Part shown: piece after piece, positions 1 through 64,000 of the stretch | Position numbering within the stretch: the first letter of the stretch is position 1 | How the letters are laid out: every line of letters starts with the position of its first letter | Notes under the pieces: model-generated | Databases searched by the model: none | Told to the model about the DNA's origin: nothing | What the model saw: the letters and a program-made list of their open reading frames with translations, nothing else | Position numbers and translations under genes: made by a program | Assembly (NCBI GenBank): GCA_947585115.1 | Contig: CANPWW010000002.1 | Location: 9,875 to 73,874, forward strand | Direction: 5' to 3' | Source: an uncultured Monoglobus sp. | GTDB lineage: Bacteria > Bacillota > Clostridia > Monoglobales > Monoglobaceae | Length of the DNA stretch: 64,000 nt

Positions 1-1425
1 GGGATGTGACGTTGAACCGCATACCGGACACGGCTCTCCGTCTTTCAAATCTTCGGCTAAGATCCCTGCCTGCTCTTTTAAATACGCTTTGTTCATCTTG
101 TCCGAAATATCCTTGAGCGCATTGGTTTCAGCGGCTGTTTTTTCTTTTTTTGCCCACGCTTCGTTCAGCCTGTTTCGGTGTTTTTTTAATTCATCCATTC
201 TTTGCGCGAGCTCTTTCAAACGCTTTTCGCGCGTCTCGGTTTTTTTAAGTTCCGCCGTCAGCTTTTCGCGCCGCTCTCCCGCGCCCGAAAGCTTTTCCCT
301 CTCAAGTTTAAGTCCGCCTAAAGCTTCGGTTATCTCATTTATTTTGATTTTAAGCGCGTCGGCTTTTTGATTTTCATTCGCCGCCTCGCTTTGTTTTGCT
401 TTTAAAACTTCCGATATTTTGTCGGACTCGTCGTAATCGGGCAGGGCGCTCTCAAGCACCGCGGCCTCCGACTCGAGCTTGGCGCGCTCGGGCTGTTTAG
501 CGCGCTCGGCGTCCAGATTGTTTTTAAGCAGCGCGAGCTCGGGCTCGGCCTCTTTGAGCTTCGTTTCCGCGTCGGCAAGCGCCCTGCGCGCCGCCTCGGT
601 CTCCTCCGCCTTTCCGATTCGGCGGTTCATATCCTCGAGTTTCTTAGCGAGCCGCTCTGTCTCGCTCGCCAGGTTTTCGCTTTTCGCCTCGTCCGATTCG
701 ATTATCTCTCCGAGCGCCTCGACGGCCGCGTCGGCTCTGATATATTCCGCGCCGAAAATCTCGCCGTATTTCTCACCATCAAAAACCGCCGAATCGGCGC
801 AGCGCCTGATCTCGCCGCTCAGCCTTTCGCAATCTGAAAGAGCGGCCGAGGCCGCGTTTTTGAGTTCGTTCTGCAAATCGCTGAAATGCTCGGTTTTGAA
901 TATATCACGGAATATTATCTGACGCTCCGAAGTGGGCGCCAGCAGCAGCTTTAAAAAATCGCCCTGCGCTATCATCGCGATCTTTGAAAACTGCTCTTGG
1001 TCGAGCCCGATTATGTTCCGTATCTCGTCTGAAACCTCTTTGTTTTTGGTAATTATCCTGTCGTCGGGCAGAATAAGCTCGACCTCCGCCCGCTGCGTCG
1101 CGGTGCCGCCTCCGCGCTTTGCCTGCCGCGTGTATTCGGGGTTCCTTTTCACGGTATACACTTTTCCGCCGTACTCAAACACAAGCTTCACATAGGTCGG
1201 AGTGTCGGGCCCGGCGTATTTTGAGCGCATCATCGACGGGTCGCGGTTCTCACCGCTGGCCGCGCCGTACAGCGCGTAGGTTATCGCGTCAAAAATCGTA
1301 GTCTTGCCCGCGCCCGTGTCGCCTGTTATCAGATACAGGCCGCGCTCGCCCAGCGCCTCCATGTCTATCTCGGTCTTTTCGGCGTACGGGCCGAATGCCG
1401 AAACGGTCAGTTTAAGAGGTCTCAT
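1..1425 (-). CDS. sbcC: SbcC SMC-family exonuclease subunit (N-terminal part; runs off window start)
   Basis: Manual translation from ATG at 1425: MRPLKLTVSAFGPYAEKTEID...LYLITGDTGAGKTTIFDA (Walker A), followed by coiled-coil sequence; ATGA overlap with the sbcD stop. Confidence 0.93.
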   Translation of the reverse strand, partial: MRPLKLTVSAFGPYAEKTEIDMEALGERGLYLITGDTGAGKTTIFDAITYALYGAASGENRDPSMMRSKYAGPDTPTYVKLVFEYGGKVYTVKRNPEYTRQAKRGGGTATQRAEVELILPDDRIITKNKEVSDEIRNIIGLDQEQFSKIAMIAQGDFLKLLLAPTSERQIIFRDIFKTEHFSDLQNELKNAASAALSDCERLSGEIRRCADSAVFDGEKYGEIFGAEYIRADAAVEALGEIIESDEAKSENLASETERLAKKLEDMNRRIGKAEETEAARRALADAETKLKEAEPELALLKNNLDAERAKQPERAKLESEAAVLESALPDYDESDKISEVLKAKQSEAANENQKADALKIKINEITEALGGLKLEREKLSGAGERREKLTAELKKTETREKRLKELAQRMDELKKHRNRLNEAWAKKEKTAAETNALKDISDKMNKAYLKEQAGILAEDLKDGEPCPVCGSTSHP

Positions 1426-2558
1426 CGCTCACCCTCCCATATCTTCTCTATCATGCCGCCGAGGATATCCTTCTGCTCGTCGGTCATTTCTTTGTTGTTC
1501 TGCTTTTTGAAAAGCTCTGCGAACAGCTCCGCGGGCGTCCTCAGCTCGGTTTCCGCCGCTCTAAGCTCCGCGGCTCCCGCTCGGGAGCGTGAATTGTCGT
1601 AGTCCAGCCGCATTATATTGGGGTAAACCGTCCTAAGTCTCGACACCGCGTTCGGTATGTCCCTCTCGTCGGTGAGCGTGATCCTGAGGTAGTCGTCCTT
1701 TCGGGTGCCCTCATAAAACGCCTTAGACATCAGCTCATCGTATTTGCCCTTTATGCTTCGCATATCGTGTATCGGAACGATTGGCACCGTTTTGATCTTC
1801 ACGACGCCCTTTTCTCTAAGCTCGACTATCGTCACGGACTTTTTGTGGTTCTCCTCGGAAAACGAGTATTTAAGCGGCGTTCCGCAGTATCTGATCGTCT
1901 CTCTGCCTATATGCTGCGGGCCGTGGATATGACCGAGGGCCACATAGTCAAAAGGCTCGAAAACCGACGCGTCAACATTGTCGCTGCCGCCCACCGAAAT
2001 TTCCTCGGAATCGCAGGTCCCTGCGCCGGTGACGAACTGATGAGTTATCAGCACGCTGCGGCGGTCGGGCCTCACTTTCATAGCCTCCACCGCGCATCGA
2101 ACCGCGTCGGTATACGTGCTTATGTCCGCCTCATCAAAAACCGCGCGCACATGCGACGGCTTTATAAAAGGCAGCATGAAAAAATCCACCTCGCCGTATT
2201 CGTCGCGCAGGATATGAGGCTCGGTTTTTCCGTCATACACGGGCGACATATGCACGCCGCCGCGCTCCATTATCCTGCCGCCGAAGGCTATGCGCTCCGC
2301 CGAATCATGGTTACCGCTGATAACAAAAATGTGGGCGCAGATATCCGACAGGCCGCAGATCAGCCTGTCGAAAAGGCGCACCGCCTCGGCCGAGGGCTGT
2401 GACTTGTCGTACACGTCGCCGGCGATTATCACCGCGTCGGGTTCTTCTTCACGGGTTATTTTTATAATTTGCTCTATCGCGTTTTCCTGCTCTGGTATCA
2501 TCGAGAACTCGTTTACCCGCTTGCCCAGATGCAGGTCGGACAGATGAATGATTTTCAT
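1422..2558 (-). CDS. sbcD: SbcD exonuclease subunit (Mre11-like metallophosphoesterase)
   Basis: DLHLG, GDVYD, SGNHD, ALGHIH motifs; start moved to MKIIHLSD (ATG 2558, GGAG upstream). Confidence 0.95.
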   Translation of the reverse strand: MKIIHLSDLHLGKRVNEFSMIPEQENAIEQIIKITREEEPDAVIIAGDVYDKSQPSAEAVRLFDRLICGLSDICAHIFVISGNHDSAERIAFGGRIMERGGVHMSPVYDGKTEPHILRDEYGEVDFFMLPFIKPSHVRAVFDEADISTYTDAVRCAVEAMKVRPDRRSVLITHQFVTGAGTCDSEEISVGGSDNVDASVFEPFDYVALGHIHGPQHIGRETIRYCGTPLKYSFSEENHKKSVTIVELREKGVVKIKTVPIVPIHDMRSIKGKYDELMSKAFYEGTRKDDYLRITLTDERDIPNAVSRLRTVYPNIMRLDYDNSRSRAGAAELRAAETELRTPAELFAELFKKQNNKEMTDEQKDILGGMIEKIWEGER

Positions 2559-2571
2559 ATGATCAGCTCCG

Positions 2572-2862
2572 TCAGTCAAGCACTATCTGCTTGTGGTCTT
2601 TTGATTCTTTGTACAGCACGAATTTATTGCCTATGACCTGCACCACGTCCGCGCCGGTGGCTTCTGTAAGTTCAACCGCCGCCTCACGCGCGGTCATGAA
2701 CGCGCTGTCGAGAACGTGGAATTTTATCAGCTCTCTCGCCTCAAGAGCGTCGAGAGTCTGTTTTACCACGTTTTCGTTTATGCCGTCTTTTCCTATTTGG
2801 TACAAGGCGGGAACGCGGTTGGCAAGCCCGCGCAGATACGCCCGCTGTTTTGTTGTTATCAT
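2572..2862 (-). CDS. yhbY: YhbY/CRM-domain RNA-binding protein
   Basis: KQRAYLRGLA...QIGKDG...RELIK...QVIG pattern, 96 aa. Confidence 0.92.
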   Translation of the reverse strand: MITTKQRAYLRGLANRVPALYQIGKDGINENVVKQTLDALEARELIKFHVLDSAFMTAREAAVELTEATGADVVQVIGNKFVLYKESKDHKQIVLD

Positions 2863-3662
2863 TAAATCTCTCCTTTATCTGTCATTTTTATCAAAATCTT
2901 TGTCATTATCTCGTACACCTCTTTGGCGAGCGGGGCGCTTGACAGGCAGTCAAGGTGGCGCTTGACCGTGCCGAAGTCGCCGCGCGCCACCGGGCCCGTC
3001 AGCGCCGCTTTGGGGCCTTTTTCGGCTATGTTCCGCGCGTTGTTTATTATCAGCGGCGACAGCGCGGCGAGAGCCTCGCCGTCCGAAAATCCGCAGTCGC
3101 CCAACAGTCCGCAGGCGATATCCGAAAGTCCCACCGCGAAATTGCTGGCGAACACCGCCGCCGCGTGGTAGAGCGCCTTGTTCTTGGGCTTGATTATCTT
3201 GTATTTATTTCCGCAGACATCGAGCAGAGCCGCCGCCTTTTCGCAGTCTCCCTCAAGAGTGAAAAAAGCGTCCGAAAAATCGCAGCTCCGATCGCTCACC
3301 GCCAGCAGCATGTGAGCGCTCGCGGTCTCCGCTCCGCGCTCTTTCAGCGCCCTCAGGACTTCGCTTGAAAGCGCGCCCGAGGTGTGGCAGAATGTTTTGC
3401 CGCCGAGACTCAGATCAAGCGCGGCGATATTCTCCGCAACATCCTCTATTGCCCCGTCGGCGACCGTGACAAAAATCATGTCGCAGTCCGCGATAAGGGC
3501 GCCCATGCTCTCATAGGCGCGGCTGCCCGTGTATTCGGCCGCCTCCTCCGCGTGCGCTCTCGTCCGCGAGTGATAGCCGGCGAGGTCCGCGCCGCGGGAT
3601 TTAATATAACTACCGAAAGCGGTGCCGACTTTGCCGGCACCGATAAATCCTGTCTTATTCAT
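2862..3662 (-). CDS. Rossmann-like + DUF2520 oxidoreductase (PanG-like putative ketopantoate reductase)
   Basis: GFIGAGKVG Rossmann motif, HTSGA, YHAAAVFASN, ALTGPVARGD; start MNKTGF at 3662. Confidence 0.8.
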   Translation of the reverse strand: MNKTGFIGAGKVGTAFGSYIKSRGADLAGYHSRTRAHAEEAAEYTGSRAYESMGALIADCDMIFVTVADGAIEDVAENIAALDLSLGGKTFCHTSGALSSEVLRALKERGAETASAHMLLAVSDRSCDFSDAFFTLEGDCEKAAALLDVCGNKYKIIKPKNKALYHAAAVFASNFAVGLSDIACGLLGDCGFSDGEALAALSPLIINNARNIAEKGPKAALTGPVARGDFGTVKRHLDCLSSAPLAKEVYEIMTKILIKMTDKGEI

Positions 3663-5586
3663 CTCTGAAATGTCTCCTGATGCAGCGGAACTCGTCAAAA
3701 GCGGCGTATATGGGCTCGTCCTTTCCGCTGTAGGCGTACATGCCTACCATAGCGCCCGTGAAGCGCTTGCCCTTTTTGATCGCCTGGGCGCAGAGGTAGT
3801 AAATATTGTCCGCCGTGTATACTTTTCTGTAATTCGTTCCGTCTATGCTGTATGAGAACACGCGGCGCAGGCCGTCGGTCTCGATCTTTAAATATATAGT
3901 GTCTGTGAGGCCCGGCAGACCCACATAGTGGGTGAACCGCTCCACATCGTCTATCTTCTCGAACAGCTTGAGCGCGTAGCCCCTCTCGCCGTTTCTGTAA
4001 ATTCCGAAGGTAAAGTAGGTCAGCTCGTCGTAGTATCCGGTCAGGCCGTAGTTCTGCTCATAGTCAAGGTCGGGCAGGACGTCCATCTTGCAGATCACGT
4101 CGAAGTTAAAGTCGGGCTGGCGGCGCACAATAAAGTTGACCGCTTTTCTGGAGCTGAGCGGCTCCCTTGAGCCCTTTATGTACAGTCTGCTGTTCTCCAG
4201 TCTGAATCCGTCCTCCTCGGGGATTCCCGAGAACATCCAGAACGGCTTTATCTTTCCGTCGTCAAAGCTGTCGTAGCTGGCTCCGGGCTCGTTGGGCGCG
4301 GGCTTCAGCTTGGGCTTTTTCTGGAGAGTGCTGGGGCCGTTCAGATTATTCACGATCGGCCAGCCGTCGGGCGTCCATGTGATCGGGTCGAGGCACGTCT
4401 CGCGGCCGAGCATGGCGTATTTTCCGTCAAGACTCCTGTTGCAGAGGTACACCACGTACCAGTCGCCGTCTTGAGTCTGAACCGGCTTGGCGTGGCCCGC
4501 GCAGGTGATAGGCGCGGTGTAGTCGCGCTGCGTCAGTATCGGGTTGTAGGGGCAGGGCTCGTACACTCCCATCAGAGTCTTGCTGCGCGACACGGTCACG
4601 CAGTGCTGCTCCCCTGTGCCGCCCTCGGCCTGGAACAGATAGTAGTATCCGTCCTTGTGTATCAGATGCGGGCCCTCGGGGGCGCGCTTGTTGTCGCCGT
4701 AGTACAAAAGCTTCGCCTCGGAGATCTTTTCGGTGGCGTCCTCGTTGAGCTCAAAAATTCTTGCGCCGCGGTTCAGCAGCATGTAGCGTCTGCCGTCCAC
4801 ATCGGTGAACAGCGACGGGTCGATACCGTCCTCGTCGATAAACACGGGCTCGGAATACGGGCCCTCGGGCTTTTCGGACGACACGATTATCTGTCTGCGC
4901 TTCACTTTCTCGCTGTCGTTGTAGCGCAGAGTGGCCGTTATGTAAAACTTCCCGTTGTGGTACGATATATCGGGCGCCCAGTAGCCTCTGCCGCCTTCGA
5001 GACCGTCAAGGTGCGCCCACTCGGGGTTGGTTATGGCGTGGCCTATGCTCTGCCAATGCACCAGATCGGTCGAGTGTGAGATCGGTATGCAGGGGAAGAA
5101 CACGAACGATGAGTTCACCATATAGTAGTCCTCGCCCACGCGCACTATCGAGGGGTCGGCGTAGAATCCGCGGCGCACGGGGTTTTGGTACATATCCTCG
5201 AATTTGCAGCCGACCACCTGTTCAAAATATTTTTCTATATCGGCAAAGCCGTGCTCTCTTGCCAGCTCAAAAGGCGTTATCAGATGTCTGTCGCCCTGGC
5301 AGGGGTCAAGGCCCACGCGCTCCACAAAGTATTTGACTATTTCAAGATCGCCTGTCATGACCGCCTCGTGCAGCGCGCCGCGATGCCTGAAATCGCACTC
5401 GTTGAAGCTGGCGAAGGTGTATTCGACCAAAAACTTTACCCACTTCATATCGCCGGTCCTTATCATGTGGAACGCCGCGGATATACCGTTTTCGTCGCAC
5501 TCATCCACAAGTCTGGCGCTGTGGGAGAGCATCTCCTTGACGCCGTCCATATCCTGCCGTTTTATCAGGTCAATAAATTCACTCAT
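3655..5586 (-). CDS. Ankyrin-repeat + GH43 glycoside hydrolase (beta-xylosidase/arabinofuranosidase-like) with C-terminal beta-sandwich
   Basis: N-terminal ankyrin repeats (ALHEAVMTGDLEIVKYFVE); GH43 catalytic motifs ADPS, IDPS, PEGPH; no signal peptide. Confidence 0.9.
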   Translation of the reverse strand: MSEFIDLIKRQDMDGVKEMLSHSARLVDECDENGISAAFHMIRTGDMKWVKFLVEYTFASFNECDFRHRGALHEAVMTGDLEIVKYFVERVGLDPCQGDRHLITPFELAREHGFADIEKYFEQVVGCKFEDMYQNPVRRGFYADPSIVRVGEDYYMVNSSFVFFPCIPISHSTDLVHWQSIGHAITNPEWAHLDGLEGGRGYWAPDISYHNGKFYITATLRYNDSEKVKRRQIIVSSEKPEGPYSEPVFIDEDGIDPSLFTDVDGRRYMLLNRGARIFELNEDATEKISEAKLLYYGDNKRAPEGPHLIHKDGYYYLFQAEGGTGEQHCVTVSRSKTLMGVYEPCPYNPILTQRDYTAPITCAGHAKPVQTQDGDWYVVYLCNRSLDGKYAMLGRETCLDPITWTPDGWPIVNNLNGPSTLQKKPKLKPAPNEPGASYDSFDDGKIKPFWMFSGIPEEDGFRLENSRLYIKGSREPLSSRKAVNFIVRRQPDFNFDVICKMDVLPDLDYEQNYGLTGYYDELTYFTFGIYRNGERGYALKLFEKIDDVERFTHYVGLPGLTDTIYLKIETDGLRRVFSYSIDGTNYRKVYTADNIYYLCAQAIKKGKRFTGAMVGMYAYSGKDEPIYAAFDEFRCIRRHFRDE

Positions 5587-5784
5587 GTTCGCACCTCAAT
5601 GCTATAGTTTCTGAATATACATAAAGTATTTTAACAGGCATTAACATGAAATGCAATAGCTAAATTGTATATATTTTCACAAAATGAGCGTTGGATTTTT
5701 AACAATAAATATTTTTAGTTTAATTTGAGGTATACATAAAATAATAACCGGTTGCGCAATTTATATATGATTTACATAAATCTC

Positions 5785-5813
5785 TTGACAAAAGCGCAAT
5801 AATGATATATAAT
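5785..5813 (+). promoter_or_regulatory. Consensus sigma70/sigmaA promoter for candidate antisense RNA 1
   Basis: TTGACA (5785-5790), 17-nt spacer, TATAAT (5808-5813). Confidence 0.85.
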
Positions 5814-5819
5814 AATCAT

Positions 5820-5918
5820 AGAAAGAGAAACGGCAGAGCGTAAAAACGGTCAGCCGCTTCGGGAAGTATATAAAACAACTGCCTTTAGCTGCTAAACTTT
5901 AAAGGCGGTTGTGTTTTT
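5820..5918 (+). ncRNA. Candidate antisense/antitoxin sRNA 1 (~100 nt)
   Basis: Perfect promoter upstream, terminator hairpin plus T-run at the 3' end, no ORF; 27 nt at the 5' end are identical to the paralog at 44461-44487 (minus strand). Confidence 0.7.
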
Positions 5919-5919
5919 T
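5875..5919 (+). terminator. Intrinsic terminator of sRNA 1
   Basis: acaactgccttta...taaaggcggttgt hairpin followed by gtttttt. Confidence 0.75.
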
Positions 5920-6001
5920 ATTGCACAGATGGTGAAAATACTGTAAGTATCACAGCAATTACCATAAGAGCAAAAGCTATTTTGAAAAAAACTTTTTTCA
6001 T
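5918..6001 (-). CDS. 27-aa hydrophobic peptide MKKVFFKIAFALMVIAVILTVFSPSVQ (type I toxin-like)
   Basis: Manual translation; SD AAGGAGTG 7 nt upstream; single TM-like helix; same-length paralog at 44306-44389. Confidence 0.75.
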   Translation of the reverse strand: MKKVFFKIAFALMVIAVILTVFSPSVQ

Positions 6002-6177
6002 ATGCTATCACTCCTTTCTTTGTGTCTTAAACACGATGTTAAGTGTTTAGAAAGGAATGAAGCGACCAACCGTCTCTACGTTTCTATCTCTGCCTTTTAC
6101 GATTGCGCGTTTTATTCGCGCAAAGGTGTTTCTCCGCGCGAAACAGATCCGCACTTGCAGTTTTTGCTGCCACATAT

Positions 6178-6206
6178 ATAATAACATACTATGACAATTT
6201 TTTCAA
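6178..6206 (-). promoter_or_regulatory. Promoter of peptide mRNA 1
   Basis: TTGAAA-N17-TATTAT with TG extension; near-identical to 44111-44139. Confidence 0.7.
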
Positions 6207-6227
6207 GTAACAAATCGGTTACAGTTC

Positions 6228-6260
6228 AAAAGGCGCGCTGTATATATCGGCGCGCCTTTG
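6228..6260 (-). terminator. Terminator downstream of serpin
   Basis: aaaggcgcgc/gcgcgccttt inverted repeat with T-run on the minus strand. Confidence 0.65.
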
Positions 6261-6270
6261 ATTTAGAAGA

Positions 6271-8010
6271 TTACAGCTTACATATCCTGCCCATAAATAG
6301 GATCTCGCCGGATTTGCAGTCGCGTATTATGAATGTGAACGGGCGGTCAACGTTAAACTCTATCGGCTCGCTCGGATCAGGAGCCGCGGCTCCCGGAGCG
6401 GCCAAGACCGCCGTCGCCGCGGCGGCTTCGGAGCCTTCCTCATCAACGCTGATATATGTCTTGTGCAGCACTTTGTCGATATAAACGGAATACCCGTCGG
6501 GAACGCCCTCGATCATTTTTCCGAAATCCGCCCTGTTTTGATCAAACGCGGAGGCTATTCCCATGTCATTCAGATAATCCTTGAGCTCTTTTGAGGTCTC
6601 GACCTTGAATTTAGGCATTTTGAGCTTTACGCGGTTAAATTCGATCTTGTCAAAATATCGGTCATAATCAATATCTCCGCCGTCGTCAAGGCTTATGTAC
6701 ATTGAGGCGCCGCCACAGTACGGCAGCATTATCATGCTCAGTTTATCATCGCTGTAAACGCCGAAACTTTCGGTTTGACGCATAAAATCGACCGAGGACT
6801 CCGTGCCGTCAAAATTTTTGAAAATATCCTTCTTGGTAGAATCTTCGTTAAACTCGTCTACCCACGAGCCTTTAAAATACACCGCGTTCACCAGAGCCGC
6901 CAAAAAATCACCGTCGTCTGTTATCGTCGGGATCTTGCCGTTTGTCTTTTCGCTTGTCCACTCGTTGACGCGCCGCGCCGCGTCGCTGCCTCCGACGATC
7001 TCGCTCGTTCCGCTATAAAAATCGTTGATCGCTTTTTCAAACTCCGAGCCGAATTTCATTTTCGCGCCCGGAAAATAATCGCGGTTGAGCCAGATCGAAT
7101 TCGCGATGCTCAATTGAGCGGAGTCGATTTCGGAATAACGCTTTATCAGCTCCTTGACGCTCTTGTTATACTCGCCGAGATCATTTACTCCCAAAGCGGT
7201 GAGAATCTCCTTTTCGGTCTCGCCTTCCGCGCCGTTTGCGGCCATGGCCATGGCGATCTTTACGGACATCGGCGAAAACATATAATTTTCGCTCTTATCA
7301 AATCTCGAGTTCAGCTTATAGGCAAACGCGTTTTCGCTCTCGGACTCCGGCGTCGCCGTCGGCGCTCCGCTGCGCGAGATCAAGCTCTCCAAAAACGTGC
7401 CGCCGTCTTTTTTGCGCGTGTAAAGCAGGTTGCAGGCCATGACCGCGGCGTCTCCGCGCGTGATCTTGTCGCCGGGATCCGCCTTGACGCTCTCAGCCGC
7501 GGCGGTAAGCCGCTCATCGGGATCCGGCCTGAATTTGGCGGTTATTCCTATCCGTTCCGCCTCACTTATATAACCTTCGGGATAATTCAGCTGCGCAGCG
7601 GTTCCGGCGCTCTCGTACCAATAAAAGCGCGTGAGAGCGGTGACAAACTCGCCGTAGGTCACAAGCTCGGCGGGTCTGAACGTCCCGTCGGGATATCCGC
7701 TGACTATGCCTCGCTCGCATAACGCGCCCGCCGCGCCCTCGGCGTAGCTGCCCGCAAGATCGGAGAACACATTTCCGTCACCGTCGGGGTACGCGCCCAT
7801 GCGCGCGATAACCGCGGCTGTCTCGGCGCGGGTTATGCGCTCATCCTCTCTGAATGCGCCGTCGGGATCGCCGTTCATGACCGAGATGGATCTAAGCTCC
7901 GACACGGAAGCTCCGACTCTGTCACCGTCGTAGAGAGGCGCCGCAGCGGTGGGCAGCGCTGTCAGCGCGAGAGCAGCCGACGCGCACAGCGCCAATAATC
8001 TTTTTTTCAT
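6271..8010 (-). CDS. Secreted SLH-domain serpin
   Basis: Signal peptide MKKRLLALC (start 8010, AAGGAAAGG SD); SLH repeats (GDPDGAFREDERITRAE; GYPDGTFRP); serpin motifs FSPMS, NAVYFKGSW, EEGSEAAAAT hinge, VDRPFTF. Confidence 0.92.
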   Translation of the reverse strand: MKKRLLALCASAALALTALPTAAAPLYDGDRVGASVSELRSISVMNGDPDGAFREDERITRAETAAVIARMGAYPDGDGNVFSDLAGSYAEGAAGALCERGIVSGYPDGTFRPAELVTYGEFVTALTRFYWYESAGTAAQLNYPEGYISEAERIGITAKFRPDPDERLTAAAESVKADPGDKITRGDAAVMACNLLYTRKKDGGTFLESLISRSGAPTATPESESENAFAYKLNSRFDKSENYMFSPMSVKIAMAMAANGAEGETEKEILTALGVNDLGEYNKSVKELIKRYSEIDSAQLSIANSIWLNRDYFPGAKMKFGSEFEKAINDFYSGTSEIVGGSDAARRVNEWTSEKTNGKIPTITDDGDFLAALVNAVYFKGSWVDEFNEDSTKKDIFKNFDGTESSVDFMRQTESFGVYSDDKLSMIMLPYCGGASMYISLDDGGDIDYDRYFDKIEFNRVKLKMPKFKVETSKELKDYLNDMGIASAFDQNRADFGKMIEGVPDGYSVYIDKVLHKTYISVDEEGSEAAAATAVLAAPGAAAPDPSEPIEFNVDRPFTFIIRDCKSGEILFMGRICKL

Positions 8011-8111
8011 AACACTCACCTTTCCTTTGATCTGAAAATATATTAAAAACTTCACCTTACTTTATTAGACGACAAAAAGTAAAATAAAGTTCCCGTTTTT
8101 TGTAAAATAAT

Positions 8112-9518
8112 TTAACCCTGCATGATATTGTTTTCCAGCCATTTTTCACGCATGAGACGGATGAGGAACAAAACTCCTCTGACGCAGAGCTCGACGCACA
8201 TGGCGATCCACGCGCCTCTAAGGCCGAGCCGCGGCACAAGCGCGAATGCCAGCGTGATCCTGACGCCCCACATGGTGAGCAGGTTCAAAAGACTTGGCAC
8301 CAGCGTGTCGCCCGCGCCGCGGAGCGCGCCCGAGCAGACTATCGACGCGGCGTACATCGGCTCGGCGAACGCCTCGATTCGCAGGATATCTGTTCCCAAC
8401 GCGCGGACCTGCTCGGACGGCGTGAGCATCGAGAACATAAACGGCGCGGCCGCGTACATCAGCACCGCCGCGGCCGACATGATAGCGACGCCCAGAACCA
8501 CCGCGGTCACGGCGAAACGCTTGGCGATATCCTTGCGGCCGGCTCCTATGCTCTGGCCGACCAGCGTGGTCGCCGCGGTGCCTATGCCGTAGCCCGGCAT
8601 GTAGCATAAACTCTCGGCCGTGATAGCCAGAGAGTTGGCGGCGACCGCCGCGGTTCCCAGCGGCGCCACGATCAATGTGGTGACCACCTGCGCGCCACAC
8701 ATTACCGTGTGCTCAAACGCCGCCGGGATCGAGATGCGCAGCGCCGCCTTTATGCACTTGAGCCTGATCTTCCATGAACCCTCGAGCCTGAGCGACAATA
8801 TTTCGGAACGGATGGCCGCCGAATAAAACATCAGCGCCGCGGCGCACAGCTCGGCGCAGGCCGTGCCCAGAGCCGCTCCCGCGACGCCGAGACCGAAACC
8901 GAACAGACGGACGGGCGCGCCGAAAACAAAAACCTCGCGGGCCGGGAAAATAAATATAAAATTGAACACCACATCAAGCGCGCACATCAGGATATTGAGC
9001 AGCCCCGGCGTTTTCAGATCGCCGCCGCACTGGAGCGAGCTTGAGCACAACATTCTGATCTGCATGATCGGCAGCGCGCAGGCGTATATGAAAAAGTATC
9101 GCGTAGAGTTTTGGATCACGCCCTCGGCGCCGCCCAGCCAAACGGGCAGCGAACGGCTTATCGACAGAGCGGCCGCCGAGATCAGAGCGCCGAACATAAG
9201 CGCTACGATAAGACCCTGCCGAAAAACGTTTCTCGCGCCCTCGTTGTCCCCTGCGCCGACGAATTGTGCTATCTGGACAGAAAAGCCCGTGGCGAGCGAA
9301 ACGCACAGCCCGCCGATCAGCCACATGGTGGTGCTTATAAGACCTATCGAGGCAGTGGCGCTCTCGCCGAGGCTTCCGACCATCGCCGCGTCTATATACT
9401 GCATGATTATCGAGCTTATCTGCGCCATGATCGCCGGAATGCTCAGCCTTATCACGGTGAGCGTCATTTCTTTGACCCGAGGCGTTCCGCTCCCGCCTAT
9501 GTTAATTATTTGCTTCAA
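8112..9518 (-). CDS. MATE family efflux transporter
   Basis: Many TM segments; DAAMVGSLG, ILRIEAFAEP, ALRGAGDT motifs; TTG start. Confidence 0.92.
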   Translation of the reverse strand: MKQIINIGGSGTPRVKEMTLTVIRLSIPAIMAQISSIIMQYIDAAMVGSLGESATASIGLISTTMWLIGGLCVSLATGFSVQIAQFVGAGDNEGARNVFRQGLIVALMFGALISAAALSISRSLPVWLGGAEGVIQNSTRYFFIYACALPIMQIRMLCSSSLQCGGDLKTPGLLNILMCALDVVFNFIFIFPAREVFVFGAPVRLFGFGLGVAGAALGTACAELCAAALMFYSAAIRSEILSLRLEGSWKIRLKCIKAALRISIPAAFEHTVMCGAQVVTTLIVAPLGTAAVAANSLAITAESLCYMPGYGIGTAATTLVGQSIGAGRKDIAKRFAVTAVVLGVAIMSAAAVLMYAAAPFMFSMLTPSEQVRALGTDILRIEAFAEPMYAASIVCSGALRGAGDTLVPSLLNLLTMWGVRITLAFALVPRLGLRGAWIAMCVELCVRGVLFLIRLMREKWLENNIMQG

Positions 9519-9635
9519 TTTCTCTTATCTCCCGATCCAAGCGATAAATATACCGCCTTTGATTATTAAAAGCCGCTCCGGAAAACGTTCCGAAGCGGTG
9601 GTTTTTTGGTTTGGTTTTAGTTTTATTTATTTTAA

Positions 9636-10745
9636 TTAATTTGTTTTTTCGGAAGTTTCGGATTTTTCCGAGCCGCCGGATGTAGTCGAGCCGTTGATCG
9701 ACTTGACGGTTGACGGCCACAGATCGGTGTAAACCTTGCCGGGCTCCAAACCGCCGACCTTCGCCTCGCCCATCTCGGTCACGGTGACAAGCTGATAGCC
9801 CTCATCAAGCAGAGCCGGGATCAGACGCACCACCGCGTCGATGGTCGAATCGTAAATATCATGGAACAGGACAATGTCTCCGTCTTGGATCGTTGACATT
9901 ACGTTGCTGTACACCGCGTCGGCGTTCTTGGACTTCCAGTCGAGGGTGTCGACCGACCAGAGGATTATCGGCTGATCGTACTCCTTGGCGACGCTCTTTA
10001 CCGAGTCGTTATAAGAGCCGTAGGGCGGACGCACGGTAGACGGGCCCTCGCCGATGATGTCCTTTAAATTATTTGTGCTCTTTTCGAACTGGCTCTTGAG
10101 CGAATCGCCCGAAAGAGTTGTGAGCTGCGTGTGGTCGTAGGTGTGGCTCGCCGTGTCGCAGCCAAGGGACTGCATGCGCTTTATGGTGTCGGCGGCGCCC
10201 TTCATGTGGTCGCCCAGCATAAAGAATGTGGCGCGGGCGTTGTTTTCCTCCAGAGCGTCAAGCAGACGCTTTGTGGTCTCGGCGCCGGGGCCGTCGTCAA
10301 AGGTCAGCGCTATCATCGGGGCGTCGGGGTCAAGTTTTCCGTTGCCGCGCTTCCAGCCGCTGTCCACATAGGACTGCACCTCGCTCTTGAGCACGTCCTT
10401 GACCTCCTCGGTCTCGGGATTGAACACCTTCGCGAATATGGATGAGTAGTTGGATGTGTATCCATTCTTTTCGTATTCGTTAACATCGGCGTTATACACG
10501 ATAATGCTGCTGCCGTCCTCTTTCCACATGGTGGTGAGAACATCGTTGAAATTATCGTACCAGCCGACAGTCTTTTGCTCCTCCGCCTCGCTCGGCGTGA
10601 ACTGCTCGCTGCGGCCGTCCTCGGTGTACATTGTTACCATTTCATCGCCGCTTGTGTCGCTGACATCCACCGGAACTATTCCCTTCATGCCCATGCAAAC
10701 TATCAGCACCACAGCAAGCAAGACGCATGCCACTATTTTTTTCAT
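9636..10745 (-). CDS. Secreted/anchored CE4 polysaccharide deacetylase (PgdA-like) with N-terminal 34-aa repeats
   Basis: TFDDGP, HTYDH, RPPYG, DTLDW, LFHD motifs; N-terminal hydrophobic anchor. Confidence 0.9.
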   Translation of the reverse strand: MKKIVACVLLAVVLIVCMGMKGIVPVDVSDTSGDEMVTMYTEDGRSEQFTPSEAEEQKTVGWYDNFNDVLTTMWKEDGSSIIVYNADVNEYEKNGYTSNYSSIFAKVFNPETEEVKDVLKSEVQSYVDSGWKRGNGKLDPDAPMIALTFDDGPGAETTKRLLDALEENNARATFFMLGDHMKGAADTIKRMQSLGCDTASHTYDHTQLTTLSGDSLKSQFEKSTNNLKDIIGEGPSTVRPPYGSYNDSVKSVAKEYDQPIILWSVDTLDWKSKNADAVYSNVMSTIQDGDIVLFHDIYDSTIDAVVRLIPALLDEGYQLVTVTEMGEAKVGGLEPGKVYTDLWPSTVKSINGSTTSGGSEKSETSEKTN

Positions 10746-10880
10746 TTGTAAACCCTCCGAATTTATCGAATAACATCACAATTATCAACAATAAGTATAG
10801 CTAATATTATTATATCATAACAGGGCACCGTGTCAACACAAAAATATTACAAATTTCTAACATTTTCTCGGCGCGGAGAT

Positions 10881-11273
10881 TCACCCCGCAAGAATATAGA
10901 GCAAAGCGAAAATAAGCGCCTTGTCGGCGTCATCATTGTCGGCGACAAGCAGGATAAGAGCCAAAAGCAGCAGATCCTCGGCCGTCACCAGGCCTAGTAT
11001 TTTTTTCGTGCGGCGGTTATACAGCTCGCTCGGCAGAATGTCCAGCAGCGAGTCGAGAAAGCCGCTCTCCGAATGCCGATCGGCATGCGGCGGCGCGGCG
11101 GCGCGCTCGGGTTCGCGCTTTGCCCGGTCGGAATTTTTCGTCTGCGCGCTTCCCGTCCGAGGCGGTTCCGCGCCTCTGCCCTGCGCTCCGCGTGGAGCGT
11201 CCCGAAGATTTGCCTGCGGCGCGGAGCTTCCTCCGCCGCGGGGCGGACTGTTTGAATTATAGCGTCTGTACAT
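10881..11273 (-). CDS. Hypothetical protein (disordered N-terminus, hydrophobic C-terminus; possibly sporulation-associated)
   Basis: GGAGG SD; C-terminal EDLLLLALILLVAD...LIFALLYIL. Confidence 0.65.
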   Translation of the reverse strand: MYRRYNSNSPPRGGGSSAPQANLRDAPRGAQGRGAEPPRTGSAQTKNSDRAKREPERAAAPPHADRHSESGFLDSLLDILPSELYNRRTKKILGLVTAEDLLLLALILLVADNDDADKALIFALLYILAG

Positions 11274-11283
11274 AGGCGGCCTC

Positions 11284-11655
11284 CTAAAATCCGAAATCGA
11301 ACCCGTTTTCCCGCAGAACCGAAAAAGCCTTGATCATTCCCATGATCCTGACGGCGGTGTCGGTTTTAGCGCGGCGCGACTCGCGGAGGTACGGCTTCAG
11401 CGCGTAGAGCAGCTCGGCTTCGCGGCCCGTGTCGCGCCGCTTTACGCTCTCAAGGACCTTTCCCATCTTCACCATCATTTCAAAATCCGCCGCGTCCTCT
11501 TCCATCGGCGTCCGCTCGGGCGGTTTCTCTTCGCCGCCCTCAGAGCCCGAGAGCGCGCTTATTATGCCGCTTATCTGCTCGCGGCCCTCGCCGCTGCTCA
11601 TCATCTCTTTAAGCTTTTCAACCGCGCCGCTGAGATCAAGCTCGCCGCTCATCAA
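11284..11655 (-). CDS. Hypothetical helical protein
   Basis: ORF in a co-oriented trio; LLYALKPYL motif. Confidence 0.65.
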   Translation of the reverse strand: MMSGELDLSGAVEKLKEMMSSGEGREQISGIISALSGSEGGEEKPPERTPMEEDAADFEMMVKMGKVLESVKRRDTGREAELLYALKPYLRESRRAKTDTAVRIMGMIKAFSVLRENGFDFGF

Positions 11656-11678
11656 ATCACCGCCCTTTATGTATTCCG

Positions 11679-11942
11679 TTATTTTTTAAGAAAAGCGTTT
11701 AAATTTTTCATCAGCTCGGGGTTTGAGCTCAAAGCTTTTTTGACGCCGCTGTTTTCGCTCACCGCCCTGCTCACGTCCGCCGCGCTGAGCTTGCTCAGAT
11801 TTTTGCCGAGATCGGGGCTCTCAAGCGCCTTTTTGAGCGCGCTCATATCCTCTTTGGACAGCGAGCCGCCGAGGGCGCCGAGCATGGAATTAAGCTTGTT
11901 TTTGTCGAGATTTTTTGTCATGTCGTTTATGTTCATAACCAT
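11679..11942 (-). CDS. Hypothetical small helical protein
   Basis: SD-like AAAGGCGG; first gene of the trio. Confidence 0.6.
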   Translation of the reverse strand: MVMNINDMTKNLDKNKLNSMLGALGGSLSKEDMSALKKALESPDLGKNLSKLSAADVSRAVSENSGVKKALSSNPELMKNLNAFLKK

Positions 11943-12132
11943 TCCGCCTTTCGGATCAAATTATACTACAGTACATTCTATGTATTTTTATAAAAATAGT
12001 GACAAAAAAATATTTATGTGATATAATGGGTGGGTCGGATAATTTTTCCGATAACTGCATAGGTAAGTACCGATTAAATTCATGCGTAAGCAGCGGTATT
12101 TGATCGGTAGTTACCAAAGGAGGTTTGGCTTT

Positions 12133-12606
12133 ATGAAAGCGGTAGTTCTCAGCGATTCCCACGGCAGCTTCGGCGAGCTTAAAAAAGCGGTCGACGCCGA
12201 GATAAAAAACGGCGGAGTTTCGATGATAATGTTCGCGGGGGACGTGCAGCGCGACGCAGACGCCCTCAGACGGGAGTACCCGAGGATACCCGTGGCGGTC
12301 GTTCTCGGCAACAACGACTGGTCGGTGCGCGACGTGCCCTTTGACGTGACGTTCACGTTCGCGGGCAAACGGGTATTCATGACCCACGGCCACAAGTACC
12401 ATGTGAAGTACGGGCTTAACACCCTGCTGCTAAAGGCGAGGGAGCAAGGCGCCGACATCTGCGTTTTCGGCCACACCCACCGTCCGTATCTTGAGGAGGT
12501 CTCGGGAGTGCTGATGCTGAACCCGGGCAGCGCGTGGATGAGCTACGCGGTGCTTGAGGTGGACGAGAACGGCCGCGCCAAGGCCGAGATAAAGAAAACT
12601 CTTTGA
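12133..12606 (+). CDS. YfcE/YsnB-family metallophosphoesterase
   Basis: SDSHG, AGD, GNND, THGH, FGHTH, NPGS; start after AAAGGAGG. Confidence 0.92.
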   Translation: MKAVVLSDSHGSFGELKKAVDAEIKNGGVSMIMFAGDVQRDADALRREYPRIPVAVVLGNNDWSVRDVPFDVTFTFAGKRVFMTHGHKYHVKYGLNTLLLKAREQGADICVFGHTHRPYLEEVSGVLMLNPGSAWMSYAVLEVDENGRAKAEIKKTL

Positions 12607-12639
12607 TATAACATATTTTATAATAACGAGGTAAATATT

Positions 12640-13410
12640 ATGCTGCTTGCTATTGACGTAGGAAACACAAACATTGTGGCGGCGCTCTACGACGGGGATA
12701 ATTTTATCCGCAGCTGGAGGATCGCCACCGACATCAACAAGGCCAGCGACGAGTACGGAATACTGCTGTGCCAGCTTTTGAGGAGCGAAAACACAAAGCC
12801 CGATCAAATAGACGACGTTATGATCGCCTCGGTAGTGCCGACGGTCATGCACTCGCTGACAAACGCGGTCAAGCGATATTTAGGCTGCAGCCCCATGATA
12901 GTGGGCCCCGGGATCAAGACCGGAATGAACATAAAAATGGACAACCCGAGAGAGCTGGGCGCGGACAGGATAGTGAACGCGGTGGCGGCGATAAACAAAT
13001 ACAAGCCGCCTCTGATAATCGTTGACTTCGGCACCGCCACCACCTTCTGCTCGATCGACAGAAGCGGCTGCTATGTGGGCGGAGTTATCACCGCGGGCAT
13101 GAAGATCTCAATGGACGCGCTGTTTGAGCGCACCGCCAAGCTGCCCAAGGTTGAGATCGTGAAGCCGCCCTCGCCCATCGGGAAAAACACGGTGAACTCG
13201 ATACAGAGCGGCGCGCTCTACGGCCACGCGGGCATGACCGACAGCATTGTGCGCAGGATCAAAAAAGAAATAGGCGGGGACGCCGCGGTTATCGCCACGG
13301 GCGGACTGGCGAAAATGATCTCCCGGGAATCCGAGGAGATAGATATCGTCGACAGCATGCTGACCGTTGACGGACTTAAAATACTTTACGACAAAAACAA
13401 AGAGAAATAA
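12640..13410 (+). CDS. coaX: Type III pantothenate kinase
   Basis: AIDVGNT, LGADR, VDFGTATT, ATGG motifs. Confidence 0.95.
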   Translation: MLLAIDVGNTNIVAALYDGDNFIRSWRIATDINKASDEYGILLCQLLRSENTKPDQIDDVMIASVVPTVMHSLTNAVKRYLGCSPMIVGPGIKTGMNIKMDNPRELGADRIVNAVAAINKYKPPLIIVDFGTATTFCSIDRSGCYVGGVITAGMKISMDALFERTAKLPKVEIVKPPSPIGKNTVNSIQSGALYGHAGMTDSIVRRIKKEIGGDAAVIATGGLAKMISRESEEIDIVDSMLTVDGLKILYDKNKEK

Positions 13411-13424
13411 AAAGGAGAAATAAA

Positions 13425-14579
<1,155 letters not shown>

Positions 14580-14604
14580 CCGCGGCGCGGCAAAAAACCA
14601 CAAA

Positions 14605-14645
14605 AGAAAGGGCGGAAGCAAAATGCTTCCGCTCTGTTTCTTTTG
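14605..14645 (+). terminator. Terminator after malic enzyme gene
   Basis: gcggaagca/tgcttccgc hairpin followed by tctgtttcttttt. Confidence 0.7.
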
Positions 14646-14725
14646 GTGAGTTGTTATTTCGTTTTTCAAGTCTGAAAGCGTCATACCTTAACGCTTTCGC
14701 ATACACACAAAAGTGCGCTCCAAAA

Positions 14726-15064
14726 CTACTTCGCCGGGCTTTTAACGGCGTCCGCCTTACAGCGTTCATACTCAACATCAAGAACAGTCTGAACAGTATG
14801 CTCCGCGAGTTTGTCAAGAGCGTTATACTTTTGCACAAGAGTGACAACGCTGTCATCAATAACAAGCGGGATTTCATAGTCGAACACTTTGATATTAAGA
14901 GCTTTACACATCTTCATAACAGTGTTAAAACCTGTGCCCGAAATGCCGTTTTTGAGAGCGCTTACCACAGTTGTCTGAGCGATACCCACGCTGAATGCGA
15001 ACTGACGCACACTGCGGTACTGCTTCTTGATCTCCTGCTTTATAAGCATTGTCAAGTCGTCCAT
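14726..15064 (-). CDS. XRE-like helix-turn-helix regulator
   Basis: SVRQFAFSVGIAQTTVVSALK...VMKMCKALNI; AGGAGG SD. Confidence 0.8.
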   Translation of the reverse strand: MDDLTMLIKQEIKKQYRSVRQFAFSVGIAQTTVVSALKNGISGTGFNTVMKMCKALNIKVFDYEIPLVIDDSVVTLVQKYNALDKLAEHTVQTVLDVEYERCKADAVKSPAK

Positions 15065-15079
15065 CTCAATACCTCCTTC

Positions 15080-16528
15080 TTATGATTCTGTAATATATAC
15101 TCGTGTTCCAAAGGGCATGTTGGCGGACAGCCAGTTTATGTACTTTGCCTGGCAGCGCACGCAGCCCAATGATAATTTAACACCAACGTTATTGTTATAC
15201 GGAGTTCCGTCGTATCTCAGCAGCGTCGAATGAAGCGCGTAGTTTCCGTAGAAAACCATTACGGGACCCACATAGTAATTCGCGTAGGCCCATCTGTCCT
15301 GCGCCTGGAAATACTCAAACGTGCCCGTGATCGTCTCGCTGCCCTCGGCGCCGATTCCGACCGTGAAATCCTTGACCCATTTCCAATTTCCTTTTGAGCC
15401 TTCAAAAACCGTGCATCTGAATTTTTGCTTGTTTACCCAGATCATGTAGTTTGTGGAGCTTCCCACTCCGCTCTCGTTCGCTCTTTTCTCAAGAGCCGCT
15501 ATCGACTCAAGCGCCATGGGCGACTTTGTCAGATGAATGTCTATATACTCGCCCGCGTCGAAATACTCCAGAGTGCTTCCGAAGCTCTCAACAAAGGGAC
15601 GAAGCTCGATATATGTCAGGCTGTTGATGTTTGAGACCGGAACGCTCAGCGATTTGTCCTCGCCGAAAACCGTTATGTAACTGTAGCCTATATTGACCAG
15701 CATTTCATTGTCGCCGGTCTTTACTTTAACGCTGTCATACTGAGGATAATACGTGCAGTCGGTTATCCCGATCGCCTCCGCCACCTCGGAGAGAGGCGCG
15801 ATGATCGACGAGCCCTCAAAAATAGCGGGCGACGTGAGCGGCACATACTTTCCGTCGACGTAAATATTAATCGGATCCTGTGTTCTTATGTGAGCCGTCA
15901 TGTCGGCATGGTTTGATACCGAGCCGTCATCGTTCACATATGTGTAAAGCGGCAGTTTTTCCGAAAGCGGCAGAGTGTAGTTATCGGCATAATAGTCGAT
16001 AGAGTCTATGCCCGACACGTCCAGATAATACACCGTGCCGATCGGAGCCGCGGGAACATCGTAAGTGAGACTGAAGCTGTCAAGACTGTTTATGTATTCC
16101 GTGTGTGAGCCCAAAAGCTCATCGTTTGCCGAGTAGAGATTAAACACCGCGTAGTCGTATCTGGGCCAGCCGTCAAGAGCCGCGGTGAAATTAACCGTGT
16201 AGCTTGTTATCAGGTTCGCGCCGCCAGTCTCCCGAGCGGGCGCCTCCGAAGCGGCGGTATCTTCAGCCTCGGAAAAACCGGGTTCTCCCGAAGCGAGCGG
16301 CAGCTCCTCGGCGTCATATTCTCCGTCCGCGAGAGGTATCTCCTCCGCCGTTTCCGCCGGCGGAACAATTTCGGGTGAATTCTGCGTCTCCTCGGGTGGC
16401 AAAACCTCGGGGGCCAGCGATTCGATCGGCAAAGGCTCCGTATCGGTCTCGTCGGCGTATGAAATCATACCGAACGGGGCCAGAGCCAGAACCACAACCG
16501 CCAAAAAAATCAATAATCTGTTTTTCAT
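15080..16528 (-). CDS. Secreted L,D-transpeptidase (YkuD domain) with copper-amine-oxidase-N-like stalk domain
   Basis: Signal peptide, acidic linker, IYVDGKYV...IIAPLSEVAEAIG stalk-like region, C-terminal ALHS...SLGCVR. Confidence 0.8.
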   Translation of the reverse strand: MKNRLLIFLAVVVLALAPFGMISYADETDTEPLPIESLAPEVLPPEETQNSPEIVPPAETAEEIPLADGEYDAEELPLASGEPGFSEAEDTAASEAPARETGGANLITSYTVNFTAALDGWPRYDYAVFNLYSANDELLGSHTEYINSLDSFSLTYDVPAAPIGTVYYLDVSGIDSIDYYADNYTLPLSEKLPLYTYVNDDGSVSNHADMTAHIRTQDPINIYVDGKYVPLTSPAIFEGSSIIAPLSEVAEAIGITDCTYYPQYDSVKVKTGDNEMLVNIGYSYITVFGEDKSLSVPVSNINSLTYIELRPFVESFGSTLEYFDAGEYIDIHLTKSPMALESIAALEKRANESGVGSSTNYMIWVNKQKFRCTVFEGSKGNWKWVKDFTVGIGAEGSETITGTFEYFQAQDRWAYANYYVGPVMVFYGNYALHSTLLRYDGTPYNNNVGVKLSLGCVRCQAKYINWLSANMPFGTRVYITES

Positions 16529-16645
16529 TTACCTTCTCCGTTATTTATAGCTATTTTCTATTATAATTATTGTATAACAATTTTCTGCAATTGTCAACAG
16601 CATTTTAACAAATAGTTGACTGATTTTGTTATTTTATTAACAACA

Positions 16646-17605
16646 TCACGCACAAGTATAGGCCGTCCATTCATTTGACCGTTTTTCCTTGATAATTTCC
16701 AATCCCGCGGCCTCAAGCGCGGATCTCACCTCGCTCGCTCTTTCGTTGATAATTCCCGAACATATGAATATTCCGTCCGGTTTCATAAAGTCTCGGGCAA
16801 AGGGCGCGAGCGCAATTATAACATCGGCGACAATGTTGGCGGCAACCAGATCATATTTTCCGAAGCGGTTCCGCACTTTTTTATTCGCGATTATATCTCC
16901 GCTGCTCACGCTGTACAGGCCGCGGTCCAAATTATTTAGGGCCAGATTATCGTAGGCCACGTCCACCGCGGCGGGGTCAATATCCACAGCGTCGCAATGG
17001 GAGGCGCCCAGCAACAGCGCTATGATCGACAAAATGCCGCTGCCGCAGCCCAGATCGAGCATGGTGTCTCCGGGCTTTAAGCTTTCCTCGATAGCCTCGA
17101 TGCAGAATCTGGTGCTGTCGTGGGTGCCGGTGCCGAACGTCATACCGGGATTGACGCGGAAAACCACCCTGTCGGTCTCTTTTTCAAGCGGGAGCCACTC
17201 GGGTTGTATCAGAACCCTGGCCCCAATCTCAATGGGCTTAAAATACTGTTTCCAGTTCTCGGACCAGTCCTCGTCTTTGACCTGCGCGGTGACGATTTTA
17301 AGCGCGCCGAATTTTTGCTCTTTATCGGCGGCTTTCATGGCCGCCATTTTCTTTTCGATTTCGGATAGAGTCAAAAGACCGTCGTTATCATCCGCGGCAT
17401 AAGCGGTGATCTTCGTGTCGGCGGTCTTGAGCCTCACAAGCTCCTCGTCCACATAGTCCCAGTATTTTCGGTTGTTTTCGAGGAATTCGATAAAATCGTC
17501 CTTGTCGGAGATCTCGACACCGTCTATGCCCAGATCGGTCAAAGCGTCGCAGACCGGGTCGATCCCCTCGGAGGTTGTGATTATGTTGATTTTTATCCAG
17601 TTCAT
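16646..17605 (-). CDS. prmA: Ribosomal protein L11 methyltransferase
   Basis: EDWSENWKQYFKP, FGTGTH, LDLGCGSGIL, ANIVAD. Confidence 0.95.
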   Translation of the reverse strand: MNWIKINIITTSEGIDPVCDALTDLGIDGVEISDKDDFIEFLENNRKYWDYVDEELVRLKTADTKITAYAADDNDGLLTLSEIEKKMAAMKAADKEQKFGALKIVTAQVKDEDWSENWKQYFKPIEIGARVLIQPEWLPLEKETDRVVFRVNPGMTFGTGTHDSTRFCIEAIEESLKPGDTMLDLGCGSGILSIIALLLGASHCDAVDIDPAAVDVAYDNLALNNLDRGLYSVSSGDIIANKKVRNRFGKYDLVAANIVADVIIALAPFARDFMKPDGIFICSGIINERASEVRSALEAAGLEIIKEKRSNEWTAYTCA

Positions 17606-17606
17606 T

Positions 17607-17951
17607 TTATCCAGGTGGCCATTGCAGGTTCCTGCCGGCCAGCATATGGAAGTGCAGGTGGCCGACGGTCTGGCCCCCGTCCTCTCCGCAGTTGTTGACT
17701 ATTCTGTAACCCTTTTCGGCAAATCCGCGCTCGGCGGCTATTTTGGCCGCGGCCTCGAATATTTTGCCTATAACCGCCGAGTTTTCGGCGGTGATCTCAT
17801 TGGTCGAGCTTATGTGATTTTTTGGCACGATCACAATATGCTCGGGCGCCTGGGGCGCGATGTCCAAAAACGCGTAGACGCTGTCGTCCTCATACACCTT
17901 TGTGGACGGGACCTCGCCCGCGATTATCTTGCAAAATAAGCAATCCGACAT
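17607..17951 (-). CDS. hinT: HIT family nucleotide-binding protein
   Basis: CLFCKI...GGQTVGHLHFH...WPPG. Confidence 0.93.
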   Translation of the reverse strand: MSDCLFCKIIAGEVPSTKVYEDDSVYAFLDIAPQAPEHIVIVPKNHISSTNEITAENSAVIGKIFEAAAKIAAERGFAEKGYRIVNNCGEDGGQTVGHLHFHMLAGRNLQWPPG

Positions 17952-17971
17952 ATATTATACCTCCTTTTATT

Positions 17972-18030
17972 GCCTCTACGTTGACCCCTCTCAGTCACCT
18001 TCGGTGACAGCTCTCCCCAAGGGGCGAGCC
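17972..18030 (+). repeat. REP-like palindromic element (ctcagtc-hairpin-gacagctctcccc family)
   Basis: Near-identical copy at 37430-37486 with a compensatory stem change; diverged inverted copy at 34571-34623. Confidence 0.75.
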
Positions 18031-18033
18031 TTT

Positions 18034-20676
18034 TTATTTATCTTTCTTGATGTGTTTTTCAAGTATGCTTCTGACGTTTTTCAGGGCTTCCTCGACCTTT
18101 TCGGGCAGGCGGCCTCCGGCCTGGGCGCTGTCGGGTCTTCCGCCTCCGCCTCCGCCAAGTTCTTTTGCGACCTCTGAAATTACCTTTCCGGCGTGGGCGC
18201 CCTTTTCAATAGCCTCCTTTGAGGTCATCGAGATAAGGTTGACCTTTTCGCCGGCCTTTGACGCAAGCACGATCAGCGAGTTGGGCAGCTTGGCCTTGAG
18301 GTTGTCGCCTATCTCGCGCATGGTGTTCATATCAACGCCGTCGTCCAGCACCTGGGTCACTACCTTGATGCCCTCCACTTCCTCGGCGTCCTCAAGAACG
18401 TTGCCGAGGCTGCTTTTGGCGAGCTTGCTCTTCAGGCTCTCTATCTCGTGTCTCTGGTCGCGCAGCTCGTTCATCACGCCCTCGGCGCGGCCGAGCAGAT
18501 CTGACTGACCTGTCTTTAAGGTCTTTGCCACATCATAGAGCAGCAGCGACTGGTTGCGGCACAGCTCGATAACGTTGTGTCCGGTGGTTCCCTCGATACG
18601 TCTTACGCCAGCGGCCACTCCCGACTCGCTGAGTATTCTCATGATTCCCAGGTTTCCGGTGTTGGCGGCGTGGGTTCCTCCGCATAATTCAATACTGAAA
18701 TCGCCCATGCGCACCACGCGGACGCGTTTGCCGTACTTCTCGCTGAACAGCGCCATCGCGCCCATAGTCCTGGCGGTGGCGATATCCTCCTCGAAGCAGT
18801 CTATCTTTATGCACTCCATTATCTTGTCGTTTACCAATGTTCCGACCTTGAGCTGCTCCTCAATCGTCATTGCCTGAAAATGCGAGAAGTCGAAGCGGAA
18901 CCTGTGCTCGTCCACATACGAGCCCGCCTGGGCCACGTGCTTGCCGAGCACCTGTCTGAGCGCCGCCTGAACAAGATGCACCGCCGAGTGGTTGCGCATG
19001 ATCGCCTTGCGGCGTTCGGCGTCGACGCTGACGCTGACCGTCTCGCCAACCGAGATCTCGCCGTTCTGAACAACGCAGTGATGGTGGAACTTGCCGTTCT
19101 TTTTGGTGACGTCCTTGACGCGCACCGACGCGGCGTCCGTGTTTATATATCCCGTGTCGCCCACCTGTCCGCCGCTCTCGGCGTAGAGCACCGAGCGGTC
19201 AAGCACGATAATGACCTCGTCGTCCTTTTCCGCCTTTTGAACGCGCTCGTCGCCCTTGGCGATGGCGAGCAGCTTGGACTTGCCGTTAAATTTCTGATAG
19301 CCCTCGAATATCGTGGCGTCCTTTATGTCGATGAATATGTCGTTTTCCCATGCTGTGTCGTCGTTGTTTCCGCGGGCGGTCTTTGAGGTTGTCCGCTGCT
19401 TGTTGAGCAGTTCCTTGAACATGGTCTCGGCCACCACAAATCCGTTCTCACCCATGATCTCGCGGGTCAGGTCGATCGGGAATCCGTAGGTGTCGTAAAG
19501 CTTGAACGCTCTCTCGCCGTCAAGCTCGCTTATGCCGCTCTCCTTCATTTCTTCTATATAGGACTTGATTATCTGCATGCCCTGATCGATAGTGTTGTTG
19601 AAACGCTCCTCCTCGCTCTTTATAACGCTTTCGATATACTCGAAGTTGGTGTCAAGCTCGGGATACGCGCTCATCGACTCGTTGGCGACGACTCTCGCCA
19701 GCTTATACAGGAACGTGCCCTCTATGCCCAGCAGTCTGCCGTGGCGCGCGGCTCTGCGCAAAAGTCTGCGCAGCACGTAGCCTCTGCCCTCGTTGGAGGG
19801 AAGCACGCCGTCGGCCGTCATGAACACGGTGCTGCGAATATGGTCGGTTATCACGCGGAGCGAGGTGTCGGTGTGCTTGTCCTCGCCGTATTTGACGCCC
19901 GCCATCTCGGCAGCCGCGTCAAGCACGCGCCTTATGGTGTCGACCTCGAAGATCGAGGTGGTGCCCTGCATGATGCAGGCTATTCTTTCAAGACCCATAC
20001 CGGTGTCGATATTGGGATGGTCAAGCTTGTTGTACGTGCCGTTCTCATCCTTGTCGAACTGGGTGAACACCAGGTTCCAGAACTCAACATATCTGTCGCA
20101 GTCGCAGCCCACCGCGCAGTCGGGGCTTCCGCAGCCATATTCCTCGCCGCGGTCGTAGTATATCTCGGAGCAGGGTCCGCAGGGGCCGGTGCCTATCTCC
20201 CAGAAATTGTCATCCTTGCCCAGATGCACGATCCTGTCCTTTGAAACGCCGACGTGGTTCACCCAGATGTCCTCGGCCTCGTAGTCGTCCTCATAGACGC
20301 TGACCCAGAGGCGGTCCTTGGGTATCTCCAGAACCTCGGTGATAAACTCCCACGCCCACTTGGTGGCGTCCATCTTGAAGTAATCGCCGAACGAGAAGTT
20401 TCCCAGCATTTCAAAGAATGTGCCGTGGCGCGACGTGAGGCCCACCTGTTCGATATCCGGCGTCCTGATGCACTTCTGGCAGGTTGTGACGCGCTTCGCG
20501 GGCGGCACTTCCTTGCCCGTGAAGTAGGGCTTCAGAGGCGCCATGCCGGCGTTTATCAGCAGCAGGCTGGCGTCGTTCTGCGGAACCAGCGGAAACGAGG
20601 GCAGGCGCAGATGGCCCTTGCTCTCAAAAAAGCTCAAAAACTTTTCGCGTATTTCGTTTAAACCTAATTTTTCCAT
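18034..20676 (-). CDS. alaS: Alanine--tRNA ligase
   Basis: NAGMAP, HGTFFEMLGNFSFGDYFK, NHSAVH, ELCGGTH, GGGGGRP; start MEKLGL after GAGG SD. Confidence 0.98.
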   Translation of the reverse strand: MEKLGLNEIREKFLSFFESKGHLRLPSFPLVPQNDASLLLINAGMAPLKPYFTGKEVPPAKRVTTCQKCIRTPDIEQVGLTSRHGTFFEMLGNFSFGDYFKMDATKWAWEFITEVLEIPKDRLWVSVYEDDYEAEDIWVNHVGVSKDRIVHLGKDDNFWEIGTGPCGPCSEIYYDRGEEYGCGSPDCAVGCDCDRYVEFWNLVFTQFDKDENGTYNKLDHPNIDTGMGLERIACIMQGTTSIFEVDTIRRVLDAAAEMAGVKYGEDKHTDTSLRVITDHIRSTVFMTADGVLPSNEGRGYVLRRLLRRAARHGRLLGIEGTFLYKLARVVANESMSAYPELDTNFEYIESVIKSEEERFNNTIDQGMQIIKSYIEEMKESGISELDGERAFKLYDTYGFPIDLTREIMGENGFVVAETMFKELLNKQRTTSKTARGNNDDTAWENDIFIDIKDATIFEGYQKFNGKSKLLAIAKGDERVQKAEKDDEVIIVLDRSVLYAESGGQVGDTGYINTDAASVRVKDVTKKNGKFHHHCVVQNGEISVGETVSVSVDAERRKAIMRNHSAVHLVQAALRQVLGKHVAQAGSYVDEHRFRFDFSHFQAMTIEEQLKVGTLVNDKIMECIKIDCFEEDIATARTMGAMALFSEKYGKRVRVVRMGDFSIELCGGTHAANTGNLGIMRILSESGVAAGVRRIEGTTGHNVIELCRNQSLLLYDVAKTLKTGQSDLLGRAEGVMNELRDQRHEIESLKSKLAKSSLGNVLEDAEEVEGIKVVTQVLDDGVDMNTMREIGDNLKAKLPNSLIVLASKAGEKVNLISMTSKEAIEKGAHAGKVISEVAKELGGGGGGRPDSAQAGGRLPEKVEEALKNVRSILEKHIKKDK

Positions 20677-20732
20677 CTTATCTACCTCTTGCTTCAAATT
20701 ATAAATTTCACTAAATAAATATTATACCAATT

Positions 20733-21260
20733 TTATTTGTCCTCGTCAATAGTTTTGCAGATATACTTGTAAATTTCGGCGGCATGCTCTTTGAGCGCCT
20801 CAGCCGTTCTGACCGCCTGAATTTTGTGACCCGCGTCTATTTTGATCTCGAGTATCGGCGAGCCGCCGTCAAGCATGGTGATCGCCGCCGTGTGCCGCCC
20901 TCCGCCCGCGGGAATGACCTCCGCGGTGACGCCGTTGGGATTCACAAGATTCTCAAATTCCTCGCGCTTCGCGGCCGAGGTTATCTTTTTTCGTATGCTG
21001 GCCGGGACCCTGCCGCTGAAAAAATCGTCTGTGTTTATACCGCGGCCCGTCAGCTTCACGCACTCGCTGTTCTTGTAAAACAGCTGCTCTATAAAGCCGT
21101 CCTCGATCAGCTCGCCGAGCATGATCGTCAGGTCAAAATAGCTCATCACGTTCTCGTCCCAGGTCAGCAGCTCGGTCAGCCTCGTCAGCGACAGAGGGTG
21201 CGGATACTGCCTCAGCGTGTAGAGGATCGCGAATTTCATTTCATCTTTTTCCAAAAACAT
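20733..21260 (-). CDS. DUF4364-like winged-helix protein
   Basis: KFAILYTL...MSYFDL...FFSGRVPASIR pattern. Confidence 0.7.
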   Translation of the reverse strand: MFLEKDEMKFAILYTLRQYPHPLSLTRLTELLTWDENVMSYFDLTIMLGELIEDGFIEQLFYKNSECVKLTGRGINTDDFFSGRVPASIRKKITSAAKREEFENLVNPNGVTAEVIPAGGGRHTAAITMLDGGSPILEIKIDAGHKIQAVRTAEALKEHAAEIYKYICKTIDEDK

Positions 21261-21281
21261 ATTAATCACCAAACAATCAAA

Positions 21282-22148
21282 TTATTTATCGTACTCGGTA
21301 TAGGGCTTCTTGTGCTTAAAATATATTCCCACAAGTCCCAAACCGGCGTGCGCCGTGATCACAGGGCCTATCTTGTAGTGGGTGATCTTGGCCGGGTTCA
21401 CGCGCTCGCGGAGCAGATTTTTCACTATCTCCACCTTTTCGGGCGCGTCGGTGTCCATCACAATGACCTCGTTCTCACCGGGGCTGTCCATTCGTTCCTC
21501 GGCGTAACCCACGAGGACCGACATCGCCTTTTTGAGGCCGCGCACCTTTTTGCACGCCTCAACCAGACCGTCGGTTATCATAAGTATCGGCTTGATGTCA
21601 AGCAGGGCGCTGATCGCCATGGTGGTCGCTTTGATCCTGCCGCCCTTCTTAAGGAAGGTCAGATCGTCGACCACGAAGTAGGCCGTGTCGCGCTTGTAGG
21701 TGTTCTCCAAAAATTCAACGGCCTCGTCCTTTGAGGCTCCGTCTTTTATCATCTCGGCGGCCGCCAGCACCGGCATGCCTATCGCCATGGTGTACATCTC
21801 CGAATTTACTATCGAGATGTCAAAGCCCTCGTCTTTGAGGCTGTCGGCTATCATGTGGGCGGTGTTGTTTATGCCGCTGCCGTTGGCGGAGATCGAAACA
21901 TATATTATTTGGTTATCCTTGCCGATCTCGCGGAAGATCGCCTCCATGTCCTCGGGAGACATCTGACTGGTGGTTGGCACGTTTTCACTGCTCCTTACCA
22001 TTTCATAAAAATCTTCGGCCTCAAAATCGCCGCCCGCGGTTATGCTTTTGCCGTCTAAGTTTACCGTGAACGGCAGTACGCGGATATCGTATTTTTCCAG
22101 AAGCTCGACCGGTATGTCCGCTCCTCTGTCGATCATTAATTTTATCAT
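21282..22148 (-). CDS. DegV family fatty-acid-binding protein
   Basis: PTTSQ, LTFLKKGGRI, IKPIL, VITAHAG. Confidence 0.93.
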   Translation of the reverse strand: MIKLMIDRGADIPVELLEKYDIRVLPFTVNLDGKSITAGGDFEAEDFYEMVRSSENVPTTSQMSPEDMEAIFREIGKDNQIIYVSISANGSGINNTAHMIADSLKDEGFDISIVNSEMYTMAIGMPVLAAAEMIKDGASKDEAVEFLENTYKRDTAYFVVDDLTFLKKGGRIKATTMAISALLDIKPILMITDGLVEACKKVRGLKKAMSVLVGYAEERMDSPGENEVIVMDTDAPEKVEIVKNLLRERVNPAKITHYKIGPVITAHAGLGLVGIYFKHKKPYTEYDK

Positions 22149-22162
22149 TGTTTTTCTCCTTT

Positions 22163-22786
22163 TTATTTTTTATTTTTGGCTCGCCCCAAGGGGGCGAGGC
22201 AGGCGGGCGGCCGTGGTCGTCCGCCCCTACGGATTTTTGTGAAGCATTGTCGTAGAGGACGCGACCTCGGCATCCCGCGGCCGGAGCCGCTGAGCTTTCC
22301 CGCGGTCCGCAGGTCCGCGAAATCATGTTGACGCAGAACCTCGTAGGCTATTATCGCGGCCGCGTTTGACAGATTAAGCGAGCGCATATCATTCCGCATC
22401 GGTATCCTGATACACCTTTTGTAATGCTTTTTCAAAAGCGGTTCCGGCAGGCCCTTGGTCTCCTTGCCGAAAACCAGAAAAATCTCTCTGCCCTTGTCGG
22501 TCTCCGCCTTGTAGTCGACGTCCGAATAAGTCAATCTGCCTTTTGTTGTGCAGTAGTAAAAGCTGCCTTTCGGATATTTTTCAAGCACCTCGTCGAACGA
22601 GCCGTGCTCGCAGAGCTCAAGCTCGGACCAATAGTCCAGTCCGGCGCGGCGCACGCGCTTCTCGCTTATATCAAACCCCAGCGGATGCACCAGATGGAGC
22701 GCCGCTCCGATAACGCTGCAGGTTCTTGAAATATTGCCGGTGTTTGACGGGATCTCCGGCTCCACCAGCACTATATGAAGTTTCAA
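22163..22786 (-). CDS. trmL: tRNA (cytidine34-2'-O)-methyltransferase, C-terminus extended through REP sequences
   Basis: VLVEPEIPSNTGNI, RRAGLDYW, FGKETKGL, RSLNLSN. Confidence 0.92.
   Translation of the reverse strand: MKLHIVLVEPEIPSNTGNISRTCSVIGAALHLVHPLGFDISEKRVRRAGLDYWSELELCEHGSFDEVLEKYPKGSFYYCTTKGRLTYSDVDYKAETDKGREIFLVFGKETKGLPEPLLKKHYKRCIRIPMRNDMRSLNLSNAAAIIAYEVLRQHDFADLRTAGKLSGSGRGMPRSRPLRQCFTKIRRGGRPRPPACLAPLGRAKNKK
22178..22280. repeat. REP doublet (GTAG-type, cctacg...cgtag) plus ctcgcccc/ggggcgag hairpin
   Basis: Same CCTAC-spacer-GTAG arrangement as 37335-37400. Confidence 0.65.
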
Positions 22787-22810
22787 ATCTCACATCTCCG
22801 TTTTATAGAA

Positions 22811-24343
22811 TTATGCCCAGAATTTGCGGTCGAGCGAGCGGTACTGTATCGCCTCGGCTATATGCTCCGCCTCGATCCTCTCGCTGCCGCCGAGATCCGC
22901 GATGGTGCGCGCCACCTTGAGCACCCTGTTGTAGGCTCGGCCGCTCATGCCCATGCTTTCAAACGCGGCTCTGAGCATCGAGTTCGCCTCGCGGCTCAGC
23001 ACGCAGTATTTCTCGCACATCGCCGGCGTCAGGCCGCTGTTTGAATATATCCCGCTGCCCCTAAAACGCTCGGTCTGTATCTGCCTCGCGCGGTTCACTC
23101 TCTCCTTGATGGAAGCCGAGGATTCGGGCTTTACTCTGCTGTCCAGATCGTCGTACTCGACGGCGGGGACCTCGATATGCAGATCGATCCTGTCGAGCAG
23201 CGGGCCGCTTATCTTGCTCAGATAATGCTGTATCTTTTTCGGGGTGCAGGTGCAGTCGTGCTTCTTGTCGCCGTGATAGCCGCAGGGACACGGGTTCATG
23301 GACGCCACCAGCATGATGTTGCAGGGATACGAGAATGAGCCCTGAACTCTGGTTATCGTCACTACGCCGTCCTCAAGGGGCTGGCGCATTACCTCAAGCG
23401 CGTCCTTGCGGAACTCGGGCAGCTCGTCCAGAAACAGCACTCCATTGTGGGACAGGCTGATCTCGCCGGGCTTGGGGTTGCTGCCGCCTCCCGACAGCGC
23501 TACTGCCGAAACCGTGTGGTGCGGACTGCGGAACGGGCGCGTCAGTATCATGGGCGCGCCTTTGGGCATCATGCCCGCTATGCTGTGTATCTTGGTCGAC
23601 TCCAGCGCCTCGTCAAACGTAAGGTCGGGCAGGATCGTGGGAAGTCTCTGGGCGAGCATGGTTTTGCCCGAGCCCGGTGGCCCGATAAGCAGAATATTGT
23701 GTCCGCCCGCCGCGGCCACCTCCATGGCGCGCTTCACGTTCTCCTGGCCCTTGACCTCGGAAAAATCGTAGGAATACGCCGCCGCCCTGCCGAAAATGTC
23801 TTTTATGTCTATTGTCGTGGGCCTGATCCGCGCGCGGCCCGTCAGGTGGTCGCTGAGCTGTTTGAGCGTTTTCACGCCGTACACGGTGACTCCCTCAACG
23901 ACCGCCGCCTCCTCGGCGTTGGCCTCGGGCACGTACACCTCGGTCATGCCGGACTGGTAAGCCTTTATAACCATGGGCAGCACGCCGTCCACGCCGCGCA
24001 CCGCTCCGTCAAGCGAGAGCTCGCCCAAGAACATCGCTTTGGAAAGATTTCCGCAAAAAACCTGCTCCGACGCGGTCAGCAGTCCCACCGTTATCGGAAG
24101 ATCGAGGCAGGCTCCCTCTTTTTTGACGTCGGCGGGCGCCAGATTTATCACTATCCGCTTGCCCGGCACCACGTAGCCCGCGGTGTTCATAGCGCTTCTG
24201 ATGCGCTCCTTGGACTCGCGCACGGGCGCGTCGGGAAGACCGACGATCTCCCACGCGGGAAATCCGCCGCTCACGCTTGTCTCAACGCTGATTATGTAGC
24301 CGTCCATGCCCCTCAGGCCGCAGCTGTTGATTTTTGTAATCAT
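22811..24343 (-). CDS. comM: YifB/ComM Mg-chelatase-like AAA+ ATPase
   Basis: INLAPAD, GPPGSGKT, RPFRSPHH, FLDELPEF, LLDRIDL. Confidence 0.93.
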   Translation of the reverse strand: MITKINSCGLRGMDGYIISVETSVSGGFPAWEIVGLPDAPVRESKERIRSAMNTAGYVVPGKRIVINLAPADVKKEGACLDLPITVGLLTASEQVFCGNLSKAMFLGELSLDGAVRGVDGVLPMVIKAYQSGMTEVYVPEANAEEAAVVEGVTVYGVKTLKQLSDHLTGRARIRPTTIDIKDIFGRAAAYSYDFSEVKGQENVKRAMEVAAAGGHNILLIGPPGSGKTMLAQRLPTILPDLTFDEALESTKIHSIAGMMPKGAPMILTRPFRSPHHTVSAVALSGGGSNPKPGEISLSHNGVLFLDELPEFRKDALEVMRQPLEDGVVTITRVQGSFSYPCNIMLVASMNPCPCGYHGDKKHDCTCTPKKIQHYLSKISGPLLDRIDLHIEVPAVEYDDLDSRVKPESSASIKERVNRARQIQTERFRGSGIYSNSGLTPAMCEKYCVLSREANSMLRAAFESMGMSGRAYNRVLKVARTIADLGGSERIEAEHIAEAIQYRSLDRKFWA

Positions 24344-24357
24344 GTTTTCACCGTCCT

Positions 24358-25257
24358 CTATATCTCAACGTATCTCTTGTCGTATTCGGTTTTGTTGAAG
24401 TAGCTCGCCAGCACGGGCTCAAACAACACGCCCTCGCGTATCTTTATCTCCGGATGACGGATCGTGGCCTGTATCGCCTTATACACGAATCCGGCGGCTA
24501 TGTTCGCCGCCTCGATTATGCTCTCGCCCTTGAGCAGAGCGCCGGTCAGCACCGAGGTGTACACGTCGCCCGTGCCGTGGAACAGGCGGTTCACATATCC
24601 GCAGTCCACCTTGTAGCACTTGCCCGTGTCGCCGTCGTACACCGCCACGCACATCGAGTTTTCGGAATCCATCACGCTGGTTATCGCGACGTGCTTGGCG
24701 CCCAGCTCCGACAGCTTTCTCAAGTAATGCTTTATCATGGCGTTGCCTACAGGTCTGCCGGGATATTTCTCGTCTATCAGCAGGCAAGCCTCGGTGACGT
24801 TGGGCGTTATCACGTCCACCGCGCCGCACAGCTCCTTCATGCCGCCCAGCAGCGCCGCCACGCTCTCGGAATAGAATCCATTGTTCACAAGCTCGCTGTC
24901 GCCCATTACCGGGTCGACCACGGTCAGCGCGCCGTAGGCCTTAGCCTGTTTCATAAAGTCCATAAGTATGCCGAGCTGCTCGGGGCTGCCCATATATCCG
25001 CTGTATACCGCGTCGAACCTGAGGCCGAGCTTGTTCCAGTGGTCTATTATGCCGCGCATCTGCCCTGTCAGGTCGCAAAAGGTGTAGTCCTTGAACTCAT
25101 AGGTGTGGGTCGACAGCACCGCCGTCGGCAGCGGACAGACCTCGATCCCCATCGCGGATATGATCGGGATGACCTCGGTCAGTGAAACCTTGCCGAAGCC
25201 CGACAGATCATGCACCGCGCAGACCCGCGGTATCGCGTTGTGTATCTTGTTTTCCAT
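24358..25257 (-). CDS. pdxK: Pyridoxal/pyridoxamine kinase
   Basis: HDLSGFGKVS, YSGYMGS, VDPVMGD, FHGTGDVY. Confidence 0.9.
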   Translation of the reverse strand: MENKIHNAIPRVCAVHDLSGFGKVSLTEVIPIISAMGIEVCPLPTAVLSTHTYEFKDYTFCDLTGQMRGIIDHWNKLGLRFDAVYSGYMGSPEQLGILMDFMKQAKAYGALTVVDPVMGDSELVNNGFYSESVAALLGGMKELCGAVDVITPNVTEACLLIDEKYPGRPVGNAMIKHYLRKLSELGAKHVAITSVMDSENSMCVAVYDGDTGKCYKVDCGYVNRLFHGTGDVYTSVLTGALLKGESIIEAANIAAGFVYKAIQATIRHPEIKIREGVLFEPVLASYFNKTEYDKRYVEI

Positions 25258-25275
25258 TATATTATATCTCCAATC

Positions 25276-25977
25276 TTATTTGTTCTCAAGCGACCGCAGC
25301 TCACTCTCGGTAAGCTCGCGCGCCTCGCCGGGCCTCAGGCTCTCGTCAAGGCTGAGGCCGCCCATCCTGACCCGCCTCAGGCTCAAAACGTTTTTGCCCA
25401 CAGCCGCGAACATCCGCTTCACCTGATGGAACTTTCCCTCGTATATAACGATTCGCGCGGACAGGCCGCCGATCATTTCAAGCTCCGCGGGCTTGCAGAC
25501 ATACCCGTCGTCAATGGTCACGCCGCGCTCAAACGCCGCTATGTCCGATTCCGTCACCGCGCGGTCAAGCTCGGCGATATACGTTTTCGGAACGTGGCTT
25601 TTGGGGCTGAGTATCCTGTGTGCCAGAGCGCCGTCGTTGGTGATAAGGCACAGGCCCTCGGTGTCGATATCAAGCCGCCCGGCCGGGAACAGGCTCAAAT
25701 GCCTCAGTTCCTCGGGCACAAAGTCGATGACCGTCGGATACTTTTTGTCCCAAGCGGCGGACACGCAGCCTTTTGGCTTGTTGAGCATTATATACACAAA
25801 CTCGCGGTAGACCGTGAGCGCTCCGTCGGCGTATATCTTGTCGCGCTTCGGGTCGACGCTTATCTCGGGCGAGATCTTGTCTCTGCCCTCGACGCGGACC
25901 CTGCCGCCCTTTATCATTTTCTTGACGTCCTTGCGGGAGCCGAGCCCCAGAGAGGACAAATATTTATCAAGTCTCAT
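25276..25977 (-). CDS. rsuA: RsuA-family pseudouridine synthase
   Basis: S4 domain; AGRLDIDTEGL; EGKFHQVKRM. Confidence 0.92.
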   Translation of the reverse strand: MRLDKYLSSLGLGSRKDVKKMIKGGRVRVEGRDKISPEISVDPKRDKIYADGALTVYREFVYIMLNKPKGCVSAAWDKKYPTVIDFVPEELRHLSLFPAGRLDIDTEGLCLITNDGALAHRILSPKSHVPKTYIAELDRAVTESDIAAFERGVTIDDGYVCKPAELEMIGGLSARIVIYEGKFHQVKRMFAAVGKNVLSLRRVRMGGLSLDESLRPGEARELTESELRSLENK

Positions 25978-26087
25978 TTTATATCCTTTTTATATACTTC
26001 CGCCTCTATCATATTTTTGCCGAAAATTCAATATACTAATTTATATACGGCGCCGAGCTATACGCCGTCTGCAAAGGAGTGCGGCTC

Positions 26088-26534
26088 ATGAAAAAATTTC
26101 TCAAAAAGTATAAGTACAAGCTGATATTCATCGCTGCCGCCGCGGCTTTGATCGCGGTGATCTTCGCGCTGTTTTCGGTGGACGGCGCCGAGAACCGCCG
26201 CAACATCGAGTTTATCGAGTCGTTCGGCTGGCAAGTCGACGGCGCGCCGGCGGACATATCGCACATGACCGTGCCCGAGGATATGGGCGGCGTGTATCTG
26301 ATACACTCGGAGATCTCGGCGGTCGGCGGCAGCTCGCTCACCGATTACCGAGGCAAAACCGTCACCCGCTACTCTTATAAGGTCACCAACCACAGCGGCT
26401 CGGACAAAGGCAGGATACGCGCCGACGTCTTTGTGTACAGGTCGGACATAATCGCGGCCGACATCTCGGACATCTCGCCCGGCGGAAGCACCGCGCCGAT
26501 CTCGGACATTTCGCTTATGATTGCGGCCCGGTAA
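26088..26534 (+). CDS. DUF4830-like membrane-anchored protein
   Basis: N-terminal TM; FIESFGWQV, LTDYRGKTV...Y; AAGGAG SD. Confidence 0.7.
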   Translation: MKKFLKKYKYKLIFIAAAAALIAVIFALFSVDGAENRRNIEFIESFGWQVDGAPADISHMTVPEDMGGVYLIHSEISAVGGSSLTDYRGKTVTRYSYKVTNHSGSDKGRIRADVFVYRSDIIAADISDISPGGSTAPISDISLMIAAR

Positions 26535-26722
26535 TGCATTATTAAAAATATTATATCATAACGCCGCGTCTCATGCAACAAAAAACCAAATATTTAAAAA
26601 TTTTCAAAAATTTTATAATTTACTATTGCTATTTGCGCAAAAATATTATATAATATGAACATAACAAAAGCTTGCAAAAAAAGTTTATTAGTTAAATTAT
26701 ACAACAGACCGGAGGTATTATC

Positions 26723-27262
26723 ATGACTTACAACATTATTACAAAGAAATTCAGTTTGTCGGATACCAGCAAAGACAAGATCCTCTCGAAAGTTAAGAGG
26801 CTGGACAAGTTTTTTGACGATAACTCCAACGAGTGCAAGATCATAGTTTCGGAGTTTAAGGACGACATAATCGTTGAGATCACCTTCCGCTACAAGGGAT
26901 TCATTATCCGCGCCGAGGACAAGGACCGCGACCTGCTGACAGCGGTTGACGACTGTCTCAGCGCCATCGACAGACAGATCAGAAAGAACAAGACCAAGCT
27001 CTCAAAGCGTCTCCGCGGCGGCGGATTCGACGAGTATGTGGCAATAACGCCCGAGCCCGAACCGGTCGAGGAAGAGACCGAGTTTAAGATAATCAAGACC
27101 AAGAGGATCTCCGCCAAGCCGATGATGCCCGAGGAGGCCATCCTCCAGATGAACATGCTGGGTCACTCGTTCTTTATATTCAATAATCCCGACACAATGA
27201 CGCCCAACATCGTCTACAAGAGAAAGGACGGAAACTACGCCTTGATCGAGCTTGACGAATAA
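26723..27262 (+). CDS. hpf: Long ribosome hibernation promoting factor (RaiA/HPF)
   Basis: RLDKFF, IDRQIRKNKTKL, KPMMPEEAILQMNMLGHSFF, YKRKDGNY. Confidence 0.95.
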   Translation: MTYNIITKKFSLSDTSKDKILSKVKRLDKFFDDNSNECKIIVSEFKDDIIVEITFRYKGFIIRAEDKDRDLLTAVDDCLSAIDRQIRKNKTKLSKRLRGGGFDEYVAITPEPEPVEEETEFKIIKTKRISAKPMMPEEAILQMNMLGHSFFIFNNPDTMTPNIVYKRKDGNYALIELDE

Positions 27263-27273
27263 TCGGAATACAC

Positions 27274-27303
27274 AGCCGGCCTCCTGAGGGGGCCGGCTTT
27301 TTG
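27274..27303 (+). terminator. hpf terminator
   Basis: agccggcc/ggccggct hairpin plus T-run. Confidence 0.8.
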
Positions 27304-27336
27304 TTAAATTGTACTGCAACCAAGCCGCTTTAACTG

Positions 27337-27496
27337 AAAAAGCGCGCCGCCGAAGCGCCGCGCCAAAAAACGCTTCGCTCCGGTAGTTGCCGTACTAACC
27401 GTATTATTTTTGCATAAGACCAGCATTATAAAGAGAGCAAGCATTTTTTGCAACAAAAAATGCGAGTCTTATACAAAGTTATTTAATTAGTACGGC
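27337..27496 (-). ncRNA. Candidate ~160-nt structured sRNA
   Basis: TTGACA-N17-TAAAGT promoter (27531-27503), nested stems, UUCG-capped terminator plus T5; no ORF. Confidence 0.45.
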
Positions 27497-27607
27497 GATA
27501 TAACTTTATCATATCTTGTTATAATTGTCAAGATTATAAATCATTTAATTTTTAAAGCTAAATATTCATTAAATCGGACAACAAACGATAATTTTATTTG
27601 CAAGCTA

Positions 27608-27636
27608 TTGACATTGCGCATAATATGTATTATAAT
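27608..27636 (+). promoter_or_regulatory. Consensus promoter of dinJ-yafQ
   Basis: TTGACA-N17-TATAAT. Confidence 0.85.
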
Positions 27637-27667
27637 ATAAATACTAATTTTAAAGGAGTTGATTTTT

Positions 27668-27934
27668 ATGGCATCGACAAATGTCACTATCAGAATGGAC
27701 AAGGACTTAAAAAATCAGGCGGATGAACTGTTCTCGGTGCTCGGACTGAGTTTTTCCACAGCTGTCGGCGTTTTCTGCCGCCAGGCGGTAATGCGCGGCA
27801 AGATCCCCTTTGAGCTTGCGGCCGAAAAGCCCAACCCCGAAACCCTCGCCGCAATCGACGATGTGAACAACCACAGAAATCTCAGTAAGGCCTATGACGA
27901 TATCGACGAGTTAATGAGGGATTTAAATGCTTAA
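27668..27934 (+). CDS. dinJ: RelB/DinJ family antitoxin
   Basis: TIRMDKDLK...LGLSFSTA...IPFEL...PNPETLAAI. Confidence 0.92.
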   Translation: MASTNVTIRMDKDLKNQADELFSVLGLSFSTAVGVFCRQAVMRGKIPFELAAEKPNPETLAAIDDVNNHRNLSKAYDDIDELMRDLNA

Positions 27935-28202
27935 AGTCAGATTTTCAACCAAATTTAAAAAAGATTATAAACTTGCGGTCGTTAAACGCGGCTATGACCA
28001 AAATCTCTTTAGAGAAGTTGTTATGCTGCTGCGAGATCAAACTCCCCTGCCGCAAAAATATCGTGATCACGCTTTAAAAGGCGAATACATCGGACATCGG
28101 GAATGTCATATAACTCCCGATTGGCTGTTGATCTATAAAATCGAACAGGATATATTGACGCTTACTTTGACGCGTACCGGAACGCACAGCGACTTGTTTT
28201 AA
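27927..28202 (+). CDS. yafQ: YafQ family mRNA interferase toxin
   Basis: YRDHALKG, RECHITPDWLLIY, RTGTHSDLF; overlaps the antitoxin stop. Confidence 0.95.
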   Translation: MLKVRFSTKFKKDYKLAVVKRGYDQNLFREVVMLLRDQTPLPQKYRDHALKGEYIGHRECHITPDWLLIYKIEQDILTLTLTRTGTHSDLF

Positions 28203-28208
28203 CGCTCA

Positions 28209-28270
28209 TCTGCTCCCATGAAATTATTGCAGATCTGCGCCTTGCGCGGAAGGCGCGGCGGTGATATAAT
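28209..28270 (+). promoter_or_regulatory. PL9 promoter with TCTGC-N20-TCTGC upstream element
   Basis: TTGCGC-N17-TATAAT; the upstream 33-mer matches 44553-44585 at 23 positions. Confidence 0.55.
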
Positions 28271-28307
28271 TTAATTTGGAAATAAATAATATCGGGGAGA
28301 TGTATTT

Positions 28308-30548
28308 ATGAAACGTCTGTTTTTAATAGCAATTCTGTGTATCGCGCTGATCGTTCCGGCGCTGCCCGCTGCGGCGTATCCGCCCGACTCGGAATATAAC
28401 GTGTCGGACATGGCGTCCGCCAACATAACCGAGGAAACGCCAATGGGCGGTTTCACGATAATTCCGGCCACCGACGGCGGCGAGGCCGTCATGATCGACG
28501 GCAGCAAAAAGACCGGCTCGGTGACAAAGATCAAGTACACCAAGCGCCTCAAGACCGGCGCGACCGGCAGCTACGCCAACCGCGCCGTGCGCTTCTCGAC
28601 CGATGGCCCCGCGGTGCTTTATCTCGACTGCGGCTCGGCCAACAACGATAACAGCCGCACCGGCAAGATCATCGACAGCAATAACAATATTATTGAGTCG
28701 CAGGAAGTCAAACCCGGCATGGCGTACTACAAGTTTTTTGTGCAGGAGGCCGGAGACTACGCCTTTGTCAGCGAGGGCGGCGGAATCAACATATATTATC
28801 TGAAGCTGTCCTACGACCTGCCCGAGCCCGAGCCTGATTTTGAGGACTTAAAGCCCGTGACGGGCGAGCAGCTGAGCGAGATATACACCGCGCCGCTGGC
28901 GCCCGCAAACGGCAAGGGTACCAAGGATGAGCCGATGAGCGTGGCCTCGGCAATCGCCAACATCGCGTCCGGCGGAGTTATATATTGCGAGGGCAGATAT
29001 ATGTTTAACGACTGCCTCACCATACCTTTCGGCAACAACGGCGCGGAGGGCGCCGAAAAGCGCATCGAGTGCCCCGACGGAACTGTGTTTGACTTTTCCT
29101 ATGAGCCCTACGGCGGCAACGGCAGCGCCCGCGGCCTGCAGATGGACGGCAATTACTGGCACATCAAGGGGCTTAATGTATACATGGCGGCGGACAACGG
29201 CTTTTACGTGACGGGCAAGCACAACACCCTTGAGCTGTGCCGCGCCGAAGCCAACCGCGACACCGGAATACAGATCAGCCGCCGCTCTTCGGATCAGTCG
29301 AATTTTGGCGACTGGCCCAGCGACAATCTGATACTGAACTGCACGTCTTACAACAGCTTTGACCCGGACACGGGCGAGAACGCCGACGGCTTTGCCGCCA
29401 AGCTGACCTGCGGAAACGGCAACGTGTTTGACGGCTGCATCGCCTACAACAACTGTGACGACGGCTGGGACTGCTTTACCAAATCGGCCACGGGCCCGAT
29501 CGGAACCCTCGTGTTCCGCAACTGCGTGTCGTTCCGCAACGGACAGACCACCGACGGCGCTTTCACCGACAACAGCGACGGCAACGGCTTTAAGATGGGC
29601 GGCTCGAAAATAGCGGTCACCCACTACATGTACAACTGCATCTCGTTCGAAAACGCCAACCACGGCTTTACCGACAACTCGAACCCAGGCCCGATATATC
29701 TTTATAACTGCACCGCTTTTAACAACTCGCTCAAAGGCGGCACCAAAAAAAGCAATTTTGACTTCGCCAGAGACAGCGAAAATTCAAACAACACGATCGA
29801 AAACTGCCTGTCCTACACATCGCAGAAGATAGCGGCGGACAAGTTTTTGGGCACGATAAAGAACTCGGTCGTGTACAACAACAGCAAGGGCCTGTATTAC
29901 TACTATGAGGACTTTCCGCCGATCACCAACTGGAACGACAAGCTGGGCGAAGTCCTGCCCTCGTACACTATGGACACCGTCTCGGAATCAACGTTTGTTT
30001 CGGTCGAGACTCCGACTCTCGGCGCCGACGTTCACAAGCTCTGGAGAAACGAGGACGGCTCGATAAATCTGGGCGATTTTCTTAAAACAGCCGAGGGCAC
30101 GGCGTTCCGCGAGAAAAACATAGGCGCCGACCTCTCAAGCGCGCCGATCGATTATCCGACCGCGCCGCCCGAGCCGGGCGCCACGGCTGCCCCCACAGCG
30201 GAGCCGAGCGCCACGGAAACTCCCGCACCGGTGCCGGGCGCAAAATATGTTCTCGCTGCCGCTGCCGACGACGAGGCCGAAGGCATGTTCAACGTGCGTT
30301 TTGAAAACAATACAGGCGCGCAGATCGAGCCGTACATAGCGGCCGCCGCGTATAAGATAATAGACGGAAACGAGCTGCTTGTGGATTTTGAGGATGAGAT
30401 GATAACCGCCGACGGCGGCGCTGAGAATTTTAACATATCATTAAGCGGCGCCGCGAAAAACGGAGACTTTGACATAATCAGGATATTCGCTCTGAAAAAT
30501 TACGAAAATCCGATACCGCTCACCGACTGCGTAGAAATAAACAAATAA
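28308..30548 (+). CDS. Secreted PL9 pectate lyase with CBM77-like module, P/T/A linker and C-terminal module
   Basis: Signal peptide; ENADGFAAKL, DDGWD, GNGFKMGG, HGFTDN. Confidence 0.88.
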   Translation: MKRLFLIAILCIALIVPALPAAAYPPDSEYNVSDMASANITEETPMGGFTIIPATDGGEAVMIDGSKKTGSVTKIKYTKRLKTGATGSYANRAVRFSTDGPAVLYLDCGSANNDNSRTGKIIDSNNNIIESQEVKPGMAYYKFFVQEAGDYAFVSEGGGINIYYLKLSYDLPEPEPDFEDLKPVTGEQLSEIYTAPLAPANGKGTKDEPMSVASAIANIASGGVIYCEGRYMFNDCLTIPFGNNGAEGAEKRIECPDGTVFDFSYEPYGGNGSARGLQMDGNYWHIKGLNVYMAADNGFYVTGKHNTLELCRAEANRDTGIQISRRSSDQSNFGDWPSDNLILNCTSYNSFDPDTGENADGFAAKLTCGNGNVFDGCIAYNNCDDGWDCFTKSATGPIGTLVFRNCVSFRNGQTTDGAFTDNSDGNGFKMGGSKIAVTHYMYNCISFENANHGFTDNSNPGPIYLYNCTAFNNSLKGGTKKSNFDFARDSENSNNTIENCLSYTSQKIAADKFLGTIKNSVVYNNSKGLYYYYEDFPPITNWNDKLGEVLPSYTMDTVSESTFVSVETPTLGADVHKLWRNEDGSINLGDFLKTAEGTAFREKNIGADLSSAPIDYPTAPPEPGATAAPTAEPSATETPAPVPGAKYVLAAAADDEAEGMFNVRFENNTGAQIEPYIAAAAYKIIDGNELLVDFEDEMITADGGAENFNISLSGAAKNGDFDIIRIFALKNYENPIPLTDCVEINK

Positions 30549-30551
30549 TAC

Positions 30552-30590
30552 AAAAGGCATACCGAAAAAATCGGTATGCCGTTTTTGTTT
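30552..30590. terminator. Bidirectional terminator
   Basis: ggcataccga/tcggtatgcc flanked by A- and T-runs. Confidence 0.75.
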
Positions 30591-30595
30591 TGTGA

Positions 30596-31051
30596 TTATT
30601 TTTCCAATATCTTTTTGGCGGTCTCGGCGTCTTTGATGTCTATCAGGCATGATATCTCGGTCTCGGCTGTGGTTATCAGCTTGACCCTTATATCCTCCTC
30701 CGCCAAAAGCGCGAACAGCTGCGCCGCAACACCCGCCTCGCTGCGCATTCCCTCGCCGCTGAGCAGGATCTTGGTGTTGTTGCCGTTTATGTCGGCCGAA
30801 ACCTTGGGCGACAGCGACTTGAACTTGCCCGTGAGACCGATTACCGCCGCCAGATCGTCCTCCGACAAAGTAAACGACAGGTTGATGCTGTCCTTATAGG
30901 GCGCGGTCTGGCTTATCATGTCGATACTTATGCCGTTCTCGGCGATTATTTCCAAAATGCGCGCCACGCTGCTCGGGTCGTTGGGAACGTTGTTGAGCGT
31001 CACTATCGCGATGCCCGAAAAAAATTTAATATCTGTGATGGTTTTTATCAT
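30596..31051 (-). CDS. Stand-alone double-ACT protein (aspartokinase regulatory-domain-like)
   Basis: GISIDMISQ, GEGMRSEAGVAAQLF, LITTAETEISCLI. Confidence 0.8.
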   Translation of the reverse strand: MIKTITDIKFFSGIAIVTLNNVPNDPSSVARILEIIAENGISIDMISQTAPYKDSINLSFTLSEDDLAAVIGLTGKFKSLSPKVSADINGNNTKILLSGEGMRSEAGVAAQLFALLAEEDIRVKLITTAETEISCLIDIKDAETAKKILEK

Positions 31052-31071
31052 AATATAACCTCCTGCTCGGA

Positions 31072-31830
31072 TTAAGAGTTTTTGATCAGATCCTTCATGC
31101 TGTACATGCCGGCGGGCTTGCCCTTCATAAAGGCCGCCGCCTTGACGGCTCCCACCGCGAACACTTCTTTTGAGGCTGCCGAGTGCTTGAGCTCGATCAC
31201 CTCGTCGGTGCCCGCGAATATCACGTCGTGCTCGCCGACAATTGTTCCGCCGCGCACCGCGTGGAGGCCGATCTCGGTCTTGCCTCTCTTTTGGCGAACC
31301 GAATGGCGGTCGTAGACATACTCGGGGCTCATGCTCACTGATTCGGATATCGCGTCGGCTATCGCCAGAGCCGTGCCGCTGGGCGCGTCAAGCTTCTGGT
31401 TGTGGTGCTTTTCTATGATCTCGATATCAAAGTTATTTTCAAGCAGCCGCGCCGCCTTGCAGGCCAAGTCGATCAGAAGATTGATGCCGATCGACATGTT
31501 CGCCGAAAAGAATATGGGCGCCGACTTTGCGGCCTCGGCCATTTTGGCCTTCTGCTCGTCGCTGAGACCCGTGGTGCAGATGACCGCGGGAGTGTTTGTG
31601 CTGACCGCGCAGTCAATTATCCCGTCAAACGCCGACGGGTGTGAAAAGTCGATGATAACGTCAAATTCCTCTTTGACCTCGCCGGGTTTCGCGTAAACCG
31701 GGAACTTTTCGCTGCCGTCGGTATGTATGTCGCATCCGGCAGTGATCTCAACGCCGGAGGTTTTCTCGCAGACTCTCGCCACAGCTTTTCCCATGTGGCC
31801 GCCCGCTCCGCTAAGTAAAATCTTTGTCAT
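31072..31830 (-). CDS. dapB: 4-hydroxy-tetrahydrodipicolinate reductase
   Basis: GAGGHMG, IDFS, CTTG, EKHHNQKLDAPSGTA. Confidence 0.96.
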   Translation of the reverse strand: MTKILLSGAGGHMGKAVARVCEKTSGVEITAGCDIHTDGSEKFPVYAKPGEVKEEFDVIIDFSHPSAFDGIIDCAVSTNTPAVICTTGLSDEQKAKMAEAAKSAPIFFSANMSIGINLLIDLACKAARLLENNFDIEIIEKHHNQKLDAPSGTALAIADAISESVSMSPEYVYDRHSVRQKRGKTEIGLHAVRGGTIVGEHDVIFAGTDEVIELKHSAASKEVFAVGAVKAAAFMKGKPAGMYSMKDLIKNS

Positions 31831-31847
31831 TTGTATCACCCCGGGAA

Positions 31848-32741
31848 TTAATTTAATTTGCAGCTGACGCCCATGCTCTTGAGCGCGTCCTCAAGAACCG
31901 CCTTGTTGTCGTCCTCCATGTCGCAGAGCGGCATTCTGAGGGGTCCCGCGCCGTAGCCCAGCATGTTCATGGCCGTCTTTATCGGGATCGGATTTACCTC
32001 TATGAACAGCTTGTGTATCAGATCAAGATGCTTTAAAAACAGCTCTCTGGATTTTTCGAGCTCGCCGCCCTCGAACAGGGCGCATATGTCGTGGGTCTCC
32101 TTGGGCAGGATATTGGCGAGGACCGAAATAACGCCCTTGCCTCCGAGCGACATGACCGGAACGATTATATCGTCGTTGCCCGCGTAGATGTTGAGGTCGG
32201 TCTCGGCGGCCACCTCGGCCACAAACGCCAAATCGCCCGTGGCTTCCTTGATGGCGTTGACGTTGGGCAGCTGCGCCAGCTTTTTGAGCGTCTCGATCTT
32301 GAATCCGAGGCCGCCCGTTCTGCTCGGGATATTGTAAAGTATTATCGGGAGCTTAACGCTTTCGGCGATCAGCTTTATGTGCTCGTAAAGTCCCTTTTGG
32401 GTCGTTTTGTTATAATACGGAGTGACGATAAGAAGTCCGTCGGCTCCAACGCTCTCGGCGTATTTGCTCAGCTCGACCGCGTGAGCCGTGTCGTTGCTGC
32501 CGGTGCCGGCGATAACCGGGATCCTGCCCGCGGCCTTCTCGACCGTGTAGCGGATGACCTCTTTGTGCTCATCGTCGGGCATGGTGGCCGACTCGCCCGT
32601 GGTGCCGCACACGATGATCGCGTCGGTCCCAAGAGCGATGTGCATCTCTATCAGCTCGCCCATCTTGTCGTAATTAACTCCGTTTTCGGTGAACGGCGTG
32701 ATTATCGCCACGCCGCTGCCGGTGAAAATAGGCTCTTTCAT
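31848..32741 (-). CDS. dapA: 4-hydroxy-tetrahydrodipicolinate synthase
   Basis: GTTGE, TPYYNK, LYNIPSRT, AIKEA, NPIPIK. Confidence 0.97.
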   Translation of the reverse strand: MKEPIFTGSGVAIITPFTENGVNYDKMGELIEMHIALGTDAIIVCGTTGESATMPDDEHKEVIRYTVEKAAGRIPVIAGTGSNDTAHAVELSKYAESVGADGLLIVTPYYNKTTQKGLYEHIKLIAESVKLPIILYNIPSRTGGLGFKIETLKKLAQLPNVNAIKEATGDLAFVAEVAAETDLNIYAGNDDIIVPVMSLGGKGVISVLANILPKETHDICALFEGGELEKSRELFLKHLDLIHKLFIEVNPIPIKTAMNMLGYGAGPLRMPLCDMEDDNKAVLEDALKSMGVSCKLN

Positions 32742-32774
32742 ATACGAAAATCCTTTCTTATATTATATAATATA

Positions 32775-33875
32775 TCAGTCCAAATAACCTTTGGCTGCAA
32801 GCAGCTCCGCCATGAGCACCGCTCCGCCGGCCGCGCCGCGCAGAGTGTTGTGGCTCATCGAGACCATCTTGTAGTCATACTGCGCCGACTCTCTCAGTCT
32901 GCCGCAGGATACGGCCATTCCGCCGTCTATCTCGCGCGCCTCTTTGATCTGAGGCATATCGGGATTATCTTTCTCCGTGTACACATATATGAAGTGCTTG
33001 GGAGCGTGGGGCAGTTTAAGCTTCTGCGGCTCGCCCTCAAACTCTCTCCACATGTTCTCGATCTCCTCGACCGAGGGCTTGTTTGCGCTGTCTTTGAAGC
33101 TGAAGAATATCGCGGCCGTGTGACCGTCCGAAACCGGAACTCTGTAGGTCTGGCACTCGATGCTCAGCTTGTCGGAGGGCACTATCTCGCCGTCCTTGAT
33201 CTCGCCCAGTATCTTGTTGGGCTCGACCTCGGACTTCATTTCCTCTCCGCCGATATAGGGAATAAGATTGTCGACCATCTCGGGCCAGCTCTCAAACGTC
33301 TTGCCCGCGCCCGATATCGCCTGATAGGTGGTGACGAGCGCCTTGTCGATCGGATACTTTTGGTTTATGACCGCCAGAGCGGGCAGGTACGACTGCAGCG
33401 AGCAGTTGGACTTGACCGCGATAAAGCCGCGCTTGGTACCCAGACGCTTTTTCTGCGCCTCTATTATCTCAAGGTGCCGCGGATTGATCTCGGGAATGAT
33501 CATCGGCACGTCGGGAGTGTGGCGGTGAGCCGAGTTGTTTGAAACAACCGGGCACTCGGCCTTGGCGTATTTTTCCTCAAGCGCCTTGATCTCGTCCTTT
33601 TTCATATCGACCGCGCAGAACACGAAGTCGACCTGCCCGGCGATCTTTTCAACGTCCGCCGCCGCGTCATAAACGACCATGTCGCGCACCGACTCGGGAA
33701 TGTCAACGGGCATTGACCAGCGTTTTCCGACCGCCTCGGTATACTTTTTGCCGGCGCTTCTCGGCGAGGCGGCCAGCAGCTTTATATTAAACCAGGGATG
33801 GTTATAAAGCAGGGTGATGAACCGCTGTCCCACCATTCCCGTGGCTCCGATAATTCCAACGTTAAACTGTTTCAA
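32775..33875 (-). CDS. asd: Aspartate-semialdehyde dehydrogenase
   Basis: [32 protein letters not shown]. Confidence 0.96.
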
Positions 33876-34058
33876 AACTTATATTCCTCCTTGAATCATT
33901 CGTATATATAATTATATGACATTATCCTTATTATGTCAAATGGTTTTTTCGCCTCGGGTGTAAATTTTTGAGAGCCCGCGGGCGCGGTTTTTATACATTA
34001 TATTGTAAAGCGGTACTCGCGGCGCGGAAAAATATTGCAAAATTTTTTTAAAAAACTC

Positions 34059-34087
34059 TTGCAATCTTTAAAATATAGTGGTATAAT
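34059..34087 (+). promoter_or_regulatory. rpsT promoter
   Basis: TTGCAA-N17-TATAAT with TG extension. Confidence 0.75.
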
Positions 34088-34137
34088 ACCAGTTACTGAT
34101 GTAAAAATCAAATTGAAATTTGTCTGGAGGTGAAAAA

Positions 34138-34398
34138 ATGCCTAACATTAAATCAGCTAAAAAAAGAGTTAAGGTTATCGCGACAAAGACTCTCAGAAAT
34201 AAAATGAACAAGTCTCAGCTCAAGACCGCTGTCAAGAAGTTTGAGGATTCTTTGAAGCAGGGCAAGGACGCTGCCTCCGAAGCTTATAAAGCGGTTGTTA
34301 AAAAGACTGACCAGGCCGTGGCAAAGGGTATTCTGCACAAGAACACCGCCGCCCGCAGAAAGAGTCAGTACGCAAACATGATGAACAAGCTCTCGTAG
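34138..34398 (+). CDS. rpsT: 30S ribosomal protein S20
   Basis: MPNIKSAKKR...GILHKNTAARRKS. Confidence 0.97.
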   Translation: MPNIKSAKKRVKVIATKTLRNKMNKSQLKTAVKKFEDSLKQGKDAASEAYKAVVKKTDQAVAKGILHKNTAARRKSQYANMMNKLS

Positions 34399-34505
34399 CT
34401 TAAACCCCGGCGGCGGGGCAAACGCCGCGAATAATTCGACTTCACGCCCGCGCCGCAAGGAGCGCGGCACCTGACACTTGAAGTCATCACAAACTCTACA
34501 AACAC

Positions 34506-34530
34506 GGAGCAGCGCCGCTGCTCTTTTTTC
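34506..34530 (+). terminator. Terminator ~110 nt downstream of rpsT
   Basis: gagcagcg/cgctgctc plus tttttt. Confidence 0.7.
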
Positions 34531-34534
34531 TTTC

Positions 34535-34660
34535 ATAAAACCATTGAAATATTTATCGCCGCCCCACTCAGGCTCCCCTTCATTTATAAGGGGGAGCTGG
34601 CCGCGGAGCGGACTGAGGGGGAGTATTTTTTCTTATATAAAACCATTGAAATATTTATCG
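34535..34660. repeat. REP-like element flanked by a perfect 24-bp direct repeat
   Basis: ataaaaccattgaaatatttatcg at 34535-34558 and 34637-34660; palindromic element at 34571-34623. Confidence 0.8.
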
Positions 34661-34706
34661 AATTATGTTATAATTATTATATATATTCTGAAACGGAGTG
34701 ATAAAT

Positions 34707-35228
34707 GTGAACGAAACCATTAAAACAATCATATCCCGCCGCAGTATCCGCAAGTTTAAACCCGACCCGATCGAGAAGGACAAGCTTGACGCGATCCTTG
34801 AGGCGGGGACCTACGCGCCGACCGCTATGGGCAGACAGGCGCCCGTTATGGTGGTCGTGACCGACCCCGAAATGATCGACAAAATGGAAAAGATCAACGC
34901 GGGCTTCACCGCGAACGAGCACCCGTTCTACGGCGCCAAAACCGTGATCGTGGTTCTGGCGGACACGCGCCTTTCGGGAAACAACGCGATGCAGGACGGC
35001 AGTCTTGTTATGGGCAACCTGATGCTGGCCGCGCACTCGCTGGGCGTCGACTCGTGCTGGATAAACCGCGCCACCGAGACTTTCAAAACTCCCGAGGGCA
35101 TCGAAATGCTCAAAAAATGGGGACTTGACGAGAACTTCGTCGGCGTCGGCAACTGCGTTCTGGGCTATCGCGACTGCGAATACCCGGAGCCCAAGCCCCG
35201 CAAGGAAAACTATATAATCCGGGATTAA
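34707..35228 (+). CDS. Nitroreductase family protein
   Basis: RRSIRKF, APTAMGRQ, LAAHSLGVDSCWI; GTG start after GGAG. Confidence 0.92.
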   Translation: MNETIKTIISRRSIRKFKPDPIEKDKLDAILEAGTYAPTAMGRQAPVMVVVTDPEMIDKMEKINAGFTANEHPFYGAKTVIVVLADTRLSGNNAMQDGSLVMGNLMLAAHSLGVDSCWINRATETFKTPEGIEMLKKWGLDENFVGVGNCVLGYRDCEYPEPKPRKENYIIRD

Positions 35229-35248
35229 AAACCTATGGAGGTTATGAT

Positions 35249-36052
35249 ATGAAATTAAAATTTATTTCTAAAACCGCCGCTATTGTTATGGCGGCGGCGG
35301 TGGCCGCAGCGTCTCTCAGCGGCTGCGGAGTTTCGAAGTCGGAATTCAACAGCCTGAAAGAGCGGGTCGCGGCTCTCGAGGATATGTACGGCACGGATAT
35401 TCCGAACACCGCGTCATCGGGATCCGGCAAAGCTTCAAAGGCCACCCCGAAACCCACAGAGCCGCCCGAGCGCGATGAGAAAAATTCCGACGACGACAAC
35501 AAGAGCAAAGAAAAATTTGACTCCGACACCGTGGGTGAGGATATTGATGTCATCGAGTATGATTACCTGGACGACGACGGCAAAAAGTTCGCGTTCTTCG
35601 TGTTTGACAACGACTCGGACTTTGACGTTGACGCCGATATTTCGATCGAGTGCAAAGACTCAAGTGATAAAAATCTCGGCAAGGACAGCAAGACGCTCAA
35701 AAATCTGGAAAGCGGCCAGCGCAGCTATGTCGGATTTGAGCTGGACAAGGACACGGATACGATCGTGCGCACCGTTGATTACAAGGAAAGTTCGCTGCGC
35801 GGCACGCATATAAGCGATATAGGCGCGAGAGCGTCAAGAGCGCAGGGCGGCGTTAATCTGACCGTCACCAACAACGGCGCCGACGATTCCGACGACCTTA
35901 AATATCTCGTGATATTTTTTGACGGCAGCAGCATGGTCGGCTTTGACTCAAACGATCTGCCGAACCTGAAAGCGGGCGAGAATATTACCCTGCCCTCGGT
36001 CTGCTACGACGATTTCGACCGCGCCGACGTGTTCATCGCAGTTACCGATTAA
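35249..36052 (+). CDS. Lipoprotein with short coiled coil and two beta-sandwich (FxLYD-like) domains
   Basis: Lipobox LSGC; acidic; two similar VxNxxD...NLxxG repeats. Confidence 0.7.
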   Translation: MKLKFISKTAAIVMAAAVAAASLSGCGVSKSEFNSLKERVAALEDMYGTDIPNTASSGSGKASKATPKPTEPPERDEKNSDDDNKSKEKFDSDTVGEDIDVIEYDYLDDDGKKFAFFVFDNDSDFDVDADISIECKDSSDKNLGKDSKTLKNLESGQRSYVGFELDKDTDTIVRTVDYKESSLRGTHISDIGARASRAQGGVNLTVTNNGADDSDDLKYLVIFFDGSSMVGFDSNDLPNLKAGENITLPSVCYDDFDRADVFIAVTD

Positions 36053-36065
36053 AAAGCAACATATC

Positions 36066-36093
36066 AAAAGGCTCCCGATATTGGGAGCCTTTT
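36066..36093. terminator. Bidirectional terminator
   Basis: aaaaggctccc/gggagcctttt. Confidence 0.8.
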
Positions 36094-36100
36094 GTTCGTC

Positions 36101-37114
36101 TTAATTCAAGCCGTTGGGGTTGTTTTTCTGCCAGTTCCAGGTGTCGCGGCACATATCCTCTATGGTGAGCTCGGCCTTCCAGCCCAGACAGCGCTCCGCC
36201 TTTGACGGGTCGGAGTAGCACTCGGGGATATCACCGGGACGGCGCGGCTGCATTTCATAATTCAAGTCGATATCGTTGACTTTGATAAAGCTCTTTACTA
36301 TATCGAGCACGCTGTAGCCCACGCCCGTGCCCAGGTTGAACGCCTCGGCGCCCTTGTGCGCTGCCGCGTAGTCTATAGCCTTGGCGTGACCCTTGGCGAG
36401 ATCGACAACATGGATATAGTCGCGGACGCAGGTGCCGTCGGGCGTCGGATAATCATTGCCGAAAATTCCCAGCTTTGGCAGCTTGCCGACCGCCACCTGT
36501 GAGATATAGGGCATCAGATTGTTGGGTATGCCGTCCGGGTCCTCGCCTATCCTGCCGCTCTTGTGCGCGCCGATGGGATTGAAGTATCTCAGCAGCACAA
36601 CGCTCAGCTCGGGATTGGCCGCGCAGGCGTCGGTCAGGATCTGCTCTATCATCAGCTTGGTCCTGCCGTAGGGGCTGCCGCTGGTGAGCGTCGGCATATC
36701 CTCGGTCAGCGGCATCTTGTCGGAATCGCCGTACACCGTGGCGGACGAGCTGAACACGAAGTTATTTACGCCGTGCTTTTCCATTGCCTCAAGCAGGGTC
36801 AGGGTCGAGTCGATATTGTTTCTGTAATACCTGAGCGGTATCTTGCAGCTCTCGCCCACCGCCTTTAAACCCGCGAAATGGATAACGCAGTCGATCTTGT
36901 TTTCAGAAAACAGCTTGTCCACGGCCTCTCCGTCGCAGACGTCGGCCTCGCAGAACACGAAATCCTTTCCGGTGATCTCTCTGATCCGGTTCAAAGCCTC
37001 GGGCTTGGAGTTTGAAAAGTTGTCGGCTATCACAACGCTGTGGCCCATGTCGAGCAGCTCGATCGCGGTATGCGAGCCGATATATCCAGCGCCGCCGGTT
37101 AAAAGTATATTCAT
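36101..37114 (-). CDS. galE: UDP-glucose 4-epimerase
   Basis: GGAGYIGS, HFAGLKAVGES, YGRTK, LRYFNPIGAH, RDYIHV. Confidence 0.97.
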   Translation of the reverse strand: MNILLTGGAGYIGSHTAIELLDMGHSVVIADNFSNSKPEALNRIREITGKDFVFCEADVCDGEAVDKLFSENKIDCVIHFAGLKAVGESCKIPLRYYRNNIDSTLTLLEAMEKHGVNNFVFSSSATVYGDSDKMPLTEDMPTLTSGSPYGRTKLMIEQILTDACAANPELSVVLLRYFNPIGAHKSGRIGEDPDGIPNNLMPYISQVAVGKLPKLGIFGNDYPTPDGTCVRDYIHVVDLAKGHAKAIDYAAAHKGAEAFNLGTGVGYSVLDIVKSFIKVNDIDLNYEMQPRRPGDIPECYSDPSKAERCLGWKAELTIEDMCRDTWNWQKNNPNGLN

Positions 37115-44636: not shown

Positions 44637-47516
44637 ATGAGAAAAATATTATCCGCAATGCTGTGTTTGATCTTGTCGGTCTCGGCTGCGCCGCGGGCGG
44701 TGTTTTCGGAATCCGAAACCGTAACGATCACCGAAGCCTCAGGCTGGTTTGAATCGGCTTATGCCGAGTGGAGCGGATCGGGCATCGACGCCGTGAACGC
44801 GTATATCAAACCCGAGGGCGGCGAATACGCGCCTATCGACCGCGAACTTTTGCGCGAATATAAAAACGGAACTTGCTGCGTTGACGCGGTTGGGCTTTCG
44901 GCAGGAAGCTATCGAATAAAAATAGTTCCCGCGGAGAACGGCGCCGAGGACGAAAGTCTCTCGACGGAAACCGAAATACTCTCGGTCGGCTCTTTCCCGA
45001 GAGAGGGATTCGCTTTCAGCTCGCAATCCCCCGAAAAGGACGCGAGCGGCGGCTATAAGCCTGACGGAACGCCCAAAGACGACGCAGACATAATCTACGT
45101 CTCAAACGGCAACAAAGACCGCGTTATGATTGACGGGATACCCAAAGACGGCGTCGGACTTGTGAGCATATTCGACTTCCGCGAGCGGAACAAGATCACC
45201 ACGCCGCTGATCGTGCGCCTTATCGGTAAGGTTGACATGCCCGAAGGCATGCAAAAATATCTGCTCGGTATCCGCAACACTAAAAACGTGACAATAGAAG
45301 GCGTCGGCGAGGACGCGGCTGTACACGGGTGGGGAATAACGTTCAAGGAATCCTCGAATATTGAGCTGCGCAATTTCGCGATAATGTGGTACGGCGGCGG
45401 CACCGACAGCGACGCCACGGCCCTTGACGGAAATAACGACAATATCTGGATACACAACCTTGAATATTTCTACGGCGCTCACGGTCCCGACGAGGATCAG
45501 GGCAAAGGCGACGGCAGCATTGACATGAAAAACCAGTCGGACTATGTGACGATCTCATACAATCATTTCTGGGATTCGGGAAAGACCACATTCACCGACA
45601 GCCCCGACGGCGCCTCTGACAAAACCCACGTCACCTATCACCACAACCACTTTGACCACTCGGATTCGCGCCACCCCAGATGCGTGGGAAGCGACGTTCA
45701 TATGTACAACAACTATTATGACGGCGTTTCAAAATACGGCATAGGCGCTGCCAAGGGCTCCTGCATATTCGCCGAGAACAATTATTTCAGATACTGCGCC
45801 AGACCCATGATAATCTCAAGTCAGGGCAGCGACGTTTATAGCTCAAGCAAAAAGAATTACAGCGGCGACGGCACGCTGTCGGGACAATCGGGCGGAATGA
45901 TAAAAGCCTTCGGCAATCATATAGGAGAATACGAGAGGTTTTACACTCAGCTTGACACTCCGAGCGACTTGGCTCCGGGAGTAAACAACACCGGTCACTT
46001 TGACTGTTATCTTGTCTCAAACCGGGACGAAAAGGTCCCCGATACCGCCAAAGCGCTAAAGGGCGGCGCTGTGTATGACAACTTTGACACGTCGGCGGAT
46101 ATGTATGGCTACAGCGCCGAAACAGCCGAAAGCGCCGTCGAGACCGTTAAAAAATACGCGGGCCGAATGAACGGCGGAGATTTTGAATACACGTTCGACA
46201 ATTCGGTTCAGGACAAAAATTATGACACGATACCCGAACTTCAGACCTTGGTTGAAAACTATGACCCGCCGATCGCCAAAGTCGGCGGAGACGCGTCGCT
46301 CGCCATAGAGCAGCCGCCCGAGCCGTCAGCCGACAAGATCACGCACAATTTTACAACACAAGGCACCGCGAGCGGCGTGTTTGAAATAAAAGGCTCGATT
46401 ACCGACCTTTTCGGCATAATGCGATATGACGCGGTCAACTTGACAAAATCCCTCAAATTCGAGGGCAGCTCTTACATAAGATTCACGGCGGTACAGCGCG
46501 GTATAATGACCCTGCTCGCCAATCCGTACCGCGGTTCGGTCAATGTTAAAGTGAACAACGAGGTCATCCGCGGCGATCCCGAGACGGGGCTTATACAATT
46601 TAACGTCGAGCCCGGCGAGACGTATAACATCACGCGAGACAGCGTTTCGTATCTGTTCTATCTGGTTCTGGAATATGACCCGAACAGCCCGATGATAACG
46701 CCGCTCCCCACGCAGGCTCCCACAACCGCGCCCACCGCGAAACCGGGAAATCCGACGCCCAAACCCGACGGCGGTTCCGATATTCCCGCAAGCGGCGGAT
46801 ATATCCATAATTTCACCGAAAGCGATATGAGAAGCGATTTTTACACAATAAGCGGCGCCACATCAAAGGACAGAGGTTCTTTGGAATACGGCGGAATGAC
46901 GCTCACAAACGCTTTTAAGCTGGGAAGCAGTTCAAGCATAAGCTTCACCGCTCCGGGAGACGGCGAAATGCTTTTGGTTTTCGGCTCCTCGAGCACGCCG
47001 ACGGCAAAAATCAACGGTACGGCTTTGACGGGCAGCGGAAACACACTGACGTTTCCCGTAAAGGGCGGCGAGAGTTATAAGATTACCAAAAACAGCGGCG
47101 AGCAGCTTATATACTACATGGCGCTGACTCTTGACGCGGCGCCGACAAACGCTCCGCCAACCGAGGAGCCCGCGGTAACAACCGAGCCGAGCGACGCTCC
47201 ACCGACTGAGACGCCGACCGAGGAACCGAAAAACGGCGGATATTCGATAAAAGGAGCCGACAGTTCAGACAGCGGTCTGACCGCGGCCGTGGAATACAGC
47301 GGAGTCGGCACGGCGCCGAAAGCCAAACTGCTTGCCGCAAAATACAAAAACGGCGCGCTTACCGCCTTTAGTGACACGGTTGAATTAAACGGAAGCGGCG
47401 AATACTTTATTGAAAACTTCGCGGCGCAAAACGGCGAAAACATCGTTTTGTTTATTTGGAGCGGTACCGACAAGATAAAGCCGCTGTGTGAAAAATTTGA
47501 ATTAAATAATAATTAA
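44637..47516 (+). CDS. Secreted PL1 pectate lyase with two CBM77-like modules, PT linkers and C-terminal module
   Basis: Signal peptide; NIWIHN, GDGSIDMK, VTISYNHF, YHHNHFDHSDSRHPR. Confidence 0.9.
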   Translation: MRKILSAMLCLILSVSAAPRAVFSESETVTITEASGWFESAYAEWSGSGIDAVNAYIKPEGGEYAPIDRELLREYKNGTCCVDAVGLSAGSYRIKIVPAENGAEDESLSTETEILSVGSFPREGFAFSSQSPEKDASGGYKPDGTPKDDADIIYVSNGNKDRVMIDGIPKDGVGLVSIFDFRERNKITTPLIVRLIGKVDMPEGMQKYLLGIRNTKNVTIEGVGEDAAVHGWGITFKESSNIELRNFAIMWYGGGTDSDATALDGNNDNIWIHNLEYFYGAHGPDEDQGKGDGSIDMKNQSDYVTISYNHFWDSGKTTFTDSPDGASDKTHVTYHHNHFDHSDSRHPRCVGSDVHMYNNYYDGVSKYGIGAAKGSCIFAENNYFRYCARPMIISSQGSDVYSSSKKNYSGDGTLSGQSGGMIKAFGNHIGEYERFYTQLDTPSDLAPGVNNTGHFDCYLVSNRDEKVPDTAKALKGGAVYDNFDTSADMYGYSAETAESAVETVKKYAGRMNGGDFEYTFDNSVQDKNYDTIPELQTLVENYDPPIAKVGGDASLAIEQPPEPSADKITHNFTTQGTASGVFEIKGSITDLFGIMRYDAVNLTKSLKFEGSSYIRFTAVQRGIMTLLANPYRGSVNVKVNNEVIRGDPETGLIQFNVEPGETYNITRDSVSYLFYLVLEYDPNSPMITPLPTQAPTTAPTAKPGNPTPKPDGGSDIPASGGYIHNFTESDMRSDFYTISGATSKDRGSLEYGGMTLTNAFKLGSSSSISFTAPGDGEMLLVFGSSSTPTAKINGTALTGSGNTLTFPVKGGESYKITKNSGEQLIYYMALTLDAAPTNAPPTEEPAVTTEPSDAPPTETPTEEPKNGGYSIKGADSSDSGLTAAVEYSGVGTAPKAKLLAAKYKNGALTAFSDTVELNGSGEYFIENFAAQNGENIVLFIWSGTDKIKPLCEKFELNNN

Positions 47517-47535
47517 TATAAACGGAGGTATTGAA

Positions 47536-50214
47536 ATGAAAAAGAAGATATGTTTGATTTTGTCAATGCTCATGATTTTGGCGTCGGTTCCCTGCAGGAT
47601 CGTCGGCGCGGCGGACACGGTCACGATAACGGCCTCAAACGGCTGGCTCGAATCGGCCTACGCCGAGTGGACGCCGATTGACGGAGCCGACGGCTACAAC
47701 GTCTACAGCAAAAAGTCGGGCGGTGAGTATGTTAAGCTGGACGCTCCCCTTGTGCGCGAGTATCCCGATTATTTCCGCGCAGACGCGCTCGGGCTCTCGG
47801 CCGGCGATTATACGCTTAAGATCGTCCCGGTAAAGGGCGGCGCAGAGATCGCGGACGCGGCGGCGGAGACCGGAACTCTCACAGTTTCGGCGTATGACAG
47901 AAGCGGATTCGCGTTTTCGAAAAACTCGCCCGTCGGCACCGCGAGCGGAGCCTATAACGACGACGGAACATTAAAAGAAAACGCCGACGTTATATATGTC
48001 ACAAACGGCAACAAGGACACGGTGACGGTAAACGGCGACCCCTCGCAGGGAATAGGCCTGCCCGAGATACTGCATTACCGCCAGCAGAAAAAGATCACCA
48101 AGCCTTTGGCGGTGCGCCTTATCGGCAGGGTCGAGGATCCCGCGGGACTTACGCGCCACACAGTTCAGATACAGGGCTGGGAGCAGAAAACCACGCCCAT
48201 GGTCGGCCAGAGCCTGACGATCGAGGGCGTGGGAGATGACGCCGCGGTTTACGGCTGGCTGATGTGCCTGAAACGCATGGTCAACGTTGAAATACGAAAC
48301 CTGGCCGTTATGTACGCCGGAGAGGGCGCCGAGGCCTCCTCGATTGAGATGGACACCGACAACTTTAACATCTGGGTCCACAACTGCGACTTTTTGTACA
48401 ACGCGCCCGGAAAGGATGCCGACCAGGCGAAAGGCGACGGCGCGGTTGCGTTCAAGTCGGGATCGAGCTATGTGACGGTCTCGTATAACCACATGTGGGA
48501 CCTGGGCAAAAACTTTGTCTCGGGCGGCCCGTGGGAAAACAGCAATATGTACAGTCCAGAGGCTCATTATTACGCCACATACCACCACAACTGGTTCGAC
48601 CACGGCGATTCGCGCATGCCGCGCTGCGTGGTGGGCGACAATCACGTTTACAACAACTACTATGACGGCGTCGCCATGTACGGCATAGGCGCGGCGATGA
48701 AAACCTCGGTTTTCTCCGAGTGCAACTATTTCCGCCACACAAACCGCCCGATGCTTATCGCCTCTCAAGGTAGCGATGTGTATAACAGCGGCAGAAATGA
48801 TTATATGGGCAGCGACGGCGACGGAAAGGGTACCCTTTCGGGTCAAATGGGAGGCATGATAAAATCATTCGGCGATGTGTCCATAGATCAGGAAACCTTA
48901 TGGTTCTACGGCAACGAAAAAGATACCGGCCAGTTTGACGCCTACGAAGCGAAATCCCGCGATGAGCGCGTGCCGGACAGCGTCAAAGCGCTGAAGGGCG
49001 ACCCTCAAGGATTTGGAACATATGACAACTTTGACACCGATCCCGACATTATGTATGAGTATACGTCGGAGTCCGCGGAGCAGGCGGTCGAGACCGTCAA
49101 GAAATACGCGGGCCGCGTTGAGGGCGGAGATTTCGAGTGGACGTTTGACAACGCGGTCGATGACACTCACCACGGCATAAACCAGGCGCTGCTTGACAAG
49201 ATAACGAACTACAAATCGAGCGTGGTCTCGGTGGGCGGCGGACTTCCGCTGATCCCGCCCGAGCCCGAGCCGACGGCGACGCCCGATCCCGCGGCGACAT
49301 CCGACCCAAGCGCCACGGCAAAGCCCACAAGCGCGCCCGTTGCGCCTCCCGAGGGAGATGTTAAGCCGATACCCGTCGGCGCGGACAGCTTTGCCAAAGA
49401 CTGGAACGGCGGACAGAGCATGTCGGCGGGCGACATATCCGCAGACGGATATGTGGGCTGCTACAAAGGCGGCGGCAACAGCTACAAGAGCAACAGTTTC
49501 AGCGTGGACGGTGTTTCGATAACAAGAGGCTATCAGGCAAAGAAAGTCGACAGCCGCTCGTTCTATATAATCCCCGAAAGCGAGTGTATGATCACCGTTT
49601 ACTTTTACTCTGGCGGCACCAACACGCTGGGTCTGTACTTAAATCCGTCGGGCGAGCCTGACGCGGTGTGCGCTCCCGACCATGGCGGCGGCGACTACTC
49701 GTTCACCTATCACTTTGAGAATGCGGGTTCCGCCCTCTATATCGCGAGTCCGATGGGCGACATAAACATTGCCGGAGTATCGGTTCGCGCGGTGCCCGGC
49801 GGCTCGACAGCGGAGCCCACCAAAGAGCCTGCCGCAACATCGGAACCCACAAAAGAGCCTGCCGCAACGGCCGAGCCCACAAAAGAACCTAGCGAGCCTT
49901 CAAGCGCTCCCTCAGCCGAGCCTCCCGCAACGCAGGCGCCCGAGGCGAAGGGATATTCCGTTATAAGCGCGGAAACAGGCGCGGACGGACTGACCGCCAA
50001 AGTTGATTATATCGGCGCCGCGGCGCCCGAGGCGCGGCTGATAGCCGCCAAATACAAGGACGGCGCGCTGAGCGGAATTAAAGACGTAGAAATAAAAGGC
50101 GCGGGAGACTACGCTATACCCGATTTTACATTGAGCGAAGGCGAAACATACGCGCTCTACATATGGAGCGATCTAAACGGCATAAAACCGTACAGCGAAA
50201 AGTTTGAAAAATAA
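47536..50214 (+). CDS. Secreted PL1 pectate/pectin lyase paralog with beta-sandwich module, PT linker and C-terminal module
   Basis: Signal peptide; NIWVHN, VTVSYNHM, YHHNWFDHGDSRMPR; clear paralogy with the upstream gene. Confidence 0.9.
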   Translation: MKKKICLILSMLMILASVPCRIVGAADTVTITASNGWLESAYAEWTPIDGADGYNVYSKKSGGEYVKLDAPLVREYPDYFRADALGLSAGDYTLKIVPVKGGAEIADAAAETGTLTVSAYDRSGFAFSKNSPVGTASGAYNDDGTLKENADVIYVTNGNKDTVTVNGDPSQGIGLPEILHYRQQKKITKPLAVRLIGRVEDPAGLTRHTVQIQGWEQKTTPMVGQSLTIEGVGDDAAVYGWLMCLKRMVNVEIRNLAVMYAGEGAEASSIEMDTDNFNIWVHNCDFLYNAPGKDADQAKGDGAVAFKSGSSYVTVSYNHMWDLGKNFVSGGPWENSNMYSPEAHYYATYHHNWFDHGDSRMPRCVVGDNHVYNNYYDGVAMYGIGAAMKTSVFSECNYFRHTNRPMLIASQGSDVYNSGRNDYMGSDGDGKGTLSGQMGGMIKSFGDVSIDQETLWFYGNEKDTGQFDAYEAKSRDERVPDSVKALKGDPQGFGTYDNFDTDPDIMYEYTSESAEQAVETVKKYAGRVEGGDFEWTFDNAVDDTHHGINQALLDKITNYKSSVVSVGGGLPLIPPEPEPTATPDPAATSDPSATAKPTSAPVAPPEGDVKPIPVGADSFAKDWNGGQSMSAGDISADGYVGCYKGGGNSYKSNSFSVDGVSITRGYQAKKVDSRSFYIIPESECMITVYFYSGGTNTLGLYLNPSGEPDAVCAPDHGGGDYSFTYHFENAGSALYIASPMGDINIAGVSVRAVPGGSTAEPTKEPAATSEPTKEPAATAEPTKEPSEPSSAPSAEPPATQAPEAKGYSVISAETGADGLTAKVDYIGAAAPEARLIAAKYKDGALSGIKDVEIKGAGDYAIPDFTLSEGETYALYIWSDLNGIKPYSEKFEK
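49813..49890 (+). repeat. 30-bp intragenic tandem repeat (EPTKEPAAT[S/A]), ~2.6 copies
   Basis: gagcccac(c/a)aaagagcctgccgcaac repeated. Confidence 0.8.
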
Positions 50215-50245
50215 TATAATATGATTTCTTCCCAATTATAAGAGC

Positions 50246-50270
50246 AAGATCCCGACGATGTCGGGGTCTT
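50246..50270. terminator. Hairpin terminator between convergent genes
   Basis: aagatcccgac/gtcggggtctt. Confidence 0.6.
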
Positions 50271-51183
50271 ACTTTTTTCTCAATATATCAATAACTTTTT
50301 GAAAATCATCGGGCAGATCGCAGGTAAACTCCATATACTCTCCCGTATCGGGATGAATAAATCCCAGCTTGCAGGCGCAGAGCAGCTGACCGCTCAGATT
50401 AAACTCCTCTTTTTTTACGCCGTAGGTCTTGTCGCCCACGATGGGGTGGCCGTTTTTAGACATGTGCACGCGTATCTGGTGGGTCCTGCCCGTCTCCAAA
50501 ACGCACTCCACGAGAGTGTATTTCGAAAATCTTTCAAGCACCCTGTAGTGGGTGACCGCCTCTCTTGAGTTTCTGTCGGTGATCGTCATCTTTTTTCTGT
50601 CGGTCGGGTGCCGCCCTATCGGCGCCTCTATCGTTCCGCTGTCCTGTTTTATGTTGCCGTGGACCAGCGCCTTGTACGCCCTTGTAAGGCTGTGCTCCTT
50701 GATCTGCTCCGACAGCTTTTGGTGGGCGCTGTCGTTTTTTGCGACCATCAAAAGGCCCGTGGTGTCCTTGTCGATCCGATGGAGTATTCCCGGACGTTTT
50801 TCGCCGTTTATGCCCGAAAGACTGTCTCCGCAGTGGAACATCAGGGCGTTTACCAGTGTTCCCGAATAATTCCCCGGCGCGGGGTGCACGACCATGCCCC
50901 GCAGCTTGTTGACGATAAGCATTGAATTGTCCTCATACACAATGTCAAGAGGTATATCCTCGGGCGTGATCTCAAGTTCCTCGGGGTCGGGCAGAACGAC
51001 CTTTATCTCGTCGCCCGCCTTGACCTTTCGGTTGGGCTTTGAGATTTCGCCGTTCACGGTCACGCCGCCGTTTTCAATCAGTTTTTTTATATAAGAGCGC
51101 GTTATGCCTTGGAGCCTCTCCGACGCCAGCTTGTCCAGTCTGCCGCTCATTTCCCCGGTCACGGTTATCGTTTTAATCTCCAT
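50269..51183 (-). CDS. rluD: RluD-family pseudouridine synthase
   Basis: S4 domain; HRIDKDTTGL; ETGRTHQIRVH. Confidence 0.93.
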   Translation of the reverse strand: MEIKTITVTGEMSGRLDKLASERLQGITRSYIKKLIENGGVTVNGEISKPNRKVKAGDEIKVVLPDPEELEITPEDIPLDIVYEDNSMLIVNKLRGMVVHPAPGNYSGTLVNALMFHCGDSLSGINGEKRPGILHRIDKDTTGLLMVAKNDSAHQKLSEQIKEHSLTRAYKALVHGNIKQDSGTIEAPIGRHPTDRKKMTITDRNSREAVTHYRVLERFSKYTLVECVLETGRTHQIRVHMSKNGHPIVGDKTYGVKKEEFNLSGQLLCACKLGFIHPDTGEYMEFTCDLPDDFQKVIDILRKK

Positions 51184-51664
51184 TGTCAATATCCGCCTCG
51201 CTCTCGGGTTTTTGCGGCTTTTCCGCGCCGCCGCCGAACAGGAAATGTATAACCAGAGCCGCCGCCCCGACGCACACCGCTATATCCGCCACGTTGAACA
51301 CGGGGAAGTTTATCATCCGAAAATCCAGAAAATCGATCACATATCCCTTTGATACCCTCTCTATCAGATTGCCGACCGAGCCCGAGATCACCAGCGCGGC
51401 GCCCAGCTTGAGCCACACGTCTCGGCGCGGAGCCTTGAGCAGATATATAAAAAGCGCCGCAAGAATAATAACGGATAATGTTATAAACACTATCCGTTTA
51501 TTTTCCATCATACCGAAGGCGATACCGGTGTTTTCGACATAGGTAAGGTGAAACACTCCGGGTATCAGAGGTATTTCCTCGCCCGCCGCTAAAGCCCCGA
51601 GCGCCCAATGTTTTGATATTATATCAAGAATCAGGACCAAGATCCCGATTATTATATAAAGCAT
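51173..51664 (-). CDS. lspA: Lipoprotein signal peptidase II
   Basis: NTGIAFG, GNLIER, VIDF, FNVAD; start MLYIII after AAGGAG. Confidence 0.95.
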   Translation of the reverse strand: MLYIIIGILVLILDIISKHWALGALAAGEEIPLIPGVFHLTYVENTGIAFGMMENKRIVFITLSVIILAALFIYLLKAPRRDVWLKLGAALVISGSVGNLIERVSKGYVIDFLDFRMINFPVFNVADIAVCVGAAALVIHFLFGGGAEKPQKPESEADIDNGD

Positions 51665-51677
51665 AGACCGCTCCTTT

Positions 51678-52334
51678 TTACTCGGCGGCGACATACTCGC
51701 CCTTGTCGTTAAGCTCGATCTTGGGCAGCTCCTGCGTCGCCTTTTCAAGGGCGGCAACCACTCTCTGATTGGCCGTGGGCTGCGCGTCCTCGGGCAGATC
51801 GGGTATATCGTTTATCTCATTCTTTATTATCTCGACCGCCTCGGCGCTTGAGCGTATCTCCGAATCGGCCGCTGTGTTGAGTTTGGTATAATCCTTTATT
51901 ATCTCAAGCTGGGAATTGAGCAGCGAGACCATTTTGGCGCGGAACACCTCGACGCTGCGCTTCATTTCCTCGTATCTGTAGTTGATGTCGGCGACCTCTT
52001 TGGCGGCGCGGTTGATTATCTCGGCGGCCTTTGTCTCGGCGTCGCGGATAATGACCTGCGCCTGGCCCTGGGCGTTTGTCTTTATGTCGTCGCCCGCGCC
52101 CTTCGCGACCGTCAAGGCGTTTTTGAGAGTATCCTCCATCGCCTTGTACTGCTTCACGGCGTCGCTGAGCATGCCTATCCTGTCCATCGCCGAAAGATTC
52201 TCGCGGTATATCTTGTCATAGTCAAGGGCTACCTCTCTCATGAAATTATTGACCTCGGATATGCTGTATCCGCGCATCTCTTTTTTGAATTCTTTGTTTT
52301 CTATGTCTGTGGGTGTTATCATATTATCCTCCAT
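51678..52334 (-). CDS. divIVA: DivIVA cell division protein
   Basis: ITPTDIENKEFKKEMRGY...EV..F; coiled coil. Confidence 0.92.
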   Translation of the reverse strand: MEDNMITPTDIENKEFKKEMRGYSISEVNNFMREVALDYDKIYRENLSAMDRIGMLSDAVKQYKAMEDTLKNALTVAKGAGDDIKTNAQGQAQVIIRDAETKAAEIINRAAKEVADINYRYEEMKRSVEVFRAKMVSLLNSQLEIIKDYTKLNTAADSEIRSSAEAVEIIKNEINDIPDLPEDAQPTANQRVVAALEKATQELPKIELNDKGEYVAAE

Positions 52335-52355
52335 ACATCTTTATTTGCGAATATA

Positions 52356-53108
52356 CTAAATATACTTATCTATTATAACGCTCACGCGGCCCTTTCTGGT
52401 GGTGCCGCGGATCTCCGAGAGCCTGAACCTGCCGAAGCCTCTGATCGAGAGCATGTCGCCCTCCTTCACGGACGCGGACGAGTTTTGGGCTGTCTCGAAA
52501 TTGAGCTTAACGTTCTCGCTCTTTATCATGTCCGCCGCCTTGCCGCGGGCGATCCCGGCCGCTGCCGACACAACGCAGTCCAGCCTGAGACTTGAAACAG
52601 TCGCCGCGATCGGCTTGACCGGCTTTTTGGGGATGACGATTTCCGACAAATTTCGCCGCGAAACGCGCACGCCGTGACGGCCGATCTTTGTCAGATTCTC
52701 TCCGACGTAACTCAGCATCGCGGGTTTTATAAATACATAACATTTGTCGGGCATCGGGGCTATATCGCCGATGTTTTCGCGCTTTATCCCAAGTCCCATA
52801 AGGCTGCCCAGAAAATCGCGGTGGGAGAGCTCGGATATATCCCGGCCCGTTATCTCAAGGACGGTTATTATCTCGTCATAGTCCGCATCGATATACTCGG
52901 GGCGGCAAATAAGCATCCGCCTCTCCGCCTCGTCGTATCCGCCGAAAAACTCCCACTTGATATCCGCGGGTGTCGTGAACTTAATCTCTCTTTCGATAAG
53001 CAGCCGTTCCCTCGGATCGAGGAACCCGAGAGACTTGACCGAATACTGCCTCTCGCAGAGATTTATCGCGTCAAGAGCTTTTTTGATTATAAGCTTGTCG
53101 TCCTGCAA
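52356..53108 (-). CDS. ylmH: YlmH RNA-binding (S4) protein
   Basis: FLDPRE, GGYDEAERR, HRDFLGSL, SLRLD, RGFGR. Confidence 0.92.
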   Translation of the reverse strand: MQDDKLIIKKALDAINLCERQYSVKSLGFLDPRERLLIEREIKFTTPADIKWEFFGGYDEAERRMLICRPEYIDADYDEIITVLEITGRDISELSHRDFLGSLMGLGIKRENIGDIAPMPDKCYVFIKPAMLSYVGENLTKIGRHGVRVSRRNLSEIVIPKKPVKPIAATVSSLRLDCVVSAAAGIARGKAADMIKSENVKLNFETAQNSSASVKEGDMLSIRGFGRFRLSEIRGTTRKGRVSVIIDKYI

Positions 53109-53113
53109 TTAAA

Positions 53114-53566
53114 TCAGCGGCCGTAGCCGTATTCATCGGCCGCGTCCTCCTCTACTCCCACATTGCAGGGAGTGATAAGGAATATGTGGTTCGCGACCTT
53201 TCTGATGTCGCCGTCCAGAGCGTAAACCGCTCCGCTCAAAAAGTCAACGATCCTGCGCGACACGGTCTTGTCCACATATTCAAGGTTGACGACGATCGGC
53301 TTTCTCTCTTTGAGGTGGTTCGCTATATCGCGGGATTCCTCAAAATTCCCGGGCTGCATGATAACCAGCTTCATCTGGGGAGAATCCTCGAATTTGCTGG
53401 CGCGGGAGCTGCGCGCCGCCGCTCTGCGGCTGGGCATATAGCTCTCGTTAGACATCGGCTCGTCGTAATCATCGCCGCGGTAATTGTCGTAATACTCTTC
53501 GTCCTCGTAGTTGTCTCCGACTTCAACGCCCATCATGCTGTATATCTTGTCCATAATAGTTCCCAT
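53114..53566 (-). CDS. sepF: Cell division protein SepF
   Basis: RRIVDFLSGAVYALDG...FLITP. Confidence 0.95.
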   Translation of the reverse strand: MGTIMDKIYSMMGVEVGDNYEDEEYYDNYRGDDYDEPMSNESYMPSRRAAARSSRASKFEDSPQMKLVIMQPGNFEESRDIANHLKERKPIVVNLEYVDKTVSRRIVDFLSGAVYALDGDIRKVANHIFLITPCNVGVEEDAADEYGYGR

Positions 53567-53628
53567 TTTTTTGTCCTCCTGAACATCAGTATTTTAGTAT
53601 ATTAAAATTTAATAATTTACGAATTGAT

Positions 53629-54303
53629 TTATTTTGTTCCGTAGTCTCTGGCTCCGAATATAGCTGTGCCCACCCTGACCATTGTGGCGCCGCACTCTAT
53701 CGCCTCAACGTAGTCGTGGGTCATTCCCATAGAGAGCTCTTTGAGGCCGAACTTATCAGCAAGCTTTTTAAGCTCCGAGAACACCGCTCTGTTTTCGTCG
53801 GGCGTGCTGCCCGCGACCGAGATCGTCATAAGCCCTTTAGGCTCCACATTATCCATGGTCTTTATCTCGTCAAGCAGACCCTCAAGCTCATTCGGCGCTA
53901 TGCCCGACTTTGTTTCCTCTCCGGTTATGTTGACCTGTATAAGCACGTCCTGCACAACCCCGGCCGCTTTCGCCCGTTTGTCGATTTCAAGCGCCAGGGC
54001 TAAACTGTCGACCGAATGGATAAGGGCGCATTTACCCACGATATGACGGACCTTGTTTCGCTGGAGCGTTCCTATCTGGTGCCAGCGCAGCTCGGGCATT
54101 TCCGCCTGCTTTGCCGCCAGCTCCTGCGGTCTGTTTTCACCGAAGTCGACCGCTCCGGCCTCCGCCGCCTCGCGCACATACTCTATCGGTTTGGTTTTTG
54201 ACACCGCTATAAGACGCACGCTGTTCGGATTCCTGCCGCAGTCCTCGGCGACCTTTTTCACGCTTTCAAGCAGCTTCAGATAATTTTGTTTTATATCCGG
54301 CAT
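53629..54303 (-). CDS. yggS: YggS/PLPBP pyridoxal-phosphate homeostasis protein
   Basis: AVSKTK, FGENR, IGTLQRNK, LSMGMT.DY, VRVGTAIFG. Confidence 0.95.
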   Translation of the reverse strand: MPDIKQNYLKLLESVKKVAEDCGRNPNSVRLIAVSKTKPIEYVREAAEAGAVDFGENRPQELAAKQAEMPELRWHQIGTLQRNKVRHIVGKCALIHSVDSLALALEIDKRAKAAGVVQDVLIQVNITGEETKSGIAPNELEGLLDEIKTMDNVEPKGLMTISVAGSTPDENRAVFSELKKLADKFGLKELSMGMTHDYVEAIECGATMVRVGTAIFGARDYGTK

Positions 54304-54326
54304 TTTCACCCCTCGCTTTTCGCGGT

Positions 54327-64000: not shown

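What the first reader, a model, noticed from the sequence alone, without database searches (positions are those of the whole stretch)
5843..6076. Long-range 5'-leader/3'-tail pairing that works only on the peptide-mRNA strand
Seen: leader GAGACGGUUGGUCGCUUC (6076-6059) pairs at 18/18 positions with tail GAAGCGGCUGACCGUUUU (5860-5843). Every non-Watson-Crick position is G-U on the peptide mRNA strand and would be an A-C mismatch on the other strand. Copy 2 has the same helix (44239-44257 with 44448-44467, one bulge) with different bases. Inference: the mRNA runs through the whole sRNA gene and closes on itself beside the anti-SD, like hok or aapA mRNAs, and the sRNA 5' end competes for the tail.
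Basis: partly seen in the sequence, partly recalled or inferred. Interest (0 to 1): 0.75.

Follow-up and report, generated by a model that had tools for sequence, protein, structure and literature searches.

The report
Toxin mRNA closed end-to-end
A small membrane-peptide gene and its convergent antisense RNA, found in many copies in rabbit-gut Monoglobus bacteria, make a messenger whose 3' tail pairs with its own 5' leader; it is a new member of the known type I toxin-antitoxin kind and looks most like bsrG/SR4 of Bacillus subtilis.

Summary
Leader 6076-6059 pairs 18/18 with tail 5860-5843 on the minus strand. The five wobble pairs would be A-C mismatches on the other strand.

The helix is 22 bp, and two more blocks (7 and 8 bp) pair the rest of the tail with the 5' UTR, up to the complement of the sRNA start.

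I found 60 copies in rabbit-gut Monoglobus and Clostridia MAGs. In 36 canonical copies the 22-bp helix is 99% paired (660 Watson-Crick, 125 G-U, 6 A-C cells), and three pairs show double compensatory changes. A variant with a 155-nt insertion and an unrelated neighbouring family also close 5' to 3'.

The hairpin after the stop codon has a U-tract only on the sRNA strand, so read-through is plausible. No transcript data exist.

Folding does not support the hok/aapA logic. Removing or blocking the tail tightens the ribosome-binding site (10.9 to 15.4 kcal/mol, 35/36 copies), as shown experimentally for bsrG/SR4. A mok-like leader ORF is rejected.

No Rfam, Pfam or NCBIfam family matches. Verdict: a new member of a known kind, of moderate interest.

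The parts
6178..6206 (-). Copy 1 toxin-mRNA promoter: TTGAAA, 17-nt spacer, TG-extended TATTAT. The inferred start is about 6171-6173.
   Evidence: 10/12 match, TG before the -10; conserved in 36 copies.
6100..6173 (-). Copy 1 structured 5' UTR: hairpins P1 (6170-6157), P2 (6154-6136) and P3 (6123-6103), with the H3 5' strand GGAGAAAC (6135-6128) between P2 and P3.
   Evidence: RNAalifold predicts P1-P3 with many compensatory changes. GGAGAAAC is nearly invariant although my search pattern did not select for it.
6088..6094 (-). Copy 1 H2 5' strand GGCAGAG, which pairs with CUCUGCC 5838-5832.
6059..6080 (-). Copy 1 H1 5' strand (leader) CGUAGAGACGGUUGGUCGCUUC. Its last 5 nt, GCUUC, can pair alternatively with the SD-AUG spacer.
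6004..6059 (-). Copy 1 anti-SD (CAUUCCUUUCU 6059-6049), internal hairpin, SD (AGAAAGGAGUG 6019-6009) and spacer GAUAGC (6009-6004).
   Evidence: the anti-SD/SD pairs covary (2-7 sequences changed on both sides at four of the five pairs).
5918..6001 (-). Copy 1 peptide ORF, 27 aa: MKKVFFKIAFALMVIAVILTVFSPSVQ (stop codon included).
   Evidence: 27 aa in all 36 canonical copies, start ATG in 35 (ACG in L024); hydrophobic core conserved.
5875..5912 (.). Shared hairpin. It is an intrinsic terminator for the sRNA (U-tract on the plus strand to about 5921) and has no comparable U-tract on the mRNA strand.
5861..5874 (-). Variable single-stranded linker. I propose it as the toehold for sRNA binding.
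   Evidence: unpaired probability 0.79 in the mRNA and 0.83 in the sRNA. The sequence differs between copies.
5824..5860 (-). Copy 1 3' tail: H1 3' strand 5860-5839, H2 3' strand 5838-5832, H3 3' strand 5831-5824. It can also fold locally (GAAGCGGC..GCCGUUUC) before a U-rich stretch, which makes it a candidate mRNA terminator.
5785..5921 (+). Copy 1 sRNA gene: promoter TTGACA-17-TATAAT (5785-5813), start about 5820-5821, about 100 nt long. Its 5' 40 nt are the complement of the tail.
   Evidence: conserved in 60 copies, including orphan copies.
44111..44305 (+). Copy 2 mRNA promoter (44111-44139) and 5' UTR, with the H3 5' strand 44181-44188, H2 5' strand 44222-44228, H1 5' strand 44236-44257, and the anti-SD/SD.
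44306..44389 (+). Copy 2 peptide ORF, 27 aa: MKHWALKAAVMLFVIVIIHIAFAPVVH.
44448..44485 (+). Copy 2 3' tail: H1 3' strand 44448-44470 (one bulged A), H2 3' strand 44471-44477, H3 3' strand 44478-44485.
44386..44520 (-). Copy 2 sRNA gene: promoter TTGACA-17-TATAAT (44520-44492), start about 44486, terminator hairpin about 44395-44435.

Best explanation
Each locus is a type I toxin-antitoxin-like module. A moderately strong promoter makes an mRNA of about 350 nt for a 27-aa hydrophobic peptide. A perfect-consensus convergent promoter makes an antisense sRNA of about 100 nt.

The mRNA is not stopped by the hairpin after its stop codon, which terminates only the sRNA. It runs on to about the sRNA start. 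There a local tail hairpin followed by a U-rich tract may terminate it (inferred).

The 37-nt tail then pairs with three segments of the 5' UTR: H3 8 bp, H2 7 bp and H1 22 bp. This closes the molecule next to the local anti-SD/SD hairpin. The closure is shown by comparative analysis.

The sRNA 5' 40 nt are the perfect complement of the tail. The leader is a G/U-weakened mimic of that sRNA segment.

I propose the following steps, which are inferred from folding and from the bsrG/SR4 precedent:
1. The sRNA nucleates on the copy-specific single-stranded linker and the hairpin loop.
2. It displaces the leader from the tail by strand invasion.
3. The freed leader end GCUUC re-pairs with the conserved SD-AUG spacer GAUGC. 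This lengthens the SD-sequestering helix and blocks translation.
4. The roughly 100-bp duplex exposes the mRNA to RNase III.

In this model the closed full-length mRNA is the stable, weakly translatable form. It is not an inert precursor awaiting 3' trimming.
For: - Module anatomy and promoters.
- Copy number: 60 copies, up to about 9 per MAG, in Monoglobus and Clostridia.
- H1 in 36 copies: 660 Watson-Crick, 125 G-U, 6 A-C, 1 other; 99.1% paired; three pairs changed on both sides, such as C-G to U-A in L039 and L068.
- RNAalifold independently returns H1, H2 and H3, plus P1-P3 and the anti-SD/SD, with 30 covarying pairs in the consensus structure overall.
- Strand preference: -129.6 against -109.9 kcal/mol; duplex -47.7 against -31.9.
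- The tail is paired to the 5' UTR with P = 0.94, and freeing it costs 34 kcal/mol.
- The type B variant, with a 155-nt insertion, keeps H3, H2 and 13 bp of H1.
- An unrelated neighbouring family (L056, L084, L070) closes its 5' end on a tail beyond its sRNA terminator.
- U-tract after the shared hairpin: 4.4 of 8 on the sRNA strand against 2.1 of 8 on the mRNA strand.
- A tail-local hairpin of -13 kcal/mol is followed by 7.3 U in 12 nt.
- RBS opening cost is 10.9 kcal/mol closed against 15.4 tail-blocked, in 35/36 copies, Wilcoxon p = 6e-11.
- The GCUUC/GAUGC alternative pairing is conserved in at least 94% of copies.
- Toehold accessibility is 0.79 in the mRNA and 0.83 in the sRNA; the sRNA-tail duplex is -79 kcal/mol.
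- Precedent: bsrG helix P1 (nt 1-35 with 232-262) is opened by SR4, and the SD helix grows from 4 to 8 bp (PMC3834814).
Against: - No transcript ends are known. The only RNA runs give contigs over the leader alone.
- The tail side of H2 and H3 was fixed by my search pattern, so those two helices show conservation of the 5' partner only, with no covariation.
- Covariation in H1 is modest. Shuffle controls reach the observed values in 24-61 of 500 trials, because variation is low and the copies are related.
- The RBS is predicted to be strongly closed in both states, so the 4.5 kcal/mol difference may not matter in vivo.
- Toxicity of the peptide and antitoxin activity of the sRNA are untested.
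- Orphan sRNA copies keep the 5' region intact without an mRNA in cis. Part of the tail's conservation is therefore explained by the sRNA alone.
Confidence: 0.55

Rival explanations
1. hok/aapA-type logic. The closed full-length mRNA is translationally inert. Slow 3' trimming removes the tail, the 5' UTR refolds, the SD opens and the toxin is made unless the sRNA intervenes.
For: 5'-3' closure is the hallmark of hok and aapA1 mRNAs (PMC5416894). The closure here is strong and conserved. The freed purine-rich 5' UTR blocks (GGAGAAAC, AGAAACG) could in principle compete for the CU-rich anti-SD.
Against: Thermodynamic folding of 36 copies shows the SD is less accessible after tail removal: unpaired probability 0.21 falls to 0.09, and opening cost rises by 4.5 kcal/mol. 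The SD is held by a local anti-SD, not by the 3' end. The sRNA targets the tail itself, so a trimmed mRNA would lose its antitoxin site. A mok-like ORF is not conserved.
Confidence: 0.15
2. H1 is a long-range intrinsic terminator. The GC-rich part of the leader/tail helix followed by the invariant U5 (CCGUUUUUACG) stops the mRNA at about 5842. The mRNA would then overlap only sRNA nt 22-100, and H2 and H3 would not exist in it.
For: U5 immediately follows the GC-rich 3' strand in every copy. The A/G-rich leader segment opposite the U-tract resembles the A-tract of terminators.
Against: A terminator stem enclosing 190 nt of structured RNA has no known precedent (my own knowledge). The 5' UTR blocks GGCAGAG and GGAGAAAC, complementary to sequence beyond the U5, are nearly invariant although my search did not select them. 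The type B variant keeps exactly these blocks.
Confidence: 0.12
3. There is no intramolecular helix. The mRNA ends at the shared hairpin. The leader resembles the sRNA 5' region because of an ancestral inverted duplication, or because both bind a common partner such as a protein. Alternatively the inverted repeat is a DNA-level feature of a mobile repeat.
For: The module is multi-copy. The three shared blocks occur in the same order in the sRNA and the 5' UTR, as a duplication would give. Orphan sRNAs keep the region.
Against: The 125:6 G-U:A-C asymmetry and the compensatory changes are what selection for pairing on one RNA strand gives. The repeats are internal, not terminal, to the conserved unit. 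The shared hairpin lacks a U-tract on the mRNA strand. An unrelated family shows the same closure with a different sequence.
Confidence: 0.1

Closest known systems
[quoted passage not shown]
   Same: The sRNA is convergent and overlaps the 3' part of the toxin mRNA. The toxin mRNA 5' end pairs with a 3' segment in a long interrupted helix (P1, nt 1-35 with 232-262) from which the SD hairpin and ORF domains branch. In bsrG, sRNA binding leaves the 5' strand single-stranded and lengthens the SD-sequestering helix. The same direction of change is predicted here in 35/36 copies.
   Different: No sequence relation was detected: the peptides match no Pfam or NCBIfam toxin family, and there is no Rfam match. 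Here the closure starts about 40 nt into a 170-nt 5' UTR that carries three extra hairpins. The tail reaches the complement of the sRNA +1. There is no separate downstream terminator stem-loop; the tail itself may act as terminator. The sRNA terminator hairpin sits inside the closed loop. The sRNA invading domain is invariant across paralogues.
hok/sok (plasmid R1) and aapA1/IsoA1 (Helicobacter pylori, PMC5416894)
   Same: A stable toxin mRNA is closed by a 5'-3' long-distance interaction. The systems are multi-copy chromosomal families with a small hydrophobic peptide.
   Different: In those systems the antisense RNA is complementary to the 5' region, the 3' end is an inhibitor, and 3' trimming activates translation. 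Here the sRNA is complementary to the 3' tail, the SD is held by a local anti-SD, and predicted tail loss tightens the RBS. The mok-type coupled ORF is not conserved.
par (fst/RNA II) of Enterococcus faecalis pAD1 (as summarised in PMC3834814; otherwise my own knowledge)
   Same: Two convergent transcripts share one hairpin between the genes. The peptide is small and hydrophobic.
   Different: In par, direct repeats make the sRNA 5' end complementary to the mRNA translation-initiation region, and both RNAs stop at the shared terminator. Here the repeats are inverted, so the sRNA 5' end is same-sense to the leader. The hairpin has a U-tract for the sRNA only.

Membership tests
Type I toxin-antitoxin system (generic) | Short (<60 aa) hydrophobic, membrane-type peptide ORF | tested here: met
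   27 aa with a charged N-terminus followed by a hydrophobic helix. Length is 27 aa in all 36 canonical copies, and the ATG start is kept in 35 of 36.
Type I toxin-antitoxin system (generic) | Cis-encoded antisense sRNA gene overlapping the toxin mRNA | tested here: inconclusive
   A perfect sigma-70 consensus promoter and an intrinsic terminator are present on the opposite strand in both copies and in 60 homologues. Expression could not be checked.
Type I toxin-antitoxin system (generic) | SD sequestered in the mRNA secondary structure | tested here: met
   The anti-SD/SD helix is predicted in the consensus, with compensatory changes (both sides changed in 2-7 sequences) at four of its five pairs.
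Type I toxin-antitoxin system (generic) | The peptide is toxic when over-expressed and is neutralised by the sRNA | not testable with these tools
   This needs expression experiments.
bsrG/SR4-like architecture | Long 5'-3' helix in the toxin mRNA whose 3' strand lies in the region complementary to the sRNA | tested here: met
   H1, H2 and H3.
bsrG/SR4-like architecture | sRNA binding frees the 5' strand and extends the SD-sequestering helix | tested here: inconclusive
   This is a prediction only: opening cost 10.9 to 15.4 kcal/mol in 35/36 copies, and the alternative pairing GCUUC/GAUGC is conserved.
bsrG/SR4-like architecture | Toxin or sRNA homologous to BsrG or SR4 | tested here: not met
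   No Pfam or NCBIfam toxin family and no Rfam family matches.
hok/sok | Overlapping leader ORF (mok) needed for toxin translation | tested here: not met
   The uORF that ends in ATGA is open in only 9/36 copies.
hok/sok and aapA/IsoA | Antisense RNA complementary to the 5' UTR or translation-initiation region | tested here: not met
   The sRNA gene lies downstream of the ORF. The leader is same-sense to the sRNA 5' end.
hok/sok and aapA/IsoA | Removal of the 3' end opens the SD | tested here: not met
   Prediction only, but consistent: the SD is less accessible without the tail.
par fst/RNA II | Shared bidirectional terminator, and direct repeats giving complementarity between the sRNA and the mRNA 5' end | tested here: not met
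   The U-tract is on the sRNA strand only. The repeats are inverted, not direct.
Any Rfam RNA family | Match at the gathering threshold | tested here: not met
   No match in the window. In the local E-value search the highest-scoring match is RsaD, 17.6 bits against a gathering score of 50, and the lowest E-value is 0.19 (SurA); all five matches are far below their gathering scores.

The most novel reading that the evidence does not exclude
The 3' tail is a built-in translational activator: an anti-anti-SD that pulls GCUUC away from the SD-AUG spacer. The sRNA is then an anti-activator working by toehold-mediated strand displacement. Every paralogue shares one invariant invading domain but carries its own toehold (linker plus hairpin loop). 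Nine or more toxin mRNAs and several orphan sRNAs per genome would thus form a partly cross-reacting network. In the type B variant this is layered on a protein-dependent (UAG-repeat) antiterminator. The same 37 nt would also serve first as the mRNA's terminator hairpin and then refold into the long-range helix.
Probability: 0.25. Interest if true: 0.65.

Novelty: new member of a known kind. Interest (0 to 1): 0.45.

Why it matters
This adds an undescribed, highly multi-copy type I toxin-antitoxin-like family in Monoglobus, a pectin-degrading gut Clostridia lineage with no described RNA regulators.

The 5'-3' closed toxin mRNA with a 3'-overlapping antitoxin has so far been probed in detail for bsrG/SR4. 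This family shows that the architecture recurs with unrelated sequence.

The natural series is also useful. It comprises 36 canonical copies, an insertion variant, orphan sRNAs and a second family. Together they give a ready-made set of compensatory variants for testing how an antisense RNA bound at the 3' end transmits a signal to the ribosome-binding site.

Tried and rejected
1. A mok-like leader ORF. In both window copies a TTG inside the helix opens a frame that ends in ATGA on the toxin start. The frame is open in only 9/36 copies, so I rejected it.

2. Riboswitch or known RNA family in the 170-nt 5' UTR. No Rfam match at the gathering threshold or by E-value.

3. Known toxin families. 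No Pfam or NCBIfam hit beyond noise.

4. RNA-seq evidence for read-through. Only two RNA runs hold any words. One run (X11) gives contigs from relatives over 5982-6099, deep only over the leader at 6050-6099, and nothing over the tail; the other (X13) lays nothing.

5. More diverse homologues to obtain covariation in H2 and H3:
   - The metagenome scan with the leader pattern gave 3 chance hits in coding sequence.
   - The viral scans gave only chance hits.
   - Plasmid and phage BLAST gave nothing.

It did reveal other toxin/sRNA families.

7. Mobile-element terminal inverted repeat. I rejected this because the repeats are internal to the conserved unit and show RNA-type G-U asymmetry.

8. 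SD opening on tail removal (the hok/aapA logic). Folding predicts the opposite.

Full report
**What is there**

The window holds two copies of one module.
- Copy 1 lies on the minus strand, about 6206-5785.
- Copy 2 lies on the plus strand, about 44111-44520.
- They are 82% identical over about 450 nt.

Each copy has these parts, in order:
- A TTGAAA-17-TGnTATTAT promoter.
- A 170-nt 5' UTR.
- An anti-SD/SD hairpin.
- A 27-aa hydrophobic ORF: MKKVFFKIAFALMVIAVILTVFSPSVQ in copy 1 and MKHWALKAAVMLFVIVIIHIAFAPVVH in copy 2.
- A hairpin directly after the stop codon.
- A linker of about 14 nt.
- A 37-nt tail.
- On the opposite strand, a perfect TTGACA-17-TATAAT promoter.

That promoter's transcript starts at the end of the tail and terminates at the hairpin, giving an sRNA of about 100 nt.

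**Checking the observation**

The reported 18/18 pairing is exact. It has 13 Watson-Crick and 5 G-U pairs, and all five G-U pairs would be A-C on the other strand.
- The helix extends to 22 bp (6080-6059 with 5860-5839).
- Copy 2 has the equivalent helix (44236-44257 with 44448-44470, one bulged A).
- The 5' UTR/tail duplex is -47.7 kcal/mol. One thousand dinucleotide shuffles average -30.0 +/- 3.4 and none reaches it. The other strand gives -31.9.
- The whole mRNA-strand RNA folds to -129.6 kcal/mol (z = -9.4). Its complement folds to -109.9.

**Relatives**

One scan of GTDB species genomes with a tail-plus-promoter pattern returned about 60 true copies. All are in rabbit-gut MAGs of Monoglobus and unnamed Clostridia, with up to about nine per genome.

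Nothing related turned up elsewhere:
- JGI metagenomes and IMG/VR gave only chance hits in coding sequence.
- PLSDB plasmids and INPHARED phages gave no match.
- No Rfam, Pfam or NCBIfam family matches.
- No paper in the library mentions such a system in Monoglobus.

**Comparative test of the helix**

In 36 canonical copies (alignment A2), the 22 pairs of H1 comprise 660 Watson-Crick, 125 G-U, 6 A-C and 1 other cell.
- 99.1% of cells are paired.
- Ten pairs vary on one side only, nearly all between G-U and Watson-Crick.
- Three pairs change on both sides, for example C-G to U-A in L039 and in L068, and G-C to A-U in four copies.

A transition in a Watson-Crick pair gives G-U on one strand and A-C on the other with equal prior probability. 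The 125:6 ratio therefore argues for selection on RNA of the peptide strand. Counted as distinct position-and-state combinations, the ratio is 13 against 4.

The shuffle controls are only moderately significant (24-61 of 500), because variation is low and the copies are related.

RNAalifold was run without any constraint on TSS-to-tail sequences (A3). It returns H1 and two further long-range blocks:
- GGCAGA with UCUGCC (H2).
- GGAGAAAC with GUUUCUCU (H3).

It also returns hairpins P1-P3 and the anti-SD/SD helix. Thirty of the 75 predicted pairs covary overall.

One caveat applies. The tail side of H2 and H3 was fixed by my search pattern. Only the near-invariance of their 5' partners counts as independent evidence.

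**Natural variants**

- Nine type B copies carry a 155-nt insertion that replaces the distal half of the H1 5' strand. They are still predicted to close through H3, H2 and 13 bp of H1.
- About eleven copies are orphan sRNA genes with the toxin lost and an intact sRNA 5' region.
- A second, unrelated peptide/sRNA family sits next to some copies (L056, L084, L070). Its mRNA 5' end pairs with a tail beyond its own sRNA terminator, using different sequence, and shows at least one compensatory difference.

The architecture therefore recurs independently.

**Does the mRNA reach the tail?**

No transcript data could be obtained. The indirect evidence is as follows:
- The conserved strand-specific pairing itself.
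- The shared hairpin is followed by a U-tract on the sRNA strand (4.4 U in 8) but not on the mRNA strand (2.1 in 8; examples AUAACCCC and AACCAAUU).
- On the mRNA strand the tail can fold locally (GAAGCGGC..GCCGUUUC, mean -13 kcal/mol) before a U-rich 12-mer (7.3 U). This is a candidate terminator placed exactly at the sRNA start.

After release, the long-range pairing (34 kcal/mol to undo) would replace the local hairpin.

**How it probably works**

A mok-like coupled ORF, suggested by the two window copies, is open in only 9/36 copies and is rejected.

Folding all 36 mRNAs gave these results:
- The SD is sequestered in every state.
- It is less accessible when the tail is deleted or blocked (unpaired probability 0.21 against 0.09).
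- The cost of opening positions -15 to +6 rises from 10.9 to 15.4 kcal/mol in 35/36 copies.

The cause is a three-way competition. The last five nucleotides of the leader strand, GCUUC, pair either with the tail GAAGC or with the conserved SD-AUG spacer GAUGC. The latter pairing is possible in at least 94% of copies.

The linker between the hairpin and the tail is single-stranded in both RNAs (0.79 and 0.83) and differs between copies. The sRNA-tail duplex (-79 kcal/mol) easily outweighs freeing the tail (34) plus unfolding the sRNA 5' hairpin (14).

The best-supported model is therefore:
1. The sRNA nucleates on the copy-specific linker or loop.
2. It displaces the leader from the tail.
3. 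The freed leader tightens the RBS helix.
4. The long duplex is presumably cleaved by RNase III.

**Comparison with known systems**

This is what structure probing showed for bsrG/SR4 (PMC3834814):
- Helix P1 joins nt 1-35 to nt 232-262.
- SR4 binding makes the 5' strand single-stranded.
- The SD helix grows from 4 to 8 bp.

hok and aapA1 share the 5'-3' closure. In them the antisense RNA targets the 5' region and 3' trimming activates translation (PMC5416894). Neither feature is met here.

par/fst shares only the hairpin lying between convergent genes.

The peptide and the RNAs have no detectable homology to any of these systems.

**Verdict**

This is a new member of a known kind: a type I toxin-antitoxin-like system with a 3'-overlapping antitoxin and a 5'-3' closed mRNA. 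Every functional step after the sequence-level evidence is inferred.

Noticed in passing
L003, L007, L042, L054, L084, L061, L062, L020, L027 (for example L007:5073-5550 +): The type B toxin mRNAs carry an insertion of about 155 nt in the leader. It holds five UAG triplets spaced by exactly 4 nt (UAGCGAUUAGGGAUUAGUGAAUAGCGAAUAGGG), a hairpin, and then a terminator-like hairpin followed by U7 upstream of the SD. From memory, the spacing resembles a HutP-type antiterminator binding site. This could be protein-controlled attenuation of a toxin gene.
   Followed up: partly
L009, L014, L081, L021, L050, L069, L057, L060, L070, L075, L077 (two copies): These are orphan sRNA genes. The toxin ORF and leader are lost or truncated at the 5' end, while the sRNA promoter, 5' region and terminator stay intact. 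This suggests the sRNA acts in trans on paralogous mRNAs.
   Followed up: partly
L056:4480-5000 (-), L084:1330-2330 (-), L070:1840-2420 (+), L021 and L087: At least three other small hydrophobic peptide / convergent sRNA families lie next to the canonical copies. Example peptides are MLNTILKIIVAAIIFFITVSIKAI, VKQLIRIILLTILFLVLFTIKTV and MDLNIIFILLVLIAILEIIKNIKK. The first family also closes its mRNA 5' end on a 3' tail and has a small terminator-like hairpin after it.
   Followed up: partly
window 6100-6173 (-) and 44144-44215 (+): The first 70 nt of the 5' UTR form three hairpins (P1-P3) with abundant compensatory changes across copies, and P3 has a conserved AAUAAAA loop. Their role is unknown and no Rfam family matches.
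   Followed up: partly
window 5998-6069 (-) and 44247-44309 (+): In both window copies a TTG inside the leader helix opens an ORF of 20-23 codons whose TGA overlaps the toxin ATG (ATGA). It looks like hok/mok coupling, but the frame is closed in 27 of 36 homologues.
   Followed up: yes
window 6050-6099: One RNA-seq run (X11, whole-organism metagenome) holds contigs from relatives covering the leader at word depth about 123. Strand and transcript ends are not recoverable from contigs.
   Followed up: no
window 6271-8055 (-): The gene next to copy 1 encodes a 594-aa protein with a signal peptide. By eye, its C-terminal half looks serpin-like (it ends ...FNVDRPFTFIIRD...). I did not check this with any tool.
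   Followed up: no

Follow-up and report, generated by a model that had tools for sequence, protein, structure and literature searches.

A candidate type I toxin-antitoxin-like module of Monoglobus with a covarying leader complementary to the predicted 3' tail of its own mRNA

A repeated unit with two convergent promoters

Monoglobus is an uncultured group of pectin-degrading gut bacteria, and the DNA considered here, hereafter the window, is a stretch of 64,000 nt from one of its members (contig CANPWW010000002.1 of assembly GCA_947585115.1, positions 9,875 to 73,874). Alignment of window positions 5770-6215(-) with 44095-44540(+) reveals a unit of ~440 bp that is made up, in this order, of a promoter (promoter P1), a leader of ~170 nt, an ORF of 27 codons, a hairpin, a near-invariant tail of ~40 nt and a convergent promoter (promoter P2). 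In copy 1, which is read from the minus strand, promoter P1 of the peptide mRNA (6178-6206) has the form TTGAAA-17-TATTAT with a TG extension, i.e. an extended -10 element, and matches at 10 of 12 positions; both of its hexamers are conserved across 45 modules, and the mRNA is predicted to start near 6171 (GGCAG). Directly upstream of this promoter, at 6221-6255, lies a GC-rich palindrome (AAAGGCGCGC-N13-GCGCGCCTTT) that resembles a terminator belonging to the upstream gene at 6271-8055(-), which has the same orientation.

The copy 1 leader begins with hairpins P1 (GCAG/CUGC, 6170-6157) and P2 (GUGCGG.../...CGCGC, 6154-6136), which together cover 6136-6170 and are defined by an RNAalifold consensus and by two-sided changes. 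They are followed by block L1 (GGAGAAAC, 6128-6135), single-stranded in the local fold, by hairpin P3 (UUGCGCG-AAUAAAA-CGCGCAA, 6103-6123), on which the original prediction was centred, and by blocks L2 (GGCAGAG, 6094-6088) and L3 (CGUAGAGACGGUUGGUCGCUUC, 6080-6059), the latter two jointly spanning 6059-6094. The remainder of the leader is a Shine-Dalgarno (SD) lock at 6011-6058, composed of an anti-SD (AUUCCUUUCU, 6058-6049, with its core UUCCUUUCU at 6057-6049), an inner hairpin (AAACAC/GUGUUU, 6048-6043/6034-6029; whole span 6048-6029) and the SD itself (AGAAAGGAG, 6019-6011). The 27-residue ORF (MKKVFFKIAFALMVIAVILTVFSPSVQ) occupies 5918-6001, with its AUG at 6001. Most modules carry a second in-frame AUG two to three codons upstream of the likely start (GAUGCNUAUG; 6003-6010(-) and 44297-44305(+) in the window), which is only 3 nt from the SD and is paired with GCUUC in the local fold.

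Beyond the ORF lies a hairpin (5875-5912) that is shared by both strands; it is a proper intrinsic terminator for a plus-strand sRNA, with U6AUU at 5914-5922 after the stem, but its U-tract is poor when read in the direction of the mRNA. The adjoining tail of the peptide mRNA strand (5824-5860(-)) comprises blocks T1 (GAAGCGGCUGACCGUUUUUACG, 5860-5839), T2 (CUCUGCC, 5838-5832) and T3 (GUUUCUCU, 5831-5824), which complement L3, L2 and L1, respectively. The same DNA belongs to the convergent sRNA unit (5785-5922(+)), in which promoter P2 (TTGACA-17-TATAAT, 5785-5813, 12 of 12 matches) precedes an sRNA of ~100 nt running from about 5821 to about 5920.

Copy 2 is arranged alike on the opposite strand. 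Its promoter P1 and leader fill 44111-44305(+), the promoter at 44111-44139 being again of the TTGAAA-17-TATTAT type with the TG extension and the start lying near 44146; within the leader follow L1 (44181-44188), P3 (UUGAUGUA-AAUAAAA-UAUGUCAA, 44192-44214), L2 (44222-44228), L3 (44236-44257), the anti-SD CUUCUUC (44254-44260) and the SD GAAGGAG (44289-44295). The GCUUC end of L3 thereby overlaps the anti-SD by 4 nt, whereas it abuts the anti-SD in copy 1. The ORF (44306-44389) encodes the 27-residue peptide MKHWALKAAVMLFVIVIIHIAFAPVVH, and the convergent sRNA unit (44388-44520(-)) consists of a promoter P2 (TTGACA-17-TATAAT, 12/12, 44520-44492) and an sRNA from about 44488 to about 44388, the same DNA containing, on the mRNA strand, T1 (44448-44470), T2 (44471-44477) and T3 (44478-44485).

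A covarying leader that hides the ribosome-binding site

It had been proposed from the two copies alone that their leader hairpins covary and that each leader sequesters its SD. Both hairpins and both SD/anti-SD pairings do pair as described, G-U wobbles included, and the proposal extends well beyond the window. Two alignments were used, one of 38 leaders with both SD-lock types found in the window, and one of 41 whole modules that also includes a diverged lineage (G001). The RNAalifold consensus recovers P1, P2, P3 and the anti-SD/SD helix, and among the 41 homologous modules two-sided changes occur at all 8 pairs of P3, at 3 of 4 pairs of P1, 5 of 6 of P2, 4 of 6 of the inner hairpin and 5 of 10 of the anti-SD/SD helices. 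Overall, 94.7% of cells are paired, a share that falls to about 39-47% once the partners are slid, and the observed pairing values were reached by none of 500 shuffles. The terminated mRNAs, for their part, fold with z scores of -5.3 (copy 1) and -3.75 (copy 2) relative to dinucleotide shuffles.

The masking of the SD that is typical of type I toxin mRNAs is found here as well, in that the anti-SD/SD helix covaries and the SD core has a probability of being unpaired of 0.018, compared with 0.365 when the upstream leader is shuffled; the value was lower in 36 of the 38 leaders, and the SD is paired in every predicted state. Covariation and the low unpaired probability of the SD core together make this structural part of the earlier finding solid, and confirm, by comparative analysis and folding, that the leaders are real, covarying RNA structures predicted to hide the ribosome-binding site of a 27-residue peptide gene. 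No known Rfam family explains the motif: the whole window gave no match at gathering cut-offs, searches of 5700-6300 at E <= 10 returned only chance-level matches (14-18 bits against cut-offs of 35-100), and neither the antitoxin RNA families (RatA, SR4-type, Sok, IstR, Sib and others) nor the cis-regulatory families of Rfam include these RNAs.

Two details of the original prediction hold in part. The block GCAAGUGCGGA, taken there as conserved, is simply the 3' arm of hairpin P1 joined to the 5' arm of P2, and both arms vary and covary in other copies, where their counterparts read, for example, GUCCGAG or GUGCAGU. The identity of the AAUAAAA loop extends to the main family, in which it is invariant, but the more distant copies L103 and L126 have GCUAAAG instead. 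As a separate observation, the P3 loop (6110-6116(-), 44200-44206(+)) comes close to the surroundings of the stop codon, CAAUAAAA in copy 1 and CACUAAAA in copy 2 (the regions compared being 5921-5914(-) and 44385-44392(+)). It is also the exact complement of UUUUAUU in the 3' U-tail of the copy 1 sRNA; a contact between loop and sRNA 3' tail may occur.

A third leader type, 'type C', occurs in other Monoglobus MAGs (L052-L058; e.g. L052:143-407). It retains P1-P3, L1, L2 and half of L3. Next comes an insertion of ~100 nt in which five UAG triplets recur every 7 nt (AUAGCGAUUAGGGAUUAGUGAAUAGCGAAUAGGG); the leader also contains a palindrome (CCCGCAAAG...CUUUGYGGG) that is found again in L017, L072 and L074, and, before the SD, a hairpin resembling a terminator (AAAAAAUCGCCUGCGAUUUUUUU). 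The spacing of the UAG repeats recalls the sites of HutP, yet a HutP gene is absent in 7 genomes, and HutP was rejected as their reader.

Conserved leader blocks complement the predicted mRNA tail

What, then, are the unpaired conserved blocks of the leader for? The blocks that persist throughout the family, L1 (GGAGAAAC), L2 (GGCAGAG) and L3 (CGUAAGGACGGUUGGYCGCUUC), are the reverse complement of the stretch that lies past the shared hairpin, the family pattern of which is GAAGCGGC(C)NRACCGUUUUUACG for T1, CUCUGCC for T2 and GUUUCUCU for T3. Across 37 leader:tail positions in 38 modules, 1215 cells are Watson-Crick pairs, 168 are G-U, 13 are A-C and 7 are of other kinds, and in 37 of the 38 the mRNA-strand duplex is more stable than its opposite-strand counterpart. 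In the 41-module alignment L1:T3 is paired without exception (100%), with compensatory changes at 4 of its 8 pairs. Compensation is seen at a single pair of L2:T2 and at 2 pairs of L3:T1, which is 98.6% paired and has a further 12 pairs with one-sided changes. Long-distance 5'-3' pairing of the kind looked for in type I toxin mRNAs is hence represented by a helix of 37 positions that is 94-100% paired and has 7 pairs with two-sided changes, its 3' strand belonging to a predicted transcript tail. Matched replacements come from the diverged lineage G001, where L1 GGGGAGU faces T3 ACUCCCC and L2 GGCGGA faces T2 UCCGCC; compensations confined to single modules are seen in L043 (C-G to U-A), L028, L077 and L103. 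The compensatory changes in L1/T3 and L2/T2 stem mainly from that one diverged lineage and so represent few independent events, and in the seven type C modules the 3' half of L3 is missing and the tail is kept.

A particular ambiguity is built into this arrangement. The tail DNA also serves as template for the 5' domain of the sRNA, which makes the sRNA look like the leader without P3 and not like its complement; the statement that the leader pairs with the tail is for the same reason formally equal to the statement that the leader resembles the sRNA, a resemblance that gene conversion or a shared partner could also produce. It is the complementarity in combination with the compensatory changes and the preference for G·U over A·C on the mRNA strand that leads us to read the blocks as the leader side of a 5'-3' fold-back. 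Pair counts, strand bias and compensatory changes are evidence for selection of the complementarity at the RNA level on the mRNA strand, and the conserved blocks have the look of sequences that pair with the 3' tail of their own mRNA and not of a ligand- or protein-binding site.

The same inverted repeat might, in principle, serve at the level of DNA, either as the terminal inverted repeats of a miniature mobile element or as the site of a dimeric regulator. The unit is indeed multi-copy and dispersed, and it has an interrupted inverted repeat of 37 bp. The repeat is internal, however, with both conserved promoters lying outside it and yet forming part of the unit; the P3 hairpin and a 7-nt bulge interrupt one of its arms, a strand asymmetry of G-U versus A-C has no meaning for DNA, and viral contigs yielded no copy of the unit. 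We consider a role in DNA most improbable.

The original prediction offered a protein- or ligand-binding site as the purpose of the conserved sequence, and of this suggestion the part that stands is the covarying RNA motif itself. An aptamer or protein site resembling a riboswitch would use GGAGAAACA, UAAAAGGCAGAG, ACGUAAGGACGG and the AAUAAAA loop as a pocket controlling the SD-sequestering helix, and the leader shares with riboswitches and cis-regulatory leaders in Rfam the succession of a conserved, structured 5' domain and an SD-sequestering helix. It is in keeping with such a role that one conserved 5' domain precedes three downstream arrangements (SD locks A and B, and a terminator-like hairpin in other genomes), and that tail pairing does not explain why neither the P3 loop nor the UAAAA junction varies within the main family. 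Every other conserved block, however, has a covarying partner in the tail, the leader has no Rfam match at E <= 10 or at gathering cut-offs, distant copies carry another loop, and the family is confined to one small, genus-level lineage, in which the regulated gene is a multi-copy, 27-residue peptide gene with an antisense RNA of its own. [quoted passage not shown]

Probable read-through of the shared hairpin and a predicted convergent sRNA

The fold-back requires that the peptide mRNA extends beyond the shared hairpin. At least five T residues follow the stem in all 41 modules in the sRNA direction as opposed to 12 of 41 in the mRNA direction, and the mean number of T residues in the 8 nt after the stem is 6.3 versus 3.7. 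Because the U-tract is weak in its direction, the peptide mRNA probably runs through the hairpin into the tail, and it is plausible from the sequence that the tail's own hairpin followed by UCUUUCUAU represents the real 3' end. In folding predictions, the read-through RNAs of the two copies reach -129.6 and -127.3 kcal/mol (z = -9.6 and -8.4) and adopt the leader:tail closure; the predicted structure is composed of L1:T3, the P3 branch, L2:T2, a 7-nt bulge and L3:T1, which enclose the SD lock, the ORF and the hairpin.

The predicted sRNA consists of a 5' hairpin domain, which looks like a shortened copy of the leader, a linker, the shared hairpin and U6AUU; 54 homologues could be aligned, and the unit is conserved in as many loci. 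At the level of sequence prediction, the consensus promoter followed by a unit of ~100 nt that ends in a hairpin and U-tract agrees with the antisense gene of a type I system. The sRNA does not overlap the ORF past the stop codon, and RNAduplex found only loose, non-conserved pairings between its 5' domain and either the leader or the SD. Since leader and sRNA are alike and not complementary, no direct duplex between the two is expected. Two public RNA runs contained only short contigs of related copies, and the sRNA appeared in neither. The sole hint of transcription found is a 238-nt contig at a depth of 123 in run X10, which matches a leader of the L016 type. L016 itself (G031:C19, at a contig end in a sister genus) keeps leader and ORF, but its similarity to the other modules ends directly behind the 5' arm of the shared hairpin, and it has no tail or sRNA domain.

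Alternatively, the mRNA could end at the shared hairpin and never possess a tail. Leader and sRNA would then be alike through inverted duplication or because a single trans-acting factor (an RNase or chaperone, for instance) recognises the same hairpin in both, and the sRNA would act only via the ~40-nt overlap of the terminators. This explanation gains from the ability of the sRNA 5' domain and of L1-L3 to fold locally in the same manner (GAAAC...GGC...CGU-loop-ACG...GYC-GCUUC); L2 and L3 can form the local hairpins P4 (GGC/GYC) and P5 (CGU-loop-ACG) with L1 closing on GCUUC, and P5 carries a compensatory change of its own, U-A to C-G, that weakens the leader:tail duplex at that point. It gains, too, from orphan sRNAs that retain the domain with no cis leader. 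Yet the differences between leader and sRNA keep G-U and avoid A-C (168 versus 13 cells, with the mRNA strand better in 37 of 38), a lineage-wide change of four positions in L1 is mirrored exactly in T3, and the U-tract of the hairpin is poor in the mRNA direction in every module. We consider a tail-less mRNA unlikely. The local P4/P5 fold and the leader:tail fold may both be used, and the mRNA may pass through local folds before it closes.

The peptide, its copies and their distribution

The peptide has a Lys-rich, basic N-terminus and a single hydrophobic helix, and its ORF is conserved in about 50 modules. Neither of the two peptides belongs to a family in Pfam or NCBIfam, where the only match, to NprX at E = 3.8, is noise, and the Pfam Fst family did not match them at E <= 10. 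The genome under study contains at least four full units and one orphan locus with the sRNA only, and congeners have up to 11. With a covariance model of the sRNA, run on 121 genomes of the family, it was detected in 10 of the genus's 17 species and, outside the genus, in 2 species that belong to a single sister genus. When 185,579 species representatives were scanned for the exact pattern, the sRNA core occurred only in MAGs from rabbit gut, which are labelled as uncultured Monoglobus, Clostridia or Oscillospiraceae. The core pattern was not found in viral or JGI metagenome contigs, and a phage or wider environmental origin was rejected for this reason.

The genes on either side of the modules are unrelated to one another, and of the 19 modules with flanks, 13 face a convergent neighbour downstream. 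Unrelated and mostly convergent flanks imply that the module is not the leader of neighbouring CAZyme genes, and a cis-acting leader of a co-oriented downstream CAZyme gene was thereby ruled out. Orphan loci keep the promoter, sRNA and terminator, either alongside ORF remnants or with none, and their 5' domain is nearly invariant. Such loci, with the ORF decayed, truncated or absent, are G000:C29:23091-23262 (L005), L059-L061, L063, L064 and L130, the last of which is formed by two truncated units in tandem. At a further locus (L092, G018:C5) an unrelated small ORF (MDLNIIFILLVLIAILEIIKNIKK), hydrophobic, with a Lys-rich end and with an SD and terminator of its own, lies ~200 nt from an orphan sRNA; judged by its sequence, it may be a second, different type I-like toxin.

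The combination of a hydrophobic ORF, an antisense gene convergent at its 3' side, diverged copies and orphan antisense genes is what gives the module its resemblance to Gram-positive type I toxin-antitoxin systems. Could the peptide be harmless all the same, for instance a small membrane protein or a signalling peptide tuned by an antisense RNA and a structured leader? It matches no known toxin family, and, given how tightly the SD is locked, expression may depend on conditions and not be poised, both of which would suit such a role. A peptide of this kind would not account well for 4-11 diverged copies per genome, for antisense genes left beside decayed ORFs, for a convergent, 3'-overlapping sRNA with a promoter stronger than that of the mRNA (12/12 versus 10/12) or for the placement of the modules between unrelated genes, and several hallmarks of type I systems are present together (PMC8594479). 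A function outside toxin-antitoxin biology thus appears to us quite unlikely.

Proposed mechanism

We favour, as the reading that is somewhat better than an even bet, that the leader is the 5' UTR of a toxin-like mRNA in a previously undescribed type I toxin-antitoxin-like module, and that the tail of this mRNA folds back on the leader. The peptide mRNA would read through the shared hairpin, making its last ~100 nt fully antisense to the sRNA, and the tail would fold back on the leader to form a three-way junction (L1:T3 / P3 / L2:T2, then L3:T1). The fold-back would close the mRNA into a stable, poorly translated form, as is the case with the hok and aapA mRNAs. On this reading the conserved blocks would be an internal mimic of the antitoxin and not an aptamer.

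The sRNA, as the perfect complement of tail and hairpin, could then out-compete the leader for the tail, and the resulting sRNA:mRNA duplex of ~100 bp would be a likely substrate of RNase III. Binding of the sRNA would also free the GCUUC end of L3, and the freed GCUUC would lengthen the anti-SD helix and tighten the translational lock, by about 4 kcal/mol as predicted by the model. In thermodynamic terms, opening the region from SD to AUG costs 9.8 kcal/mol with the tail free versus 13.8 kcal/mol with the 3' 100 nt masked, and the cost is higher upon masking in 40 of 41 modules. In its most specific form, which we put forward tentatively and do not ourselves rate as the probable outcome, the proposal holds that leader and sRNA, which have a sequence of ~40 nt in common, are rivals for one partner, the 3' tail of the mRNA, in a three-partner switch of leader, tail and sRNA that is not known from any type I family. 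By releasing the leader, antisense binding at the extreme 3' end would in this manner act on the ribosome-binding site, some 250 nt further upstream.

Comparison with known systems

An antisense RNA that partly overlaps at the 3' side is the organisation of Gram-positive type I families (PMC8594479), among them bsrG/SR4, txpA/RatA, bsrE/SR5 and yonT/SR6 of Bacillus subtilis. Like these, the Monoglobus module combines the mRNA of a small hydrophobic peptide with a convergent sRNA gene that overlaps its 3' end. To these B. subtilis systems it has no sequence, Rfam or Pfam relationship, and its link between 3' end and SD would differ from theirs in being a leader:tail duplex of ~37 bp contested by the sRNA. 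For bsrG/SR4, Jahn and Brantl reportedly showed in 2013 that the antisense RNA, on binding the 3' end of the mRNA, both speeds its decay and alters the fold around the SD, which becomes more occluded. The modelled effect on the cost of opening the SD resembles this dual action of SR4 on bsrG, here via what would be an explicit leader mimic of the antitoxin.

In hok/sok, with its fbi-tac pairing, and in aapA/IsoA of Helicobacter pylori, the full-length toxin mRNA is closed 5'-3' and translationally inert, with an anti-SD masking the SD; their antisense RNAs act on the 5' or translation-initiation region, and the mRNAs become active once trimmed at the 3' end. The Monoglobus module would have the long-distance 5'-3' closure and the masking of the SD in common with these systems, but its antisense RNA would target the 3' partner of the fold-back itself, and the hosts of hok/sok and aapA/IsoA are Gram-negative and their peptides unrelated. 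Both systems are treated in PMC6733600 and PMC9841398. The par locus of Enterococcus faecalis pAD1 (Fst, RNA I/RNA II) is similar in its convergent RNAs with a common terminator hairpin, in a 5' structure (of RNA I) that sequesters the ribosome-binding site and in repeat blocks near both 5' ends. In par, though, the repeats are direct repeats in the DNA, and the 5' regions are complementary and pair together, whereas the repeats of the Monoglobus module are inverted, which makes its 5' regions similar to one another and each of them complementary to the 3' tail of the mRNA. A locus of the par/Fst type was accordingly rejected, the repeats being inverted and not direct and the Fst family giving no match. 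What the comparisons, in so far as they draw on sequence, point to is a type I toxin-antitoxin-like module with a 5'-3' fold-back whose 3' partner would double as the antisense target.

The module may thus be regarded as an undescribed, lineage-restricted family of toxin/antisense-RNA-like modules in Monoglobus. Its about 50 diverged copies with compensatory changes, in which the tail can pair either with the leader in cis or with the sRNA in trans, make it an unusually clean comparative case. If the proposed reading is true, antisense binding at the 3' end of an mRNA would control translation initiation at a distance, and conserved blocks in the leaders of small ORFs that look like parts of an aptamer can be long-range pairing partners.

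Follow-up and report, generated by a model that had tools for sequence, protein, structure and literature searches.

Three secreted pectate lyases are encoded in the window, by which we mean the whole 64-kb stretch of Monoglobus DNA analysed here, and each of them ends in a segment of about 90 residues. Within the mammalian gut, Monoglobus is considered to be specialised on pectin, and the targeting of its secreted pectinases is only partly understood. The locus raises the question of whether the three end segments are copies of one domain, and whether that domain sorts, anchors or targets the enzymes that carry it.

All three lyases start with a typical signal peptide (Table 1). In PL9, which matches the NCBIfam PelX-like family with an E-value of 2.8e-41, the signal peptide is followed by an unassigned N-terminal module of ~160 aa, the PL9 beta-helix, a linker and the end module. 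The signal peptide of PL1a begins at Met11 (about 44637), and this protein continues with a PL1 domain, two CBM77 copies, a linker and the end module. CBM77 is a known pectin-binding module. It was found over two stretches of PL1a (Pfam E 1.9e-42), and the second copy sits just upstream of the end module. PL1a and PL1b are tandem paralogues. PL1b is built from a PL1 domain, a divergent CBM77-like region (~591-745), a linker and the end module, and its residues 591-891 align with residues 699-965 of PL1a (E 9e-31). A preliminary description of the locus had placed a linker rich in P, T, E and A before each module, which is indeed the case, and its module coordinates agree within one codon with the envelopes of a combined family HMM (30243-30545 in PL9, 47238-47510 in PL1a and 49951-50211 in PL1b). 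No further copy was detected by this HMM in six frames of the 64-kb window. The proteins terminate in ...PLTDCVEINK (PL9), ...PLCEKFELNNN (PL1a) and ...PYSEKFEK (PL1b). The same genome encodes an SLH-serpin at 6271-8055, and the SLH domain was detected there.

Table 1. Positions in the window of the three lyase genes, their linkers and their end modules
Feature	Position	Strand	Basis or sequence
PL9 pectate lyase gene, 746 aa	28308..30548	+	Open reading frame; Pfam Pel9A-like_beta_helix and Beta_helix
PL9 linker, Pro/Thr/Ala/Glu-rich, before the end module	30165..30239	+	PTAPPEPGATAAPTAEPSATETPAPVPG
PL9 C-terminal module, 102 aa, divergent family member	30240..30545	+	Combined HMM, 74.7 bits
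PL1a pectate lyase gene, 969 aa from TTG	44607..47516	+	Pfam Pectate_lyase_4, E 3.9e-27
PL1a second CBM77 copy, residues 730-838	46794..47120	+	Pfam PF18283, best stretch
PL1a linker, Pro/Thr/Glu-rich, before the end module	47127..47237	+	DAAPTNAPPTEEPAVTTEPSDAPPTETPTEEPKNG
PL1a C-terminal module, 92 aa	47238..47513	+	Combined HMM, 86.3 bits; BLASTP against the PL1b module
PL1b pectate lyase gene, 892 aa	47536..50214	+	Pfam Pectate_lyase_4; alignment with PL1a
PL1b linker, long, Pro/Thr/Glu/Ala-rich, before the end module	49768..49950	+	Ends ...TKEPAATSEPTKEPAATAEPTKEPSEPSSAPSAEPPATQAPEAK
PL1b C-terminal module, 87 aa, reference copy for the structure model	49951..50211	+	Combined HMM, 72.2 bits

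The relationship between the two PL1 copies is evident from a direct comparison, as the end modules of PL1a and PL1b share 50% identity (BLASTP E 5e-28). Pairwise BLASTP of the PL9 end module against that of PL1a or PL1b was not significant, and the window PL9 copy also stayed below significance with a two-sequence HMM and with a 22-sequence family HMM; against the latter it scored 0.8 bits in an alignment that was colinear across the whole module. A near-single PL9 module sequence compared with the PL1-type family by hhalign gave P = 0.0016. When the full PL9 protein was used as the query, 15 full-length orthologues with 54-95% identity were retrieved, and the profile of their modules matched the PL1-type family in hhalign (97.5%, E 8.5e-12, 89 columns). 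The PL1-type HMM in turn matches individual PL9-orthologue modules with up to 31.8 bits. The orthologue modules are less derived than the window copy and mostly carry KVFAW where the window copy has RIFAL. The link between the PL9 module and the PL1-type family is significant only with orthologue profiles, because the window copy is too diverged for pairwise comparison. With the combined HMM, all three window copies are matched at 72-86 bits. Based on the BLASTP result, the PL9-orthologue profile match and the PL1-type HMM matches, the end segments of PL9, PL1a and PL1b are therefore confirmed, at the level of sequence, as one homologous module on two unrelated lyase families, which is what had been claimed for them at the outset.

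The motif proposed in the preliminary description, with a Tyr near the start, AAxYK, G..L, [LI][FY][IA][WL], xP[LY] and a terminal Glu, coincides with the conserved columns of 38 family members. The near-invariant columns are Y2, A7, A33, Y35, W72 and P80. The conserved features of the family (Y2, A7, AA-Y at 33-35, [FY]-x-W at 70-72 and P80) are found in the window copies, of which only the PL9 copy deviates: its W72 is replaced by Leu, as it is in its two nearest orthologues. Such a loss would be tolerable if the Trp is buried and damaging if it serves as a platform for a ligand. Hydrophobic and aromatic conservation was observed on both faces of two central strands (residues 30-35 and 67-72). 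The second conserved face may be a binding surface, or it may be covered by the conserved C-terminal segment. All 38 modules are acidic, with a median pI of 4.1 and a median net charge of about -8. The end module is under purifying selection: comparison of the window with Monoglobus MAG orthologues gave dN/dS values of 0.20-0.31 for the PL1a module and 0.08-0.24 for the PL1b module, thus 0.08-0.31 overall. The module is kept in all orthologues of PL1a, PL1b and PL9 that were found, and among the PL9 orthologues its length is constant, with a linker of highly variable length.

The structures of two copies were predicted by AlphaFold2 using family alignments as input. The PL1b module was predicted as all-beta (pLDDT 96.4, pTM 0.87) and the PL9 module as seven strands (pLDDT 90.5, pTM 0.83). 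The models have six to seven strands in identical order, and a 4-residue helix occurs in the PL9 copy only. The beta-module anticipated in the preliminary description was thus recovered by structure prediction as an all-beta, seven-strand fold for the PL1b and PL9 copies. A Foldseek search of the PDB with both models returned no match below E 1e-3. The best matches were Ig/FnIII-like accessory domains of GH2 and GH3 enzymes, C2 and UNC119 sandwiches, and transglutaminase/factor XIII barrels, with TM values of 0.45-0.69, E-values of 2e-3 to 2e-2, 9-17% identity and rmsd values of 4-7 Å. One of them, 7pjj, was common to the PL1b and PL9 models. None of the top matches is annotated as a carbohydrate-binding module. 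An Ig-like/E-set fold class is plausible for the end module on the strength of these models, and the resemblance to the FnIII-like or Ig-like accessory domains of GH3 and GH2 and to the transglutaminase beta-barrel domains is one of fold class only, with homology not demonstrable.

Database searches gave the family no existing home. Pfam and NCBIfam contained no match for the three window modules even at E<=10, which agrees with the earlier statement that the module is not an SLH, dockerin, LPXTG or choline-binding domain. The C-termini of the three lyases lack the signature of a sortase substrate (LPXTG, then a hydrophobic stretch and a basic tail), as well as any membrane anchor. SLH (PF00395) was matched neither in the modules nor elsewhere in the three lyases, and the neighbouring serpin was positive. 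When 21 PL1-type members were compared with Pfam, scattered sub-threshold matches appeared, most of them to Ig-type families (Big_6, FlgD_ig, CARDB, Gmad2). Membership of DUF4430 was considered and discarded as too sparse, since only two of the 21 members match it (best E 4e-4). Sequence searches of the PDB, run with single sequences as well as with the two profiles, yielded chance-level matches only, and word-indexed protein searches with isolated modules yielded 0 and 1 match. No relative turned up when metagenome DNA was scanned for the pattern of the PL9 module. No description of the module was found in the literature searched. A chance or low-complexity similarity between the copies was rejected on the profile and BLASTP statistics together with the confident AlphaFold2 folds. 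As modelled, the end module is a generic Ig-like beta-sandwich that falls in no curated family and has been uncurated until now. It is almost certain that the three segments are homologous copies of one family of ~90-residue, seven-stranded beta-sandwiches, plausibly of the Ig-like class.

An exhaustive HMMER search with the PL1a/PL1b profile against 1.84 billion cluster representatives (cut-off E<=1e-3) was used to find the hosts of this family. It returned 28 proteins, or about two dozen 50%-identity clusters once artefacts were removed. Five matches were set aside: P0005 (a low-complexity repeat) and P0013 (WD40-like repeats) after inspection, and P0017, P0019 and P0025 as weak partial matches only, which left 23 representatives. 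The module was found on catalytic proteins (PL1, PL9, CE8 pectinesterase, GH95+CE8, GH3, S8 peptidase), on BspA-type LRR, GLUG-motif and Listeria-Bacteroides-repeat proteins, and on several proteins without any recognisable domain. Where the catalytic domain of a host could be recognised, its substrate is in most cases pectin or a plant glycan (PL1, PL9, CE8, GH95+CE8, GH3). Usually there is one copy per protein. Weak SLH matches were seen in two hosts, P0010 and P0020.

The position of the module varies. It is C-terminal in 11/23 representatives, internal in 8/23, and N-terminal, directly after the signal peptide, in 4/23. Internal copies have PT linkers on either side and precede further CBM77-like modules, and in some enzymes the module is strung among CBM77 or CBM77-like modules. 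Terminal and internal copies coexist in single Monoglobus MAGs: MAGs with terminal copies have other layouts too, such as P0003 (Lapin-014 bin25), P0007 (Lapin-022 bin79) and the LRR protein P0012 (Lapin-012 bin102). The idea of a conserved terminal tag, which had been drawn from the three window genes, does not extend beyond them, as 12/23 representatives carry the module at an internal or N-terminal position. The same positional scatter, which the proposal itself had named as incompatible with it, rules out a tag for secretion or sorting in the manner of a T9SS-CTD.

At the genome level, the PL1a-PL1b tandem has its nearest relatives in rabbit-gut Monoglobus MAGs, in which the module is kept on both genes. 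Orthologous PL1a module copies are kept in the Monoglobus MAG loci L001-L004. The clusters of PL9 orthologues include the Monoglobus pectinilyticus protein WP_412606992.1 and Candidatus Monoglobus proteins, and PL9 homologues of other Clostridia have Big_4, CBM2, CBM77 or dockerin in place of the module. All traced representatives are from Monoglobus-type gut genomes. The family would thus appear to be restricted to Monoglobus, which is a provisional statement, because only some of the representatives were traced. As far as host sequences tell, domain shuffling has spread the module among the extracellular proteins of one lineage, the Monoglobus-type gut Clostridia.

The functional reading that we favour, tentatively and at somewhat less than even confidence, is that the end module is a non-catalytic binding (targeting) module similar to a CBM. 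A folded domain at the chain end on a long flexible tether is most simply taken as a binding module, and the presence of PT linkers on both sides of internal copies suggests that it is autonomous. The Pro/Thr-rich flexible linker tethers an autonomously folding module to the enzyme. Export of the lyases would be handled by the N-terminal signal peptides and not by the end module. At the end of its tether, the module would keep the enzyme at a glycan surface, and the lyase would thereby act near its substrate. This reading is ranked first because most identifiable hosts are enzymes for pectin or plant glycans, because the module is interleaved with CBM77-type modules, and because the PL9 homologues of other Clostridia carry CBMs instead. 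The strong acidity of all copies argues against direct electrostatic binding of homogalacturonan, and the ligand would most probably be some constituent of the pectic matrix or the plant cell wall, but not the bare polyanionic homogalacturonan. Several observations speak against a CBM. BspA-LRR, GLUG and Listeria-Bacteroides-repeat proteins and an S8 peptidase are unusual hosts for a substrate-specific CBM, the top Foldseek matches have no CBM annotation, PL1a already has two CBM77 copies, and the invariant Trp is lost in the window PL9 copy.

CBM77 (PF18283), like other small beta-sandwich CBMs of multi-modular pectinases, is a close comparison for such a binding module. The end module and CBM77 are both ~90-110-residue all-beta non-catalytic modules that are joined by PT linkers to PL1 and PL9 enzymes of gut Clostridia, and the end module occurs in the same proteins, adjoining CBM77. 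However, the end module has no sequence match to CBM77, whereas the same Pfam library detects CBM77 in PL1a. The end module is also acidic and is found on non-CAZyme proteins as well, unlike CBM77, which is reportedly a basic, lysine-rich binder.

The alternative that survives best is a cell-surface tether or docking module, which by analogy with known systems would bind the organism's own envelope (a wall polymer or the S-layer) or a receptor on an SLH-anchored scaffold. Such a module would hold the SLH-less enzymes on the cell and would be a functional analogue of a dockerin or a scaffoldin X2. Its occurrence on unrelated secreted proteins of the same genomes (lyases, esterases, LRR, GLUG and repeat proteins, a peptidase) is reminiscent of dockerins, and some PL9 homologues of other Clostridia indeed have a dockerin at the place of the module. 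The C-terminal bias (11/23) after PT-rich linkers is consistent with docking, and an acidic surface would allow protein-protein or Ca2+-mediated contacts. The three lyases have no other anchor, while SLH proteins such as the SLH-serpin occur in the same genome. We nevertheless consider docking rather unlikely. The fold is all-beta, with neither calcium-binding repeats nor a helical architecture, and the module is present as a single copy, whereas most wall-binding modules come in tandem. Internal and N-terminal positions, and the placement among CBM-like modules in enzymes, count against docking as well, and the weak SLH matches in P0010 and P0020 would make a second anchor redundant.

Two known modules illustrate how far the docking analogy can be taken. 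The type I dockerin (PF00404), a module of cellulosomal enzymes, is likewise short, often C-terminal and common to many unrelated secreted proteins of one organism. However, it is a ~70-residue helical motif in which an EF-hand-like, Ca2+-binding repeat of ~22 residues is duplicated, in contrast to the seven-strand beta-sandwich of the end module, and it pairs with cohesin, whereas no cohesin-like partner of the end module is known. PF00404 was not matched in the three modules (E<=10) or in the 21 members (E<=1), and it was detected in other PL9 homologues. In its most elaborate form, docking would make the end module the enzyme-side partner of a Monoglobus-specific system without kinship to cohesin-dockerin, an all-beta analogue of dockerin that would bring lyases, esterases, proteases and LRR proteins together on an SLH-anchored receptor as a surface pectin-degrading complex; this we regard as quite improbable. 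The second module is CBM_X2 (PF03442) of clostridial scaffoldins, also a ~90-residue Ig-like beta-sandwich from Clostridia that degrade plant cell walls. No sequence relationship between it and the end module was detected, and unlike the end module, CBM_X2 is a component of scaffoldins and of some cellulases and does not occur in pectinases. X2 modules are said to bind both cell-wall material and polysaccharide, and this dual binding presents the same ambiguity, glycan versus cell surface, as the end module.

It is unlikely, but worth weighing, that the end module is a passive structural Ig-like domain without a ligand, acting as a spacer, as a helper of folding or solubility, or as a protease-resistant cap. 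Its nearest structures are non-binding ones, namely the Ig/FnIII-like accessory domains of GH2 and GH3 and the transglutaminase barrels, and the weak, scattered Pfam matches to Ig-type families and the promiscuous host range point the same way. On the other hand, a spacer at the end of the chain, after a flexible linker of 25-60 residues, spaces nothing. The strong conservation, with dN/dS values as low as 0.08 and with Tyr, Trp and Pro residues that hardly vary, also argues against a passive role, and the two central strands are conserved on either face, which is a hint of a functional surface.

A signal for secretion or sorting at the C-terminus (of the T9SS-CTD type, a sortase substrate or another kind, perhaps removed during export) would accord with the extreme C-terminal position in the three window proteins and all their orthologues, but it is hardly credible and is refuted as far as the protein sequences can tell, because the position is not fixed, even within the same genomes, signal peptides explain export, there is no LPXTG, no hydrophobic tail and no Pfam or NCBIfam match to a sorting domain, and a T9SS does not fit the host, a Gram-positive-type Clostridium. 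The T9SS is known as a system of Bacteroidota. Its CTD is alike in being a small C-terminal beta-sandwich on diverse secreted proteins; the end module differs in that it is not obligatorily C-terminal, matches no such family and has its closest genomes in Clostridia.

Compared with all of these systems, the end module appears to lie outside CBM77, CBM_X2, dockerin, SLH and T9SS-CTD. By analogy, it would work most like the small accessory beta-sandwiches (CBMs or X-modules) of multi-modular clostridial enzymes. It is a new, lineage-specific family of an ordinary kind.

Published work on Monoglobus stresses SLH-anchored enzymes, and SLH domains usually come as three tandem copies. The module described here marks a second, SLH-free set of secreted Monoglobus proteins, and it is covered by neither Pfam, NCBIfam nor any solved structure. 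A family profile would label about 90 residues that are now blank in dozens of large MAG proteins. If its ligand is a plant glycan, the module would be the founder of a new CBM family and would be useful as a probe or fusion tag. Should it bind the cell or a scaffold instead, it would reveal that Gram-positive gut bacteria have a new means of organising their extracellular enzymes.

Two further stretches of PL1b and PL9 had no match in the Pfam scan: PL1b residues ~591-745 and PL9 residues 24-185, the latter an N-terminal module of ~160 residues (see the table). When PL1b residues 591-891 were aligned with PL1a residues 699-965, which comprise the second CBM77 copy (the pectin-binding module), the linker and the end module of PL1a, 33% identity was found (E 9e-31). 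PL1b ~591-745 is probably a divergent CBM77-like module, and a second occurrence of this region was found in the fragment P0006. The N-terminal module of PL9 closes with a GGINIYYLKLSYD motif that recalls the ends of CBM77-like modules.

The end modules themselves differ at individual residues. At the 'RIFAL' site, Leu is present in the PL9 module of the window and in its two closest orthologues, P0030 and P0031, while Trp is invariant in the other 35 family members. This replacement may be either tolerated drift in the core or an altered binding face. Strand 2 of the PL9-type modules (alignment A4) ends in an invariant N-x-T (NNT); in the PL1-type modules, this position carries Y-x-G and N-x-T is absent.

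The PL1a reading frame as listed starts with TTG at 44607. The signal peptide, however, begins at Met11 (MRKILSAML...), and residue 11 of PL1a pairs with residue 1 of PL1b in their alignment; the true start therefore probably lies near 44637.

Features of the window and of a related locus (L010, Monoglobus MAG Lapin-014 bin25)
Feature	Location	Strand	Remark
GH43 + GH43_C2 enzyme	3655-5586	-	ankyrin repeats N-terminal
Serpin + S-layer homology domain	6271-8055	-	Pfam Serpin E 6e-86
PL9 N-terminal module	28377-28862	+
NNT, PL9 end module	~30303-30314	+	strand-2 end
'RIFAL', PL9 end module	~30480-30494	+
WG-repeat protein	37503-39500	-	665 aa; next after BlaR1-type gene; the two together span 37503-41188
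BlaR1-type M56 peptidase/sensor gene	39515-41188	-
PL1a N-terminus to Met11	44607-44640	+
PL1b ~591-745	49306-49770	+
Sortase gene	L010 1841-2584
PL1 protein, module internal	L010 3001-7164		1387 aa

Among the other genes of the window, the serpin with its S-layer homology domain would be a protease inhibitor anchored at the cell surface. Ankyrin repeats together with GH43/GH43_C2 are an uncommon pairing for a bacterial glycosidase.

In L010, the gene for the PL1 protein with the internal module has the sortase gene as its immediate upstream neighbour. At L006 16894-19495, the MAG encoding the database protein P0015 also encodes a 2415-aa SLH + pectinesterase protein, 5 kb downstream. Proteins with the module thus occur alongside giant pectin enzymes that are anchored through SLH.
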